Positions 1 to 64,000 of a stretch of DNA of 64,000 nt are shown here, one piece after another (the first letter of the stretch is position 1; every line of letters begins with the position of its first letter). The notes below the pieces were generated by a model. That model ran no database searches. It was not told the origin of the DNA and saw nothing but the letters and a program-made list of their open reading frames with translations. Origin of the DNA: an uncultured Bdellovibrio sp. (GTDB lineage Bacteria > Bdellovibrionota > Bdellovibrionia > Bdellovibrionales > Bdellovibrionaceae); contig CAWVRN010000010.1 in NCBI GenBank assembly GCA_963932905.1, positions 54,809-118,808 on the forward strand, in the 5' to 3' direction. The position numbers and the translations under genes were made by a program.

Positions 1-2032
1 TCTAAAATACAAAACCCCAGATGCCACCGCTCATGGCCCAGTCAACTTAACTATGTCGACGTCATTTGTACTGACTAATTTAGTTCCGTCAATTTCAACC
101 GCATCATGGAAATTAAAACTAGACGATTGCACGCTGGCGTATAAAGATATGTTTTTAAAAGAAGCTGGCATTACATTGTCTTCTGAAGGCACTATATCCT
201 ATATTACGAACTTGAATATCGATCGTTTCAAACTTCAGTTCCACAGCTTGGATATTTCCGCTAAGGGTTTCGCTAGCTATGATCGTTCGTCCGACATCTC
301 GTTTAATATTAAGCCATTTAAACTGCAAGATTTTAAAAAATTCCTGCCTAACAATAGAGATCACGATATTTCTGGTGATGTGGAAGTTGACGCCCAGATA
401 AAAGGATTTTTAACTCAACCAAAAAATTTGTCTGCTAATATTAAAAAACTTCAAGCCAGCAATATAAAATACTTTCTTAAGTATAAAAACGATCAAGTTT
501 CGCTAGAAGGGCCGGTTTCGCTAAATTTATTTGGCGTTCTATCATTAGAAAGCGCGCAAGTTTTAAAAGGTTCAATTACGGGCAATAGTGATTTAACCGG
601 ATTGGTTGTAACGCAAGATAAACAGATACGGAAAACCAATACAGATATGTTTAAAATTAACTGGTCCATTCAAGCGCAAAATGGACGCTTAAACATTGAA
701 AAGTTAAGCGTGAACACGTTCTTATCATCATTTGTACTGAGTGGCCGACCGCCCATGGGACTAGATGACAACTTTGATTTGAAATTAAATTTAGAAAATT
801 TAAATTGGAAGAAAGCCAAAACCTATCTACCACCAAATGAATGGTTAAATACCGTTGCGGATATGACGAACAAAGGGACTCTTCAAATTCAAGGCAAGTT
901 AGATCCATTTGAAATTCAGCACTCTAAATGGTCGTTAAATACTGAACTAGAAACGAATATCACAGGCTTGGCTATGCCATTCAATTTCCACTTATCAAAC
1001 ACCCCGGCACCAGGTAATTCAGCACCCGAGGCTCCACTGACTACCGCGCCCGCATTTATTAAAAATAAAACTCTTTTAAAAACAGTTCGTTGGAATCACA
1101 AAGTAAATATCCAGAAAGTCACATTCAAAGATTCTACTGCCCAGTTTCAAAATATCTCTTTAAACGCCAACTTAAATGATAGCAAACTAACTATGGCAGG
1201 AGAGATCGGTCACATCTTCAATGGTAAAATGGCATTCTCTGATGTGATAGTTCCGCTGGTTGAACCGGATCCAAAAATTAACTTTAAAATGACGTCCTCG
1301 AACCTTTCCTTTTCGCCTTTAGTGGAATTCGTTCTACCCCAGTATAAAGAATTAATCACAGGCGTAAGCAGTTTTAACGTGGACGGGAAAACTAAAATAC
1401 CAGGAACGCTTAATTTTAAAAAAGACCTTGTGGCAAAAGGAAATTTCGTTATCCCCGTCTCTGAACTTCAGACTTTGAAAATCATCAACGAAGTTAAACA
1501 GCAATTCTCGGCCATCAAAGATTTTGGCGTACCATCGATGGTTCCAGTTAAAAATTTAGGTGCTGCGACTAAGTCCGAATTTGAAATCAAGAATTTGGCA
1601 TTACAATTAAACAAATTCAACGCCACTATCCCTGGCGGTGACGAACTAAATTTAGATGGCCTAGTTAAGTTTGATTTAGACAGTAAAATAAATGCCGTTT
1701 TAAAACTAGTTAATCTGCCCGTTCATGGTGACTTCATGTTAGCCAATAAAAGCCAATCTGGTGGTCTTGAAATTCCAATAACGATCGAAGGCAACCTAAT
1801 GAAGCCAAAGTGGAGCTTTGCAGGAAACACGATCCAGAAAATGACACAAAACTTTATCGAGTATCAAAAAAATAAAGTAAGACAACAGGTCGACAGGAAA
1901 GTCGCCGAGGTCAAAGACCAAGCACAAGCCGAAGTGGAAAAGAAAAAGAAAGAAGCTGAACTGGAAATCGAAAAAAAGAAAAAAGAACTAGAAAATGAAG
2001 CCATGAAAAAGCTGAATGGTCTATTCAAATAA
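1..2032 (+). CDS. AsmA-like (repeating beta-groove) family protein, 5'-truncated by window edge
   Basis: Frame is open from position 2 (LKYKTPDATAHGPVNLTM...). Beta-rich sequence, C-terminal LEIPITIEGNLMKPKW motif and a charged coiled-coil tail typical of AsmA-like proteins. Confidence 0.7.
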   Translation, partial: LKYKTPDATAHGPVNLTMSTSFVLTNLVPSISTASWKLKLDDCTLAYKDMFLKEAGITLSSEGTISYITNLNIDRFKLQFHSLDISAKGFASYDRSSDISFNIKPFKLQDFKKFLPNNRDHDISGDVEVDAQIKGFLTQPKNLSANIKKLQASNIKYFLKYKNDQVSLEGPVSLNLFGVLSLESAQVLKGSITGNSDLTGLVVTQDKQIRKTNTDMFKINWSIQAQNGRLNIEKLSVNTFLSSFVLSGRPPMGLDDNFDLKLNLENLNWKKAKTYLPPNEWLNTVADMTNKGTLQIQGKLDPFEIQHSKWSLNTELETNITGLAMPFNFHLSNTPAPGNSAPEAPLTTAPAFIKNKTLLKTVRWNHKVNIQKVTFKDSTAQFQNISLNANLNDSKLTMAGEIGHIFNGKMAFSDVIVPLVEPDPKINFKMTSSNLSFSPLVEFVLPQYKELITGVSSFNVDGKTKIPGTLNFKKDLVAKGNFVIPVSELQTLKIINEVKQQFSAIKDFGVPSMVPVKNLGAATKSEFEIKNLALQLNKFNATIPGGDELNLDGLVKFDLDSKINAVLKLVNLPVHGDFMLANKSQSGGLEIPITIEGNLMKPKWSFAGNTIQKMTQNFIEYQKNKVRQQVDRKVAEVKDQAQAEVEKKKKEAELEIEKKKKELENEAMKKLNGLFK

Positions 2033-2044
2033 GGCTACTTCATT

Positions 2045-2416
2045 CTACTTTGTTAAAGAATTTTTCAATTTAGTATCTTGCATCCGCATGTATTTTTCAC
2101 CCCACTGAGCCATTTGTTCAAGAATATCTACCAAGGATTGCCCTTGCTTAGACAGTTGATATTCGACACGAGGTGGAATTTCTGGATAAGCTTTACGAGT
2201 AATCAATTGATCTTCTTCGAGTTCGCGCAATTGCATCGTCAATACTCGTTCTGTTACGCCTACAACAAGACGTTTCAGTTCTCCAAAACGTTTTTTCTCT
2301 TTTAACAAATGAAAAAGAATTGTTGGCTTCCACTTTCCACCAATCAATGCGACTGTCACATCAACAGAGCATTGGTATTTTCCTTGTTTTGCCTTTTTAG
2401 CCAAGCTTATCTCCAT
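2045..2416 (-). CDS. HxlR family winged-helix transcriptional regulator
   Basis: CSVDVTVALIGGKWK...RFGELKR...LTMQLRELEED...YPEIPPRVEYQLS matches the HxlR pattern. Confidence 0.93.
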   Translation of the reverse strand: MEISLAKKAKQGKYQCSVDVTVALIGGKWKPTILFHLLKEKKRFGELKRLVVGVTERVLTMQLRELEEDQLITRKAYPEIPPRVEYQLSKQGQSLVDILEQMAQWGEKYMRMQDTKLKNSLTK

Positions 2417-2579
2417 TTCGAAGCGGAATTAAATTAAACAATGCAACACGAATATTCTATCGCCAAAAGTTCCACCAAAGCAATTTATTCCATTACTATC
2501 CTTTTTAATACCACCGGTTAAATTTGTGCGTACTTTTTTTATACCAACCTAGAGGTATTCTAATTTTCAAGGAGATATT

Positions 2580-3053
2580 ATGAATCAAAATCAAATGTAC
2601 ACAGCAACCCCAGCTATTTTGCGAAGCAGTTTTATGGCTCTAATGATTATGTTAGTTAACTGTTCTGCCTTGGCGAAGACGAATACAATGAAACCAGAGG
2701 AAATCAATGCTCGCTTTGCTCAAGCCTTTAACTCCGGAAAAATGGAAAACATTTTGGCTCTTTACGAAAAAAATGCCGTAGTTCATTCTTCTGCTACTCA
2801 AGCGGATCAAGGACATCAAAAAATTGCGGCCGGACTAAAACCTCTTCTGGCTTTAGGAGGACAAATGCAAGCCACGAATGTTTTTGTATCGCAATCAGGC
2901 GGCATAGCTCTTTTACGAGCGGACTGGAAATTAACCGGTGCGAAAAAAGAAGATGGTTCACCGTTAGAGCTTGGTGGAACAAGTATTGAGGTCGTGCGCC
3001 AACAACCAAACGGCACGTGGCTGTATGTGATCGACCAACCTTTTGGAAAATAG
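2580..3053 (+). CDS. NTF2/SnoaL-like (YybH/DUF4440-type) protein, possible signal peptide
   Basis: FAQAFNSG...LALYEKNAV...EVVRQQPNGTWLYVIDQPF; AAGGAG SD upstream; divergent from the HxlR regulator. Confidence 0.8.
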   Translation: MNQNQMYTATPAILRSSFMALMIMLVNCSALAKTNTMKPEEINARFAQAFNSGKMENILALYEKNAVVHSSATQADQGHQKIAAGLKPLLALGGQMQATNVFVSQSGGIALLRADWKLTGAKKEDGSPLELGGTSIEVVRQQPNGTWLYVIDQPFGK

Positions 3054-3060
3054 TTTTCTT

Positions 3061-3138
3061 AGCGCCTCGATAATATTCGAGGCGCTTGTCTAGACAACCT
3101 AAATAAAATCTTTAGGTTGTTAAACTCATCTAGACAGA
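3061..3138. terminator. Hairpins between convergent genes
   Basis: agcgcctcga-taatat-tcgaggcgct at 3061-3086, then acaacctaaa...tttaggttgt. Confidence 0.6.
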
Positions 3139-3166
3139 GCTGTGTCGACCAAAATCAAATCTAAGT

Positions 3167-4060
3167 CTATTCAAATAAGGCGATCAATTCAAAATCAAAC
3201 TTAGGTTTAACGTTGTCGGGCCATAAACTGAGAACGTAACCGCCGCCCCCACTACCCGTTGGCTTAACAGCCAAAGCGCCATGCTCTTTTAGAAAATTAA
3301 TATGCTTATCAACGGCACCTTCAGTTAAACCCCATTCTTTAAAGCACTCGTAGCCTTGATTTAAAATCGGAGCTAACTCAGAGGAATCTTTAATCGTGTT
3401 AGGGTTTGAAAATAATTTGATCGCATCCAAGGTTACCTGAATCATTTTATCATCCACACGTTTTCCTTTTTCGGGATCTGCTTTGATGAGTTCATTCACT
3501 TTAGTAACACAATCTTTAGTAATACCTTTTTGTCCCGTATGACTTAGGTACAAATTAAATGTGTTCCTAACTGATAGAGTTTCGATAATATTCGGACGTT
3601 TAAAAATCAAAGGTTTAGCATGTAAAACAACAGCAATATCCACACCGCTACTTTCACCATGAAAGATATTTTCAAGCTGTCTTGCAAATTCATAGATGTC
3701 GCTTTCCGCAACTAATCCCAAATAATGCAACCAGCGACTAAAAGCAACGCATAGGCTAGAACTTGTACCTATACCCGAACCCAACGGCAATTCGTTCCTA
3801 AATACAACTGTGCCGGTAAGTTTATTATTTTTTCGATTTAGTAGTTCAAGTGCTTTAGCAAGAACTCCAGGAAAAAGTTCTACAATGTCTGATGCATTTT
3901 CACCGGATGCGGTGACCGACAAAGGCGCTGACGAGGCCGTATATTCTAATTCTAATTTTTTAGTAAACAAGGGGAATACCAAAGCCGGCCCCCCACGTAG
4001 AACTGTATGTTCACCTGAAAAAATGGATTTTCCAAATGTCGTCGTTTTAAAACTAGACAC
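3167..4060 (-). CDS. mvk: Mevalonate kinase (GHMP family)
   Basis: GKSIFSGEH, PLGSGIGTSS, FHGESSGVD and KPTGSGGGG motifs; last gene of the mevalonate cluster. Confidence 0.88.
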   Translation of the reverse strand: MSSFKTTTFGKSIFSGEHTVLRGGPALVFPLFTKKLELEYTASSAPLSVTASGENASDIVELFPGVLAKALELLNRKNNKLTGTVVFRNELPLGSGIGTSSSLCVAFSRWLHYLGLVAESDIYEFARQLENIFHGESSGVDIAVVLHAKPLIFKRPNIIETLSVRNTFNLYLSHTGQKGITKDCVTKVNELIKADPEKGKRVDDKMIQVTLDAIKLFSNPNTIKDSSELAPILNQGYECFKEWGLTEGAVDKHINFLKEHGALAVKPTGSGGGGYVLSLWPDNVKPKFDFELIALFE

Positions 4061-5033
4061 GCACAGCTCCGGCGAAGTCCCACGAATTTATAAACTGACC
4101 CTTGGGAAATGCAGTCGCCAATCGTTCCAGATCGTTTCTATTTTCAGGCAAGGTCATCAAATGAATGTTATTACCCGCATCCATCGTAATTAACATTTTG
4201 TTTTTCAACTCAGTATTAATCGCCAGTAGTCGTTTTAACGTCAACATTGTGTCTTCGTTACGATAGCTAAAACTAGGAATGCTGGTTTCAAATAACTGAT
4301 GCATTTCTTCGAATTCATCGATCGCAAGATCACAAAATGCGGTCCAATCCTGACGTGAATTGGCCAGTTGAATTTTCTCTAGGCGTTCCTTTACACTCAC
4401 CAAACGTTTAGGGAACAAAGGACTTGTCGTCACACGCACATGGGCATCAGAAGAAGACACATCTTTTTTCCCCGAATCAAGCAACATCACTGTGTGATTT
4501 AGATTTGAAAACTTACCAGCCCAAGCTTGGGCGCCATCTGTTTCCCAAATAGCCCACGGTGAAAAGAAACTACGGCATGAAGAGCCCGAGCCCAAACGTG
4601 ATATCTTAGACAGGGTTTCAAGATGTGTGTTACCGCCCGGCTTAATTTTCTCTAGTTCCGTTGCCGCCGCCATCGTCAGCGCTGCAAAACTAGAACTCGA
4701 ACTAGCGATCCCACAATCTGAAGGAAAGTTATTTGCAGATTTAACTAAAAAACTTTGTGATACACCCCATATGTCTTTGATACGCGCCAAATGATTTAAA
4801 AATTTAGTTTTTCCTTTTTCACTTAGCTCAATTGATAGCAAGCCTTCACCGACTAACGGTTGCCATTGATCACGTACACCTGAAACAGGTTCTAACGTAA
4901 CAAACGATCGTAGATGTTCTAACGTATAAGATATAGACGCGTTCGTTGGTAAGTTCTGCTGAGCGCTGATCTTACCCATGTATTTGATAATAGCAATATT
5001 CGAAGGCGCTGAATAAACGTGTGGTTTTAACAT
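4053..5033 (-). CDS. mvaD: Diphosphomevalonate decarboxylase
   Basis: APSNIAIIKYMGK, NNFPSDCGIASSSS, SRLGSGSSCRS and TMDAGNNIH motifs. Start placed at ATG 5033. Confidence 0.93.
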   Translation of the reverse strand: MLKPHVYSAPSNIAIIKYMGKISAQQNLPTNASISYTLEHLRSFVTLEPVSGVRDQWQPLVGEGLLSIELSEKGKTKFLNHLARIKDIWGVSQSFLVKSANNFPSDCGIASSSSSFAALTMAAATELEKIKPGGNTHLETLSKISRLGSGSSCRSFFSPWAIWETDGAQAWAGKFSNLNHTVMLLDSGKKDVSSSDAHVRVTTSPLFPKRLVSVKERLEKIQLANSRQDWTAFCDLAIDEFEEMHQLFETSIPSFSYRNEDTMLTLKRLLAINTELKNKMLITMDAGNNIHLMTLPENRNDLERLATAFPKGQFINSWDFAGAVRV

Positions 5034-5962
5034 AACTGCACTCTGACTTCCTGTTCCCAAAGATCTTGACGATCGTAGGCTTCATTTAGGCCAAGCTCAT
5101 TCAAAATCGACTTAACTCGTTCCCCGTGTCCCTGCTTAAACGCCAAAAATAAAATATCGGCACCCAAAGCGCCGCAACCTTTAGCAAATACGATCTCTGA
5201 AAACCGATTTAATTTACTGAGTAATTCTTGAGTGTGAGGATGAACCAAGTCCAATGATTTTAAGCTATCATTCCAACCGTTCAATCCCTCTATAAATCCA
5301 TCGCTGTCTTTAGCATGCAAAGACACCATCATTTTGTCTGATAACTGCGACAAGCCTTTTAAAGAATCAGTATTTAGCTTTCCCAAATGTACATGAGTCG
5401 CAACCTTGAACCCCGTCGGTACAATATAGAATTCAAGCTCCGAGAACGGCCAAACCATACGTTGGTGATTAAACTGAACATCACCGTTCGTTGTGATTCG
5501 TTTAACTGTGCAGACAGCACCAATCAGCTGTGCCCACAAATCATAACCACTTGGCAATTGTGCCGGCAGCAAATCAGGATTTAATTGTCTATTCACGTCC
5601 TGATAGTCTTGCCAGATCGATTTATAAAATGAACTTTGAGAAAAAGTTGTATCAGCAGCCTCAGTTTGGCGTTTAAAAAAAGACAAACCAATAAACTGAG
5701 CCGTGCTGGCACCGAATCCACCGCGCCCATCATAGTGATCTTTAAAGGTTACTTTCCAAGACGAATAGAAGTCTTTGTTGTTTTGATAATACATTCCCGC
5801 TGGCGATTCAGGATGGAACGGACAAATTTGTTTTTCTGTCGAAGCTTCAAATTCCATATCAAAACCGGGCTTAGTCGTGATCAAGAATGCAGAACCGCCA
5901 ACAAGAGCGGCGTACTCTCCGAAACAAAATGTTTTTCCTGGAATTTGAAGGTGGTATTTCAA
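5027..5962 (-). CDS. Divergent GHMP kinase, probable phosphomevalonate kinase
   Basis: PGKTFCFGEY, GFGASTA, PSGYD and KGCGALGAD motifs; lies between mvaA and mvaD. Confidence 0.7.
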   Translation of the reverse strand: MKYHLQIPGKTFCFGEYAALVGGSAFLITTKPGFDMEFEASTEKQICPFHPESPAGMYYQNNKDFYSSWKVTFKDHYDGRGGFGASTAQFIGLSFFKRQTEAADTTFSQSSFYKSIWQDYQDVNRQLNPDLLPAQLPSGYDLWAQLIGAVCTVKRITTNGDVQFNHQRMVWPFSELEFYIVPTGFKVATHVHLGKLNTDSLKGLSQLSDKMMVSLHAKDSDGFIEGLNGWNDSLKSLDLVHPHTQELLSKLNRFSEIVFAKGCGALGADILFLAFKQGHGERVKSILNELGLNEAYDRQDLWEQEVRVQLC

Positions 5963-5978
5963 ATCATCCTACTAACAG

Positions 5979-7295
5979 CTACTGCGGCGATGACGTGCGC
6001 ATCTCTCGGAGCGCTTCGACAGCGTTGGACATAGTTATACGTTTTTTAGAGACCAAAATTTCTTCTAGTTTCTTTTGCAAAATAGGAATTTCTAAATCCG
6101 TAGCACCCGCGCCCAACGACAAATTTTTTATATGAAGTTTCATATGTCCTTCAATAATACCAACTGTAGTTAGAGCTCTTAGCGCACCAAGATTTTGAGT
6201 TAGACCAACTGCACCGCAAATACGACTTAGATCATTTGAAGTTTCAACATCTAAAATCCTTAACGCTAGTTTAGAAGTCGGATGTAATCGAGTCACACCG
6301 CCAACAGTGCCCAATATAATAGGGGCCTTTAATTCCCCGCTTAGAACACCTTGGCTGTATCTCCATTTTGAAAGGGATGTGTAGTGACCAAAACGTGCTG
6401 TATAGGCATGCATACCCGCTTCAACAGCGCGCCAATCATTGCCGGTCGCGATCACGATTGGGTCAACACCATTTAGGATACCTTTGTTATTGGTCGCTGC
6501 ACGGTAAGGATCAAGCTCTGCAAACAAGCTGGCTTCTTCGATTTTTTCACCCAGTTCTTGATCGACTTTGATGTTAATATTTACCTGAGTTAATTTAGAA
6601 TCCACCAAATTTGAAAGAATACACATAGTGACTTTCTCACCCGTCGTTTCTTCAATTGGTTTCTTTAAGTATTCACAAACTTGATTAATTAAATTTGCAC
6701 CCATAGCTTCACAAGGGTCCATGTACACATGAATGATACCCATGAATAAACCATCCGGACGTGCTAATTTCCTAACTTGGATATCCCGTACACCGCCACC
6801 ACGAGATACCAGCGATGCCACCGCATCACGATTGGCAGAAGAAATAAATTTTTCTTTATTTTTCACAATAGTCGCTTCAAAACGCGCAAAATCTTTTACT
6901 TTAGCTAACTGAATTTGTCCGATGATTTCAGAACCAGTCACTTTGGTTTTAATCTCGCCATTTTCTTTGACCCATTTAGCCGACTTGCTAGCCGCTGCGA
7001 TGATAGAAGTTTCTTCAACAGCCATTGGAATCAAACGATCGACGCCATCAATACGGAAATGGGTAGCTACGCCCAGAGGCAATTGGAAATAACCAATCGC
7101 ATTTTCAATGAAGTTTTCACCTAGCGAAATATCTTTGATTCCGCCCGTAGAAAGAAATGTGATGTCTTCATCTTGAACGAAACCCATTTCGCGCAAACGA
7201 AACAGACGTTCTTGATAATCTAACTTAGAAAATCCACCGAACAGTTTATCTAAGTTAACCCCAGAGCTTTGATTTTTATCTAACTCATTTGACAT
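5979..7295 (-). CDS. mvaA: Class II hydroxymethylglutaryl-CoA reductase
   Basis: ENAIG, PMAVEETSIIAAAS, EAMGAN, NKGILNG, GNDWRAVEAG and GHMKLH motifs. Confidence 0.95.
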   Translation of the reverse strand: MSNELDKNQSSGVNLDKLFGGFSKLDYQERLFRLREMGFVQDEDITFLSTGGIKDISLGENFIENAIGYFQLPLGVATHFRIDGVDRLIPMAVEETSIIAAASKSAKWVKENGEIKTKVTGSEIIGQIQLAKVKDFARFEATIVKNKEKFISSANRDAVASLVSRGGGVRDIQVRKLARPDGLFMGIIHVYMDPCEAMGANLINQVCEYLKKPIEETTGEKVTMCILSNLVDSKLTQVNINIKVDQELGEKIEEASLFAELDPYRAATNNKGILNGVDPIVIATGNDWRAVEAGMHAYTARFGHYTSLSKWRYSQGVLSGELKAPIILGTVGGVTRLHPTSKLALRILDVETSNDLSRICGAVGLTQNLGALRALTTVGIIEGHMKLHIKNLSLGAGATDLEIPILQKKLEEILVSKKRITMSNAVEALREMRTSSPQ

Positions 7296-8403
7296 AAAAT
7301 GCCTTACTTTTCCTAAACGATTCTACATCGGAGTACCCACAACAGAACATGGCAATCTTAAGTTCTCGGTATGTTTTATCAAAAAAACTAAACAGATTAT
7401 CTGGACTTAGTTTTTTCTTTTTCATATCGATGACTAAACTATTCAACCAAGGTTGAGCCATTCCGACTAGATGTGATCCCAATGCTAACATTTTAGCAGT
7501 ATCAAGGCCGCTACGGACACCCCCGCTACCCCAAAACTGATAAGAAACACTGTCCTTATCGTGGAAATCCACCCACTCCGTTATATCATAACCCCAGTCA
7601 GAAAACACAAATCCTGTATCTAATTCTAAAGATTTTTTTGGGTACCGAAGAGCTTCAATTCTAGCCCAATTGGTTCCACCCTGCCCTGAAAAATCTACTG
7701 CATAGATTCCAGTCTGATTAAGACGTACCAAGTCCTTTTGGGAAAACCCAAAACCGACTTCTTTGACTATGACGGGAACAGCCAGCTCAGAGGTTAATTT
7801 CTCGATCGTTTTTAGGCCATTTTTAAACTGAGGGGTACCTTCTTTTTGAATACATTCCTGAAGAGCATTACAGTGAATGATTAAACCCGCCGCTTCGATA
7901 TTATCGGTAATACGTTTCACCTGATCGATCGGAGTTGTGATCAATTGGCTAAGACCTAAATTCGAGAGCAAAATCGCTTTGGGATATTTCTTACGAAGAC
8001 GTTTCCATTCATTCAGCGCTTTATCATCGGTAAGTTCCTTACGCTGCGAACCCACGCCCATGATAATTTGTTTTTCCTGGCAAAGTAGAGCAAACGCTTC
8101 ATTGATCGGTTCACCCAGAGCCGTTCCCGACGTCATAGAGCTAATAAAAAAAGGCGCTGATAATTTACGTCCGTTAAATTCAGACGAAAGGTCTACCTCA
8201 TCGAAATTAATTTCTGGAAATGCCGTCGCTTTCAAAGAAACGCGATCCAGGAATCGATTGTAAGTAGTTTGAGTGACGTTATCTAAAGATAAAGAAAGAT
8301 GATCGGCTTTACGAGAATCAAACGAAGGATCATGTGATGATTTTTTTAAAGACTTTTTTTTGAGAGACTTAGAGGCAGTTTTTTTCGGCGTGCTTTTTTT
8401 CAA
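7285..8403 (-). CDS. fni: Type 2 (FMN-dependent) isopentenyl-diphosphate delta-isomerase
   Basis: RKADHL, ISSMTSG, GVGSQR, NALQECIQKEG, VKEVGFG, GGTNW and SGGVRSGLD motifs. TTG start. Confidence 0.93.
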   Translation of the reverse strand: MKKSTPKKTASKSLKKKSLKKSSHDPSFDSRKADHLSLSLDNVTQTTYNRFLDRVSLKATAFPEINFDEVDLSSEFNGRKLSAPFFISSMTSGTALGEPINEAFALLCQEKQIIMGVGSQRKELTDDKALNEWKRLRKKYPKAILLSNLGLSQLITTPIDQVKRITDNIEAAGLIIHCNALQECIQKEGTPQFKNGLKTIEKLTSELAVPVIVKEVGFGFSQKDLVRLNQTGIYAVDFSGQGGTNWARIEALRYPKKSLELDTGFVFSDWGYDITEWVDFHDKDSVSYQFWGSGGVRSGLDTAKMLALGSHLVGMAQPWLNSLVIDMKKKKLSPDNLFSFFDKTYRELKIAMFCCGYSDVESFRKSKAFYVK

Positions 8404-8419
8404 AATTTATCCCCAAAAT

Positions 8420-8448
8420 AAAAAAGGATCTTCGAAGAAGATCCTTTT
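8420..8448 (-). terminator. Intrinsic terminator after rplT
   Basis: aaaaggatcttc-gaa-gaagatcctttt hairpin with a U tract on the minus strand. Confidence 0.75.
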
Positions 8449-8492
8449 GAAATTTCCGTTCTTGTCTTCTTTAACCACCCAACCAAGGGCGA

Positions 8493-8599
8493 TTAAAAAG
8501 GTCAAGATCGAGGCCGCACAAGGAAGGGCAACCGGAGGGCTAGCAGCGCTAGCTCGTAGGGCGCCCGCCCGCGGAGAACGAAGAGCTTGGCCTTTTTAA
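8493..8599. repeat. GC-rich structured palindromic element (REP/MITE-like)
   Basis: Outer arms ttaaaaaggtcaag / cttggcctttttaa; inner gggctagc-agc-gctagctc hairpin; GC well above background. Confidence 0.55.
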
Positions 8600-8614
8600 G
8601 CGACCGCTCTGGGA

Positions 8615-8962
8615 CTACTTCATCGCAAATGCGCAAAGTTTTGCGAATCCAGCTGCATCATTCAATGCCATTTCCGCTAGATTTTTACGGTTCACTTCTA
8701 CACCCGCTTTGATTAATCCACCAATTAAACGAGAGTATGTAGTTCCATTCAAACGCGCACCTGCATTGATACGTTGATTCCAAAGCGTACGGAAGTGACG
8801 CTTGTTCATCTTACGACCTTTGAACATGTACGCCATCGCACGGTCTACTTTTTCAGTAGCGTGGATGAATGCACGAGAGCCAGCTGAGTAAAAGCCTTTT
8901 GCTCTTTTTAATACCTTTTTGTGTCTTGCTTTATTTGTTTTACCTGATTTTACGCGTGGCAT
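8615..8962 (-). CDS. rplT: 50S ribosomal protein L20
   Basis: MPRVKSG...RHKKVLKRAKGF...FRTLWNQRINAG. Confidence 0.98.
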   Translation of the reverse strand: MPRVKSGKTNKARHKKVLKRAKGFYSAGSRAFIHATEKVDRAMAYMFKGRKMNKRHFRTLWNQRINAGARLNGTTYSRLIGGLIKAGVEVNRKNLAEMALNDAAGFAKLCAFAMK

Positions 8963-8971
8963 GTCGGCTCC

Positions 8972-9163
8972 TTAAAATACCAATGTTCGGCTTGTTTGGT
9001 ACATGTTAGCTGAATGAACATAAGTCACGTCGCCTAAATGTCGTTTTGTTTTTGATTTCATGTGAGAGTTCAAGTGGCGCATTCCAACTTGTTTACGCTT
9101 CACTTTACCGCTGGGAGTAAGACGCATGCGTTTCTTAGCTCCTGAGTGTGTTTTCTGTTTCAT
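8972..9163 (-). CDS. rpmI: 50S ribosomal protein L35
   Basis: [23 protein letters not shown]; immediately upstream of rplT. Confidence 0.97.
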
Positions 9164-9290
9164 TGTATACCTTTCTCAAACGAGGCGTCGTTTTTAAAAC
9201 AAAAACGATCTTTTGGGCCTGATTGGTGATCCCTGTTTCTAATAAAAGTGACAGGGATTGGCAAGGTAAAATTTCAGGAAAATGAAGGGT

Positions 9291-11255
9291 TTACAGCTTT
9301 ACGTTTTTGCACTCAGGGCCGACATAGGCCTGAGGGTGAACGATACATTTTGTCTGTAACTTCAAGGCTTTAAGGACATTACAGTCCAAACGAGCATGCC
9401 AGTGGTTACCGTGAGCATCGTCTTCAACGATTAACTTGGTTAAAATCTTGGCAGCTGGGGATGCCGTATCTGTTTTAGACGGCAAATCGCCCGCTTTTAA
9501 GGCTTGTTTACACATTTCATTCTTCACATTGCGGTTCACGTAGATAACTTCGATGTGTGAAAATTCGTGTACGGCTTTGATCAAGCGCCATTGTTCTGCT
9601 GCTAGAAATTCACTGTGCGTGTAACCGCCTTTATTTGGAATATCGATACGATTCATGACCAGTTTTGGATTGCGTGTTAAATACGCTAGATCGATGTCCA
9701 TACCGGTTTTGTGACTTGCATGACTACCGATGCGACCGCCAGACCGAGCCGCCGTATCAGCGACCGACAATATCACACCACTCACATTTTCACGCAGCCA
9801 TGCACCAATATTAACGACCATTTCAACCACGTCATAGGTTCCATAGTGACGTTTCTTAGTTGGCCATAAAACTTGGAAGCCCGCATTTGGACCCAGCTTT
9901 TGCGCAGCTTCCAGAATACTGCTGGATTCAGTCAGGTATAACATTTTTTTAATATCCGCCATCCAGCGACCCGTGTTTGGCTTACCCCAGGCCTGATCGA
10001 TTGGGCGTGAACCGTCGGGCGTCGTCGGTGTCACCGGCGGCTTAGGGTTGGCAGGTTTAGGGGCTGGGGTCGTTGTCACTGGCGGTTTCGGCGCCGGTGT
10101 TCCTGGCTTAGGCGCTGGCGTCGGCGTTACCGGCGGTTTCGTCGCCGGTGTCCCTGGCTTAGGAGCTGGGGTTGGTTTTGGTTCAGGTTTTGTTGGTGTG
10201 CCTTGCGGCTTGGTTTCTGGTTTAGTGTCATCAAAGTCAGGCAACGGTGGCGGCTGCTGTCCGTCTTTTTCCGGAATTTTTTCTTCACCCGTTAATTTAG
10301 GAACGGCTTTGATTTTCTTTTGTGTTTTGAAGAACGATTTTTTCTGTTCTTCCACTTCTTTGCTAACATCAGGATACAACGTCGCTACGTCATCGATACT
10401 TGGCTCAGCAAAATAGTATGGTAGTTCATCCATAGAATTTGGATCTGACACGCCTTCAATTACCCCTTTTTTCTGAGCTTTCTCGTAGTCCGATAATTCT
10501 TCATCAGGAACATTTTCAAAGATAGGATCTGGAATCGTGCTAGGCGCATTCTCATTTTTTTTGATTTCACTATAAAGAATATCTTTTGAAATTAATTGAT
10601 CCGTGTAGAAAGTATCTTGATGACGATAATAAAAGTCGATCGTTAGACGACGACAGAAATCACCTGTTGTATCCAACTTACCAGTATCATCGGCAGAAGC
10701 ACTGGTAGAACAAACAGCTTTTGCACGAAACAAATCTTTTATCGCTGATTTTTCATCTACGATTTTTAATGGAATTTCTCCGCTAGAAATTGGACCACGT
10801 AAAATAAATTCGAATGGATTGCCGTCATTGAAAACAACGTCCCCTTTAACCTCGAGCTGGTTAGCTACGGAATCAAAATGGTGAGACACTTTGCTAAGCC
10901 TTAATTTTCCGCGGATAAGTTTCAATGTTTTGCCGGAGTCTTGACCCATGGGCATTGAATCGATCACTTGATCTTTCTTCAGTCCAGGAACCTCTTTGAT
11001 ACGAAAGAAATCGCCAACATCGTCGTATTTGTTAGGAATATCTTGTACCCAGATTTCTGAAACAGCCGCTGCTTGTTCTTTTTTAGAATCTGAATTTCCT
11101 GAATTCGCAGGATTAGTCGAATCTGCCGATGCCGGTGGTGTTTCCAACGCTTTAACTGTAGAGGGCTCTAATGTTTTAAAATTGCGTCCGCAGGCCGCTA
11201 CATAAGCTAGAATTATCAGGTAGATTAGATATTTAATTCGGCTCAATTGATTCAC
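9291..11255 (-). CDS. Lipoprotein with Pro-rich linker and C-terminal MepA-like (penicillin-insensitive murein endopeptidase) domain
   Basis: Lipobox VAAC; HYGT, GGRIGSHASHKTGMDIDL and HGNHWHARL metallopeptidase motifs. GTG start with GGAG SD. Confidence 0.82.
   Translation of the reverse strand: MNQLSRIKYLIYLIILAYVAACGRNFKTLEPSTVKALETPPASADSTNPANSGNSDSKKEQAAAVSEIWVQDIPNKYDDVGDFFRIKEVPGLKKDQVIDSMPMGQDSGKTLKLIRGKLRLSKVSHHFDSVANQLEVKGDVVFNDGNPFEFILRGPISSGEIPLKIVDEKSAIKDLFRAKAVCSTSASADDTGKLDTTGDFCRRLTIDFYYRHQDTFYTDQLISKDILYSEIKKNENAPSTIPDPIFENVPDEELSDYEKAQKKGVIEGVSDPNSMDELPYYFAEPSIDDVATLYPDVSKEVEEQKKSFFKTQKKIKAVPKLTGEEKIPEKDGQQPPPLPDFDDTKPETKPQGTPTKPEPKPTPAPKPGTPATKPPVTPTPAPKPGTPAPKPPVTTTPAPKPANPKPPVTPTTPDGSRPIDQAWGKPNTGRWMADIKKMLYLTESSSILEAAQKLGPNAGFQVLWPTKKRHYGTYDVVEMVVNIGAWLRENVSGVILSVADTAARSGGRIGSHASHKTGMDIDLAYLTRNPKLVMNRIDIPNKGGYTHSEFLAAEQWRLIKAVHEFSHIEVIYVNRNVKNEMCKQALKAGDLPSKTDTASPAAKILTKLIVEDDAHGNHWHARLDCNVLKALKLQTKCIVHPQAYVGPECKNVKL
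10020..10190 (-). repeat. About 3 copies of a ~51 bp (17 aa) Pro/Thr/Lys-rich coding repeat
   Basis: PAPKPGTPATKPPVTPT / PAPKPGTPAPKPPVTTT / PAPKPANPKPPVTPT. Confidence 0.85.
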
Positions 11256-11290
11256 AACAAACGCTCCTCGCAGCTACTTTCAATAGCCAG

Positions 11291-11306
11291 TGCAGATCTC
11301 ATACCT
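11291..11306 (-). promoter_or_regulatory. Putative sigma54 (-24/-12) promoter of the MepA-like gene
   Basis: AGGTATGAGATCTGCA is GG-N10-GC, about 36 nt upstream of the GTG. Confidence 0.5.
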
Positions 11307-11489
11307 AACGATAAAGAGTATTTAACAATTCAGACCGCTTTAACTGCCATTGGTTAAATATTGAGAGCCAATTTCAGTAAAACTGTCTAGCCAGAATTGT
11401 CACTTCTTAATCGTTAGCCAGTCAAAACAAAATAAACAGCTCCTCTGCGTGGTATTAAAGTTGTTTATACAAACCAGATCGGAGCTCAC

Positions 11490-14048
11490 GTGTGTTCAAA
11501 AACCGGTCTGTATCTATATATCGTCGCTGCCTGTTTATTGTTTCAAGCATCGACCTTCGCGTTAGACCTCACCCCCGAATCAAAACTTAGAAAAATCAGC
11601 TATCAAATGCGAGGTACGCCACCCAGCCAAGCTGACTTTAGCGAACTTGCGAAAAACAAAACGAGTGAATCGGCTCTAGATTCCTTTTTTAACAAAAAAG
11701 TTGAAGAATATTACCAATCACCATGGACAGCGTCTCGGTTGGCTGAAAAAATTTTTGAAGATTGGCGCATGGAAAATACCGGTGAAGAGCTAAGTCAGGC
11801 CCAGGCGGAACAAGTCGGTTCAGACTTGGTACTTAAGCACCCAACATCATCGACATCAGATACAGCCCTTATTAAGAGTATCCAATCTTCGTTGGCTAAT
11901 GGAGATTCATGGAATCAGGTATTGATCTCCACGGGATTTTTAAAAACTTTGAAGCTGGCGAATGTACTGAACCAACTTAGCTCTAGTTTCAATTACTACG
12001 GTTCAACACGAATTGAATCATTTAAACAAGATGCCATTAATAAAGGTAAAAAAATAGACACGGATGCTGACGTTTTAGCGTTAATGGACGAATTTGAAAA
12101 ATCAACTGCGACTCTTTCTGATACCGAACGAGCTAACAATTTTGCAAGCTTTTCCTTGCCCACGCCATTTTATAAAAATTCGCATTTAGATAAAAAATTT
12201 GCCGTACTACTATTTCAAGGCGCCCTCAAAACAACATCACCAAGACATCCTGAACTTTTAAACTATTTAAAACAACTGCCAGATGTTGAGGGCTTTATTG
12301 CAAAAGTGGGATCTAGTTACTATATAAAATCGCCAACGGAAACGACTCAAACCACCGTAACCAGCACTGCCGAACTACCTCAATTGATTTTCAGTCATTC
12401 AAGCGTGACGGCTCGATATCAAAAAACAATTTACAGCAAAGCAGCGGCTTTTTTTAGAATCTATCTTTGCGATGATATGCAACAAGTAGCTCTTCCAGGA
12501 CCGGGATCAAAAAGCCAGGAAGTTTTTAAAATTATACACATGCCCCAGGCGGCAAGCGCCCCAACGTCAGGCTTAGAATCGGCACCACCACCACCCACCT
12601 CTGTGACTACAACACTTTTATCCGCAGAGGCAATGAAAGCCAAACAACACGTTCAGCCACAGTGTTTAGGGTGCCATAGTAAACTTGACCCGATGGAATC
12701 AATTTATAATAACAAATTTAAACGCCTGTCTCCGACGAACGCTGCCCCTATACCATTTAACTTTGTTTACGATGATTACACGGGAAAGTCGATTACGATA
12801 ACCGTCCCCAATATCGATGACTTGCCAACCGTGATTTCTAAACAACCACAGTATATTCGTTGCCAAAGTGAAAAATTTTGGAATTGGTATATTGGTACGG
12901 ATGTGCCGTTGAGTCCAAAAAATCGTGCCGATTTAGAAAAAGTGTATGTAGCAAATGAATCAAAACCGCTAGAAATCATCAAGTATTTGGTGAACTTAAA
13001 ATCTTACACTTCAGACTCTTTTTTGTCTGAGCCCAGACAATTTAACAATGTTCGTCCTATTTTTCAAAAATGCCATGGCTGTCACAAATCAGACACAACC
13101 ATCCCATCTTTACTAGAAACTCCGTTCAATTTAAATAGAACCACTGACGCTGAAAAAATGGCCGACCATTTTGACATAATGAAAAGCATAGTTAAGTTAA
13201 CCAATATCTTGGGTGACCAAAAAGGTATAAAGATGCCTACTAAGGATGCCGGATGGAAAATTTCTGAAGCAGAACGAAAAACATTAATCAAATGGATTGC
13301 TGAAGGGGCCAAAGACGAAAACGGCGTGGATACGCTAACAGTCGAACAGAAAAACAAAATTTTAGCCCCGGCTTCTGCCGCCTTGATGTCAACAATCAAC
13401 CAGCCCAGCGTCGTTGAACCGACGCTACGACCGACATGGCAACATGTTTTAAGCTACAGCGAAATTTTAAAAACCGTTCCAGTGAAAATTTTCATAAATA
13501 CGACGACAAGCGAATCTTGTTTTTCAGATATTATAAATAAAAAGTATGTTTTAGGCCATATTGATCTGTACACGGCCCTACCAATTTCAGATCAACCTGA
13601 CAATGCCTATCGCGAAATTTACAGAAAATGCGTTATCAAATTATTAAATATGTCTAAGACAAGTTTAAAAAACGGACAGTTGATGGCAATTTCGAGTGAG
13701 GATGTTTTGAAAAACACAGATCTAGCTATGCGCCTTCGCGCGAGCGGACTTTTGAAATTAGCGACTTCGACATTCGCCACTAACGGAAACGAAAATGTGT
13801 TTAGCATTCTTTCAAAGACGAAATGGAACGATCTTAAAACGGAACAAAAGCTAAGCATTATCCAAGAACAAATCGGATTTATCTTAGGACCAAATTTAAA
13901 TCATGTTCCAGCTGAAATGGATTTAGATCAAAATATTCTAAAAGCTGTCGATCGTGTCTCGGTCAAAAACGGCTCTGATGATGTTATTTCCGCATCGTAT
14001 TTCTCGCTTTACTACATTTATAACTCTAACTCATTCTTGGTCTATTAG
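11490..14048 (+). CDS. Large secreted protein with two CxxCH motifs (planctomycete-type cytochrome c / PSD-like)
   Basis: Signal peptide (..STFA|LD); QCLGCHSKLDP and CHGCH...MP...SEAERKTLIKWIAEGA. Confidence 0.65.
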   Translation: MCSKTGLYLYIVAACLLFQASTFALDLTPESKLRKISYQMRGTPPSQADFSELAKNKTSESALDSFFNKKVEEYYQSPWTASRLAEKIFEDWRMENTGEELSQAQAEQVGSDLVLKHPTSSTSDTALIKSIQSSLANGDSWNQVLISTGFLKTLKLANVLNQLSSSFNYYGSTRIESFKQDAINKGKKIDTDADVLALMDEFEKSTATLSDTERANNFASFSLPTPFYKNSHLDKKFAVLLFQGALKTTSPRHPELLNYLKQLPDVEGFIAKVGSSYYIKSPTETTQTTVTSTAELPQLIFSHSSVTARYQKTIYSKAAAFFRIYLCDDMQQVALPGPGSKSQEVFKIIHMPQAASAPTSGLESAPPPPTSVTTTLLSAEAMKAKQHVQPQCLGCHSKLDPMESIYNNKFKRLSPTNAAPIPFNFVYDDYTGKSITITVPNIDDLPTVISKQPQYIRCQSEKFWNWYIGTDVPLSPKNRADLEKVYVANESKPLEIIKYLVNLKSYTSDSFLSEPRQFNNVRPIFQKCHGCHKSDTTIPSLLETPFNLNRTTDAEKMADHFDIMKSIVKLTNILGDQKGIKMPTKDAGWKISEAERKTLIKWIAEGAKDENGVDTLTVEQKNKILAPASAALMSTINQPSVVEPTLRPTWQHVLSYSEILKTVPVKIFINTTTSESCFSDIINKKYVLGHIDLYTALPISDQPDNAYREIYRKCVIKLLNMSKTSLKNGQLMAISSEDVLKNTDLAMRLRASGLLKLATSTFATNGNENVFSILSKTKWNDLKTEQKLSIIQEQIGFILGPNLNHVPAEMDLDQNILKAVDRVSVKNGSDDVISASYFSLYYIYNSNSFLVY

Positions 14049-14058
14049 GTGGTCGCAA

Positions 14059-15402
14059 ATGATTAAAATGGATAGACGACAATTTATTCAAGCTGCCATC
14101 AATGCTGGTTTAGTTTATTCAGTTAACTCGTTGATGCCATCCTCATTGCTGGCGCAGGAATCAGATCCTGACAAACTTCTTTTGATCCTTAGATTTAATG
14201 GTGGTTGGGACACATTGATGATGGCAGACGCGCGTACAAAAGAATTTTTAAACACAGCTGCGTTCTCGACATCCGAGTTTCTAGCATTTGATGAACGTGC
14301 GGCGGTAAAACAGTACAAGGATGCCCAATTGGGAGTCTGCATGGAGCCACTGTCCGGCTACTTTGATGACCTATGTATTATCAATGGCATCATGATGAAT
14401 TTGCAATCCAGCGCTCACGAAACAAATCGTGAATACATGGCATCTGGAAATATAACCTCTAGCACGACATTTTTTCCTTTTGCTCTGGCGCAAGCAATGC
14501 AGAAACCCAGTTACCGCATCGGCTATCATATGGAATACGAAACTCTGCGGGACGGAAATTTTGAAGAGAAAGTTTCCACCAAAAATTTAAACTCATTTTC
14601 GGAATCCACTGAAGACCCTTACGAATCGGTACTAGACGATGATACGCCAGCGGCATCCTTCCAGAAAAATGTTCTAGCTCAAAAGCGTAAAGAAAAAGAG
14701 ACCATCGAAATACTTAATAAACTGGTCGATAAAATAAACAAAGACGCTCCAGCCACTGAAACGGGCTTGGTTCAATCTTCGCTGGCATTAGCGGGACTTG
14801 GCTCAGGCTTTCTGAAGATGGCTCAAGTCGATATCACTAACGATTTTTCTCTAGATACACATAGCAACCATAAGTCTAATCATATAAAAAATTTGAGTAC
14901 TGGTTTTGAACATGTAGCAAAGCTCATTAAATTTATGAAAGAAACCCCGTACAAATTAAATTCGTCGTTAAATAAGAGTCTTTTTGACGTCACGACCGTT
15001 GTAATGACCAGTGAATTTGCACGGACGTCCTCCCCAGACGGGTTTGATGGCACTGGCCACAATCAATATAACAACTCATGCATTTTGTTTGGCGGGAACG
15101 TAAGAGGCGGCACTATAATAGGCGGCTCACACATCTATAAAACATCAGAAATAAAAGCATCCTCTGACATCAGTGGCAGTTTGTATCATGCACTGCCGTT
15201 TAATTTTCAAACTCAAAAACCAATGACCAAAACCGAAATATCGGCCATTGCTTTGGATACTTTTGGCAATTGCAAACCAACCAGCTGTTATGATTATATT
15301 TATCCGGAAACTATCTGGCGCACCATTGCTCAGAACTTTGGTGTGAATTCGGTTAGTACGTTCCCGACTGGAACGACTCTAAAAAACGTTTTTAAAAGCT
15401 AG
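14059..15402 (+). CDS. DUF1501 domain protein with twin-arginine signal
   Basis: MDRRQFIQ, LRFNGGWD, LDTHSNH, VVMTSEFART, GTGH and LFGGNVRGG motifs. AGGTGG SD before ATG 14059. Confidence 0.85.
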   Translation: MIKMDRRQFIQAAINAGLVYSVNSLMPSSLLAQESDPDKLLLILRFNGGWDTLMMADARTKEFLNTAAFSTSEFLAFDERAAVKQYKDAQLGVCMEPLSGYFDDLCIINGIMMNLQSSAHETNREYMASGNITSSTTFFPFALAQAMQKPSYRIGYHMEYETLRDGNFEEKVSTKNLNSFSESTEDPYESVLDDDTPAASFQKNVLAQKRKEKETIEILNKLVDKINKDAPATETGLVQSSLALAGLGSGFLKMAQVDITNDFSLDTHSNHKSNHIKNLSTGFEHVAKLIKFMKETPYKLNSSLNKSLFDVTTVVMTSEFARTSSPDGFDGTGHNQYNNSCILFGGNVRGGTIIGGSHIYKTSEIKASSDISGSLYHALPFNFQTQKPMTKTEISAIALDTFGNCKPTSCYDYIYPETIWRTIAQNFGVNSVSTFPTGTTLKNVFKS

Positions 15403-15563
15403 TTTGTCTTCACGGCCCACCGTCTTCATTGGCGAGGTAATACTGGAAGTTTGTGGTATCTGATTCGAAATAACACAAAAACACTGGCCATAACCGCCAT
15501 AAAAACCACGGTTATGGTATGAAAGCGGACTTTTGGAAGCTCCGCTAGTAAAAGTTTGAAATT

Positions 15564-16223
15564 CTATTCTTTGTCGTCAGCTTCGTCTTCTTGATCTTTT
15601 TTCGGAGCTGCGTTTTTCTTTGGATGTTTCTTTTCGTATTCTTTGATCTTTGCTGGATCTGGCGCAAGCAACGTGTACATTTGCTTACCTTCGAAACGTG
15701 GCGTTGTTTCCACCATCGCTAAGTCTTCAACAAACGCGATCGCTTTTCTCATTAGTTCCATACCAAATTCTTGATGAGCTAATTCACGACCTAAGAAACG
15801 CATATTGATTTTAACCTTATCACCTTCCAGAAGGAAACTGCGAGCATGTTTCATTTTAGTTTCGAAATCGTGGATGTCCGTACGCGGGCGCATTTGAATT
15901 TCTTTGATCACAATGACTGTCTGTTTTTTTCGAGACGCCGCTTGTTTCTTTTTATTTTCGTATTTCCACTTGCCGTAATCCATGATTTTGCATGTTGGCG
16001 GCGTAGCCGTTGGAGCAATTTCTAACAAGTCCAGGCCTTTTTCTTCAGCGATACGAATTGCTTCAGGAACTGTCATCACGCCAAGCATTTGCCCTTCATC
16101 ATCGATCACTCGAATTTGTTGAGCACGAATCTCGCGGTTAACACGAAGACCATCTTTGTCCTCTTTTTTCTTAAAACGATCGCCACCTTTTGAAAAACTA
16201 CCTCTGTTTTCGAACTTATTAAT
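15564..16223 (-). CDS. infC: Translation initiation factor IF-3 (ATT start codon)
   Basis: RVNREIRA...PPTCKIMDYGK...KEIQMRP. GGAGG (16230-16234) lies 6 nt before an in-frame ATT at 16223. Confidence 0.95.
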   Translation of the reverse strand: MNKFENRGSFSKGGDRFKKKEDKDGLRVNREIRAQQIRVIDDEGQMLGVMTVPEAIRIAEEKGLDLLEIAPTATPPTCKIMDYGKWKYENKKKQAASRKKQTVIVIKEIQMRPRTDIHDFETKMKHARSFLLEGDKVKINMRFLGRELAHQEFGMELMRKAIAFVEDLAMVETTPRFEGKQMYTLLAPDPAKIKEYEKKHPKKNAAPKKDQEDEADDKE

Positions 16224-16257
16224 GGGAAACCTCCACTTATATTGTTTAAAGCCTTTT

Positions 16258-16321
16258 AGGGTACCTCCTAACATTCTGGTACCCAGCGCGTCACCTCAAT
16301 GACACGCTGGGTACCAGAATG

Positions 16322-16335
<14 letters not shown>
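16258..16335. repeat. Perfect 31 bp inverted repeat between thrS and infC
   Basis: agggtacctcctaacattctggtacccagcg (16258-16288) is the exact reverse complement of 16305-16335. Confidence 0.95.
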
Positions 16336-18262
<1,927 letters not shown>

Positions 18263-18417
18263 TAAGAAGCCGTTAACACTGTGAAAGAAGCTGATAAGAT
18301 ATTAGATAGATTCATCATTAAATAATGCGCCATTTTTCAGAAAAAGTAACATAAAGGGTTATCTTTTCAAATTCTTTAGCCAAGTGAGCACGGCGCGTCA
18401 TTTTCAACGAAATCAGT

Positions 18418-20355
18418 TTAGACCAACCAAACCAGACGCATACGAACCATCCATTTATGAAGGGTGTCCACATTTTTCGCAATCCACACCTTAGCTGCGC
18501 CCAAGTTAGGGTGCGTACGGATCGCATGGTATTCATCAGATCCCCAAACGTGAGAATCTTGAATCAATTGATCCACAAAAGACTTAATCTTTGCCGAATG
18601 ATCTGGGCTGACGATAAACAGCCCTAATTCTGAGTTCAAAAACTGTGAACGAGGGTCGGCATTGTACGTTGTTACGAACGAAGCCTCCAGCGATTTCATG
18701 TGCGCACCTTTAGCATGCAATTTCCCATAGGCTTTATCGCCGCCAATGTCTTTAGAATCCAAGCGGCCATATTCATACAGCTCGACCTGTTCAGCTCCGT
18801 AAGACTTAGTCTCGCCCTCAGCAGTTAAATATTCACGGTTTAACACCAATTGAGGCCCTAGGGTCGCGTCCACCAGAGTTTGCGCCGCCATATTGTCACT
18901 GGTCATAATGGAATTCGTTACGATCGTAAGTTTGCGCTCTGGATCGCTGCCCAGCCAACGTTTGATACGGCTGACTTGTTCCGGTGATAACCATAAATAG
19001 GGCGATACAATGGTAATATGTTTATCTTCCGACGATAAGTATTGATCCAACTCCTTATTGATATGATTCATATTCAATCCACGTCGTTTTTTCCCCGAAG
19101 CTTCATAAGGACTTTGATTTGTATCACGCATGACATTGTCGATAGTGTAGGATAAATCTACGCCACCTTTATCAAAACCTTCAGTTAAATACCGTTTACC
19201 AAAATCGGCTGAAGCGAAATCTTCCCCCAGCAATTCTTGCGATTCTTTTGTGATTTCGTCCACCGTCTTTGCGGCAGAATCCATCAAGGCATAGTGTTTT
19301 TTAAATTTCATGAAACGACTGACAATATTAGTACTGACCACACGGTTACCAGAATGGAAGTATAACAAATCATACAAACTGCCGATATCCGTCGTGATCA
19401 CGTTACGATGTTGGCCGCGAACCAAGCTGGGGTTGTTTTTCACTATCACTTCCAAATCTGTAAATGTGTTTTCATCTACTTTAGGAATGCCGTAATAGTG
19501 GTTCCCAACGTTTCGACCACCAACGATGGCAACAGCCAGTTCTGGAAAATTCTGATCCGTAATTAAAATTTTATCATGCGAACGATGGTTAGGATTTACA
19601 AAGATAGTGTCTAGTTCTGGTTTACCAAACATTTTTAAAAATGAGTTCACTAATCCACGCATTGTTTTACGAACGACCCCCACAGCCAACTGAGTTGGGT
19701 TAAGTGATCGGAACGATACGATTTCAACTCGGGCCTTTTGATCAGTGATGTTACCGTATTTATCTTTCATGAAACCGGCATTTTTTTCAGCGAAATCCAC
19801 TAAAGCTTTAAATTCTGGATGAGTTAATCCCGCAGGATTAAAAGACCCCATTGAGTCAAACATGAAACGAACAGAAACACCCCGACGGATAGCTTCTTTT
19901 AATTCGTTTAAAATAACATAGCCACTTTCATCATTCTTATAAATATAATAGGTTAAATCGACCGTGTACTTTGCTTGACGAATCATCATGATTTTAGCCA
20001 ACAAAGCTTCCTGAGGTCCATTAACCTGCTTTACCAGGGCTTCTCTTAAAGCTAAATCTTTCTTGAATGCTTCTTTTAACTGCGTGTGGTTTGCAAACCA
20101 TGACTTGAATTCACGCGTGTCTAGCATCTTCTCGACACCAGAACGCTCATCTGATTCTTTATCTAATTTGAATTTAAAGACAGTCTTAAGCATCGTACGG
20201 AGGTTGCCATCAGCACGTGATTCCATACGAGATTTATGAAAAAGAAGGGCCCTATCACCAGAATAGAATTGCCGACATTCTGACGCCGCCCCATGAGCGA
20301 ACTGGACCAGCGGCAGGACGACTAGGATTAAAAATAGGAATTTTAGCTTTTTCAT
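18418..20355 (-). CDS. Secreted phospholipase D superfamily protein (ClsC/YmdC-like)
   Basis: Signal peptide; RSHDKILITD...GGRN first HKD motif; second motif LHAKGAHMK...YNADPRSQFLNSELG. Confidence 0.82.
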   Translation of the reverse strand: MKKLKFLFLILVVLPLVQFAHGAASECRQFYSGDRALLFHKSRMESRADGNLRTMLKTVFKFKLDKESDERSGVEKMLDTREFKSWFANHTQLKEAFKKDLALREALVKQVNGPQEALLAKIMMIRQAKYTVDLTYYIYKNDESGYVILNELKEAIRRGVSVRFMFDSMGSFNPAGLTHPEFKALVDFAEKNAGFMKDKYGNITDQKARVEIVSFRSLNPTQLAVGVVRKTMRGLVNSFLKMFGKPELDTIFVNPNHRSHDKILITDQNFPELAVAIVGGRNVGNHYYGIPKVDENTFTDLEVIVKNNPSLVRGQHRNVITTDIGSLYDLLYFHSGNRVVSTNIVSRFMKFKKHYALMDSAAKTVDEITKESQELLGEDFASADFGKRYLTEGFDKGGVDLSYTIDNVMRDTNQSPYEASGKKRRGLNMNHINKELDQYLSSEDKHITIVSPYLWLSPEQVSRIKRWLGSDPERKLTIVTNSIMTSDNMAAQTLVDATLGPQLVLNREYLTAEGETKSYGAEQVELYEYGRLDSKDIGGDKAYGKLHAKGAHMKSLEASFVTTYNADPRSQFLNSELGLFIVSPDHSAKIKSFVDQLIQDSHVWGSDEYHAIRTHPNLGAAKVWIAKNVDTLHKWMVRMRLVWLV

Positions 20356-20368
20356 TCTAAAAAGAGAA

Positions 20369-20384
20369 CTGCCAAAGGCATACC
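20369..20384 (-). promoter_or_regulatory. Putative sigma54 promoter of the PLD gene
   Basis: AGGTATGCCTTTGGCA is GG-N10-GC; upstream TGTCTTAAAATTAGACA palindrome at 20455-20471. Confidence 0.5.
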
Positions 20385-20464
20385 TTAATAAAATGAATTT
20401 TACGCGGTAATGATGATTTAAAACTGTCTAAAGTTTTAATAACTTTTGCGCAACTGTCTTAAAA

Positions 20465-21103
20465 TTAGACAACTCGAGAGATAAACTGCAGTCCACCGAT
20501 CCAACACTTGTCTCGGCACTGAGTCCAAGCGACTCGCGATTGCATACGAATTTTTTTACCGTCGTGGCTGACGTAATCGAGGACTACGAAGTCTTTCTTC
20601 TTGAACGATTCGTCGTTCATTTCGATGCGAGCACCATGAGCACTAAAGTGACTCACATTAACTCTAACGGCGTCATCTTCGCCTGACAATAAACTTAAAG
20701 TTCCACTGGTAAGTACTTGAAATCGCTCCCAACGGCGAAACAAAGGCTCTGGATTATGAAAAAATCGCTTTAATAAAATGTTGGTGATATTACGCTCTTC
20801 GGGGCTAATCAAAAGGATCTCTGATCCATGCAGTTTATTGATGATCGGCGATGGTTTTAGAGTTTGATAAAACACGATGAATTTAATTTTTTTTCCATAT
20901 CGCTCGCCCATGGACTTTAATTCAAGGTATTTTTTCTCGTTCACCTCTGAAAGTTCCATCAGGAAATGACGGGCCTTATCGGCGGGCTGACCAAGGATAC
21001 TTTTTAGAGTATCCTCATCAGGAACGGATTGAATGTTCCATTTTGAGATGACGTTAACGAGAGAACTATTTTGAGTCTGATGACCAAGCCAATATGCATT
21101 CAT
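20465..21103 (-). CDS. PilZ domain protein (c-di-GMP receptor-like)
   Basis: C-terminal RRWER (RxxxR), HFSAHG (variant of D/NxSxxG), VAW and GLQF. Confidence 0.8.
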   Translation of the reverse strand: MNAYWLGHQTQNSSLVNVISKWNIQSVPDEDTLKSILGQPADKARHFLMELSEVNEKKYLELKSMGERYGKKIKFIVFYQTLKPSPIINKLHGSEILLISPEERNITNILLKRFFHNPEPLFRRWERFQVLTSGTLSLLSGEDDAVRVNVSHFSAHGARIEMNDESFKKKDFVVLDYVSHDGKKIRMQSRVAWTQCRDKCWIGGLQFISRVV

Positions 21104-21115
21104 ATATTGATAAGA

Positions 21116-21131
21116 AGCAAAGTGGGTTCCT
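21116..21131 (-). promoter_or_regulatory. Putative sigma54 promoter of the PilZ gene
   Basis: AGGAACCCACTTTGCT is GG-N10-GC with the canonical TTGC -12 element. Confidence 0.55.
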
Positions 21132-21234
21132 AGTTAAAAATACTCTAGTTGAACTGGATGTAATTTTGTAGACAGTTGTCATGGAATAAAAAACACCCCA
21201 CATACTTTAGGCGAACCATTTCGATCGGTTCAAA

Positions 21235-23160
21235 TTACTCTTGCGCCAAATCTAGACAAACTAACTCTTCAAGCTCGGCAATCTGCTCTGAAACATCCAA
21301 GGTATTGGTTAAATCGTATTTAATAAACTCAGACGAAGAAGCCATGGGCGCTAATCCGTAGAGCTTGCGACTGTCTCTAGAGAAATGAAGTTTCACCCCT
21401 GTAGCGCTGCCAGGAAAAATCCTCACTGTCTTTAAACTCTTTCGGCTGACCACAAAAACACGTACTAAATTGGGATCATTGACTGCAAACCACTGACCAT
21501 CGGGACTCAACGCCAGATTAAAATCCTGTTGAATGCGACACATCTTGAACCGATCCACGGGTGACCAGGATTTTACGTCGTAAACCAAAATTTGAAATCG
21601 AAAATTTTCATAGCCCACTACCCACAAAGTTTGACCATCGTCCCCAAGTTGCAGACTGGATGGACTAAAATCAGCCAGCGGTGTAGTTTTTATGATCTTA
21701 TTTGTATCCCCAATATCGATAATTGCGATTTCATTTTTGGTCGCGTTCACTGCATAGAGCTCGCTGCGCAAGGGATTTATCTGAAACCCGATCGACCGCC
21801 CAAACGGTTGACCAGCAGCACCGTCGACCTCTGAGTCTAAGGCAATAGTCTTTAACACAGATTTCGTTTGAACATCGATCACTGATACTGAATTATCAGC
21901 CCCATTTATCACAAAAGCACGAGTCTCATCTGGACTCAAAAAAACATCTCGGGGAAATCGCCCTAATGAAATAGACGCCTCGACCTCACCAGATACTAAA
22001 TTTACAAATGTAGCCTGGTCGCGCACCATCGAAGTTACAATGGCCCAAGATTCACCTTTGTTGACTGCGACTCCCGCCGCTCCTTGACCACGACATAGAT
22101 TATCCGAACATCCAGAACTCCTATCTTTTGGAAATCTCTGACCTTGAATAGTTTTGATAACTTTAAGATTTTCGATATCGACAACATAGAGTGCATTTGA
22201 GTTGATATCTGTTAGATAGGCACGATCTAGTTTTTCATTAAAAACTATTTCCTCTCCACCCGTAAGACTTAGTTTTTTTCCCTCTGCACGTTCACGACTG
22301 ACTCCGGGAAGAAAGGAACGTTTTTCTAGTTCTGCCATTTCCGCATAGGCTTTGATTTTTAAAATGCGAGCCCGTTGTCGCTGAATAAAACTCAATTCTT
22401 CACTAACAGACTGATAGGCCGATTCCAGCCGTTCGCTGGAATTCCCCCGTAGCAAAAGAGACAACCCCGACACCGCAATCAAAACAACCAACCAAGAACG
22501 AAAGCGACTTAGGATTAAAGACGGTAGCGGAATCAAAAAACCAAAGGCGATCAACATACCCGATACTAACCCGCCCACATGACAGGCGTTATCAACACCG
22601 GAAATTGCAAAACCCATGACCAGATTAATACCCACAACCTTAAGCAAGGCCTGAAAATCCACTCGAAGAGATGACTCTCCATCGATGACATTTTGTTCTA
22701 CTACTTTTAATTTTGAAAATAGACTATGCACCAAACAAGCACCTGATATACCCATCAATGCACCAGACGCGCCAACACTGACGATGTAGTTAGCATCTGC
22801 CCAGTGTCCATACCATAGAGCACTAGTAAGCGATGCAAACAATCCACTCAGAACATAAATCAACAGAAATCGCGAACTCCCCCAAATCATTTCAGCCAGA
22901 ATCCCGATCTGGAAAAGCATGAACATATTCAATGCCAGATGAAGCAGTCCACCATGCATAAACAGGGAGGTAAAAAGTCGCCATGGCTGCCCTAATAAAC
23001 TAAGAGGAGCTATATTACCTCCCCAATAAATCAAATCTAAAGGCACCGGAGAAATAGCGCTGACACCATAAAAAACTAAAGTGGAATAAACAGCGACGTT
23101 TACTAAAATTATCCAATTTGACATCCAAGAAAAAAATGTCCTAAACGAACCCAACAACAT
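21235..23160 (-). CDS. Rhomboid intramembrane serine protease fused to YVTN/YncE-like beta-propeller
   Basis: WRLFTSLFMHGGLLHLALNM, VGASG and HVGG rhomboid motifs; C-terminal repeats such as RAFVINGADNSVSVID. Confidence 0.85.
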   Translation of the reverse strand: MLLGSFRTFFSWMSNWIILVNVAVYSTLVFYGVSAISPVPLDLIYWGGNIAPLSLLGQPWRLFTSLFMHGGLLHLALNMFMLFQIGILAEMIWGSSRFLLIYVLSGLFASLTSALWYGHWADANYIVSVGASGALMGISGACLVHSLFSKLKVVEQNVIDGESSLRVDFQALLKVVGINLVMGFAISGVDNACHVGGLVSGMLIAFGFLIPLPSLILSRFRSWLVVLIAVSGLSLLLRGNSSERLESAYQSVSEELSFIQRQRARILKIKAYAEMAELEKRSFLPGVSRERAEGKKLSLTGGEEIVFNEKLDRAYLTDINSNALYVVDIENLKVIKTIQGQRFPKDRSSGCSDNLCRGQGAAGVAVNKGESWAIVTSMVRDQATFVNLVSGEVEASISLGRFPRDVFLSPDETRAFVINGADNSVSVIDVQTKSVLKTIALDSEVDGAAGQPFGRSIGFQINPLRSELYAVNATKNEIAIIDIGDTNKIIKTTPLADFSPSSLQLGDDGQTLWVVGYENFRFQILVYDVKSWSPVDRFKMCRIQQDFNLALSPDGQWFAVNDPNLVRVFVVSRKSLKTVRIFPGSATGVKLHFSRDSRKLYGLAPMASSSEFIKYDLTNTLDVSEQIAELEELVCLDLAQE

Positions 23161-23202
23161 CCCTCCCTACCAACGAAAAAATTAAAACCAAGAACTACCA
23201 AT

Positions 23203-23232
23203 AAAAAAGGCTTCCCACAGGAAGCCTTTTTT
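23203..23232 (-). terminator. Intrinsic terminator of the act operon
   Basis: aaaaaaggcttcc-caca-ggaagcctttttt. Confidence 0.85.
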
Positions 23233-23305
23233 AACAATTCAGAGGTTTAAAATTTTAAAAACTAAAAACCCTTATCTTCGATCAATAAAAATGACGAATA
23301 AAAAT

Positions 23306-24502
23306 TTAGTATGTCACGTGATGGTTGATCGCTTCGTGTAGACGTGGATCTTTCAAAGCTACCATAGAGTGTTTCTTGAAGAATGACGTTACACCCAACA
23401 AGAACAAACCTAAGAAACCAAGGAACAGTCCGATTTCAAGGAAGCCGAATTTGATTAGACCATCATTGAAGTTCGGATAAACCATCCAGTAGATGTCCAC
23501 ATACTGCATAACCAGAATCAAGACAGAAACTGCAATCACGTGATTTTCGTTACGTTTTAGACCGCGAGGTAACAAAGCGATAAACGGAACAATGAATCTA
23601 AAGATCAATAGCAAGAAAGAAATTGCCAACCAGCCATTTTGTGACCGCATGATGTAGTATTCAGTTTCTTCTGGGATATTGGCATACCAGATCAACATGA
23701 ACTGAGAGAACGCGATGTAAGCCCAAAATACAGTGAAACCTTTCATGAATTTCACGATATCATGTTGGTGTTCTACAGTGACGTAGCCTTTTACAAAGCC
23801 AGCGCGCTTGATAAAGATAATCATCAATGCAAGAACTGCAAACGTTGACTGGAACATACCCGCAAAACAGTAGATACCAAAAATTGTAGAATACCAAGTT
23901 GGCAACAACGACATTAACAAGTCTACGCTGAAGAACGAGAAAGACAAAGCAAAGAACGCCACAAACGCGATGGAAATACCGACGTTTTTAAGAGTCAATT
24001 GATGATCGCCCGATTGATCTTGGTGTAATGAATTGCCAACGATGAACCATTTGAATGCAAACCAACCAAGGCAGCAGATCACAATACGTGTCGCCATAAA
24101 TGGAACATTCAAATAAGCTGTTTTCGCTTTGATCAACGCGGATGAATTGATCACGTCCTCATGAGTCCAAGAGAATAGTACTTTTGAGCCTAACAACAAA
24201 ATCAAACCACCGACTAAGATAAATGGAATGAATGAAGTCATCGCTTCGGCATAACGACGAATCGAAGATGACCAACCCGCTTTAGTGATGTGTTGGATTG
24301 CTGCGAAGAACAAACCACCCAAACCTAAGCAAGAAAAGTAGAAGAACGACACTAAGTAACTGGTCCACGTTCTACCTTCATTAAGGAACAAACCTAAACC
24401 GAACGAAATAAGTCCGATACCGATCAAACCAAGGATCAAAACCTTCAATGTGCTTGAAGTATCAAATGGTTTTACTTGTAAATCATGAGAGTGACTAGCC
24501 AT
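23306..24502 (-). CDS. actF: Alternative complex III membrane subunit ActF
   Basis: About 10 TM helices; WYSTIFG and FSQFMLIWYANIPEET; last gene of the act operon. Confidence 0.88.
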   Translation of the reverse strand: MASHSHDLQVKPFDTSSTLKVLILGLIGIGLISFGLGLFLNEGRTWTSYLVSFFYFSCLGLGGLFFAAIQHITKAGWSSSIRRYAEAMTSFIPFILVGGLILLLGSKVLFSWTHEDVINSSALIKAKTAYLNVPFMATRIVICCLGWFAFKWFIVGNSLHQDQSGDHQLTLKNVGISIAFVAFFALSFSFFSVDLLMSLLPTWYSTIFGIYCFAGMFQSTFAVLALMIIFIKRAGFVKGYVTVEHQHDIVKFMKGFTVFWAYIAFSQFMLIWYANIPEETEYYIMRSQNGWLAISFLLLIFRFIVPFIALLPRGLKRNENHVIAVSVLILVMQYVDIYWMVYPNFNDGLIKFGFLEIGLFLGFLGLFLLGVTSFFKKHSMVALKDPRLHEAINHHVTY

Positions 24503-24510
24503 AGATATTC

Positions 24511-25080
24511 CTACTTCTTATAATTTTTTTGTAAGTGTCTGATGTAATTAACTAACTGCCAACGGTACTTTTGAGGTACATGATTCGCGTACGGGCCCAT
24601 CATGCCTTGTCCACGCGAAATCACGTAGTACAAGCGTACATCAGACCAACCACTGACCTTATCATTAGTGATAACCGGTGGTTTTAAAGCCATGAGTTCA
24701 GTAATTCTGTTTTTGGCTTCAACGCCGCCTTCGCCTTTGTGTCCATGGCAAAGTGCACAGTTCGTTTCATAGAATTTTTGACCTGTCCAAAGAACGTCTT
24801 TAGACATGTCACCCGCAATTGGGTTTTTCATTTCTTTTTCAGCCACAGCTAAATCATCAAGTGGTTCAGAAACGAATCCCACAGGAACAGTTCCTTTTAC
24901 AGGTTCACGTCCGCTGATGTGATTAGGTGTGCTTGGATCGTACTCTTGAGGCTTGATGGCTGGTGATTCCATCATGTCTTGAATCAGATCAAAGTTCGGT
25001 TTGCTTTTGTCGAAATGGCACGCAGTTAATCCACTCACTGTAACTAATACTGCTGCCGCATTTAGAAGAAGAGATTTCAT
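24511..25080 (-). CDS. actE: Alternative complex III monoheme cytochrome c lipoprotein ActE
   Basis: Lipobox LTAC; DMMESPA; CALCHG. Confidence 0.88.
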   Translation of the reverse strand: MKSLLLNAAAVLVTVSGLTACHFDKSKPNFDLIQDMMESPAIKPQEYDPSTPNHISGREPVKGTVPVGFVSEPLDDLAVAEKEMKNPIAGDMSKDVLWTGQKFYETNCALCHGHKGEGGVEAKNRITELMALKPPVITNDKVSGWSDVRLYYVISRGQGMMGPYANHVPQKYRWQLVNYIRHLQKNYKK

Positions 25081-25603
25081 TAGTACGCCTCAACTTTCTT
25101 AACGGATTCCGCGCCCAAACCTTTGTAGAAAGTTTCAAGCTTTTTGGCTTCATAACCCGTTTCGTTTTCAGGAACAAAAATAGCAAATTTATGTGATGTT
25201 AAATCGGGATCGATCGTCGGTGGATCAACACGTGGAATACCACAGTGATAAAACAAAGCGCCTACTGAACATAAAGCCGCAAACAATACCGTTAATTCGA
25301 ACATGATCGGAATAAACGCCGGTAATGAAAACGGTGGTTTACCCCCGACATTGATTGGCCAGTCATAAACAGACGTGTACCAAGTTAGCGCTAAAGCAGA
25401 TAACAAACCAGTAGTGCCCGCAACAAATGTTACATACGGGATACTTGAGCGTTTGATTCCACACGCTTCTTCCATTCCGTGAATTGGGTATGGCGAGATC
25501 GCTTCGAATTTTGTCATACCAAGATCGCGAGACTTTCTAGCGGCCTCAAGGATTTGGTGTTCTTCAGTAAAAATAGCGGCAAGGCCTGGCATCAACTTAG
25601 CCA

Positions 25604-25604
<1 letters not shown>
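25080..25604 (-). CDS. actD: Alternative complex III subunit ActD (DUF3341)
   Basis: SPYPIHG and DWPINVGGKP...PAFIPIMFELTVL. Confidence 0.9.
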
Positions 25605-26979
<1,375 letters not shown>

Positions 26980-26980
<1 letters not shown>

Positions 26981-29900
26981 TAGTGACCACCTTCGTGAGC
27001 GCCTGACGCAGCAATTTGGTCTTTACCGTTATTTCTAATTTTAGCTTGGTATCTAACTGAAGGAGCCGCATGCCATTCTTCAAGAAGCGCATAAGATCTT
27101 TCGTTTTTGAATAATTTAGAAACTTGCGAGTTAGCGTCATTCATATCACCAAACACGATAGCATCGGTTGGACATGAAGTTTGACATGCTGTTTTGATTT
27201 CGCCGTCTTTTAATGGGCGATTTTCAAGTTTCGCATTGTTTTTACCTTCTTTGATTCTTTGTACGCAGAATGTACATTTTTCCATAACCCCGCGGACACG
27301 AACGCCCACATCTGGGTTCAAGGCCATGTTACCCGGAGCTGTGATTTTCTTAGCGTAGTTGAACCAGTTGAAACGACGAACTTTGTATGGACAGTTGTTC
27401 GAGCAATAACGAGTTCCTACGCAGCGGTTGTATACCATTTCGTTTAGACCTTCGCTTGAGTGAACCGTCGCAAGAACCGGACATACTGTTTCACAAGGCG
27501 CATTATCACAGTGTTGACACATGACTGGTTGGAATACGGCATGAGCATCTTCTGGTTTTCCAGTGTAGTAACGATCGATGCGGATCCAGTGCATTTCACG
27601 ACCTTGCATAACGTATTTCTTACCAACTACTGGGATGTTATTTTCAGACTGGCAAGCCGTCATACAGGCAGAGCAACCTGTGCATGAATTTAGATCAATC
27701 GCCATACCCCATTTGTGTCCGTTGTACTGATGTCCAGACCATACTGACCAAATTGGATGTTTATGAATGATGTGATCTTTTTTAGTTTGATATTCTTTTA
27801 GAGTCGCTTCAACAACGATTTGACGACCTTCCATTGAATGGTGCGTCTGTGTGTGAGCGATTTCATATTTTTTACCAGTTACTTTTACTTCGGCTTTAAC
27901 GCCTGCGAAAAGAACTTGGCCTTTTTCATTAGTTTGAACTAATTCGTAGGCATTTTTACCGATACCGTTACCGACTGAACCTACATGTGTACGTCCGTAA
28001 CCAACTGCGATCGCGATGACGTCATCTTGCAAACCGGGTTGAACTAGCACTGGCAATTCCATTTTGTCTTTGCCAACAGTGATTTCGATCAGACTGCCTT
28101 CTTTAACTTTTAATTTCGCAGCCGCTGCAATTGAAATCGAAGCGTAGTTATCCCAAACTGCTTTAGTCACTGGATCTGGAAGTTCATGTAACCAACCGAT
28201 GTTAGCTTGAGAACCCATACCGTCACCAAATTGGCTAGTTGGATATAGAACTAATTCCCAGCCTTCAACGGCCGCTGGTTTTTTCAAATCTGTTAAACTT
28301 GATACCGAGAAACTGCGTGAACCATCAGAGCCTTCAACGTCACCGATAGATCCTGTTTGAAGAAGATCTTGCCAGTTTTTATCGAAGCTTGAACCTTTAC
28401 CATGCTTAGGGAAAATTTCTGTTTTCCAGTAATTTTTCAAGTAGTCATAGTACGATTCAAATTCTTGAATGCGCTTAGGTCCCACTTTAGCTTGGAAGCA
28501 CCAGTTCATTAACGTGATCTGCATGCTTTGCGTATCATACATAGGTTTGATCGCCGGTTGTTGGATCGCGAATACTCCCGATACCATTTCCGCGTCACCC
28601 CAGTTTTCCATTGAGTGATTTTCAGGAAGTACGTAATTCGCCCACATTGCCGTTTCGTTCATACGATCGCCGATGTAAACGACTGTTTCTACGTTTTTCA
28701 AATGTTCTTGGAATTCTGCCTTAGCTGGCAAGCCGTAAGCAGGGTTCACACCGTGAATAACAAGAGTTTTAACTTTCTTGTTTTTCATCGCATCGATCAA
28801 TGAAGTCATATCAGCGTGTGATGCTGATGATGTCATTGAACGTTTGTGCTGAACGGTTTTGCCATCATTTTCTAAAGCTGAGTTTAATAAGTTCACTACA
28901 ACTTGAAGTGCTAATGATGTTTCTGATTGAGTTTTCAAACCACCCGCCACAACTAACGATTCGCCTTTAGCGTCCCATAAGTCTTTAGCGATTTCTTTCA
29001 ATAATGCTGGTTCGATATTTAAACCTTCAGCTGGGTTACCGAATGAATTCAACCAGTTCTTAACATCAGAATTACCTGCGTAGGATGATTTACCTTGTTT
29101 CACGATCAATTCTTGCGCTAACGCCACCGCCACTTTTAATTGTTGCGATGGTTTAATACGAACGCGGATATCCGCGTTGGCGCCAGTTAACGAGTAGTTC
29201 GAATCAAATGCCACCATACGTGACATGTTTGCTAGATCTTTACGAGTTTTTGAGTATTGCTTAGTAAATACCGTTGGCGCAATCCAAGTTCCCAAGAAGT
29301 CAGCATCGATCGACACTGTCATTTTCGATTTATCGAAACGGTAGAACGGAAGGACATCAGTGCCGTAAGATGCTTTTTGGCCCTTACGAACATCGTCATT
29401 CGCTAAAACTTCCCACGCTACGTGAGTCGCTTTGAAACCCTCAGAGAAATCTTTAACGATCGCTTGAGTTGATGGCGATACAATGTTTCCAGTTAGAACG
29501 TAAACGCCACCTTTTTTCAAAGATTCTACGATCGCCGTATCTGCGTTTTCCCAAGAGACAGAGATTGTGTCTTTGTTTGTGCGTTTTTCATTGAACAAGT
29601 TTTTCTTAGGCGCTGTTAAACGATCTAAGTCATATAATGATAGAATATGAGCTTGTGAACGAACGCTTGTTCCACCTTGATTTAATGGATTGTTCGTTAA
29701 GCTTTCCAATTTTATAGGACGACCTTCGCGTGTTTTAATCAAAACACCAAGGCTTTCTTGCCCATCAAAGAATGTAGATGTGTAGAAGTTAGGAACGCCG
29801 AACGTTACTTCTTCTGGTTGTTTATTATAAGGAACGATTTTTTGAACTGGGCGACGGATGCAGCTGGCAGTTGAAAGCGCCATTGAAGCACCCATTAATT

Positions 29901-30129
29901 TTAGGAACTCGCGACGAGCCCATGGGTTTTTCGCCTCTTCTTCACGTAAAGGCGAAGACATGAATTCTGTATCCACTGCTTTTTGGAATTCAGGATCTTG
30001 CATGTATTGGTCAATGCTTAACCAATGGTTGGCTTGGTTTTTTTCAATCTTTGGACGAGCAGCCTTTTTCGCTGCTAATTCCGCTTCATCGTGCTGGTGA
30101 TCATTGTGATCGTGGTGAATTTCAGACAT
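26980..30129 (-). CDS. actB: Alternative complex III subunit ActB (molybdopterin oxidoreductase-like plus Fe-S domains)
   Basis: RREFLKLMG TAT-variant signal followed by Cys; C-terminal CTGCSACMTAC, CQHCDNAPCETVCP, CVGTRYCSNNCP and CTFC...CQTSCP. Confidence 0.93.
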
Positions 30130-30142
30130 CGGTTACCTCAGA

Positions 30143-30706
30143 TTAATGGTGACACGTAGTGCAGTTAAGAGGAGCTTTGTTTTCTTCTTGTCTATGGCAG
30201 TTGATACAAAAGCCCATCGACAAATCAGCTTGCTGAGTCACTTTTTCCATCGTCTCGATTGGACCATGGCAAGTTTGACAGTTTACGCCTTTAGTAACGT
30301 GCGCCGAGTGATTGAATTGAACGTGATCAGGCAACATGTGTACGCGAACCCATTCAATAGAGTTACCCGCATCATACGCTTCACGCATTTTTTGTATGTG
30401 TGGAGAATCTGTTTTCACTTGTAGGTGGCAGTTCATACATGTTTGCAAAGTAGGAATATTCGAGTGTTTAGAACGTTCGACTTGGTTATGGCAATACTGA
30501 CATTGCATACCCAATTTACCCACATGTAGTTCGTGTGAATAAGGAATCGGCTGTTCAGGCTTGTAACCCGTATTGTAGCCCCAATCTGGTTGAAACTTAC
30601 ATCCTATCACCAGCGACGACAGGCCCACTAAGGAACCTAAAAAGAAAAGAGAAACAAGCGCTTTCACCACTCTCTTTACTTCTAACTTTTTGAAAAATAT
30701 AGACAT
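30143..30706 (-). CDS. actA: Alternative complex III pentaheme cytochrome ActA
   Basis: Five CxxCH motifs (CQYCH, CMNCH, CQTCH, CINCH, CTTCH); PEQPIPYSH. Confidence 0.92.
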   Translation of the reverse strand: MSIFFKKLEVKRVVKALVSLFFLGSLVGLSSLVIGCKFQPDWGYNTGYKPEQPIPYSHELHVGKLGMQCQYCHNQVERSKHSNIPTLQTCMNCHLQVKTDSPHIQKMREAYDAGNSIEWVRVHMLPDHVQFNHSAHVTKGVNCQTCHGPIETMEKVTQQADLSMGFCINCHRQEENKAPLNCTTCHH

Positions 30707-31174
30707 GAATTATCCTAAATATTTTTTAGTTTAATAATAAAAAAAATTTGTTAATGCTCTATTTAAAATACCAAATCTGCGATTTTGCAAGATTCTTTTT
30801 GAAAACCAATTGAAATTTTTGAATTTGAAAAATACTGCTAAATAAATAAGCACCTCCAAGTTTTTCACTTCTGCCCATCCCATTTGCATTTTCAAAATCC
30901 AAACAGAAAAAAGCAAAAGCTTTAGCTCCATCAAAACCAATCTCAACCACACCGTAAACTCAAGAAAACAAAACTTTCAAAAAGCAAAAACCTGCCAAAC
31001 AAATATACCCCGTAAAAAAAGTCACACTACCACCAACATCCACTTCAAGATTTCTTGAACACCACCAACTCCGCACACAGACGACCACACGAATGAAAAC
31101 CAATCTCATTCGCATAACCACAAAACCCTCACCCACGTCGAAACCTTTCGAAAAAGCTCCCACCAAACACCATT

Positions 31175-31260
31175 GGGAGTGGGCGGCTGGGTTGGTTTTA
31201 AAAACCGCCAAACACAAATCACTTTTTGGGGTTTGAAAACCAACCCAGCCGCCCACTCCC
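31175..31260. repeat. Perfect 25 bp inverted repeat with partly paired spacer
   Basis: gggagtgggcggctgggttggtttt (31175-31199) versus aaaaccaacccagccgcccactccc (31236-31260). Confidence 0.92.
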
Positions 31261-31498
31261 CCTTGCGTTATAACTTTTTCAATTTCAGGATTTCGTTAAT
31301 GTTCACAAACCCCCAAGCCGAATCCAACACTTAACCAAAGCCCGCCACATAGCTGTTTTCCCTCACCTTTTGGGAATTGAAAAATCACCTGTAAAAAACA
31401 AATACACTTGGGACGAGCGACATCCTTGTGTTATTTCTTCGCGAGTCAAAAGAGCTCGGGGTGGGCTCAAAATTTAACAAATCTTATTCGGGGGAATA

Positions 31499-31972
31499 AT
31501 GAAATCAATTATCGCAGTCGCACTTATCAGCACACTATTATTAGTAGGCACAGTTATGGCCGAACCATCACCTAATTCAGATTGCAGCATCCGCCGTAAC
31601 GGTAGCTACACAGGTGAGGTTATCAGATGGAACCAATTCTTTTCACGCGTAGACCAACACTCTCGCAGTTATGGGTGTTCAGTAGGAAAGATCTCTTACA
31701 CGGCAGAAAGCGGTCGTATGTATATAGATGGACGCAAAGTCGGTTCAAACCTATCAAATTCAGAAGTGGCTCGCATGAAACGTATTTACGGTTATTCTGA
31801 ATACTCGTGCCCTACTTTCACGTGCGATGAAACTGGCTACAACTCACCGTCGTATCCATCATATCCTACTTATCCAACTTATCCTCCGAGCAACCTATCT
31901 TCATGTATCCGCAAGCACATGAATCAAGGTTATTCAGCGGCGACAGCACGTCGCTTATGCGGTGGCTACTAG
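31499..31972 (+). CDS. Small secreted Cys-containing protein with (PSY/PTY)n repeat
   Basis: Signal peptide MKSIIAV...VMA; GGGGG SD; PSYPSYPTYPTYPP; C-terminal C-x17-C module. Confidence 0.75.
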   Translation: MKSIIAVALISTLLLVGTVMAEPSPNSDCSIRRNGSYTGEVIRWNQFFSRVDQHSRSYGCSVGKISYTAESGRMYIDGRKVGSNLSNSEVARMKRIYGYSEYSCPTFTCDETGYNSPSYPSYPTYPTYPPSNLSSCIRKHMNQGYSAATARRLCGGY

Positions 31973-31993
31973 TAGGAATTTAGTTTTTCTAAG

Positions 31994-32023
31994 CATCGAC
32001 GGGCTGGATTCAGTTCGTCGATG
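31994..32023. terminator. Hairpin downstream of the 31499-31972 gene
   Basis: catcgacgggctg-gatt-cagttcgtcgatg. Confidence 0.5.
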
Positions 32024-32066
32024 AGGTTTAAAGTTTTGGGGTTAGTTTTTCAAATGGGGTTATCAA

Positions 32067-32441
32067 TTGGGACATAAAAACAGTGTATTTTCAAAATTCA
32101 GATTTACGACAGCACTAGCTGTGGCGGGTTGGCTTTTGTTAATCGCTAATTTTGCCCATGCGGTCGTGACCACCCAAGCTGTTGATAAAAACCAGTGGAA
32201 CACTTGTCACGCCGAACTTGCCGCCAAAGGTTATTCGGTTCAAAAACGAAGTGATTTCTGTCGTCGCCCATCTCCGGCGCAATGGACATGCTCACAAACT
32301 ATTTTAAGAAAATATCATTCATTAGAATTAGCTCAAGAAACGTGCTTAACCGCACGAACGAGCGAACTTGGTTGTTTTAACCAAGTCCTAAATCGTAATT
32401 TCGATCCTTACGTTGCCAAACGCGTCTGCAAAATAAAATAG
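32067..32441 (+). CDS. Small secreted protein with three C-x17-C repeats
   Basis: Signal peptide ending AHA; three regularly spaced Cys pairs. Confidence 0.7.
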   Translation: MGHKNSVFSKFRFTTALAVAGWLLLIANFAHAVVTTQAVDKNQWNTCHAELAAKGYSVQKRSDFCRRPSPAQWTCSQTILRKYHSLELAQETCLTARTSELGCFNQVLNRNFDPYVAKRVCKIK

Positions 32442-32456
32442 ATCGCCAGATAAAAA

Positions 32457-34124
32457 CTAAACTTTCGCCGTTTTTAATCGTGAATTGCGGATAACCGTTG
32501 TGTACACCACTAATAGTAAGTGCGCGACGACAAATCCGCTGACGTACTCGACACCACCGGCACCGAAGCCGTAGGAATGAAGTCCAGCACCTAATACGAA
32601 ATTCACTCCGTACCATGCCATGATCACCAACGAGAATGTCAGAACGCCGCAGGCGACCATTCCGAAATCTCGAACCCAACCCACTAAACGTCCGTGAATC
32701 ACGGCTAAGTATCCTAATAACGCGATCAATGCCCAAGTTTCTTTTGGGTCCCATCCCCAGAAACGGCCCCAAGAATAATCGGCCCAGATACCACCCAATA
32801 TAATTCCCGGCGCTAAAAACACGACACCAATTTGAATCGAGCGATAAATCGACATAACAATCGCTTTGATTTTGTCTTTGTGTTCGTTTTCACCTTTTAA
32901 GAAATAGATCAAACCAATATCACCTAATGCGAACGCCAAGAAAAATGCGGCATAGCTGACCGTGATCGTCATCACGTGAATTGTTAACCAGTAGTTACTA
33001 CGCAGTACTGGCTCTAACGGCTGCAGTGAAGGATCTAACACAACCGGCGCGGTATCGGCAATAATCATTCCGAACGAAGCAATCAATGCCCCAGCCATCA
33101 AAATGAATTTGAATTTATAAATTTTCTCTAAGACAGCGGCAAAAACAATACTGCCCCAGGCTACCCAAACGACCGTTTCATACATATTCGTCACAGGCGC
33201 ACGATCCATTAAATACGAACGCAGTCCAAAACCTAAGGTGTGTAGCACGAAACCAACGATGACTAAGCCCCACGCCGGATTCATCACCTTGTGTTTGCTT
33301 GTGATCCAAGAGAACAAAATTACCACAGCGCCTAAAAGATAGAAAATGTAGGCCCATTTAAACGGATGAAATCGATTGTAAAACGACTCGACATCAATTT
33401 TATTTTGATCCGCATATTTCTCGGGGTTTTCGGCACGCGCTAACTCCTGAAACGCTGTCACTTTAGAATCTAGATCTTGTCTTGCTGTTTTGATTTCAGA
33501 TTCAGCACGACCTTCTGCCATTGCGCCAATTAATGTGATGAAACTTTTTGTTAAATCTAAAAATTTCTCTTGAGCTGGCCCTTGTTGCATATCCGCAACT
33601 GAAATCCACGTATTGCCTTCTTTCGGAGGAAGAACACGAATCATACGACCTGTCGCGATTTCACTGAATACAAAGTATTGATTTTCTAAACGACTTAGAG
33701 CTTGAAAATACGGAGTTAGTTTTTCCTTCGTTTCCCGTTTTGCCGCGAGTTCTGCACGTAGTTCAGAAAACTTTGCGCCCGAAAACAACTCTTCGCCTTT
33801 ATAATAACGCTTCTGAGAATCCAATCCCAAACGATTTAAAACTTCAAAATTACGAACTTCAAATAACTCTTTGGCCTGCCAAGTTTGCGGCGCTAACATC
33901 CAAGTCAGAATGATTTCATAAGCGTCACGTTTTTCGTATTTTTGTTTACCGTAAACTAACTCCAGCATTTCACGGGCAAAACTATCAAAGGGTTTGATAC
34001 GTCCATCGGCTTGAACCGGAAGACTTCTTAAGGCCTCGCCTTCCTTTTCGCTCATAAGGCCGGCGTATGAGAACGACGATGTTAAAGAAGAGAGTAAAAA
34101 CAAACCAATTAATAGAGCTTTCAT
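32457..34124 (-). CDS. ccsA: Cytochrome c biogenesis system II protein CcsA (ResC-like)
   Basis: GRIKPFDS, RAPVTNMYE, WLTIHV, GGIWADYSWGRFWGWDPKETW (WWD domain) and GLHSY. Confidence 0.92.
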   Translation of the reverse strand: MKALLIGLFLLSSLTSSFSYAGLMSEKEGEALRSLPVQADGRIKPFDSFAREMLELVYGKQKYEKRDAYEIILTWMLAPQTWQAKELFEVRNFEVLNRLGLDSQKRYYKGEELFSGAKFSELRAELAAKRETKEKLTPYFQALSRLENQYFVFSEIATGRMIRVLPPKEGNTWISVADMQQGPAQEKFLDLTKSFITLIGAMAEGRAESEIKTARQDLDSKVTAFQELARAENPEKYADQNKIDVESFYNRFHPFKWAYIFYLLGAVVILFSWITSKHKVMNPAWGLVIVGFVLHTLGFGLRSYLMDRAPVTNMYETVVWVAWGSIVFAAVLEKIYKFKFILMAGALIASFGMIIADTAPVVLDPSLQPLEPVLRSNYWLTIHVMTITVSYAAFFLAFALGDIGLIYFLKGENEHKDKIKAIVMSIYRSIQIGVVFLAPGIILGGIWADYSWGRFWGWDPKETWALIALLGYLAVIHGRLVGWVRDFGMVACGVLTFSLVIMAWYGVNFVLGAGLHSYGFGAGGVEYVSGFVVAHLLLVVYTTVIRNSRLKTAKV

Positions 34125-34133
34125 GGGCACTCC

Positions 34134-35504
34134 TTACGATTTTTTAGCGTGCGTCCCGGTACCAAGTCTTTTGAAGTAAAACAAAAATATAATCCCCAAG
34201 GTCATAATTAACGAACCTAAATATTTAAGCCATCGTCCTGGGTCTTTATTGATAGAAAACACAGATGCCACCGGTTGTCCCATCGGGCCATCTTGGAAGC
34301 TGGCTTGATAAATCGTCAAACCGTTATGTTTAAGCGGCTCGTTCATGGAAATTTCATGCTCGCCGATATCTTTGATCGTAACGACCGATTTATAGCTCAT
34401 CGCGCGTGACGTCCCTTGATATTTTTCCATATGGAATTGATTCAAGAAAATCGGAAAACCGATATCAAAACGGCGGTTACCATAGCTGACAAAGAAAGCG
34501 GCATCATCGGCAAAAAATTTCACCGTATCGTTCACTAGCATCCAGTGTTTAGTTTTACCTTGGAATTCCACTTCGACTGCTTCCGTTGTCAGGGGAGTCG
34601 GTTGCGAACGTTGTTCCACTTTCCATTTCTCTTCGGCTTTAGGAAGGTAGCGCAGAATTCTTAATTCTAATCCCATCCAACCGGTTGGGATCGCTTGGCC
34701 TTCGGCTATGGTTCCTTCTTTTTTGGGATCGATGGCATCTTTTGAAAAAAGGGCATACTTAATTTTATCGCCATCGACTTTCATGTAGATTTCATTGGCG
34801 CCCGTTCCCGCTAGGGGAATTGTGCCCAAGTGAACTTTCAGGGGACCAAGATCAATACTTACAACGTGAGTTGGATTACGTTGAACTAACCATTCAATAA
34901 AATTGGCCTGGCCATTTGAAATTTGAAAACGAATTCCTGACCCTAACTTAGGATTATCGGAAGCCACCGTTTCACGGCTGGCTACCGCGTATGGGTAGTA
35001 ATTAGTGAACCTAATACCGATTTGGTCTTTATATATATTGTAGGGTTTGTCAGGCGTCGGCGCAGCTTTAAAAAAATCGACTTCTTTTTCAAAAATTTTC
35101 GAATAATTTGTACCATCATAAGATGCATACACAGTAACATCAGTTTGCGGCAAACTGACAAAGCGATTTTCATCACCAATGCCGACGCGCATACTGCCGT
35201 CGATACCAAATTGATTGGTTATCAATTGCCCAGCCATGATACAAAGAATTCCCACATGAGCGAAAATGAACGAAATGTGTCGCAGTTTCCATGGCCAACG
35301 ATCCACCATCACCGCAATCAAATTGATTGCGAAAATGCCCATCACGATATTCATGTAAATCGAATCGTAAACTAATTTTTTGGCGGCCGCCGCATCGTAC
35401 TTGGACTCAACAAAAGTTCCGATGGCCGTTAATGTGGCGATGCTGATAATCACCAGTACCGCGAGTTTTATAGATGCTAAAAATTTCAACACTTTATTGG
35501 ACAT
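34134..35504 (-). CDS. resB: Cytochrome c biogenesis system II protein ResB/CcsB
   Basis: LASIKLAV...IGT, FAHVG, ISMNEPLKHNG...YQASF and DPG. Confidence 0.85.
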   Translation of the reverse strand: MSNKVLKFLASIKLAVLVIISIATLTAIGTFVESKYDAAAAKKLVYDSIYMNIVMGIFAINLIAVMVDRWPWKLRHISFIFAHVGILCIMAGQLITNQFGIDGSMRVGIGDENRFVSLPQTDVTVYASYDGTNYSKIFEKEVDFFKAAPTPDKPYNIYKDQIGIRFTNYYPYAVASRETVASDNPKLGSGIRFQISNGQANFIEWLVQRNPTHVVSIDLGPLKVHLGTIPLAGTGANEIYMKVDGDKIKYALFSKDAIDPKKEGTIAEGQAIPTGWMGLELRILRYLPKAEEKWKVEQRSQPTPLTTEAVEVEFQGKTKHWMLVNDTVKFFADDAAFFVSYGNRRFDIGFPIFLNQFHMEKYQGTSRAMSYKSVVTIKDIGEHEISMNEPLKHNGLTIYQASFQDGPMGQPVASVFSINKDPGRWLKYLGSLIMTLGIIFLFYFKRLGTGTHAKKS

Positions 35505-35544
35505 GAGGTCCCCTATTATAGTCCCCAAAAAAGCCGTAAGTCCA

Positions 35545-36336
35545 TTATAAATTTTCTTGGATGTAGCTCAGCGCTTTCTTTAAATTCTGTGAAACTTTTT
35601 GATAGTCGGGATAAATTTTTTTCGTTTCTTCATTCATATAAAGCGCGCGACTCATCTCAACTTGAAGCACTTGCTGCCCTTCTTGTGGCTTTCCGTACTC
35701 TTCTGTTAGGCGACCACCCTTATATGGCCAATTGTAACCCACTTTGAAACCAGCCGTGACATAGGCCGCTATCACAAGATCACGAAATGTGCGCGAACAG
35801 CTGCGCTGATTCGAGTCAGAGATAACAATGTCGGCCCGCTTTTCTCCGGGATCTAGATGCATCGAAGTTCCCAGAGACGGCATAGAATGCAAATCCAAAT
35901 GATATATTGTCTGCTTCCCCGTCCGCTGGCGAAGCTGCGCATACATATCTTTCACTTGTTTGTGAAACGGTTCGTAAATTAGGTTACGGAGTTTGACGTG
36001 CGTGTCAAAGGACATGGGCTCAGAGATTAGTTTTTCTTTGAAGGTAGTGACCGACCAATGGAAACCCCGCTCAAAACCTTTGACATTCGTCGATCCCACG
36101 ACCGAGCTTTGATCTATATCTTGAGGCAATCGATTTAAATCGACAGCGTAACGATGCCACTCTGTTTTCACGAGCGGTAAAGACAAAGATTTAATTGCAT
36201 CATCGTAGAGAACGTCGACATAACGATCCACATCGCGCATTAACATCGGTTCCGATAAATTCAACAACCAAGGCGTCAGGTCTGGGATTTTTTCGCCGGA
36301 ATGAGGAATCGTTACAAAAAAAGGTTTTTGACTCAA
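35545..36336 (-). CDS. N-formylglutamate amidohydrolase family protein
   Basis: IPHSG, RYAVDLNR, DLHSMP, NWPYKGG and QVEMSRALYM. Confidence 0.9.
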   Translation of the reverse strand: MSQKPFFVTIPHSGEKIPDLTPWLLNLSEPMLMRDVDRYVDVLYDDAIKSLSLPLVKTEWHRYAVDLNRLPQDIDQSSVVGSTNVKGFERGFHWSVTTFKEKLISEPMSFDTHVKLRNLIYEPFHKQVKDMYAQLRQRTGKQTIYHLDLHSMPSLGTSMHLDPGEKRADIVISDSNQRSCSRTFRDLVIAAYVTAGFKVGYNWPYKGGRLTEEYGKPQEGQQVLQVEMSRALYMNEETKKIYPDYQKVSQNLKKALSYIQENL

Positions 36337-36365
36337 TCGAGCCTCCTTGCCACAATAATATTAGC

Positions 36366-36950
36366 ATGACTGACGGGAATAAAAAATCAAAAATTTACAC
36401 ACGAACAGGCGACAAAGGCTCTACCCGTTTAGTGGATGGATCTAGCGTAAAGAAATTCAATTTGCGCGTCGATGCCTACGGCACCGTTGATGAGTTAAAT
36501 TCCTACCTCGGCATTGTACGATTGCATTGCGAGCAGCACAAAATAGAAAACGATTTCTTAGCGACCATTCAACATCATTTGTTTCGCGTCGGCAGCTTGT
36601 TGGCGTGTCAAGACGCTGCGACTTTGAAAATGCTGCCACAAATTGAAGATCGCCATATCGTAGCGCTCGAAAAAAAAATTGACGAACTAGATGCCACACT
36701 ACCCGCTTTGAAAAATTTCATTCTGCCTTTCGGTGATGCCGCCAGTTCGCATGCACAGTATGCACGCACACTATGTAGACGTGCGGAACGTCGCGCGGTG
36801 GAAGTTATGGAAAATTTTGATCAAGATTCGCAATTGTTAAAAGATGTTTTGATCTATCTTAATCGATTGAGTGATTTGTTATTTGTATACTCTCGTTGGT
36901 TCAACTCGAAATCTCAACAGCCAGAAATGATCTGGGACAAAGAAGTTTAG
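36366..36950 (+). CDS. PduO-type cob(I)alamin adenosyltransferase
   Basis: KIYTRTGDKG, AYGTVDELNS, FILP, RTLCRRAER and YLNRLSDLLF. Start at ATG 36366. Confidence 0.93.
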   Translation: MTDGNKKSKIYTRTGDKGSTRLVDGSSVKKFNLRVDAYGTVDELNSYLGIVRLHCEQHKIENDFLATIQHHLFRVGSLLACQDAATLKMLPQIEDRHIVALEKKIDELDATLPALKNFILPFGDAASSHAQYARTLCRRAERRAVEVMENFDQDSQLLKDVLIYLNRLSDLLFVYSRWFNSKSQQPEMIWDKEV

Positions 36951-36952
36951 AA

Positions 36953-38083
36953 ATGCGTTTAGAATTAGCTCAAATGTCCAACAACGAAGAACTTCTGGAA
37001 TTCTATGGCCGCTTCCCGCTCGAGAATTACATGCAATTAAAGCTAGATCGTGGACGTGATTTTTTCAAATACTACAACATACAGTCGGATCAGTTTGTTT
37101 CCTACATTTTACGTGATGAAAAATCAACGATCTTGGGTCATGTCGCTTTCTTGATCGAAACCGTTTTAATTGAGGGCAAAACCACTCGCATTGCTTGGTC
37201 ACGGGACCTGCGTATTTCCCCTGAGCGTAAAGCCATCCTGCAATGGTCGGAGCACACCAAGGATGTCTTCGCGGAAGTTAGAAAAATTTTTGGTGTAGAG
37301 TACTTCATGACATCTTTAAATATGAACGAATTGGCCGCACTGAATACGTTCATACGCCCGCGCTCGCAAAAACGTTTCATGCCTAGATATTTTTTATATC
37401 GCAAATTCGACTTGGTATCGCTACATGGCCAGTTCCCATTCACGTACGCGCCCGATTCAAAACTAAAAATCCGCCGCGGCAATCCCAGCCAAGCGGATCA
37501 ATACATCAATTACTTATTAAAGAAAAATCAAGACTACGCTTTTAGCTTGTATACGAACAAAGAAAACTTCTTAGAAACCATGGACCGCTGGACATCACTT
37601 AGCTGGGAAGATTTCTTCATCGCATTTGATTCCAAAGACAACATCGTCGGGATGATGAGTAGCTGGTCCAGCGCCGGTGTTCAAGATTTCATTCCTTTGC
37701 GCTACTCACTGCTAGCTCATAATTTTCGTCAATTCTTAAAATTCGGAAAATTATTTTCATGGAGTCGAACACTAACGAAGCCGTATCATCGAATTAAAAT
37801 CGAAGCATCACTCAACTTTAGAAGCCTGAACCACATCTATGTGGATCACCCGGATGTTTTTCACAGTTTGCTGTGGAAGGCATACGATGAAGCTCGTGAT
37901 AACGAATTCTTAGTTTACGCTCGCGATAGAAAAAATATTAATTTAAAACCACCATTGGGTTGGATTTCGGCAGAGCAAACGTACGGATTGTATTGCACGG
38001 TTTTACCAGATGAAGAAATTCCGTCGTTCCTGCACCCAAGCCATGAAGGTTTGATGAACCTAGAGACAACGCGATTGATTTAG
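36953..38083 (+). CDS. Hypothetical protein, possible GNAT-like fold
   Basis: Long ORF starting 2 nt after the PduO stop; DLRISPERK segment weakly resembles an acetyltransferase motif. Confidence 0.55.
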   Translation: MRLELAQMSNNEELLEFYGRFPLENYMQLKLDRGRDFFKYYNIQSDQFVSYILRDEKSTILGHVAFLIETVLIEGKTTRIAWSRDLRISPERKAILQWSEHTKDVFAEVRKIFGVEYFMTSLNMNELAALNTFIRPRSQKRFMPRYFLYRKFDLVSLHGQFPFTYAPDSKLKIRRGNPSQADQYINYLLKKNQDYAFSLYTNKENFLETMDRWTSLSWEDFFIAFDSKDNIVGMMSSWSSAGVQDFIPLRYSLLAHNFRQFLKFGKLFSWSRTLTKPYHRIKIEASLNFRSLNHIYVDHPDVFHSLLWKAYDEARDNEFLVYARDRKNINLKPPLGWISAEQTYGLYCTVLPDEEIPSFLHPSHEGLMNLETTRLI

Positions 38084-38158
38084 GCTGTCTCGAACACTCT
38101 ATTAAGTATAAGAACTTCTTTTTCACTCATAACCTTTATGAACACAGGAACGTGAACC

Positions 38159-38578
38159 CTACCCTACACGATATTTAATAATTTTCTCGACATCGGGCTT
38201 ACATGTTCCACATGCGGTGGAACAACCTGTCCAGCGACTAGCCAGCTCATGCGTGTGAGCTCCGTTAACAATTGCCTGATCCACCGTTTTCGTTTTCACG
38301 TGTCGGCAATGACAGATTTCTTCGTCTTTATAGGGATAATCCCAAGTGCCTTTGAGTTTTAAGACAAACTCACGGATCACCATTTCCGAATGAGACGTGC
38401 CAGATGGCACAGGCCATTTGTAAACATCGTTACCAAAATTAGCACGATAGTTTTTCACCAATTGCGTAAACTCAAAACAACCAATGAAGGACACTTTATT
38501 TTGACTGTCTACAGATTCCAATTTGATTTGGTCTCTACCGTCGACTTTGGCTTCTACTAATTTTTTTGCGCTTTCCAT
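38159..38578 (-). CDS. BFD-like [2Fe-2S]-binding protein
   Basis: C-terminal ICHCRHV...GCSTACGTCKP. Confidence 0.8.
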   Translation of the reverse strand: MESAKKLVEAKVDGRDQIKLESVDSQNKVSFIGCFEFTQLVKNYRANFGNDVYKWPVPSGTSHSEMVIREFVLKLKGTWDYPYKDEEICHCRHVKTKTVDQAIVNGAHTHELASRWTGCSTACGTCKPDVEKIIKYRVG

Positions 38579-38602
38579 AAGCCTAAATTATACTCGAGTC
38601 CT

Positions 38603-39565
38603 ATGACGAAGGAAACAGTACTGGACTGCGATTTTGTAATTTTGAACAGAATACCTAGTTTGTATTCAGCACAACGCTTTCAATCGGAAATAACGCGACT
38701 TAATCGCAAAGCCAAACTGGTAACGCCGGAATGGTTGATCGAAAATGCATCTCAATTTGAAACACGCGGCCTAGGTCTGGGGGTACTGTACCGTCAAGGC
38801 GATCTCAATTTTTGGTCGACGCACACGGCACTTGCTAAACTCCCTTTTAAAATCATCAACTCGCCAAGTGCATTTTTAAATGCGCGCGACAAGTGGCGTA
38901 CTGCACAGTCTTGGCAGAAGCAAAATATTCCGATGCCTAAAACAGGTGTGCTAACAGATTATTTTTCCTCAGTACCTACTTTGAACATCTCTGAACTCTT
39001 TCAAACACTGAAGGAAAAGTTTGGTTTACCGTTTATGATTAAAAAACGATTCTCTAGTCAAGGCCACGGCGTTTTTCTGATCGATGCCGAATCGACTTTG
39101 ACCGAACTTATCGATCAAGATGCGCCTTTATTTAGTAGTACGAGCGCACTTGAATTGAATTATTTCAAATCAGAATTTGATTCCGACAAAGCACCTCCAC
39201 CCATTTGGATTCAATTGCGACGCTGGATTGCCCAAGAATGCATACAAGAGAGCCTCGGAACTGACACGCGAGTTTTCACAATTCAAAATGAACAATTCTG
39301 CGTCACACGTCATAACACGCAGTCATTTAAAAGTAATTTACATCAGGGTGGCCAAGCTAAATCCACCATACTAACAGCGCTAGAGGCAGAACTCAGTTAC
39401 AAAATTCATCAGCAATCCGGTTTAAATTACTCAGGCATTGATTTTTTAAGAACAAAGACAGGGCCAAGATTTTTAGAAATTAATCCTAGCCCGGGATTCG
39501 AAGGTGTAGAAACTATCTATAGAGAAAATGTCGCACTGAAACTGATGAACGAATTCAGCAGTTAG
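38603..39565 (+). CDS. RimK-like ATP-grasp ligase
   Basis: ARDK, SQGHGVFLI, DTRV, FKSNLHQGG, GIDFL and LEINPSPGF. Confidence 0.85.
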   Translation: MTKETVLDCDFVILNRIPSLYSAQRFQSEITRLNRKAKLVTPEWLIENASQFETRGLGLGVLYRQGDLNFWSTHTALAKLPFKIINSPSAFLNARDKWRTAQSWQKQNIPMPKTGVLTDYFSSVPTLNISELFQTLKEKFGLPFMIKKRFSSQGHGVFLIDAESTLTELIDQDAPLFSSTSALELNYFKSEFDSDKAPPPIWIQLRRWIAQECIQESLGTDTRVFTIQNEQFCVTRHNTQSFKSNLHQGGQAKSTILTALEAELSYKIHQQSGLNYSGIDFLRTKTGPRFLEINPSPGFEGVETIYRENVALKLMNEFSS

Positions 39566-41568
39566 TTCAGTTTTTTCTCAGCACTGGTTGGATAACAACC
39601 CAGCTGGACCGATTTAGAATGAACAATCGCGGTTCGAGTCGTTAAACCATATCGTCTGGTTTTTTCTGCCTCTTTACTTTTAAGACCAGACTTCGAATCA
39701 TCGTCTTCAAGGCCCACGTGGCCCACACAGTTGGAAATTACATATTTATCCATATTCGACTTAATCAAACCCGAACTACGCAAGTAATAACAAAACAAAC
39801 CCGCCGAATTATAAACTTTATTTGCGCTGTTTGATTCAATTACTAAATCCTGCAATTGCGAGCATGTATTGGTGGCATCCCTCTTAGAAGCCCCTTTTAT
39901 GAACAAAGCCGGTGTCAAATTTTCTAAATTATACTGCCTACGAGAAACTTGAACCTTATTCTGAAGTTCCATATAGGCAAATTGGTTGTTTCTGTTTTTT
40001 GGATCAGAGTTAAAAGCGTCAATAATTTGTTTTATATAGGCTGTATTTGATGAAACGTTTAACGATGAAAATTTATCATTAAATGAATCTACGATATCAT
40101 CGTATTCTTCTAACCTATGCTCAAGCCATTTACCCGCTAATGATTTAGAGAAAAATCCATTGGCCCCAAACAATTGTCTATCTAAATCACGAAATTCAAT
40201 TATCAATTCAGCCTGAGGAATCAGTTGAGACACATCTCCCGATTTAGAAATATAGGCATCAATTTTTTCATACAGGACACTGTCCGCTTCTAGTTGGGCA
40301 GCGTTTTTTCTCCATTCGTTAAACACCCTATCTGCCAATAGTCCATCATATACTTTTTCGGAACGACCTTGAATTTCGCTGCCAAGCTCGCCCAGAATAA
40401 TCGCTACATTAGCTTTCCATTTATCAATTGCTTTAACGCATAGACCATATTGGAATGTACGGTGATCGTATCCTGGCGTTCCTGGGCCTTTTGCTTTAGC
40501 TGCCGCCAAAGCTTCTGCCATTTCTGTTTTATTTTCCTCAATAACTTTAAGAAGTGCCACGGTGTGATCTTCTTTCGGCATTTGCAAATCTTTAAACACG
40601 CCATTCATGCTGACAAAATTGTTCGCCACCGAACAACGGTATGAAGGGTCATCGCTTTTGATGTAAATTTGATCAAAGTCAGCTAACTTTTTTCTAGCGA
40701 TAAGAATTTTTTCAAAATCATCTTTAATTTTACTTTTCAGTCCGTGATATTTCACAATCAAGTCTGCAACCTTTGGATCTTTTTTCCTATAGAAAACTTC
40801 TAGGTCTGCAATGCTTTTTAATGTGTCTTGATATTTTTTGCTATAATCAATGCGGCCATTGTTAAATTTTGAAAGTTCACGGATTTGTTTATTGATACGT
40901 TGATAATCACAGATACTTTTAGCAACTAAGTTTCTATGTTCAGGGTTTTTCATATCCAAAGGGTTATCTTTGTCGTTAGCTAAATCAGAAACTCCTTCAA
41001 TGACCTTAGCACTCACACCAACAAGTAAAGCTAATGTTAATGATTTACCAATCGGCAATTTAGAAATTGCGCCCGTTGCTATTTTTCCAACTAAACCCAT
41101 TTGACCTATCATCGGCATAAAGATGGTCGCGGCCATCAGTACCGGCGCCAGATTCATAGTGACATCTGATACGCTGGATAAAATCGAAACCAATGTATCT
41201 TTCTTATCTTTTGATTTTAAGCATGAGCCTGCAGATTTCAAAGATTTCGTAATTGAATTCACGGAATCGATTGCCGTTTGCGCCGCCGTACCAAATTGTG
41301 TGGCATCCATAGCCATCGCCTGATTCGTTACAAATTCGTGTAACTTACCCGAAGAGTCCTTTAAGCCGTCAACACTTTGAAAAGCTTGTCGAGTTCCTTC
41401 CGTTTTACATTCTTCAGGAACTAAGCTTAGTTTTTCTTTCAGTTTTTTAATCGACGTCAGCAAGTCAGCATGCTCTGAGCTGTCTAAAACACACGCTTGT
41501 CCATATGATCGCACAGGGCTAATCACCAAGGTTAGAACAACAATTAGAATTCCAGCTAATCTGAACAC
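39562..41568 (-). CDS. Large secreted, mostly helical hypothetical protein with internal hydrophobic segment
   Basis: 668 aa; signal peptide; several Cys; GTG start overlaps the upstream TAG. Confidence 0.7.
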   Translation of the reverse strand: MFRLAGILIVVLTLVISPVRSYGQACVLDSSEHADLLTSIKKLKEKLSLVPEECKTEGTRQAFQSVDGLKDSSGKLHEFVTNQAMAMDATQFGTAAQTAIDSVNSITKSLKSAGSCLKSKDKKDTLVSILSSVSDVTMNLAPVLMAATIFMPMIGQMGLVGKIATGAISKLPIGKSLTLALLVGVSAKVIEGVSDLANDKDNPLDMKNPEHRNLVAKSICDYQRINKQIRELSKFNNGRIDYSKKYQDTLKSIADLEVFYRKKDPKVADLIVKYHGLKSKIKDDFEKILIARKKLADFDQIYIKSDDPSYRCSVANNFVSMNGVFKDLQMPKEDHTVALLKVIEENKTEMAEALAAAKAKGPGTPGYDHRTFQYGLCVKAIDKWKANVAIILGELGSEIQGRSEKVYDGLLADRVFNEWRKNAAQLEADSVLYEKIDAYISKSGDVSQLIPQAELIIEFRDLDRQLFGANGFFSKSLAGKWLEHRLEEYDDIVDSFNDKFSSLNVSSNTAYIKQIIDAFNSDPKNRNNQFAYMELQNKVQVSRRQYNLENLTPALFIKGASKRDATNTCSQLQDLVIESNSANKVYNSAGLFCYYLRSSGLIKSNMDKYVISNCVGHVGLEDDDSKSGLKSKEAEKTRRYGLTTRTAIVHSKSVQLGCYPTSAEKKLN

Positions 41569-42554
41569 TATATACCTCTATAAACCCGAATACATTTATT
41601 AGTTTGAGTTACCGGCCGAACCTTAGCGATAGCCGACAACAATTGAAACATTTGATCGTTCGACAATCGAAGAACATCATTTGAAGTAATATCTACCTTC
41701 TTATTTAAATTATGACCTTTTAATTTCAGCTGCGCTTTTCTCCAAGCCCAGATGCTGACTTGGAATGGGCTTGTGACGACATCGATCGCTAACGAAACCG
41801 TTGCGGCCGCCGCGCCAATGATGGCCGTCGGTGCACCTGCTGAAACAAATATAGATACGGCAGTATTGGTTAAATTTAAACCCGGCTGCATGTTAACTTT
41901 ACCCTTGGTATTTGAAATTTCAGTTTTAGTTTGATTTGAAATATCGTCTAGTTGTTCCTTCGTAAATTCGCCCGAAATTTCACGCAATTCGTCCGGTTTA
42001 CCAAACGTTCCCGTCGTGATTACAACAAACTGAAAATTATTTGGACCAACTTGGCGTAATGCCATAGTTCGTCCTTGAGCCGTTAAATGAACACCCACTA
42101 AATTAATTTTATGGCGAAGATCAGAAATGTACTCGGCATCCATTGTGCGATCGGCATATTGCCCGTCGGTACTTAACGGCAACTGAAAATTGAACTTTTT
42201 ATTGATGGGCAGTGCTTCCGCACCAAAGGCATAGCTATCTCTATTTAAATCAGCTAGTGCCGCTAAAACCTTGGGATCATTCTTAATTTTTTCTACTAAT
42301 TCAGGCAACGCTGCCGAAGGCAAATTTTGTTCTGCGATCAGAATACTTCGCCCCAAATCGAGTGGATCATTGTTGGTCCGAACCGCCTCATTCAACATCT
42401 TTGAAATCAAAAAACTGACTCGCTGACTGACTCGTCTTGTATTTGCCTCATCCATTAATTTAGTGATTTCAGGAAGTAACACCGAAGGTTCAGCCGCCAA
42501 TGCCGAACTCAGTGTGACCAAACTAACTAAGATATACGTCTTCAAAAGCTTCAT
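41568..42554 (-). CDS. Secreted hypothetical protein with C-terminal hydrophobic hairpin
   Basis: Start MKLLKTY at 42554 with GGGAG SD; signal peptide ending ALA. Confidence 0.7.
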   Translation of the reverse strand: MKLLKTYILVSLVTLSSALAAEPSVLLPEITKLMDEANTRRVSQRVSFLISKMLNEAVRTNNDPLDLGRSILIAEQNLPSAALPELVEKIKNDPKVLAALADLNRDSYAFGAEALPINKKFNFQLPLSTDGQYADRTMDAEYISDLRHKINLVGVHLTAQGRTMALRQVGPNNFQFVVITTGTFGKPDELREISGEFTKEQLDDISNQTKTEISNTKGKVNMQPGLNLTNTAVSIFVSAGAPTAIIGAAAATVSLAIDVVTSPFQVSIWAWRKAQLKLKGHNLNKKVDITSNDVLRLSNDQMFQLLSAIAKVRPVTQTNKCIRVYRGI

Positions 42555-42589
42555 TGGCGCTCCCTGTTTTTCTATCCAGCAAGGAGTAC

Positions 42590-42605
42590 AGCGATACCAG
42601 TGCCA
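42590..42605 (-). promoter_or_regulatory. Putative sigma54 promoter of the two-gene secreted operon
   Basis: TGGCACTGGTATCGCT (TGGCAC-N5-TCGC); TGTCCAAATTTTAGACA palindrome at 42644-42660. Confidence 0.6.
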
Positions 42606-42688
42606 TCTTATTAGCTTATGGGTTGTATTTGAGTAAATTTTACTGTCCAAATTTTAGACAATGAGACGTCTACCGCAGAACAGTCGAT

Positions 42689-43720
42689 CTAGCGCTTTAG
42701 AAGGCGCTGGCTAAGGACTTTGCGAAGCATTCCATCATCATCCTCGTCGTAAATATCGCCGACGATTTCTTCGATGATATCTTCGAGTGTAACGATACCG
42801 ATGATTTCAGAATTATTTTCGACAAGCGCCATATGTGTTTTCTTTTCCTGCATAAAGCGTAGGGTCTTTAGAATACCTTCAGTTGGGCGAATACGAATAA
42901 TTGGGCGAATGATTTTCTTCCAGTTTTCATCGCCCGACGAAATGAACGTGATAAATTCTTTCGAATGCAAAATACCGACAACTTCATTTTCCGCATACAC
43001 CGGCAAGCGCGTGTGGCCACTTTTCATGACGAGTGATAGAACTTCGTTCAAACTGTATTTTAAATCCAAGGTATTCACCTGTTCCCAAGGAACTAAAATA
43101 TCACGAATTTTTTTAGTTTCGATGTGAACCAAATTGATTACGTACTGCTGGTGAGCATTGGATAAATTTGCGATGCTAACCGATTGTGGATCCTCTTCCT
43201 GTTGTGCTCTGGATTTTGTCGAAGGCAGCATAATTTTTAAAAAAAACTGAGTCGACACTTCTAACATTTTCACAAACGGCGAAAGAACCGCTTCCGCTAC
43301 GACCAAACCATTCACCGCCGCCAGTGAAATCCTCATCGGATGTCTAAGCGCAAAGGATTTCGGCACTAACTCACCAATCACTACATTCGTATATGTTAAA
43401 GGCAAAACTACGATAATCAATGACAGGATTTCAGCCCAATGTTCCGACATTCCGGTGGACTCAAAATAAGGTGATAGTTTTTCTTCGGCACCCACGCCAC
43501 CAATGGCCGCCGACAAAGCACCGACGATCGTGATACCAATTTGTAAAACAGAAAGAGTTCGTTCGGGATGTTCACGCAGTTTTAGTAACCGAGCCGCATG
43601 GTTATTACTTTTCGATAAACCCTTCAGCTCAGATTTGGATACACTGACAAACGCCATTTCAACTGAAGACAAAAGCGCATTAAAAAGAATACAAAGCGAA
43701 ATAACCGCTAATTCAACCAT
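42689..43720 (-). CDS. CNNM/HlyC-CorC family transporter (DUF21 plus CBS domains)
   Basis: SSVEMAFVS, GELVPKS, GHTRLPV and GIVTLEDIIEEIVGDIYDE. Confidence 0.92.
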   Translation of the reverse strand: MVELAVISLCILFNALLSSVEMAFVSVSKSELKGLSKSNNHAARLLKLREHPERTLSVLQIGITIVGALSAAIGGVGAEEKLSPYFESTGMSEHWAEILSLIIVVLPLTYTNVVIGELVPKSFALRHPMRISLAAVNGLVVAEAVLSPFVKMLEVSTQFFLKIMLPSTKSRAQQEEDPQSVSIANLSNAHQQYVINLVHIETKKIRDILVPWEQVNTLDLKYSLNEVLSLVMKSGHTRLPVYAENEVVGILHSKEFITFISSGDENWKKIIRPIIRIRPTEGILKTLRFMQEKKTHMALVENNSEIIGIVTLEDIIEEIVGDIYDEDDDGMLRKVLSQRLLKR

Positions 43721-43824
43721 GACGTACCTAAGTGTATAGAGGAATTTTACAATAAGGTACTATAATAATAACAGTCGAAAGCAATAATTATGTATCGCAA
43801 AAGGCGGAAAATTAGAATATTTGC

Positions 43825-44730
43825 CTATTTCGCCAGCACTGCTTGGGTCAAAGCATCTTTAAGCAAAGTGTATTTGAACTGAAAGCCATTATTCAACGCA
43901 TGAGTGGGAGAGGCTTTTTGATCAGCACACATAATTTCGGCCATTTCCCCAAAAAGAATCTTTAGAGCAAACCTAGGAACCGAAGGTCCTAAAGGACGAT
44001 GTAAAACATCTGCCAGTGTTTTTGAAAATTCCTTATTCGTGACCGGATGCGGAGCCACACCGTTAAAGGCACCAGCGATATTTTTCTCGAATGCAAAAAT
44101 CATCATCGCAACCAGATCCTCGATGTGAATCCAGCTCATGTATTGCTTGCCACCCGCCAGCGCGCCACCAACACCCATCTTGAACGCCGGCAACATCTTA
44201 TCTAGCGCTCCGCCTTCAGACGACAGCACTATACCAGTTCTGATTTTCGCAACTTTAGCTTTCGGTTGAACTAACAAAATCTGATCGGCTTCTTTTTCCC
44301 AGGCCACACAAACATTAGATAGAAACGAGCCATCGAAGGAACTTTGTTCAGTCAAAGAAATACCGGGTCGATCGCCATAAATACCAACACCGGATGAAGA
44401 CAGATAGAACGAAATTGAATCCGTTAGACTCGCATTCAAATTACGCGCACTTAAAACCCGCGAATCTAAAATTTCTTTTTTTACGGCTTCATTCCAGCGC
44501 CTAGCCGTTACATTTTCACCCATCAAATGAAAAACAGCATCGACAGATACTTTTTCTTTTAATGGGGCTTTTCCTAAATCACATTCGATAACCTCGCATG
44601 GAAACGGCAATTGATTTTTCGCTTTTTTAGAATCTCTCGACGTTACTATTATGGAATGGCCTTTTCTATGAAGTGCTAAACCTAATTGTTTACCAATTAA
44701 TCCTGTCGCGCCTGTAACTAATACTTTCAT
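43825..44730 (-). CDS. TIGR01777/YfcH-type NAD-dependent epimerase
   Basis: VTGATGLIG, RTGIVL and GKQYMSWIHIED. Confidence 0.9.
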   Translation of the reverse strand: MKVLVTGATGLIGKQLGLALHRKGHSIIVTSRDSKKAKNQLPFPCEVIECDLGKAPLKEKVSVDAVFHLMGENVTARRWNEAVKKEILDSRVLSARNLNASLTDSISFYLSSSGVGIYGDRPGISLTEQSSFDGSFLSNVCVAWEKEADQILLVQPKAKVAKIRTGIVLSSEGGALDKMLPAFKMGVGGALAGGKQYMSWIHIEDLVAMMIFAFEKNIAGAFNGVAPHPVTNKEFSKTLADVLHRPLGPSVPRFALKILFGEMAEIMCADQKASPTHALNNGFQFKYTLLKDALTQAVLAK

Positions 44731-46037
44731 AGATTAATTCCTTTTTTATATTCCGCAATCGCCCGCGTTCGCGCGAATACATGATCTACAATTGGTTGTG
44801 GATATCGTGTTGTCCCGAATTCCGGGACCCATTTTTTTATATAGATATACTTGGGATCAAATTTTTCTATTTGTGTGGTGGGATTAAAAACTCGGAAATA
44901 CGGAGCTGCATCACACCCTGTCCCCGCAGCCCATTGCCAATTTCCATTGTTGGCGGCCAAATCATAATCCAGCAAATGTTGAGCGAAAAATCGTTCCCCC
45001 AAATACCAATGAGTTAGCAAATGTTTAGTCAAGAACGAGGCGACCACCATACGGACCCGATTATGCATGTGACCCGTCTGTAAAAGTTCACGAATGCCGG
45101 CATCAACCAAAGGATAACCTGTCATTCCCGTCGACCACGCCTTGAATTCCTTTAAATCATTTCTCCAATTTACATTTTCATACTGAGCACGAAACGATTT
45201 CGTCTGAATTTTTGGAAAGTGCCACAGAATCTGCATGAAAAATTCTCTCCAGATCAGTTCAGATAACCACACATCCGAATTTTTGATGGCTTGCTTAACT
45301 AGCTCACGCACGCTCACCGTTCCGAATCGAAGATGTAGGCCCAAACGTGAAGTTCCATTTTCTATCGAAGGAATATCCCGCTGTTCTTTGTATTTCTTCA
45401 TTGTTTCAACTGACCAGTCACGAGGGGGAAATACAAGGCTGTTGTTTTCTGCAAATCCTAGCTCGCTTAATGTCGGCATTTTAAATCTTGCGTTGGTTCG
45501 ATGAAAATTTTCAAAATACGCTTGCGAATTTTTCGGGGCATAATCACTGGGCTTGAGCGTCGCTAGCCACGTTTTTTTGTAAGGAGTATACACTGTGTAG
45601 CTTTTCTTCTGACCCGTCAGGATCTCGCTTTTTTCAAAAATTACCTGATCTTTGAACGTCAGGAATTCAATATTTTGGTCAACTAAAACATCATTGACTT
45701 GGGAATCACGTTCTCGGGCATACGGTTCATAATCACGGTTGGTGTACACTGATGCAATCGAATAGTCTTTGATTAACTTTTTAAAAACTGAAACCGGGTC
45801 ACCATTTAAGACTAGCAAATCACTACCCATGGCATTCAATTGGTTTTTAATTCGCTGAAGCTCACGGTGAATGAAAACAACCCGTCGATCTGAGGGGTTG
45901 TTAAGCGCCGCCAGTATCTTAGTATCAAATATAAAGATAGGTAGAACGTTTTTTCCGTCTTTCAAAGCTTGTAGTAGACCCGTGTTGTCTTCCAAACGAA
46001 GATCACGTCTAAACCAAAATACAGTGAACTTTAACAT
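44727..46037 (-). CDS. phrB: Deoxyribodipyrimidine photolyase (class I CPD-type)
   Basis: WFRRDLRLEDN, WLSELIWREF, TGYPLVDAG, MHNRVRM, NNGNWQW and YFRVFNP. Confidence 0.92.
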   Translation of the reverse strand: MLKFTVFWFRRDLRLEDNTGLLQALKDGKNVLPIFIFDTKILAALNNPSDRRVVFIHRELQRIKNQLNAMGSDLLVLNGDPVSVFKKLIKDYSIASVYTNRDYEPYARERDSQVNDVLVDQNIEFLTFKDQVIFEKSEILTGQKKSYTVYTPYKKTWLATLKPSDYAPKNSQAYFENFHRTNARFKMPTLSELGFAENNSLVFPPRDWSVETMKKYKEQRDIPSIENGTSRLGLHLRFGTVSVRELVKQAIKNSDVWLSELIWREFFMQILWHFPKIQTKSFRAQYENVNWRNDLKEFKAWSTGMTGYPLVDAGIRELLQTGHMHNRVRMVVASFLTKHLLTHWYLGERFFAQHLLDYDLAANNGNWQWAAGTGCDAAPYFRVFNPTTQIEKFDPKYIYIKKWVPEFGTTRYPQPIVDHVFARTRAIAEYKKGINL

Positions 46038-46091
46038 AGGCCCCACAATATAAGTTTAAAAATCCCTAAACTTCATGTAGAACAAAACTAT

Positions 46092-47474
46092 ATGTCCGAC
46101 GTCAATAGCAAAAAATTGGATCGAATTAAAAGTAACATCTTTTCTCGAACCGTGTCGCTCGCCAAGTTCTCGATTAATGCCGGTGCCGGTTTAGCGGGTC
46201 AGGGTTTAAGCAAGATTTTCAAAAGCGAAGAAGACGGTGCTATTAGCTGGAACGAATTCATTTCCGAGCAAGCCGAAAACTTTTCTAAAGAAGTAGGTGA
46301 ATTAAAAGGCTCGATCATGAAGGCAGGCCAAATGCTGTCGATGTACGGCGAGCATTTTTTCCCACCCGAGGTAAACAAATACTTCAAAACCCTTCAACAG
46401 GACTCCGCCGCTTTAAAATGGGAAGCCATAGAACCACTGATTATTAAATACCTAGGTGCTGAAAAATACAACGAACTTGAAATCGAACAGGAACCCCTGG
46501 CGTGTGCTTCGTTAGGTCAAGTTCATCGTGCGACAATAAAAAAGACGGGCGAATCTGTGGTATTGAAAGTTCAATATCCCAGTGTAGATCGTGCCATAGA
46601 TAGTGATTTGCGGGCCATTAAAACATTTATCCACTTACTAAAAATTCTACCGCAGGACACAACACTGGATCCCGTATTTGATGAAATTAAAGAAATGCTT
46701 CTTCAAGAAAGTGACTATGAACAAGAGGCTCTGAAAACAGAAGCCTTTCGCCTACGCTTGGCCAACGATCCACGATTTATTGTGCCTAAAATCTATCCGG
46801 AGTTTTCAAACAAGCGTATTTTAACCTCTTCCTATGAAAAAGGACTTCGCATTGAAGACTCTTTGATTCAATCGTTGTCTCAAAATCGCCGTAATCAGCT
46901 AGCAAGTGATTTCCTAGATTTGTATTTCCATGAACTCTTTATTTGGAAAGACCTACAAACCGATCCGCATGCAGGAAATTACAAAATCAGAATTGGCGCG
47001 GATGGCAAAGACCAATGGATACTTTTTGATTTTGGCGCCACTCGCAGTTACGACGATGCGTTCCTGAATGCCTATCACCGCATGATCAAGGGTTCGCTTA
47101 ATAATGACAAAGACATGTTTCGTAGTGCCGCCAAGGATTTGAAATTCATCTATGACAATGATGATCCTCTGTTAATAGAAAAATTTGAGGAATTCTGCAA
47201 TGAAACCGTAGAACCGTTTCTAAAACAAGATGATTCCAGACAACAAGGCCCCGTGGATGCCGAAGGCAATTACGATTGGAAAACGACCGACTTGCCTCAA
47301 CGTTTATCAAAACGCGTACTAGAAATTATTAAGAACTTTAAATGGCGAACACCACCTCGAGAAATTCTATTTTTAGATAGAAAAACAGGAGGCGTATTTA
47401 TTATATTGCTATTACTTAAAGCCAAGATGAACGCACGCCCATTGATAATGAAATACCTAGAGAATATCAAATAA
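46092..47474 (+). CDS. ABC1/UbiB (AarF) family atypical kinase
   Basis: MKAGQMLS, ACASLGQVH, VLKVQYP, QTDPHAGN and DFG. Confidence 0.92.
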   Translation: MSDVNSKKLDRIKSNIFSRTVSLAKFSINAGAGLAGQGLSKIFKSEEDGAISWNEFISEQAENFSKEVGELKGSIMKAGQMLSMYGEHFFPPEVNKYFKTLQQDSAALKWEAIEPLIIKYLGAEKYNELEIEQEPLACASLGQVHRATIKKTGESVVLKVQYPSVDRAIDSDLRAIKTFIHLLKILPQDTTLDPVFDEIKEMLLQESDYEQEALKTEAFRLRLANDPRFIVPKIYPEFSNKRILTSSYEKGLRIEDSLIQSLSQNRRNQLASDFLDLYFHELFIWKDLQTDPHAGNYKIRIGADGKDQWILFDFGATRSYDDAFLNAYHRMIKGSLNNDKDMFRSAAKDLKFIYDNDDPLLIEKFEEFCNETVEPFLKQDDSRQQGPVDAEGNYDWKTTDLPQRLSKRVLEIIKNFKWRTPPREILFLDRKTGGVFIILLLLKAKMNARPLIMKYLENIK

Positions 47475-47492
47475 CAAAAATTTTAAACAAAT

Positions 47493-47948
47493 CTAGTTGA
47501 GCCACTTTGCGAGTTTCTTTTTCGACTCGCTATTGAATCCTTTGATGCGCGCGACTTCTTTCCAATCTTTGTCTAAAACGACCATCATGGGAATGGCGTC
47601 AAAGTTTAACATTTCCATCATTTTCTTTTTCTGATCCCAAAGAATGGCGTTCTTTTGAGGATATGATTTCAAAAATGTCTGCGCTTTTTCTTCCGAATCG
47701 TCTAAGTTCACGCTGATCAAAACTATTTTTTTATTTTTCTGAGCTTTGATTTTCTCGTCGTAATAGGCAAAGCCTTCTTTGCAGGGTTCACACCAGCTGG
47801 CCCAAAAATCGATCAGAATTAAATCGGCTTTTTCATTCTTATCAAAGGCTTTGGCACCGATGCTTTTCAATGGTTCCAGTTCTTTCTTAAAATCGATGTC
47901 AGCGAAAACACACATGGAAACTAAAAGTGTCAATATCACTGATTTCAT
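47493..47948 (-). CDS. TlpA-like thioredoxin / disulfide reductase
   Basis: IDFWASWCEPC; N-terminal signal or anchor. Confidence 0.88.
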   Translation of the reverse strand: MKSVILTLLVSMCVFADIDFKKELEPLKSIGAKAFDKNEKADLILIDFWASWCEPCKEGFAYYDEKIKAQKNKKIVLISVNLDDSEEKAQTFLKSYPQKNAILWDQKKKMMEMLNFDAIPMMVVLDKDWKEVARIKGFNSESKKKLAKWLN

Positions 47949-47949
47949 T

Positions 47950-48897
47950 CTAACCTTGCTTGGCCTGGCTATAAAAATGATAAAAGAAAACGCTGGTCGA
48001 CCACAATGAATGCGCTAACAGCAAGTGAATCAGTTTCAATGGAACTGGCGATAGCAAAAACAACGTCATCAATCCAACAACGATTCCAAGGGCAATCAAT
48101 CCCGACGCCAGCATCGAAATTTTTGACAAGAATGTATTCAGCTGCGAACTCATTTTATACAATCCAAAACTCAAAGAGCCACCGATAAGCAAGGCAAACA
48201 ATGGATGCAGTCCACGAATTTTTAAAACTAAATGACTACTAGATTCCATATCCTTCATTAAACCGTCCAGCAAACTGGTAGAGGGAAACAACGTTGTTGA
48301 AAGGGATGCCCACGCGCCCGTCACAGCAATCACTAAGAAACAAATTAGAAACGAAGATTTAGAAAAAAAATCCGGAGTTAGTTGAGGCGCCTGATTACGA
48401 TATGTTTCTTTGTAATAGGATTCATACGTAGCGCCCAAAAATCTTACAGTAAATGCAACCAGCATAAAACTATTAACTTGATGCAGACTCATCACAACTA
48501 AGCGCCAAATCGATTGATCTGTGTTGACCAGACCAAACAAAACGAGTTTTGCCCCTAATGCGGCTTCAGAAATCATGAATACCAGAGTCCATGTCATCCA
48601 TCGGTACGCTGATTCTAACCCACTTAGCCGTTTACTTAACTTTCTAACCCAAAGAAAAATTCCGATAACAACAAGACCATACAGTCCACTTGTGAAACGA
48701 TGACCATATTCCACCCACGTTTTCCCTCGGGCCGCTTCAGGAACTAATTTGCCGTTACACAGCGGCCATGTATCTCCACATCCGTCACCTGAATGCGATA
48801 TACGCACCCACGCGCCCCATAAAATCACTAGAATTGTATAGATTAGTAAAAAATAGGCCCAACGACGTAAACGTAGTTCAACAGCTTTAAGTTCCAT
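47950..48897 (-). CDS. ctaA: Heme A synthase (COX15/CtaA family)
   Basis: GAWVR...GDGCGDTWPLCNG, EYGHR and conserved His residues; about 8 TM helices. Confidence 0.85.
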   Translation of the reverse strand: MELKAVELRLRRWAYFLLIYTILVILWGAWVRISHSGDGCGDTWPLCNGKLVPEAARGKTWVEYGHRFTSGLYGLVVIGIFLWVRKLSKRLSGLESAYRWMTWTLVFMISEAALGAKLVLFGLVNTDQSIWRLVVMSLHQVNSFMLVAFTVRFLGATYESYYKETYRNQAPQLTPDFFSKSSFLICFLVIAVTGAWASLSTTLFPSTSLLDGLMKDMESSSHLVLKIRGLHPLFALLIGGSLSFGLYKMSSQLNTFLSKISMLASGLIALGIVVGLMTLFLLSPVPLKLIHLLLAHSLWSTSVFFYHFYSQAKQG

Positions 48898-48941
48898 AGC
48901 AGAACGGTTACAACTGAGCGCCCGACGAGTCAATATTAGAT

Positions 48942-49556
48942 CTAAATAGTTCCGTTAGAAAGAATCAATCGATAGATAAATTCAATCTTCTCATTGATAT
49001 CGTCCATTTCTAGAACGACTTGCTGAAGATCAAAATCTTTTATCAGATAGGCTGAAAATGCTGAAATAATAGCCTCCGGGCCATCCAGCTGACGAAGGAA
49101 CATCTCGCTTTGCATAGAATTGCTAAAGTACTCTGTAATCCATTTGGCCAACACACGATTGATCAAATGAATCTTTTCATGCAGGTCAGGATTGGGTACC
49201 AAATTTTCTAAAATAGGGGTCGCTTCACACACCAAATAGGGCGTTGACGAGTTTTGAACCGTTCCTAAACGCGCTTTTCCTAAACCATGAAGGAAAACCA
49301 GTAAAAACCCGTTCTGGCGTTCTTCAACGACTTGGACTTTGCCATAACCAACGATTTCATTTACAAAACCAATCTTTTCACCAGGACCAACGGGAGCAAT
49401 TTTATTGGGATCATCAATGAAGCCAATAGCAATAGGAACATCCTTAGCCACAGCATCTTTGATCATTTGCAAATAGCGGGGTTCAAAGATATTTAATGGC
49501 TTGGTTGTCTTTGGAAATAGGTTCACATTGACTAACGGAAATACGAACAAGTCCAT
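48942..49556 (-). CDS. Lon N-terminal substrate-binding domain protein
   Basis: VFPL...LFP...PLNIFEPRYLQMI. Confidence 0.85.
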   Translation of the reverse strand: MDLFVFPLVNVNLFPKTTKPLNIFEPRYLQMIKDAVAKDVPIAIGFIDDPNKIAPVGPGEKIGFVNEIVGYGKVQVVEERQNGFLLVFLHGLGKARLGTVQNSSTPYLVCEATPILENLVPNPDLHEKIHLINRVLAKWITEYFSNSMQSEMFLRQLDGPEAIISAFSAYLIKDFDLQQVVLEMDDINEKIEFIYRLILSNGTI

Positions 49557-49611
49557 ATAGCCAGGGTAACGATGGGCCCGCCTGACGTCCACTCATTTTT
49601 ATTTATAGGAC

Positions 49612-49992
49612 TTATTTCTCACTAGACCGCAATTGTTTCACAAACTCTTTATCAACAGACGACATTGGAAGCTGTTTAATTTCATTTAGGTCCGCCCACA
49701 CACAACTTTGATGTTCCGAGAGAACAAACTCTTCACTGCCAAGTGTGGCCGCCACAAAATGGATACTATAGGTCTGGCCTCGGATGTCTTTAGGATAGCT
49801 GGATAGGATGCGAATGGGTTTCACAGCGACATTCAATTCTTCTTTGATTTCACGAACCAAAGCTTCGAAAAATGTTTCACCTTTTTCAACTTTGCCGCCA
49901 GGAAATTCCCACTCACCGCCTTTTTCAACTGGCCGTTGAGCAACTAAAAATTTTCCTTCTTTTTCAACGACGGCTGCAACCACATCTACCAT
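49612..49992 (-). CDS. MutT/NudG-like NUDIX hydrolase
   Basis: Nudix box WEFPGGKVEKGETFFEALVREIKEEL. Confidence 0.92.
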   Translation of the reverse strand: MVDVVAAVVEKEGKFLVAQRPVEKGGEWEFPGGKVEKGETFFEALVREIKEELNVAVKPIRILSSYPKDIRGQTYSIHFVAATLGSEEFVLSEHQSCVWADLNEIKQLPMSSVDKEFVKQLRSSEK

Positions 49993-50059
49993 GTCTCCAT
50001 TGTAGAATGAATCTTCACTCTGGACTAGTTTTTTTCACTGCAAGATTTATAATTAAGAC

Positions 50060-50794
50060 ATGTTCGTAGATCTGATAAGTCAACCTCACTACTCTCCAAA
50101 GAAATTTGCTCTATGGAACAGTTTAGCCTTTCAATCAGGCTGCGTGAACGTAGGTGGCCTGCTGGCCTGCCACCGATTCGTTACCCATACGACCGGTTTT
50201 GCCACACATTTCGGAGTCGAAATGGCGGCCGGACATCTTCAGCAAGCCGTGGGAATTATTTCGGTCCCTTTATTCTTCCTAATGGGAAGTTGTATTTCCG
50301 CATTCTTTACAGATCGTCGCAGCATTCGTCGAAAAGAACCAAATTACACTGTTCTATTTTCCTTAATGGTTGCGTGTTACGCGCTGGTGACGTTGCTAGG
50401 ATTGAACAACAGTTTTGGAGTTTTTGGCACCGAACTATCAATCGCCGACGACTACTTTCTATTGGGACTTTTAAGCTTTAGCTCCGGTGTACAGAATGCC
50501 ATGATCACATCTATTTCGCATTCCGTAATACGCACGACTCATCTGACCGGACTAACTACCGATCTAGGCATTGGTCTGGTCCGCATTTTCTCGCACGAAA
50601 GCAATCATCAACTGCGTGATCAGGAATTGAAAGCGACAGGGATGAGGATCGGGATCATTGTGAGCTTTATATTTGGCAGTTGGATGGGTGCGAGCCTGTA
50701 TTTGAAATATCAATACTATGGATTTATAGTTCCATTTGTTATTTCGAGTATCTATTTGCTGTTGTGTTTGCGAAAAAAACCAACAGCTACTTAA
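50060..50794 (+). CDS. YoaK/DUF1275 family membrane protein
   Basis: FVTHTTG, GVQNA and IRTTHLTGLTTDLG. Confidence 0.88.
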   Translation: MFVDLISQPHYSPKKFALWNSLAFQSGCVNVGGLLACHRFVTHTTGFATHFGVEMAAGHLQQAVGIISVPLFFLMGSCISAFFTDRRSIRRKEPNYTVLFSLMVACYALVTLLGLNNSFGVFGTELSIADDYFLLGLLSFSSGVQNAMITSISHSVIRTTHLTGLTTDLGIGLVRIFSHESNHQLRDQELKATGMRIGIIVSFIFGSWMGASLYLKYQYYGFIVPFVISSIYLLLCLRKKPTAT

Positions 50795-51353
50795 GTGGCC
50801 TTACTTTCTGGGTCGCGATCTCGATCGAATCAAATTCTTCACTGAATTTTTCAAGTACCATTTTCCCAAAATCGTTAACATTAATTTTGAAATCATCCAA
50901 CGCAGCAGTTTTCACGGGAGTGTTTTTATTATTCACATTCACCGCAAAATGAATTTGAGTTGAGACCGCGCTGATAGATGCAATACTGATACTGATTTTT
51001 CGATCTTCCCAGAAAACATCGTCACCGTCACGACGAAGTCGTACTGAACTTTTTGGATTCAAACGACTTTCAATTTCATCTTTCACGATGCTGGCTAATA
51101 AGCGCTGCAAAGATACCGCTGAAAATAAATTTTGATTAAACACTTCAACGATAAAATGAAGCATTAAATCGCCGCGAATAGGACTCTTCGCAAGCACGTC
51201 TTCCAGATCCACCATATGTTCAAAAGGGATTTCACAAGGACCAATCCAAGCAACAATCGAATTTCCTAAAACACCATAATTCTCATAAGCAAAATGAGAC
51301 CGTAATTGTTCGCCCGTATAGGGAAAGAATTTTTTAATAAATTTAGTTTTCAT
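50787..51353 (-). CDS. DUF366 family protein
   Basis: YTGEQL, HMVDLED, MLHFIVE, QRLL, RDGDD, KISISIA and HFAVNV. Confidence 0.8.
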   Translation of the reverse strand: MKTKFIKKFFPYTGEQLRSHFAYENYGVLGNSIVAWIGPCEIPFEHMVDLEDVLAKSPIRGDLMLHFIVEVFNQNLFSAVSLQRLLASIVKDEIESRLNPKSSVRLRRDGDDVFWEDRKISISIASISAVSTQIHFAVNVNNKNTPVKTAALDDFKINVNDFGKMVLEKFSEEFDSIEIATQKVRPLK

Positions 51354-52027
51354 TGGGTCGGTCCTTTATAACCAGGTAAGCCAGCAGCCCTAGTATCCCT
51401 AGCCAGCTCTTTGCCTTGTTTAAGAGCTTTCTCATGGTCAGCGAGAATAAAATCGGCTGCAATCAACGTGCGAAAATAATCGGCCCACATAAATTCCATA
51501 AACGGAGTATCTGTTTTGCTATAGCCCCCACGGTCACGAACTTCCGCAGCGAAGGTACGATACAAATCATCCGTTAAACCAGTGATATCGTTCGGCAGAT
51601 CTTTAGGCTCAATGACTTGCCCCTTGTCTTTCAGATACACTCGTTTAGTTTCAATCATCTTGTTCCAGAATGCCGATGGATCGACAATGTTGGAATAATT
51701 ATCAACCACTTCGTAGTATACCGTTTCGATCTTTTGCTTGTAGGCCGCAGCCAAGAAATGATGGCCATCAATCATGTATTTTTTATCGCCTGGTCCTAAA
51801 ACAACAGGAACAGTTTCCAAGCGTAAATACTGCTCCAGTTCCCCGCTCGCTTTTTTTTTGGCTATTTTCTTGGCTTTCTTTTCAACTTCTTTAAACCCCA
51901 AATTAGCCTGGGTCGGACGAAGGTCCTTAACAGCGATTTTTAGAATTTGAGTTTCAGCAAAACTCGTTACCGAAAAAACTAAAGCAAAAATGACGGAAGC
52001 TATAAATTGACGACGAATCACGACCAT
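51350..52027 (-). CDS. ParB/Srx-like putative nuclease (ParBc_2-type) with N-terminal signal peptide
   Basis: LRPTQANLG, VPVVLGP, MIDGHH, LTDDLYR and TPFMEFMWADYFR. Confidence 0.8.
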   Translation of the reverse strand: MVVIRRQFIASVIFALVFSVTSFAETQILKIAVKDLRPTQANLGFKEVEKKAKKIAKKKASGELEQYLRLETVPVVLGPGDKKYMIDGHHFLAAAYKQKIETVYYEVVDNYSNIVDPSAFWNKMIETKRVYLKDKGQVIEPKDLPNDITGLTDDLYRTFAAEVRDRGGYSKTDTPFMEFMWADYFRTLIAADFILADHEKALKQGKELARDTRAAGLPGYKGPTQ

Positions 52028-52043
52028 TCTCCTTTCTTAATCT

Positions 52044-52727
52044 CTATACAGTTTTGAAATATTTTTTTAGATCAAGGCTATTAGCTTTAAACGCGCGCTT
52101 AGAACGCTGACACGATTCACATTCACCGCACCAGATATCACCAGCGAAATAACATGGCCACAATAACTCAAGTGGTAGTTTCTTTGCTATCGATACTTTT
52201 AGAATCTCGGTTTTCATCATATCGATGGTGTAACACTTCGTTTGAACTTTATTCGCAGTCGAAAAGGAAAAACTACCGTTTAATGCGTGGATAAAATCTT
52301 TCGAATTATCTGGAAACGTCGATGCCTCTTCTAAATTAAAACCTGGAATCACATAGTCACAATCCATGGACTCGGCAAAACCAGCCGCAACATTCAAAAA
52401 GATACCATTGCGATTAGGCACCCAAACTTTAGATGCCGTTTTCGTCGATGCCGATTTATCATCAATTTTTACATCTGTTGTAGGCACATCGATCGTTTTG
52501 TCGGTCAAAGCCGATTTGCCAAATTCACCCACCCATGGAATTGATAGGATCTTGTGTGTCACACCGTAGTACTTACATAAAGCGGACGAAGCTTGAATTT
52601 CTTTAGGTGCCGCCCGCTGACCATAGTCAAATGTGATGGCCAATTTCACCGTCATCTGTTCAAGGGCCATTGCCAAATTAGCAGATGAATCTAAACCGCC
52701 GGATAAAATAACGACTGCTGCACTCAT
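52044..52727 (-). CDS. queC: 7-cyano-7-deazaguanine synthase
   Basis: LSGGLDS, FDYGQR, WVPNRN and Zn motif C...CGECESC. Confidence 0.93.
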   Translation of the reverse strand: MSAAVVILSGGLDSSANLAMALEQMTVKLAITFDYGQRAAPKEIQASSALCKYYGVTHKILSIPWVGEFGKSALTDKTIDVPTTDVKIDDKSASTKTASKVWVPNRNGIFLNVAAGFAESMDCDYVIPGFNLEEASTFPDNSKDFIHALNGSFSFSTANKVQTKCYTIDMMKTEILKVSIAKKLPLELLWPCYFAGDIWCGECESCQRSKRAFKANSLDLKKYFKTV

Positions 52728-54523
52728 ATCGAAATAGACTCGATGATAAACTGAAAACGTTGATTGTAATTAAACGTATCTTTTTTGATTTTAAAACATA
52801 TATCAAATTTTTGATTAAGGGCCGTTAGCATTTGACGTTGCTCTTCATTTGAATTGAACAGAACGAAATTCAACGCTTCCCGGTTCTGTGGATTTACTAC
52901 ATTTAACTTAAAATGTTTTTCCTTCATAACTTTGATGGAAAGAACGGCAACATCTTTTAACCGAAATACTGGTTCAGGAAATTGAACGCCAAACGGTTCT
53001 AAAAACTGCACCCATGTGAAAAAATGAGTGTTTAAATCAAACCAATCTAAATCGATAGGCTCTATATTTACCGAATCGACAGCGAAGGCAGTTGTTTCAT
53101 CACGAGTTTGTACTGCCCTAGAATCTTTAAGGTTTTTCAAAAACCCATTTGCTCCCTGCAAAATAATTTCTTCATTGGATTTCAAATACTCAAAACCCGC
53201 GGCGCTTGCGTGACCACCAAAACGTATCCACGTTTCCTTACTGACCGCCATCATATCAACTAAACTGTATGAAATAGAATCTGGCTTGCGTGACGATCCC
53301 ACAACGATATCACTATCAGCAGTTTGCGCACCAATAAAGAAACTGCCACCATATTGCTCGACCATTTTCGAAGCGATCAAACCAGTAACACCGTGGTGAA
53401 TATTCGCCGAGGCATAGAAAAACACCCGATAGTGATCTACGGTGTCGACAGAATTTGTTTTTAAATACTCTTCATAGGCCTGTTTAGCTTCTTGCAACCC
53501 GGACTCTTGCAATGCTTTACGCTCTATATTTAATTTCAAAATATCTTTAGCGAATGCTTTCGCGTCGGCAGCAGATTTGCGGAACAACAAATCAATCGGT
53601 TTTAATTCAGAACTCATGCGTGTGATCGCGTTTATCTTCGGTGCTAATTGCAGTCCGATATCACTCGAATCCAATTTTTTATCGTTCAAATTCAATTCCG
53701 TTAGCAACGCCTTCAAACCAAAATTAGTCACATTTTTAAAAGCATCAAATGCAAATTTCAAAAGCGTGCGATTGTCTTTCACTAAGGGAACCATATCCGT
53801 AACCGTCGCAATCGCAAAATATGGCAGTACTGATTTCAGATCAAACTTAACTGCCGTACCTTTTTCAATCCACTTTTTACATAAACCACGAACAAGGTAA
53901 AAGCCAACACCGCAGCCACATAAATAACCTAAACCAGACGTATCTCCGGGCTGATTTGGATTCACGATGCAATAGGCGTTCGGTAATTCATCTTGAGCCA
54001 AATGATGATCAGTAATGATCACATCAATTCCCAATTCCTTAGCTTTTTCGCACGCAGCATTTCCCGTGATACCCACATCCACAGTTACTACGACATCAAT
54101 GTTCTTTTCAGCTTTTAATTTTTCTAAAATAGACACGTGCAGTCCGTAACCATCGTTGGCCTTTGAAGGCTGAAAATAATGAAGGTTACTGAATCCAAGC
54201 GCCTTAAAACTGTCATACAATAAAATGATTCCTGACGTTCCATCTAAATCGTAATCACCATAGATCAAAACGTTTTCTTGGTTAATCCAAGCATTCCACA
54301 AACGTTCCGCCGCTTTTTCCAAGTTTTCAATTTTATAAGGATTTTCTAGAGTCGTCAGTTTTGGCTGCAAGAAATCAAACATTTGCTGAGGAGTCGTTTG
54401 ATTGAACTTCTCCAAATACCCGCGCAGCTTAGACGGGATCTGGTTGTAAAAATCCAGAACGGCTGATTTCTGAGCAGAGGAACCATTTGACTGGTTCCCG
54501 TTCTGGATAGTTACGTCGGACAT
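52724..54523 (-). CDS. recJ: Single-stranded DNA exonuclease RecJ
   Basis: YGDYDLDG, TVDVG, ITDHH, FGGHASAAG and LEPFG. Confidence 0.92.
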   Translation of the reverse strand: MSDVTIQNGNQSNGSSAQKSAVLDFYNQIPSKLRGYLEKFNQTTPQQMFDFLQPKLTTLENPYKIENLEKAAERLWNAWINQENVLIYGDYDLDGTSGIILLYDSFKALGFSNLHYFQPSKANDGYGLHVSILEKLKAEKNIDVVVTVDVGITGNAACEKAKELGIDVIITDHHLAQDELPNAYCIVNPNQPGDTSGLGYLCGCGVGFYLVRGLCKKWIEKGTAVKFDLKSVLPYFAIATVTDMVPLVKDNRTLLKFAFDAFKNVTNFGLKALLTELNLNDKKLDSSDIGLQLAPKINAITRMSSELKPIDLLFRKSAADAKAFAKDILKLNIERKALQESGLQEAKQAYEEYLKTNSVDTVDHYRVFFYASANIHHGVTGLIASKMVEQYGGSFFIGAQTADSDIVVGSSRKPDSISYSLVDMMAVSKETWIRFGGHASAAGFEYLKSNEEIILQGANGFLKNLKDSRAVQTRDETTAFAVDSVNIEPIDLDWFDLNTHFFTWVQFLEPFGVQFPEPVFRLKDVAVLSIKVMKEKHFKLNVVNPQNREALNFVLFNSNEEQRQMLTALNQKFDICFKIKKDTFNYNQRFQFIIESISI

Positions 54524-54526
54524 GTT

Positions 54527-55474
54527 CTATGCCTTTGCTAATAAATTCATTTTTTCCATTAAGATCATCATTGGCGCTGCCACGAAAATCGACGAGTAAG
54601 TTCCAAAGAACATCCCGATCGTGATCGCAAAAGCGATATCCGAAACAGTTCCTGTCGAGAAAATCCACAGGCACAATGCCGATGTGAATACAGTTCCCGA
54701 AGTGATGATGGTACGACCCAACATATCGTTAATGGCTTTGTTGATAATGAATTTTGACGATTTACCATGGTAGTGAGAGTCCGTTTCACGAATCCTATCG
54801 AACACAACAATGGTATCATTCAAAGAGTAACCAATTAGAGTTAAGATCGCCGCCAAAATAGATACGTTCACCTCTTTACCCACCAAAACGAAGATACCTA
54901 AAGTTAAAATCGCATCATGGGCCAAACACACCACCGCACCTGGTGAGTATTTGTAATCAAAACGAAGACCGACATAGATCAAAATCGCTAACAAACTATA
55001 AAATACGGCTAACAACCCGTTACGTTTTAACTCAGCACCTACTTGAGGACCCACTGTATCAACACGGCGAATTTCAGGTTGTTTGTCTTTGAACTGAGTA
55101 TCGATGACTGATTTCACTTTTCCGATCGCTTCGTTCAATTTTACATTTGTTTCTTTATCGTCTTTACCCGCTTCACCTTGGAATCGGATGATAAATTCAT
55201 TGCTGTCACCAAAACCTTGAATCCCAACTTCACCAATACCTAAACCCTGAGCGGCTTTACGCACATCATCGATAGAAACAGTTTGCCCAAATTTAACTTG
55301 GATTTCAGTTCCACCTTTAAAATCGATACCGTAGTTAATGCCACCAATTGCTAGATACAGCAACGATGCAATAGTTAAAAGTAACGAGATACCACCGAAA
55401 AATGGTGTTTTACCGACGAAGTCAAATCGTCCGAAGTTTTCTTTTTCTACATTTACGTTATTTTTTTGATTCAT
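54527..55474 (-). CDS. secF: Protein translocase subunit SecF
   Basis: GIDFKGGT, VGPQVG and GYSLNDTIVVFDRIRE. Confidence 0.97.
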   Translation of the reverse strand: MNQKNNVNVEKENFGRFDFVGKTPFFGGISLLLTIASLLYLAIGGINYGIDFKGGTEIQVKFGQTVSIDDVRKAAQGLGIGEVGIQGFGDSNEFIIRFQGEAGKDDKETNVKLNEAIGKVKSVIDTQFKDKQPEIRRVDTVGPQVGAELKRNGLLAVFYSLLAILIYVGLRFDYKYSPGAVVCLAHDAILTLGIFVLVGKEVNVSILAAILTLIGYSLNDTIVVFDRIRETDSHYHGKSSKFIINKAINDMLGRTIITSGTVFTSALCLWIFSTGTVSDIAFAITIGMFFGTYSSIFVAAPMMILMEKMNLLAKA

Positions 55475-55483
55475 ATTCTACCT

Positions 55484-57214
55484 CTACGCCTTAGCCAAAC
55501 TCTTACCAGATAAACCGATAGAGATATTTTTAACATTCCATTTGTAGATCAGGGTATCTACGATCACTTTCGAGAAGAATACGTTCGCGAAAAGAGTCGT
55601 TGCGATACCAATTAATAATGTTACCGCGAAACCACGAATTGGACCCGTACCAAAATTAAGCAGAATAACAGCAACTGCGGCGACTGTTACATTGGAATCC
55701 AAGATCGCCGACATAGCACGGCTGTATCCTTCTTTGACTGCTAATTTCCAACTTGCACCTTTAATTAGTTCTTCCTTAATTCGTTCTTGAATCAGAACAT
55801 TCGCATCGACGGCAAAGCCCACGGTTAAGGCAATACCCGCAATACCCGGCAGAGTCAGCGTCGCGCCCAGAGCCGTTAGCAACCCTAAACCCGACAAAAC
55901 GTTGATAGCGATAGAAGCTGAAGCCACTACGCCCATCGCGCGATAGTACAAGATCAAGAATAAAAAGATCAAAAACGCACCTGCGTAGGCACCCATTTGA
56001 GCCTGTTTAACTGAATCGGCACCTAATGTAGGACCGACACGACGCTCTTCCAATTGTTCTAAAGCTGCTGGCAAAGAGCCGGCTTTAAGAGCTGTCGAAA
56101 TCATTTTCGCTTCATCCAATGACTCTTGGTGATTTCTTTGACCCAATGTGATTACTGCGTTTCCGTCACCAATTCGCGTTTGGATATTAGGAGCTGATTT
56201 AACGACGCGATCTAGAACGATGGCCATACGTTTATTAATATTGTTTCCTGTAATATCTGCAAATTTACCGGCACCCAAAGCATTGAAACGAAGAGCGACC
56301 TGCGGATCACCGTATTGACCGAAAGAAATGGTCGCATCGTCAAGATCCGTTCCACCTAGTCCCGTGTCGGCTTTTAAAACATACGCTAATGAACCGGCGT
56401 CCATGGTACGTGCGTTTTCCGCTTTACCAAAATACACGACTGATTTTTCAGGAATTTTACCGCGAAGAGCTTCGTTGATTTTATTTACATATTCAGAGTA
56501 TTTCACTGTCGCCATTGTAAAGTTACCAGCGGTCTCTGCTTCTTTAATCCACTTTTGAACATCGCCGTAGTTCACTGAATCATCAACGATCATGAAATCC
56601 AGTTTCGCCGTCGTATTGATCAATTTCTTAGCTTGTTCCGCATCTGCCATACCAGGCAATTGAACCAAAATACGGTTATCACCTTGCTGAGAGATACTTG
56701 GTTCAGCAACACCAAATTCGTCGATACGATTACGAATCGTTTCTATAGACTGAGCGATTACTTTTTGTCTCAGTTCAACTAGGTAATTATCTAAATAACG
56801 ATAGATTGTGAATTTATCTTTGCGTTCAATCGTTTGCAAAACAGTACCATATTGATCGCCCATGTACTTGTTCGCAGCGTCGGCATCAGCAGCGCTATGA
56901 AATTCAAATTCCATTTCACCATTAGCTGGATTTAAAATTTTGAAATTAACTAGCTCAACTTTTGTCGCCGCTTGCGTAGCCAATTCTTTTTTTAAACTAT
57001 TAGCCTGGCGAGTGGCTGTCTCTTGCATGACGCCGTTGATGTCAACGCCCATCACAAGATGGATACCACCCTGAATGTCCAAACCATAATTCAATTTTTT
57101 CTTAGCTGGCCACCAACTCATTTTGGTGGTGTCCATGAAGTTAGGAGTTAGCAAAACAATTGCAGTTAAGATACCGACAATTGCGCCCACTACTCGCCAT
57201 CTGTAATTTTCCAT
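55484..57214 (-). CDS. secD: Protein translocase subunit SecD
   Basis: GLDIQGG, RIDEFGVAEP, VGPTLG and AVDANVLI. Confidence 0.97.
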   Translation of the reverse strand: MENYRWRVVGAIVGILTAIVLLTPNFMDTTKMSWWPAKKKLNYGLDIQGGIHLVMGVDINGVMQETATRQANSLKKELATQAATKVELVNFKILNPANGEMEFEFHSAADADAANKYMGDQYGTVLQTIERKDKFTIYRYLDNYLVELRQKVIAQSIETIRNRIDEFGVAEPSISQQGDNRILVQLPGMADAEQAKKLINTTAKLDFMIVDDSVNYGDVQKWIKEAETAGNFTMATVKYSEYVNKINEALRGKIPEKSVVYFGKAENARTMDAGSLAYVLKADTGLGGTDLDDATISFGQYGDPQVALRFNALGAGKFADITGNNINKRMAIVLDRVVKSAPNIQTRIGDGNAVITLGQRNHQESLDEAKMISTALKAGSLPAALEQLEERRVGPTLGADSVKQAQMGAYAGAFLIFLFLILYYRAMGVVASASIAINVLSGLGLLTALGATLTLPGIAGIALTVGFAVDANVLIQERIKEELIKGASWKLAVKEGYSRAMSAILDSNVTVAAVAVILLNFGTGPIRGFAVTLLIGIATTLFANVFFSKVIVDTLIYKWNVKNISIGLSGKSLAKA

Positions 57215-57294
57215 AATTTCCCCTTACTGACAGTTACGATGTAAATCTCTGACATTGTGCTAAGTAAGGGAATAGATTGTCAAATACGAAAGAA

Positions 57295-57332
57295 GGCTCA
57301 CGTGTTTCCCCCATTATTGGGGACACTGAGCC
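57295..57332 (-). terminator. Hairpin after yajC
   Basis: ggctca-cgtgtttcccc...ggggacac-tgagcc. Confidence 0.5.
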
Positions 57333-57366
57333 ATTCTTAGAATAGTTGCTGCTTATTTAAACAGAA

Positions 57367-57738
57367 TTATTTTTTCGGAGTTTCTTTTTGCGCAGACTGA
57401 ATTACGGACTGAGCACTGCCAGCTACTTGCGAGCGAAGCATTTTGATGCGTACGCCATCAGCAATTTCCAAAGTCACAAACTGTTCAGTTAAACCCTCGA
57501 TACGACCTAAAATGCCGGTTTGAGTGATGATCTCATCTCCACGTTTAATAGATGAAACAAAGCTCTGGTGTTCTTTTTGTTTACGCATTTGAGGGCGCAA
57601 TAGAACAAAATATAGAATCACAAACATGATCACAAATGGGAATAATGCTTCTAGCATACCTGGCTGTTGCGGCGTTGCGGTTTGAGCCAATGCCAATGCG
57701 GGAGCTAAAAATGGTAACAAAATTAAAGATCTTTTCAT
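57367..57738 (-). CDS. yajC: Preprotein translocase subunit YajC
   Basis: YFVLLRPQMRKQK...GDEIITQTGILG. Confidence 0.95.
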   Translation of the reverse strand: MKRSLILLPFLAPALALAQTATPQQPGMLEALFPFVIMFVILYFVLLRPQMRKQKEHQSFVSSIKRGDEIITQTGILGRIEGLTEQFVTLEIADGVRIKMLRSQVAGSAQSVIQSAQKETPKK

Positions 57739-57793
57739 AATTCACCTCGTTAAAAGAAACCCCTTGTACCTAAAGGAGTTCGGTTTGAATACA

Positions 57794-60042
<2,249 letters not shown>

Positions 60043-60062
60043 AACTGAGTCCGTCTGGCAAA

Positions 60063-60431
60063 CTAAAGACTGCTCCAGAGCTCCATTATATCCTGATACT
60101 CGCTAGGCTCCATCTCGTAGTATTCCAAACCGGCTTCATTTAAATTCATACCCAAGGTAATAAAATGTCCATCTTGATACGTTAAAACAAACTTCGTTTG
60201 TCCCCGCGGCGGTTTACCGGGAACCACCGTCGTCTTATTAAGCATTAATCCGTCGATAAACGACATTAAGCTATATAATTGGGCCGCATCAACGATAGCT
60301 TCCCAATTTTCCCCGTTCACGATTCCGGTCAGTTGTAGTTCAGAAATGAATAATGTTACATCAAAATGATCACGACCAGTTCGAACGACTCGAATTGTTT
60401 TTAAGCGACTTGCTGAAATTTTTTCTGCCAT
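60063..60431 (-). CDS. Hypothetical protein
   Basis: 122 aa ORF with protein-like composition, co-oriented with queA. Confidence 0.6.
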   Translation of the reverse strand: MAEKISASRLKTIRVVRTGRDHFDVTLFISELQLTGIVNGENWEAIVDAAQLYSLMSFIDGLMLNKTTVVPGKPPRGQTKFVLTYQDGHFITLGMNLNEAGLEYYEMEPSEYQDIMELWSSL

Positions 60432-60480
60432 GAAAACAGCATAAGGAGAATTAAAGACAATGGCTAGTTACATTTTAGAC

Positions 60481-60511
60481 AAAAAAAAGCGGAAGGCTTT
60501 AAGCCTTCCGC
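60481..60511 (-). terminator. Intrinsic terminator
   Basis: gcggaaggc-ttaaa-gccttccgc followed by T8 on the minus strand. Confidence 0.88.
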
Positions 60512-60765
60512 AGGAGAACTTACTCATGTCGGGGAACCACCAAACCCTCATGAGAGTTTCTCCAAAAAACCAAAGGAGAAAATGAAACACTATGAACCAC
60601 AAACCTATTAAAACTTAAATCATTCCAAGGACTCTGAAAGCCATCCTAGCTTCCGTAACGAGTCCTTGTGGGCGCTGGCTTTGCTCATCCAGTCACGTTC
60701 CTCATTGAACTAGCTGCTTCCCATCCTGTCCGGCTTTCTTCATCCTTGAAGTGCCTTTCATTAGT
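60481..60765 (-). ncRNA. Putative CsrB/RsmZ-like small RNA (GGA-rich); 5' end uncertain
   Basis: Ten GGA motifs in about 130 nt (CAAGGAUG, CAGGAUG, CUGGAUG, CAAGGAC, ACGGAA, UAGGAUG and others), some in hairpin loops; ends in a strong intrinsic terminator; no long ORF. Confidence 0.62.
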
Positions 60766-60912
60766 AAGACGCTACTCCCCCCTTTAGGGGTTAATCGGTT
60801 GGACGATTTTTGTGAAATATTTTATGTTTTTTAGTCAGCTGGGCCTAAATCTTGTTATTTTACTTTAAGTTTAGATATAGAGCACCACGGTTCTTCATAA
60901 TCCATATCTTTA

Positions 60913-61422
60913 TTAAATCTGGTTTTGGTTCCAAGCTGCGACGGCCGGGGGTAATAGCGGACTCGTTATATCGACTTTGGCTAGCGAAAGGATTTCCTTA
61001 GGCGACACCGAGCCGCCCGTTTTTCTTAAAAATCGAGCCCGCACAATCGCCTCGGCGACAAGCTCCCCGCCTCGCAAAAACCTCTGCTGCAAAACAAAGG
61101 CTTTTTCGTCCCAGCCCAAAACAGTAGTTTCAATAAAAAAGCGCTCAAACAGCTTCAATGATTTTTTAAAACGGATCGATTCCGCCACAACAACCGGATA
61201 CATTCCATATTTATTTAGGTCTGCCCACAGACCGGCGCGGATCATCAAATCGACGCGGGCCAAATCCATAATGGAAAGATATATCCCATTATTCATATGC
61301 CTTAGAACATCAAGATCACCGAGTGAACACCGAAACGGAGTTAGGCACGGGCCTAAAACAGAAACTTTCGATCTAAACCGCGCAAGAATAGAAACCAAAA
61401 GTAATCGAATAAACAAATTCAC
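60913..61422 (-). CDS. Hotdog-fold thioesterase family protein
   Basis: DLDVLRHMNNGIYLSIMDLAR. Confidence 0.88.
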   Translation of the reverse strand: MNLFIRLLLVSILARFRSKVSVLGPCLTPFRCSLGDLDVLRHMNNGIYLSIMDLARVDLMIRAGLWADLNKYGMYPVVVAESIRFKKSLKLFERFFIETTVLGWDEKAFVLQQRFLRGGELVAEAIVRARFLRKTGGSVSPKEILSLAKVDITSPLLPPAVAAWNQNQI

Positions 61423-61440
61423 GGCTAACTCCGAAGGAAA

Positions 61441-61803
61441 CTATTTAGCTCGCACCAAGGTTTTAAACTTACCGGCACTAAATCGCTTCATATCGAATAA
61501 CATTTCTGGAAACTTTGATGGATCCATTCGTGGATCCGCTGCCACTTTTTTATTTACACTCGTGCAATGTGCTTTTGATTTATAAACGATGTAAGCAAAG
61601 ATCAATGTTTCGTCTTTTTTCAATTTACATAATTTTGTAAATGGAATGCCCCACGGGGTATCTAATTTATCAGCAACGCATTCGTAGTAATCAAGGGCGC
61701 CATGATCCATCCATACGTTGCGGCCAACCGTCGCCATTTTTTTATAGCCATTAAGATGTTTCTTTTTTATTGGGATAACAAATCCGTCAATATATCTACC
61801 CAT
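61441..61803 (-). CDS. DUF1428 (YbaA-like) protein
   Basis: YIDGFVIP, HGALDYYEC and DPRM...FDMKR. Confidence 0.88.
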   Translation of the reverse strand: MGRYIDGFVIPIKKKHLNGYKKMATVGRNVWMDHGALDYYECVADKLDTPWGIPFTKLCKLKKDETLIFAYIVYKSKAHCTSVNKKVAADPRMDPSKFPEMLFDMKRFSAGKFKTLVRAK

Positions 61804-61820
61804 AGTTTCTCCTTATTATA

Positions 61821-62177
61821 TTAGCCACAAAGCGAAGACAGGTTTTTCTTTAAAGACCATGTGTCGCCATTTTCTGATTCTTGAATTTTTTTGTTTTTGA
61901 TTTGGAACACTCGAACTCCGCCTGTGTCCAGTACAAGGGTTAAAGTCAGATCACCCTTGATCTTGTCCGCACGTTTCGATTTCGCCAACTTCAATTCCTT
62001 TAAGAGTTCATGCAAGTCAGACTTTGAAATTTCGCGCGCGCTGCACCTTTTTCCACTCACGATGGCACTAGCAATGTGTTTGTATTCAATGATGTGTTTA
62101 TCTGTCGCAGCTCCAGAAACTTGGGAATACACTGCCAAAATACTACAAAGGACTAATAAATTTGAAAACACACGCAT
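61821..62177 (-). CDS. Secreted hypothetical protein
   Basis: AAGGGG SD before ATG 62177; signal peptide. Confidence 0.55.
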   Translation of the reverse strand: MRVFSNLLVLCSILAVYSQVSGAATDKHIIEYKHIASAIVSGKRCSAREISKSDLHELLKELKLAKSKRADKIKGDLTLTLVLDTGGVRVFQIKNKKIQESENGDTWSLKKNLSSLCG

Positions 62178-62270
62178 ACCCACCCCTTTATGTACAAGAA
62201 AACCATGAGAAAGATAAAAACAAAAGATAAAAAACAAGACACGGAGCCATTTTCCATGGTGTCATAGGTC

Positions 62271-62969
62271 ATGGAATTTTTTGAAACGGTTAATACACGT
62301 AGAAGCGTTAGACGATACACCGAAACCACTGTCCCCGACGAAGTTGTTCGCAAGGCACTTGATTCGGCACTAAAAGCGCCAAATTCCTCGAATATGCAGG
62401 CCTGGGAATTTTATTGGGTAAAATCACCGGAAAACAAATCGGCACTTGTAAATGCCTGTTTGTTTCAAGGGACTGCGCGCACGGCGAATCATTTAATTGT
62501 TGCAGTCGCTAGAATCGACACTTGGAAACGAAACCGCGACCTACTGATTCAACAAATGCAGGCCAACGGTCCCATAAGTGGGCAAATCAAAGACTACTAC
62601 TATAAAATTATTCCGTTTTTATACACTCAAGATCCGTTTGGAATTCTTGGAACATTGAAGTTTCTGATTCTAAATGTACTGGGATTGTTCCGCCCCGTAT
62701 TCAGAAGACCCGCCTTTAAAACTGATCTGTTTGAAGTCGTCACTAAATCCGCCGCCCTTGCCTGCGAGAATTTTATGTTAGCTATCACAGCACAAGGCTA
62801 TGGCAGTTGCCCCATGGAAGGATTTGACGAGAGACGTGTGAAAAAAATATTCAAATTGAATTCAAAATGTCGAGTCGTCATGGTTATCGGTGTCGGCGAT
62901 ATTGATCCGACAGGTATATTTGGTCCTCAATACCGAATTGATTCTAAACTTGTGATTCACGAAGTTTAA
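62271..62969 (+). CDS. Nitroreductase family protein
   Basis: RRSVRRY, APNSSNMQAW and SCPMEGFD. Confidence 0.92.
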   Translation: MEFFETVNTRRSVRRYTETTVPDEVVRKALDSALKAPNSSNMQAWEFYWVKSPENKSALVNACLFQGTARTANHLIVAVARIDTWKRNRDLLIQQMQANGPISGQIKDYYYKIIPFLYTQDPFGILGTLKFLILNVLGLFRPVFRRPAFKTDLFEVVTKSAALACENFMLAITAQGYGSCPMEGFDERRVKKIFKLNSKCRVVMVIGVGDIDPTGIFGPQYRIDSKLVIHEV

Positions 62970-63086
62970 ATTGTGAAATAATGTCGCATGGATTGCCCAT
63001 GATAATTTAAAAAATAAAATGGCTAAGTTTTGTTTGCCGTATTTTGCAGAACCATGCTATCGTTAGCTACGGTTCGGGGGGACGGC

Positions 63087-63515
63087 ATGCGTGTTTTGTT
63101 TTTCTTGCTAATTTCAAGCTTCAACACAACCTCGGCGGTCACAGCACAAACCATTAACTTAAATGGCTGCTTAGAGCAGATTTCCAAGAACGAACAGTGG
63201 ATCGTTCAAGATCCAAAGCAATTCACCTGCGTCGCTAACAAACCAGAATTTAAATCGATCGCAAAAACGTTGTGTTCCGCTGATCACAGCGATCTTTCTA
63301 AGAACTACAAGAAATTTATGGAATTTTCGGAGAAAATCAAAATCGCCTGGGCCCGTTTTCAATCGGCAACGACACCTGGGGAACGAACGTTGGCAAGCGC
63401 GGAACTTCAAGATCTGCAGCGCAACCAAAGCACATTCGGTCACGCGAACGGCATTTGGGAGGCATTGGATGCTGTCAATCTGGCCAAGTATCAGTGCGAG
63501 CAAAATCCCATTTAA
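63087..63515 (+). CDS. Secreted hypothetical protein (4 Cys)
   Basis: GGGGGG SD before ATG 63087; signal-like N-terminus. Confidence 0.55.
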   Translation: MRVLFFLLISSFNTTSAVTAQTINLNGCLEQISKNEQWIVQDPKQFTCVANKPEFKSIAKTLCSADHSDLSKNYKKFMEFSEKIKIAWARFQSATTPGERTLASAELQDLQRNQSTFGHANGIWEALDAVNLAKYQCEQNPI

Positions 63516-63662
63516 TTTTTCCGCAGATCCGTGGAAAAAATTATTATCTATTGATAGAAATCAATTAACGTTTTCTTGTAATTAAGCTCCGTGTTCCCAG
63601 CCAGTCGCGACCTACATAGCTAGAAGGTTGACTTCAAGCCTCTACTGACTATATTTTGAAGT

Positions 63663-63947
63663 GTGAAATTTTGGCTGATTCTTTTGATTTATACACATAC
63701 TACCGTTGCCTCGTCATCGAATGTTGAGAGAATGATTCGTCAAAGCAGTGCTTTGTCCGATGTTCAGCAACAGCTGAATGAAGCTTACTTAGCGGCAGTT
63801 GCAAAAATCGATAAAAATGAAATCATGAAGCTCAAATCTGATCACGCCACTTGGTTAAAACAGCGTGATTTGTGTAAAGATCACGATTGCATCCACACCA
63901 GCTTAATGAAACGATTGACCAAACTCGATCGCCTAAATAAACCTTAA
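63663..63947 (+). CDS. LprI/DUF1311 lysozyme-inhibitor-like protein
   Basis: LNEAYLAA...LKSDHATWLKQRDLC...CI...RLTKL. Confidence 0.7.
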   Translation: MKFWLILLIYTHTTVASSSNVERMIRQSSALSDVQQQLNEAYLAAVAKIDKNEIMKLKSDHATWLKQRDLCKDHDCIHTSLMKRLTKLDRLNKP

Positions 63948-63954
63948 GAACTGG

Positions 63955-63977
63955 CCCCTTAGCCTGCAGCTAAGGGG
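63955..63977 (+). terminator. Hairpin after the DUF1311 gene
   Basis: ccccttagc-ctgca-gctaagggg. Confidence 0.6.
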
Positions 63978-64000
63978 AGATTTAATTTCTTTAAATTCAA

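Follow-up and report, generated by a model that had tools for sequence, protein, structure and literature searches.

A conserved RNA gene of the Bdellovibrio family with CsrA-consensus hairpin loops, and its possible role as a sigma-driven CsrA decoy

An intergenic stretch rich in GGA in the genome of an uncultured Bdellovibrio raises the question of whether bacteria that carry fliW may also make an RNA that antagonizes CsrA. In the available text of two reviews, sRNA decoys and FliW are described as mutually exclusive ways of CsrA control (PMC7366521), and whether both act within one species is called undetermined (PMC7652899). The window analyzed here (the whole stretch of DNA, 64,000 nucleotides) had received a first-pass annotation that placed a CsrB/RsmZ-like, CsrA-sponging sRNA on its minus strand. 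We found an RNA gene at this position, with the following parts and context.

60481..60761, minus strand: RNA gene of about 280 nt, a sharp-ended block conserved in the genus; first base inferred
60732..60755, minus strand: hairpin 1, whose longer stem ends in a CUUC-AAGGAU-GAAG hexaloop; a high-affinity CsrA site by prediction
60690..60731, minus strand: GGA-rich linker of variable sequence, in which one GGAACG (60696-60703) is conserved in part
60626..60668, minus strand: hairpin 2, predicted second CsrA site; AGGAU loop at 60636-60654, outer-stem GGAs paired
60570..60590, minus strand: U-rich tract with an anti-Shine-Dalgarno-like CUCCUU, a possible pairing seed
60513..60563, minus strand: 3' hairpin with a near-invariant 11-nt loop, UUUGGUGGUUC, at 60534-60544
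60481..60511, minus strand: intrinsic terminator (60489-60511 with a U run)
60702..60761, minus strand: leaderless 19-codon frame from the predicted first base
58981..60042, minus strand: queA, the downstream neighbor (Pfam PF02547), given for context only

The RNA gene has a thioesterase-like gene (60913-61422) on one side and, on the other, a hypothetical gene preceding queA. Its start was placed by the distance from the -10 box to the leaderless AUG of a sigma factor gene and by the contig starts on one homologue, and the ends proposed earlier, 60481 and 60765, lie about 4 nt or less from those given here. The motif count of the first-pass annotation was reproduced, since 10 GGA occur on the minus strand of 60626-60745, of which four are part of a GGAUG and one of a CAGGAUG. 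Such a density, 10 GGA per 130 nt, occurred in 1 of 38,624 sampled intergenic windows of the genome, namely the one containing the RNA gene itself, and in 27 of 909,056 genome windows of any kind. In the full-length fold, the two GGAs previously assigned to hairpin loops were unpaired with probabilities of 0.97 and 1.0; the other eight were mostly paired (unpaired probability 0.0-0.36), and two of these eight belong to the outer stem of hairpin 2. The 5' and 3' halves had folding z-scores of -3.06 and -3.51 relative to shuffles, and the strong terminator already recognized lies at 60489-60511, with a U run. The description of the region as free of reading frames needs a qualification: no ORF of at least 50 aa overlaps the RNA gene, but a leaderless 19-codon frame starts at its first base, and most homologues encode a peptide (see below). 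A plus-strand 9-codon frame with a good Shine-Dalgarno sequence was considered as part of a toxin-antitoxin system and rejected, being absent in relatives.

The distribution of the RNA gene was then investigated across the order. A covariance model of its 3' end matched 40 of the 42 Bdellovibrio-family genomes, usually in a single copy, and only 1 of 108 other genomes of the order, this last one weakly; csrA was present in 102 of these 108. One weak match to the model (L299) consisted of the terminator only. All nine same-genus genomes matched, in a block running from just upstream of the promoter through the terminator. Of 103 family genomes, 88 contained a 16-mer around the 3' loop, as a rule in one copy; other families stayed at about the control level. 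When a genome collection was scanned, 89 of 109 matches fell in records labelled Bdellovibrio, Pseudobdellovibrio or their higher taxa. Of the remaining 20, 14 had no promoter and look like chance matches, while six were complete units in other or vaguely labelled bins; two of the complete units, L066 and L093, came from bins labelled Hyphomicrobiales and Bacillota, where mis-binning is likely because the sequences are close to Bdellovibrio-family units. Altogether 151 loci were examined. The loop and terminator were present in 150 of them and a promoter within reach in 117, which reduced to 95 distinct units of 146 to >400 nt; the 33 loci without a promoter include the 14 chance matches plus loci that were cut short. 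The parts shared by the family are an ECF-type promoter, 5' hairpins with ANGGAN loops, the 3' hairpin with its 11-nt loop, and the terminator. Moreover, three homologues recovered by the 3' model alone also have the promoter and the GGA hairpins.

None of the families compared accounted for this RNA. Against Rfam, positions 59500-61500 gave 11 matches up to E = 10, with no CsrB, CsrC, RsmX/Y or PrrB_RsmZ among them; four homologous loci likewise gave no Csr sRNA family, and no riboswitch was found in either search. The best match, Hrs12, reached 31 bits against a cut-off of 70, was driven by the U tract and terminator, and was rejected. The comparison with merRNA suggested earlier showed the two RNAs to be distinct, with no shared loop motif by eye; in fact, none of the eight printed sequences of merRNA and APsRNA1-7 has the loop motif (by eye), and identity with any of them was rejected. 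In the openly available part of the Bdellovibrio and CsrA/FliW literature we found no description of this RNA. It is a real and apparently undescribed RNA family of the Bdellovibrio family.

The 5' region is the part that suggests CsrA. Within the first 170 nt, GGA-loop hairpins numbered 2.29 per unit with a peptide gene (n = 75) and 1.75 per unit without one (n = 20), compared with 0.12 in dinucleotide shuffles and 0.00-0.01 on the other strand; GAA-loop hairpins, as a control, numbered 0.43 in peptide-bearing and 0.10 in peptide-less units. At least two GGA-loop hairpins occurred in 87 of 53,494 genome tiles of equal size. In 36 of 40 variants the first hexaloop is ANGGAN with a C-G closing pair, a form that agrees with the CANGGANG hexaloop and the SELEX consensus of CsrA as given in the accessible text of PMC4894983 and PMC7652899. 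Its stem alternates between GAGC/GCUC, GGGC/GCCC and CUUC/GAAG, with several pair types per position. Because MAFFT could not align hairpin 1 across genera, its four stem pairs were counted on a gapless set anchored at the loop, and 36-38 of the 40 distinct family variants retain them. The loop letters of this set were fixed by the search rule, and one of its 40 rows is out of register. ANGGAN loops have been selectively retained on changing stems. Within the genus type, conservation held for the loop sites and not for the motif count: both loop sites of hairpins 1 and 2 were kept in all 11 units, but the total of GGA in the same segment ranged from 4 to 10 and dropped to 4-8 in relatives, the ten being special to this genome. 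The linker GGAACG was present in 9 of the 11 units, the other linker GGAs were variable, and in three relatives a two-sided change in the outer stem of hairpin 2 removed its GGA.

Most homologues are also small messengers. A hydrophobic peptide gene of about 33-46 codons with its own Shine-Dalgarno sequence was detected in 75 of the 95 units (69 by motif and 6 more by profile). The peptide has a single membrane span and a motif of roughly FC.FYS.VV..SLW.T (for example L119:1354-1476, and 74 other units); no Pfam match was found, and of eight close matches those with names are called hypothetical. It has been lost from the RNA studied here, and a search elsewhere in the genome found none (best E 0.18). 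In 31 of 68 units the Shine-Dalgarno sequence of the peptide lies itself inside a GGA loop, the layout of a CsrA-repressed mRNA. The hairpins persist in 19 of the 20 peptide-less units, although 7 of the 20 have fewer than two GGA-loop sites by the hairpin rule, and these units are not independent because 11 of them are one genus type. The shortest form, L027, is 147 nt long and consists of the two hairpins and the 3' module only. Considering that the hairpins were kept after the peptide was lost, and that this short form exists, the sites probably matter beyond peptide control. A leaderless AUG 5-7 nt past the -10 box was present in 14 of the 20 peptide-less units and in 1 of the 75 others. 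The length of its frame ranges from 3 to 49 codons, and the 19-codon frame of this genome probably has no conserved product.

The promoter was found directly upstream of the RNA.

60788..60794, minus strand: predicted -35 box TTAACCC, ECF-type
60765..60771, minus strand: predicted -10 box CGTCTTA, 16 nt from the -35 box

The spacer was 16 nt in 80 of 94 units, and the consensus reads TTAACC-N17-GTC(T/A). Invariance of the promoter across the 95 units is built in, because the promoter was part of the search rule; independent support comes from three held-out loci and from the same motif at an ECF sigma gene. The site before the RNA gene was the top-scoring one of the genome, with a matrix built from the homologues, this one included. 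That ECF sigma gene (G000:C2:261057, L163) has the promoter directly before its leaderless start in 19 of 30 loci. By eye, its product carries the region-4 residues listed for Bd0743 in the available part of PMC3464611, and because these residues agree we take the two proteins to be probable orthologues. The same source, in that part, reports that no E. coli-type RpoE consensus was seen; the leaderless start of the sigma gene behind its own promoter would supply a consensus for a Bd0743-like sigma. The FliA motif printed in the accessible text of PMC3627812 misfits the conserved boxes and was rejected. The matrix scan of the genome returned 58 sites, including one at a LuxR/GerE-type HTH gene. 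Other candidate members of the regulon are G000:C53:2933, C1:218224 (minus), C1:144678, C6:155141 (minus) and C1:507892 (minus), and the leader of G000:C53:2933 has an AUGGAU motif and further GGAs.

Expression was followed with a homologue from another genus, the peptide-bearing locus of B. bacteriovorus YOA24 (L137). Eleven RNA runs and four possibly-RNA runs hold 0.36-0.51 of the L137 words, roughly what the predicted transcript accounts for; four further RNA runs hold almost none. Contigs from four runs of four studies (X1, X7, X9 and X12) were placed on the near-identical locus L026. Against a predicted start of about 1246, those of X7, X9 and X12 start at 1251, 1265 and 1239, with no cover just upstream. 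The 204-nt contig of X7 (1251-1454) had a depth of 11,853, compared with 42.5 upstream and 136 downstream. High depth was seen in this one run of the four; X9 and X12 showed no excess, and X1 runs through. As contigs give neither strand nor true level, these data hint at transcription of the homologue and at its abundance in one condition.

The host has the protein that such an RNA would bind. One csrA gene is present, as the earlier proposal presupposed, and is adjoined by fliW; in the family, all 42 genomes searched for csrA have it, as do all 40 searched for fliW. The two genes are 352 nt apart (L002:1915-2266), and a GC-rich repeated element with the core seen upstream of csrA is likewise present in the flgN-flgK spacer (L166). 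This CsrA keeps R44, N55 and the long C-terminus that, in the accessible text of PMC13407953, is linked to FliW binding. In B. bacteriovorus, a transposon screen pointed to an involvement of CsrA in predation, and the protein represses a reporter with a GGA hairpin (PMC13443453). For Hfq, the 98.6% complete assembly gave 0 matches to PF17209, in a search whose control was positive in 5 of 14 genomes.

A candidate target was found in the LuxR/GerE-type gene (G000:C32:18012-18480, L162), whose start codon lies in a GAGC-AAGGAU-GCUC loop. This hairpin is the family form of hairpin 1 of the RNA and was present in all 30 family loci, over which the second codon showed no synonymous change. Of the 151 genomes of the order, 128 contain a 16-mer of it, all but one of them in a single copy, with 0 in the reversed control; the occurrences were verified as luxR starts at the 30 loci only. 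The N-terminal 72 aa of the protein are 89-100% identical in 39 of 40 family genomes, and the promoter precedes luxR by at most 110 nt in 11 of 30 loci. Since the luxR hairpin is order-wide and the RNA was found in one family only, luxR does not everywhere need this decoy. Two of the six flagellin leaders of the genome show similar AUGGAU loops by eye. Judged by size and label, Bd1826 is the presumed orthologue; in Table S1 of PMC3627812 it is the sole LuxR-annotated gene, of 129 aa, with 675 and 7,092 RPKM in the columns taken as attack and growth, and in the accessible text of PMC2797640 it is down-regulated 30 min into predation. These published timing data for luxR disagree, and the tie to the attack/growth switch proposed earlier is conjectural. 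Most regions upstream of luxR (L167-L196) have a conserved box, TGTCAGACT-N5/6-ACAGG, often followed by TGGT, at 60-230 nt from the gene, possibly a promoter or operator.

The reading that we prefer, and consider somewhat better than even, is that the RNA is a sigma-driven CsrA decoy that frees mRNAs such as luxR. It draws on mimicry: the hairpin loops of the RNA copy the start-codon hairpin of luxR. A Bd0743-like sigma would start transcription near 60761; a CsrA dimer might then clamp hairpins 1 and 2, with the weaker linker GGAs adding capacity. At high copy the RNA would lower free CsrA, and luxR and flagellin-type leaders would be translated. Part of the family has this promoter before luxR too, so that the sigma would activate both the repressed message and its decoy, in a putative feed-forward loop apart from the FliW/flagellin circuit. 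The RNA of most genera would serve two purposes, its CsrA sites also governing the small membrane peptide that it encodes; in this genus the peptide was lost and the sites were kept. The candidate decoy and fliW co-occur across the family, including the genetically tractable B. bacteriovorus, and the circuit is testable, with a sigma promoter consensus and a candidate non-flagellar CsrA target whose site is almost invariant; it also brings in a small membrane protein that has no name and an RNA loop of invariant sequence. The original idea of an RNA antagonist is strengthened by a conserved standalone RNA with CsrA-consensus GGA loops, and complicated by the FliW of the same genome. Several points count against a decoy. 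The sites are few, and two conserved loop sites are little capacity for a sponge; the layout is mRNA-like in most homologues; the 3' loop is more conserved than the CsrA sites; and a second candidate sponge, resembling APsRNA1, exists in the same genome.

The mRNA-like layout leads to the most serious alternative, which we nevertheless regard as unlikely: the RNA is a target of CsrA and not an antagonist, descended from the CsrA-repressed message of a small membrane peptide, its sites affecting translation or stability in cis only and the 3' domain maintaining it in this genus. The peptide gene in 75 of 95 units, the Shine-Dalgarno sequences lying in GGA loops and the few sites per RNA all fit this history, but the persistence of hairpins in 19 of 20 peptide-less units does not, and a highly abundant target would titrate CsrA regardless, as the flaA mRNA does in the available text of PMC4894983. 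It is very improbable that another RNA-binding protein reads the hairpins, or that in this genus the 5' end is there for translation from the leaderless AUG. The frequent leaderless AUG of peptide-less units speaks for the latter, and the variable length of its frame against it; for the former, the luxR hairpin persists in three genomes without a csrA match, all of them fragmented assemblies, but the loop consensus is that of CsrA and four csrA-less genomes of family f8 are without the hairpin 16-mer. Similarly remote, in our view, is a role in cis for the queA-tgt-yajC-secDF operon, as its leader or attenuator. The neighbors of the RNA gene differ between units: 35 of 81 have queA no more than 1.4 kb downstream, which would suit such a leader, but the other 46 have none there, and the next gene is on the opposite strand in 18 of 83 (by rough ORF calls). 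Neither the Rfam search, which gave no riboswitch, nor the terminator, which covaries and is clear of the loop hairpin, supports attenuation.

The most conserved part of the RNA is not a CsrA site and was passed over in the first-pass annotation. It is the 3' loop, whose 11-12 near-invariant nucleotides are exposed on a variable stem. In 70 variants, this stem formed 5.27 bp with its own sequence and 3.15 +/- 0.14 with swapped partners; RNAalifold on alignment A2 did not recover the stem under the loop, but when the named 3' structure was counted directly, 81% of cells were paired. The terminator, which has no overlap with the loop hairpin, showed two-sided changes in 6 of 7 pairs (31 sequences). 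The anti-Shine-Dalgarno-like tract was present in 18 of 20 peptide-less units (2.0 expected) and in 12 of 75 peptide units (5.0 expected). A role of the loop as partner of tRNA 3' ends was rejected, as no tRNA of the genome ends in the complement; the 3' end of 16S rRNA was not found in the assembly.

An exposed invariant loop on a variable stem suggests pairing, and the loop most likely has a second job of this kind. That the RNA is mainly a base-pairing regulator, with the 3' loop and the anti-Shine-Dalgarno tract pairing to ribosome-binding regions and CsrA as matchmaker, is a different claim, and we think it decidedly doubtful. In the available text of PMC7652899, CsrA-promoted SR1-ahrC pairing in Bacillus is cited as a precedent, and the failure to find an Hfq match in this genome fits a matchmaker of another kind. 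The best candidate target is sucA, whose start (G000:C8:107870, minus) has a perfect 9-nt complement of the loop over the ribosome-binding region, the sole one among 2,371 start regions of the genome. Seven of 30 family loci, belonging to five genera, have ACCACC immediately ahead of the sucA start, compared with 3 of 2,371 genes of this genome, and in one genome the loop complement is before sucB in place of sucA. However, sucA was picked after this genome had been seen, two other genes equal it by pairing energy, and 23 of 30 sucA loci are without the site although the loop is invariant. Over five genomes, loop complements before start codons numbered 76, compared with 97 in the reversed control, and for the anti-Shine-Dalgarno tract 5,238 predicted starts formed an energy continuum with no standout target. 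A combined reading, in which a family-wide, ECF-sigma-driven, three-function switch RNA of the predatory cycle gives CsrA a second, non-flagellar input beside FliW, is a luxR-releasing decoy, pairs its loop with metabolic mRNAs such as sucA with CsrA in the place of Hfq, and encodes the peptide in most genera, is to our mind equally doubtful.

Among known systems, the RNA would most likely act like a two-site, dual-function CsrA-titrating RNA and not as a member of the CsrB/RsmZ group. According to PMC7366521 and PMC7652899, CsrB/CsrC and RsmX/Y/Z are likewise standalone, with ANGGA in short hairpin loops and an intrinsic terminator, and mimicry of CsrA target mRNAs is predicted for the present RNA as well. 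In contrast, they have many sites and are controlled by BarA-UvrY/GacA, whereas the present RNA has two conserved loop sites, an ECF-type promoter, a FliW-bearing host, an invariant 3' loop and a peptide gene in most homologues. Likeness to CsrB/RsmZ in the sense of membership, as first proposed, was not borne out by the Rfam searches, by the number of sites or by the promoter scan, which found no sigma-70-type promoter on the minus strand. With conserved loop sites making up no more than two of its ten GGAs, the RNA is closer to McaS or the flaA leader than to CsrB. The accessible text of PMC4894983 describes the Campylobacter jejuni flaA leader as having two GGA hexaloops and titrating CsrA in a FliW-bearing host, being both target and antagonist; flaA is a flagellin mRNA, while the present RNA is a short dedicated transcript outside flagellar clusters whose form in this genus lacks a conserved product. 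McaS and GadY of E. coli and SR1 of B. subtilis combine about two GGA sites with CsrA binding and base pairing, and the host of SR1 also bears FliW (PMC7652899, available portion). No sequence relation of these three to the present RNA was seen, and no Hfq was found in its host. SR1 encodes a short peptide.

Closer at hand, B. bacteriovorus itself has two published RNAs that resemble this one in part. The merRNA is intergenic, of the same family and a proposed sponge, but is 445 nt long and a c-di-GMP riboswitch in the accessible text of PMC3627812. APsRNA1, a published attack-phase transcript (PMC3627812), is likewise a small RNA of the same bacterial family with several ANGGA hairpin loops, but has another locus and sequence and is without the 3' loop motif. 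Its homologue in this genome (G000:C19, about 5570-5770, plus strand) lies in the flgI-flgJ spacer, shows at least three clear ANGGA hairpin loops and may, from these loops, be a candidate second CsrA sponge. Elsewhere in the genome, identical 70-nt stretches occur at G000:C1:282679, C1:350191 (minus) and C16:56617 (minus) and are probably a repeated mobile element, and five large genes beginning MYRLTAIAILL share near-identical starts.
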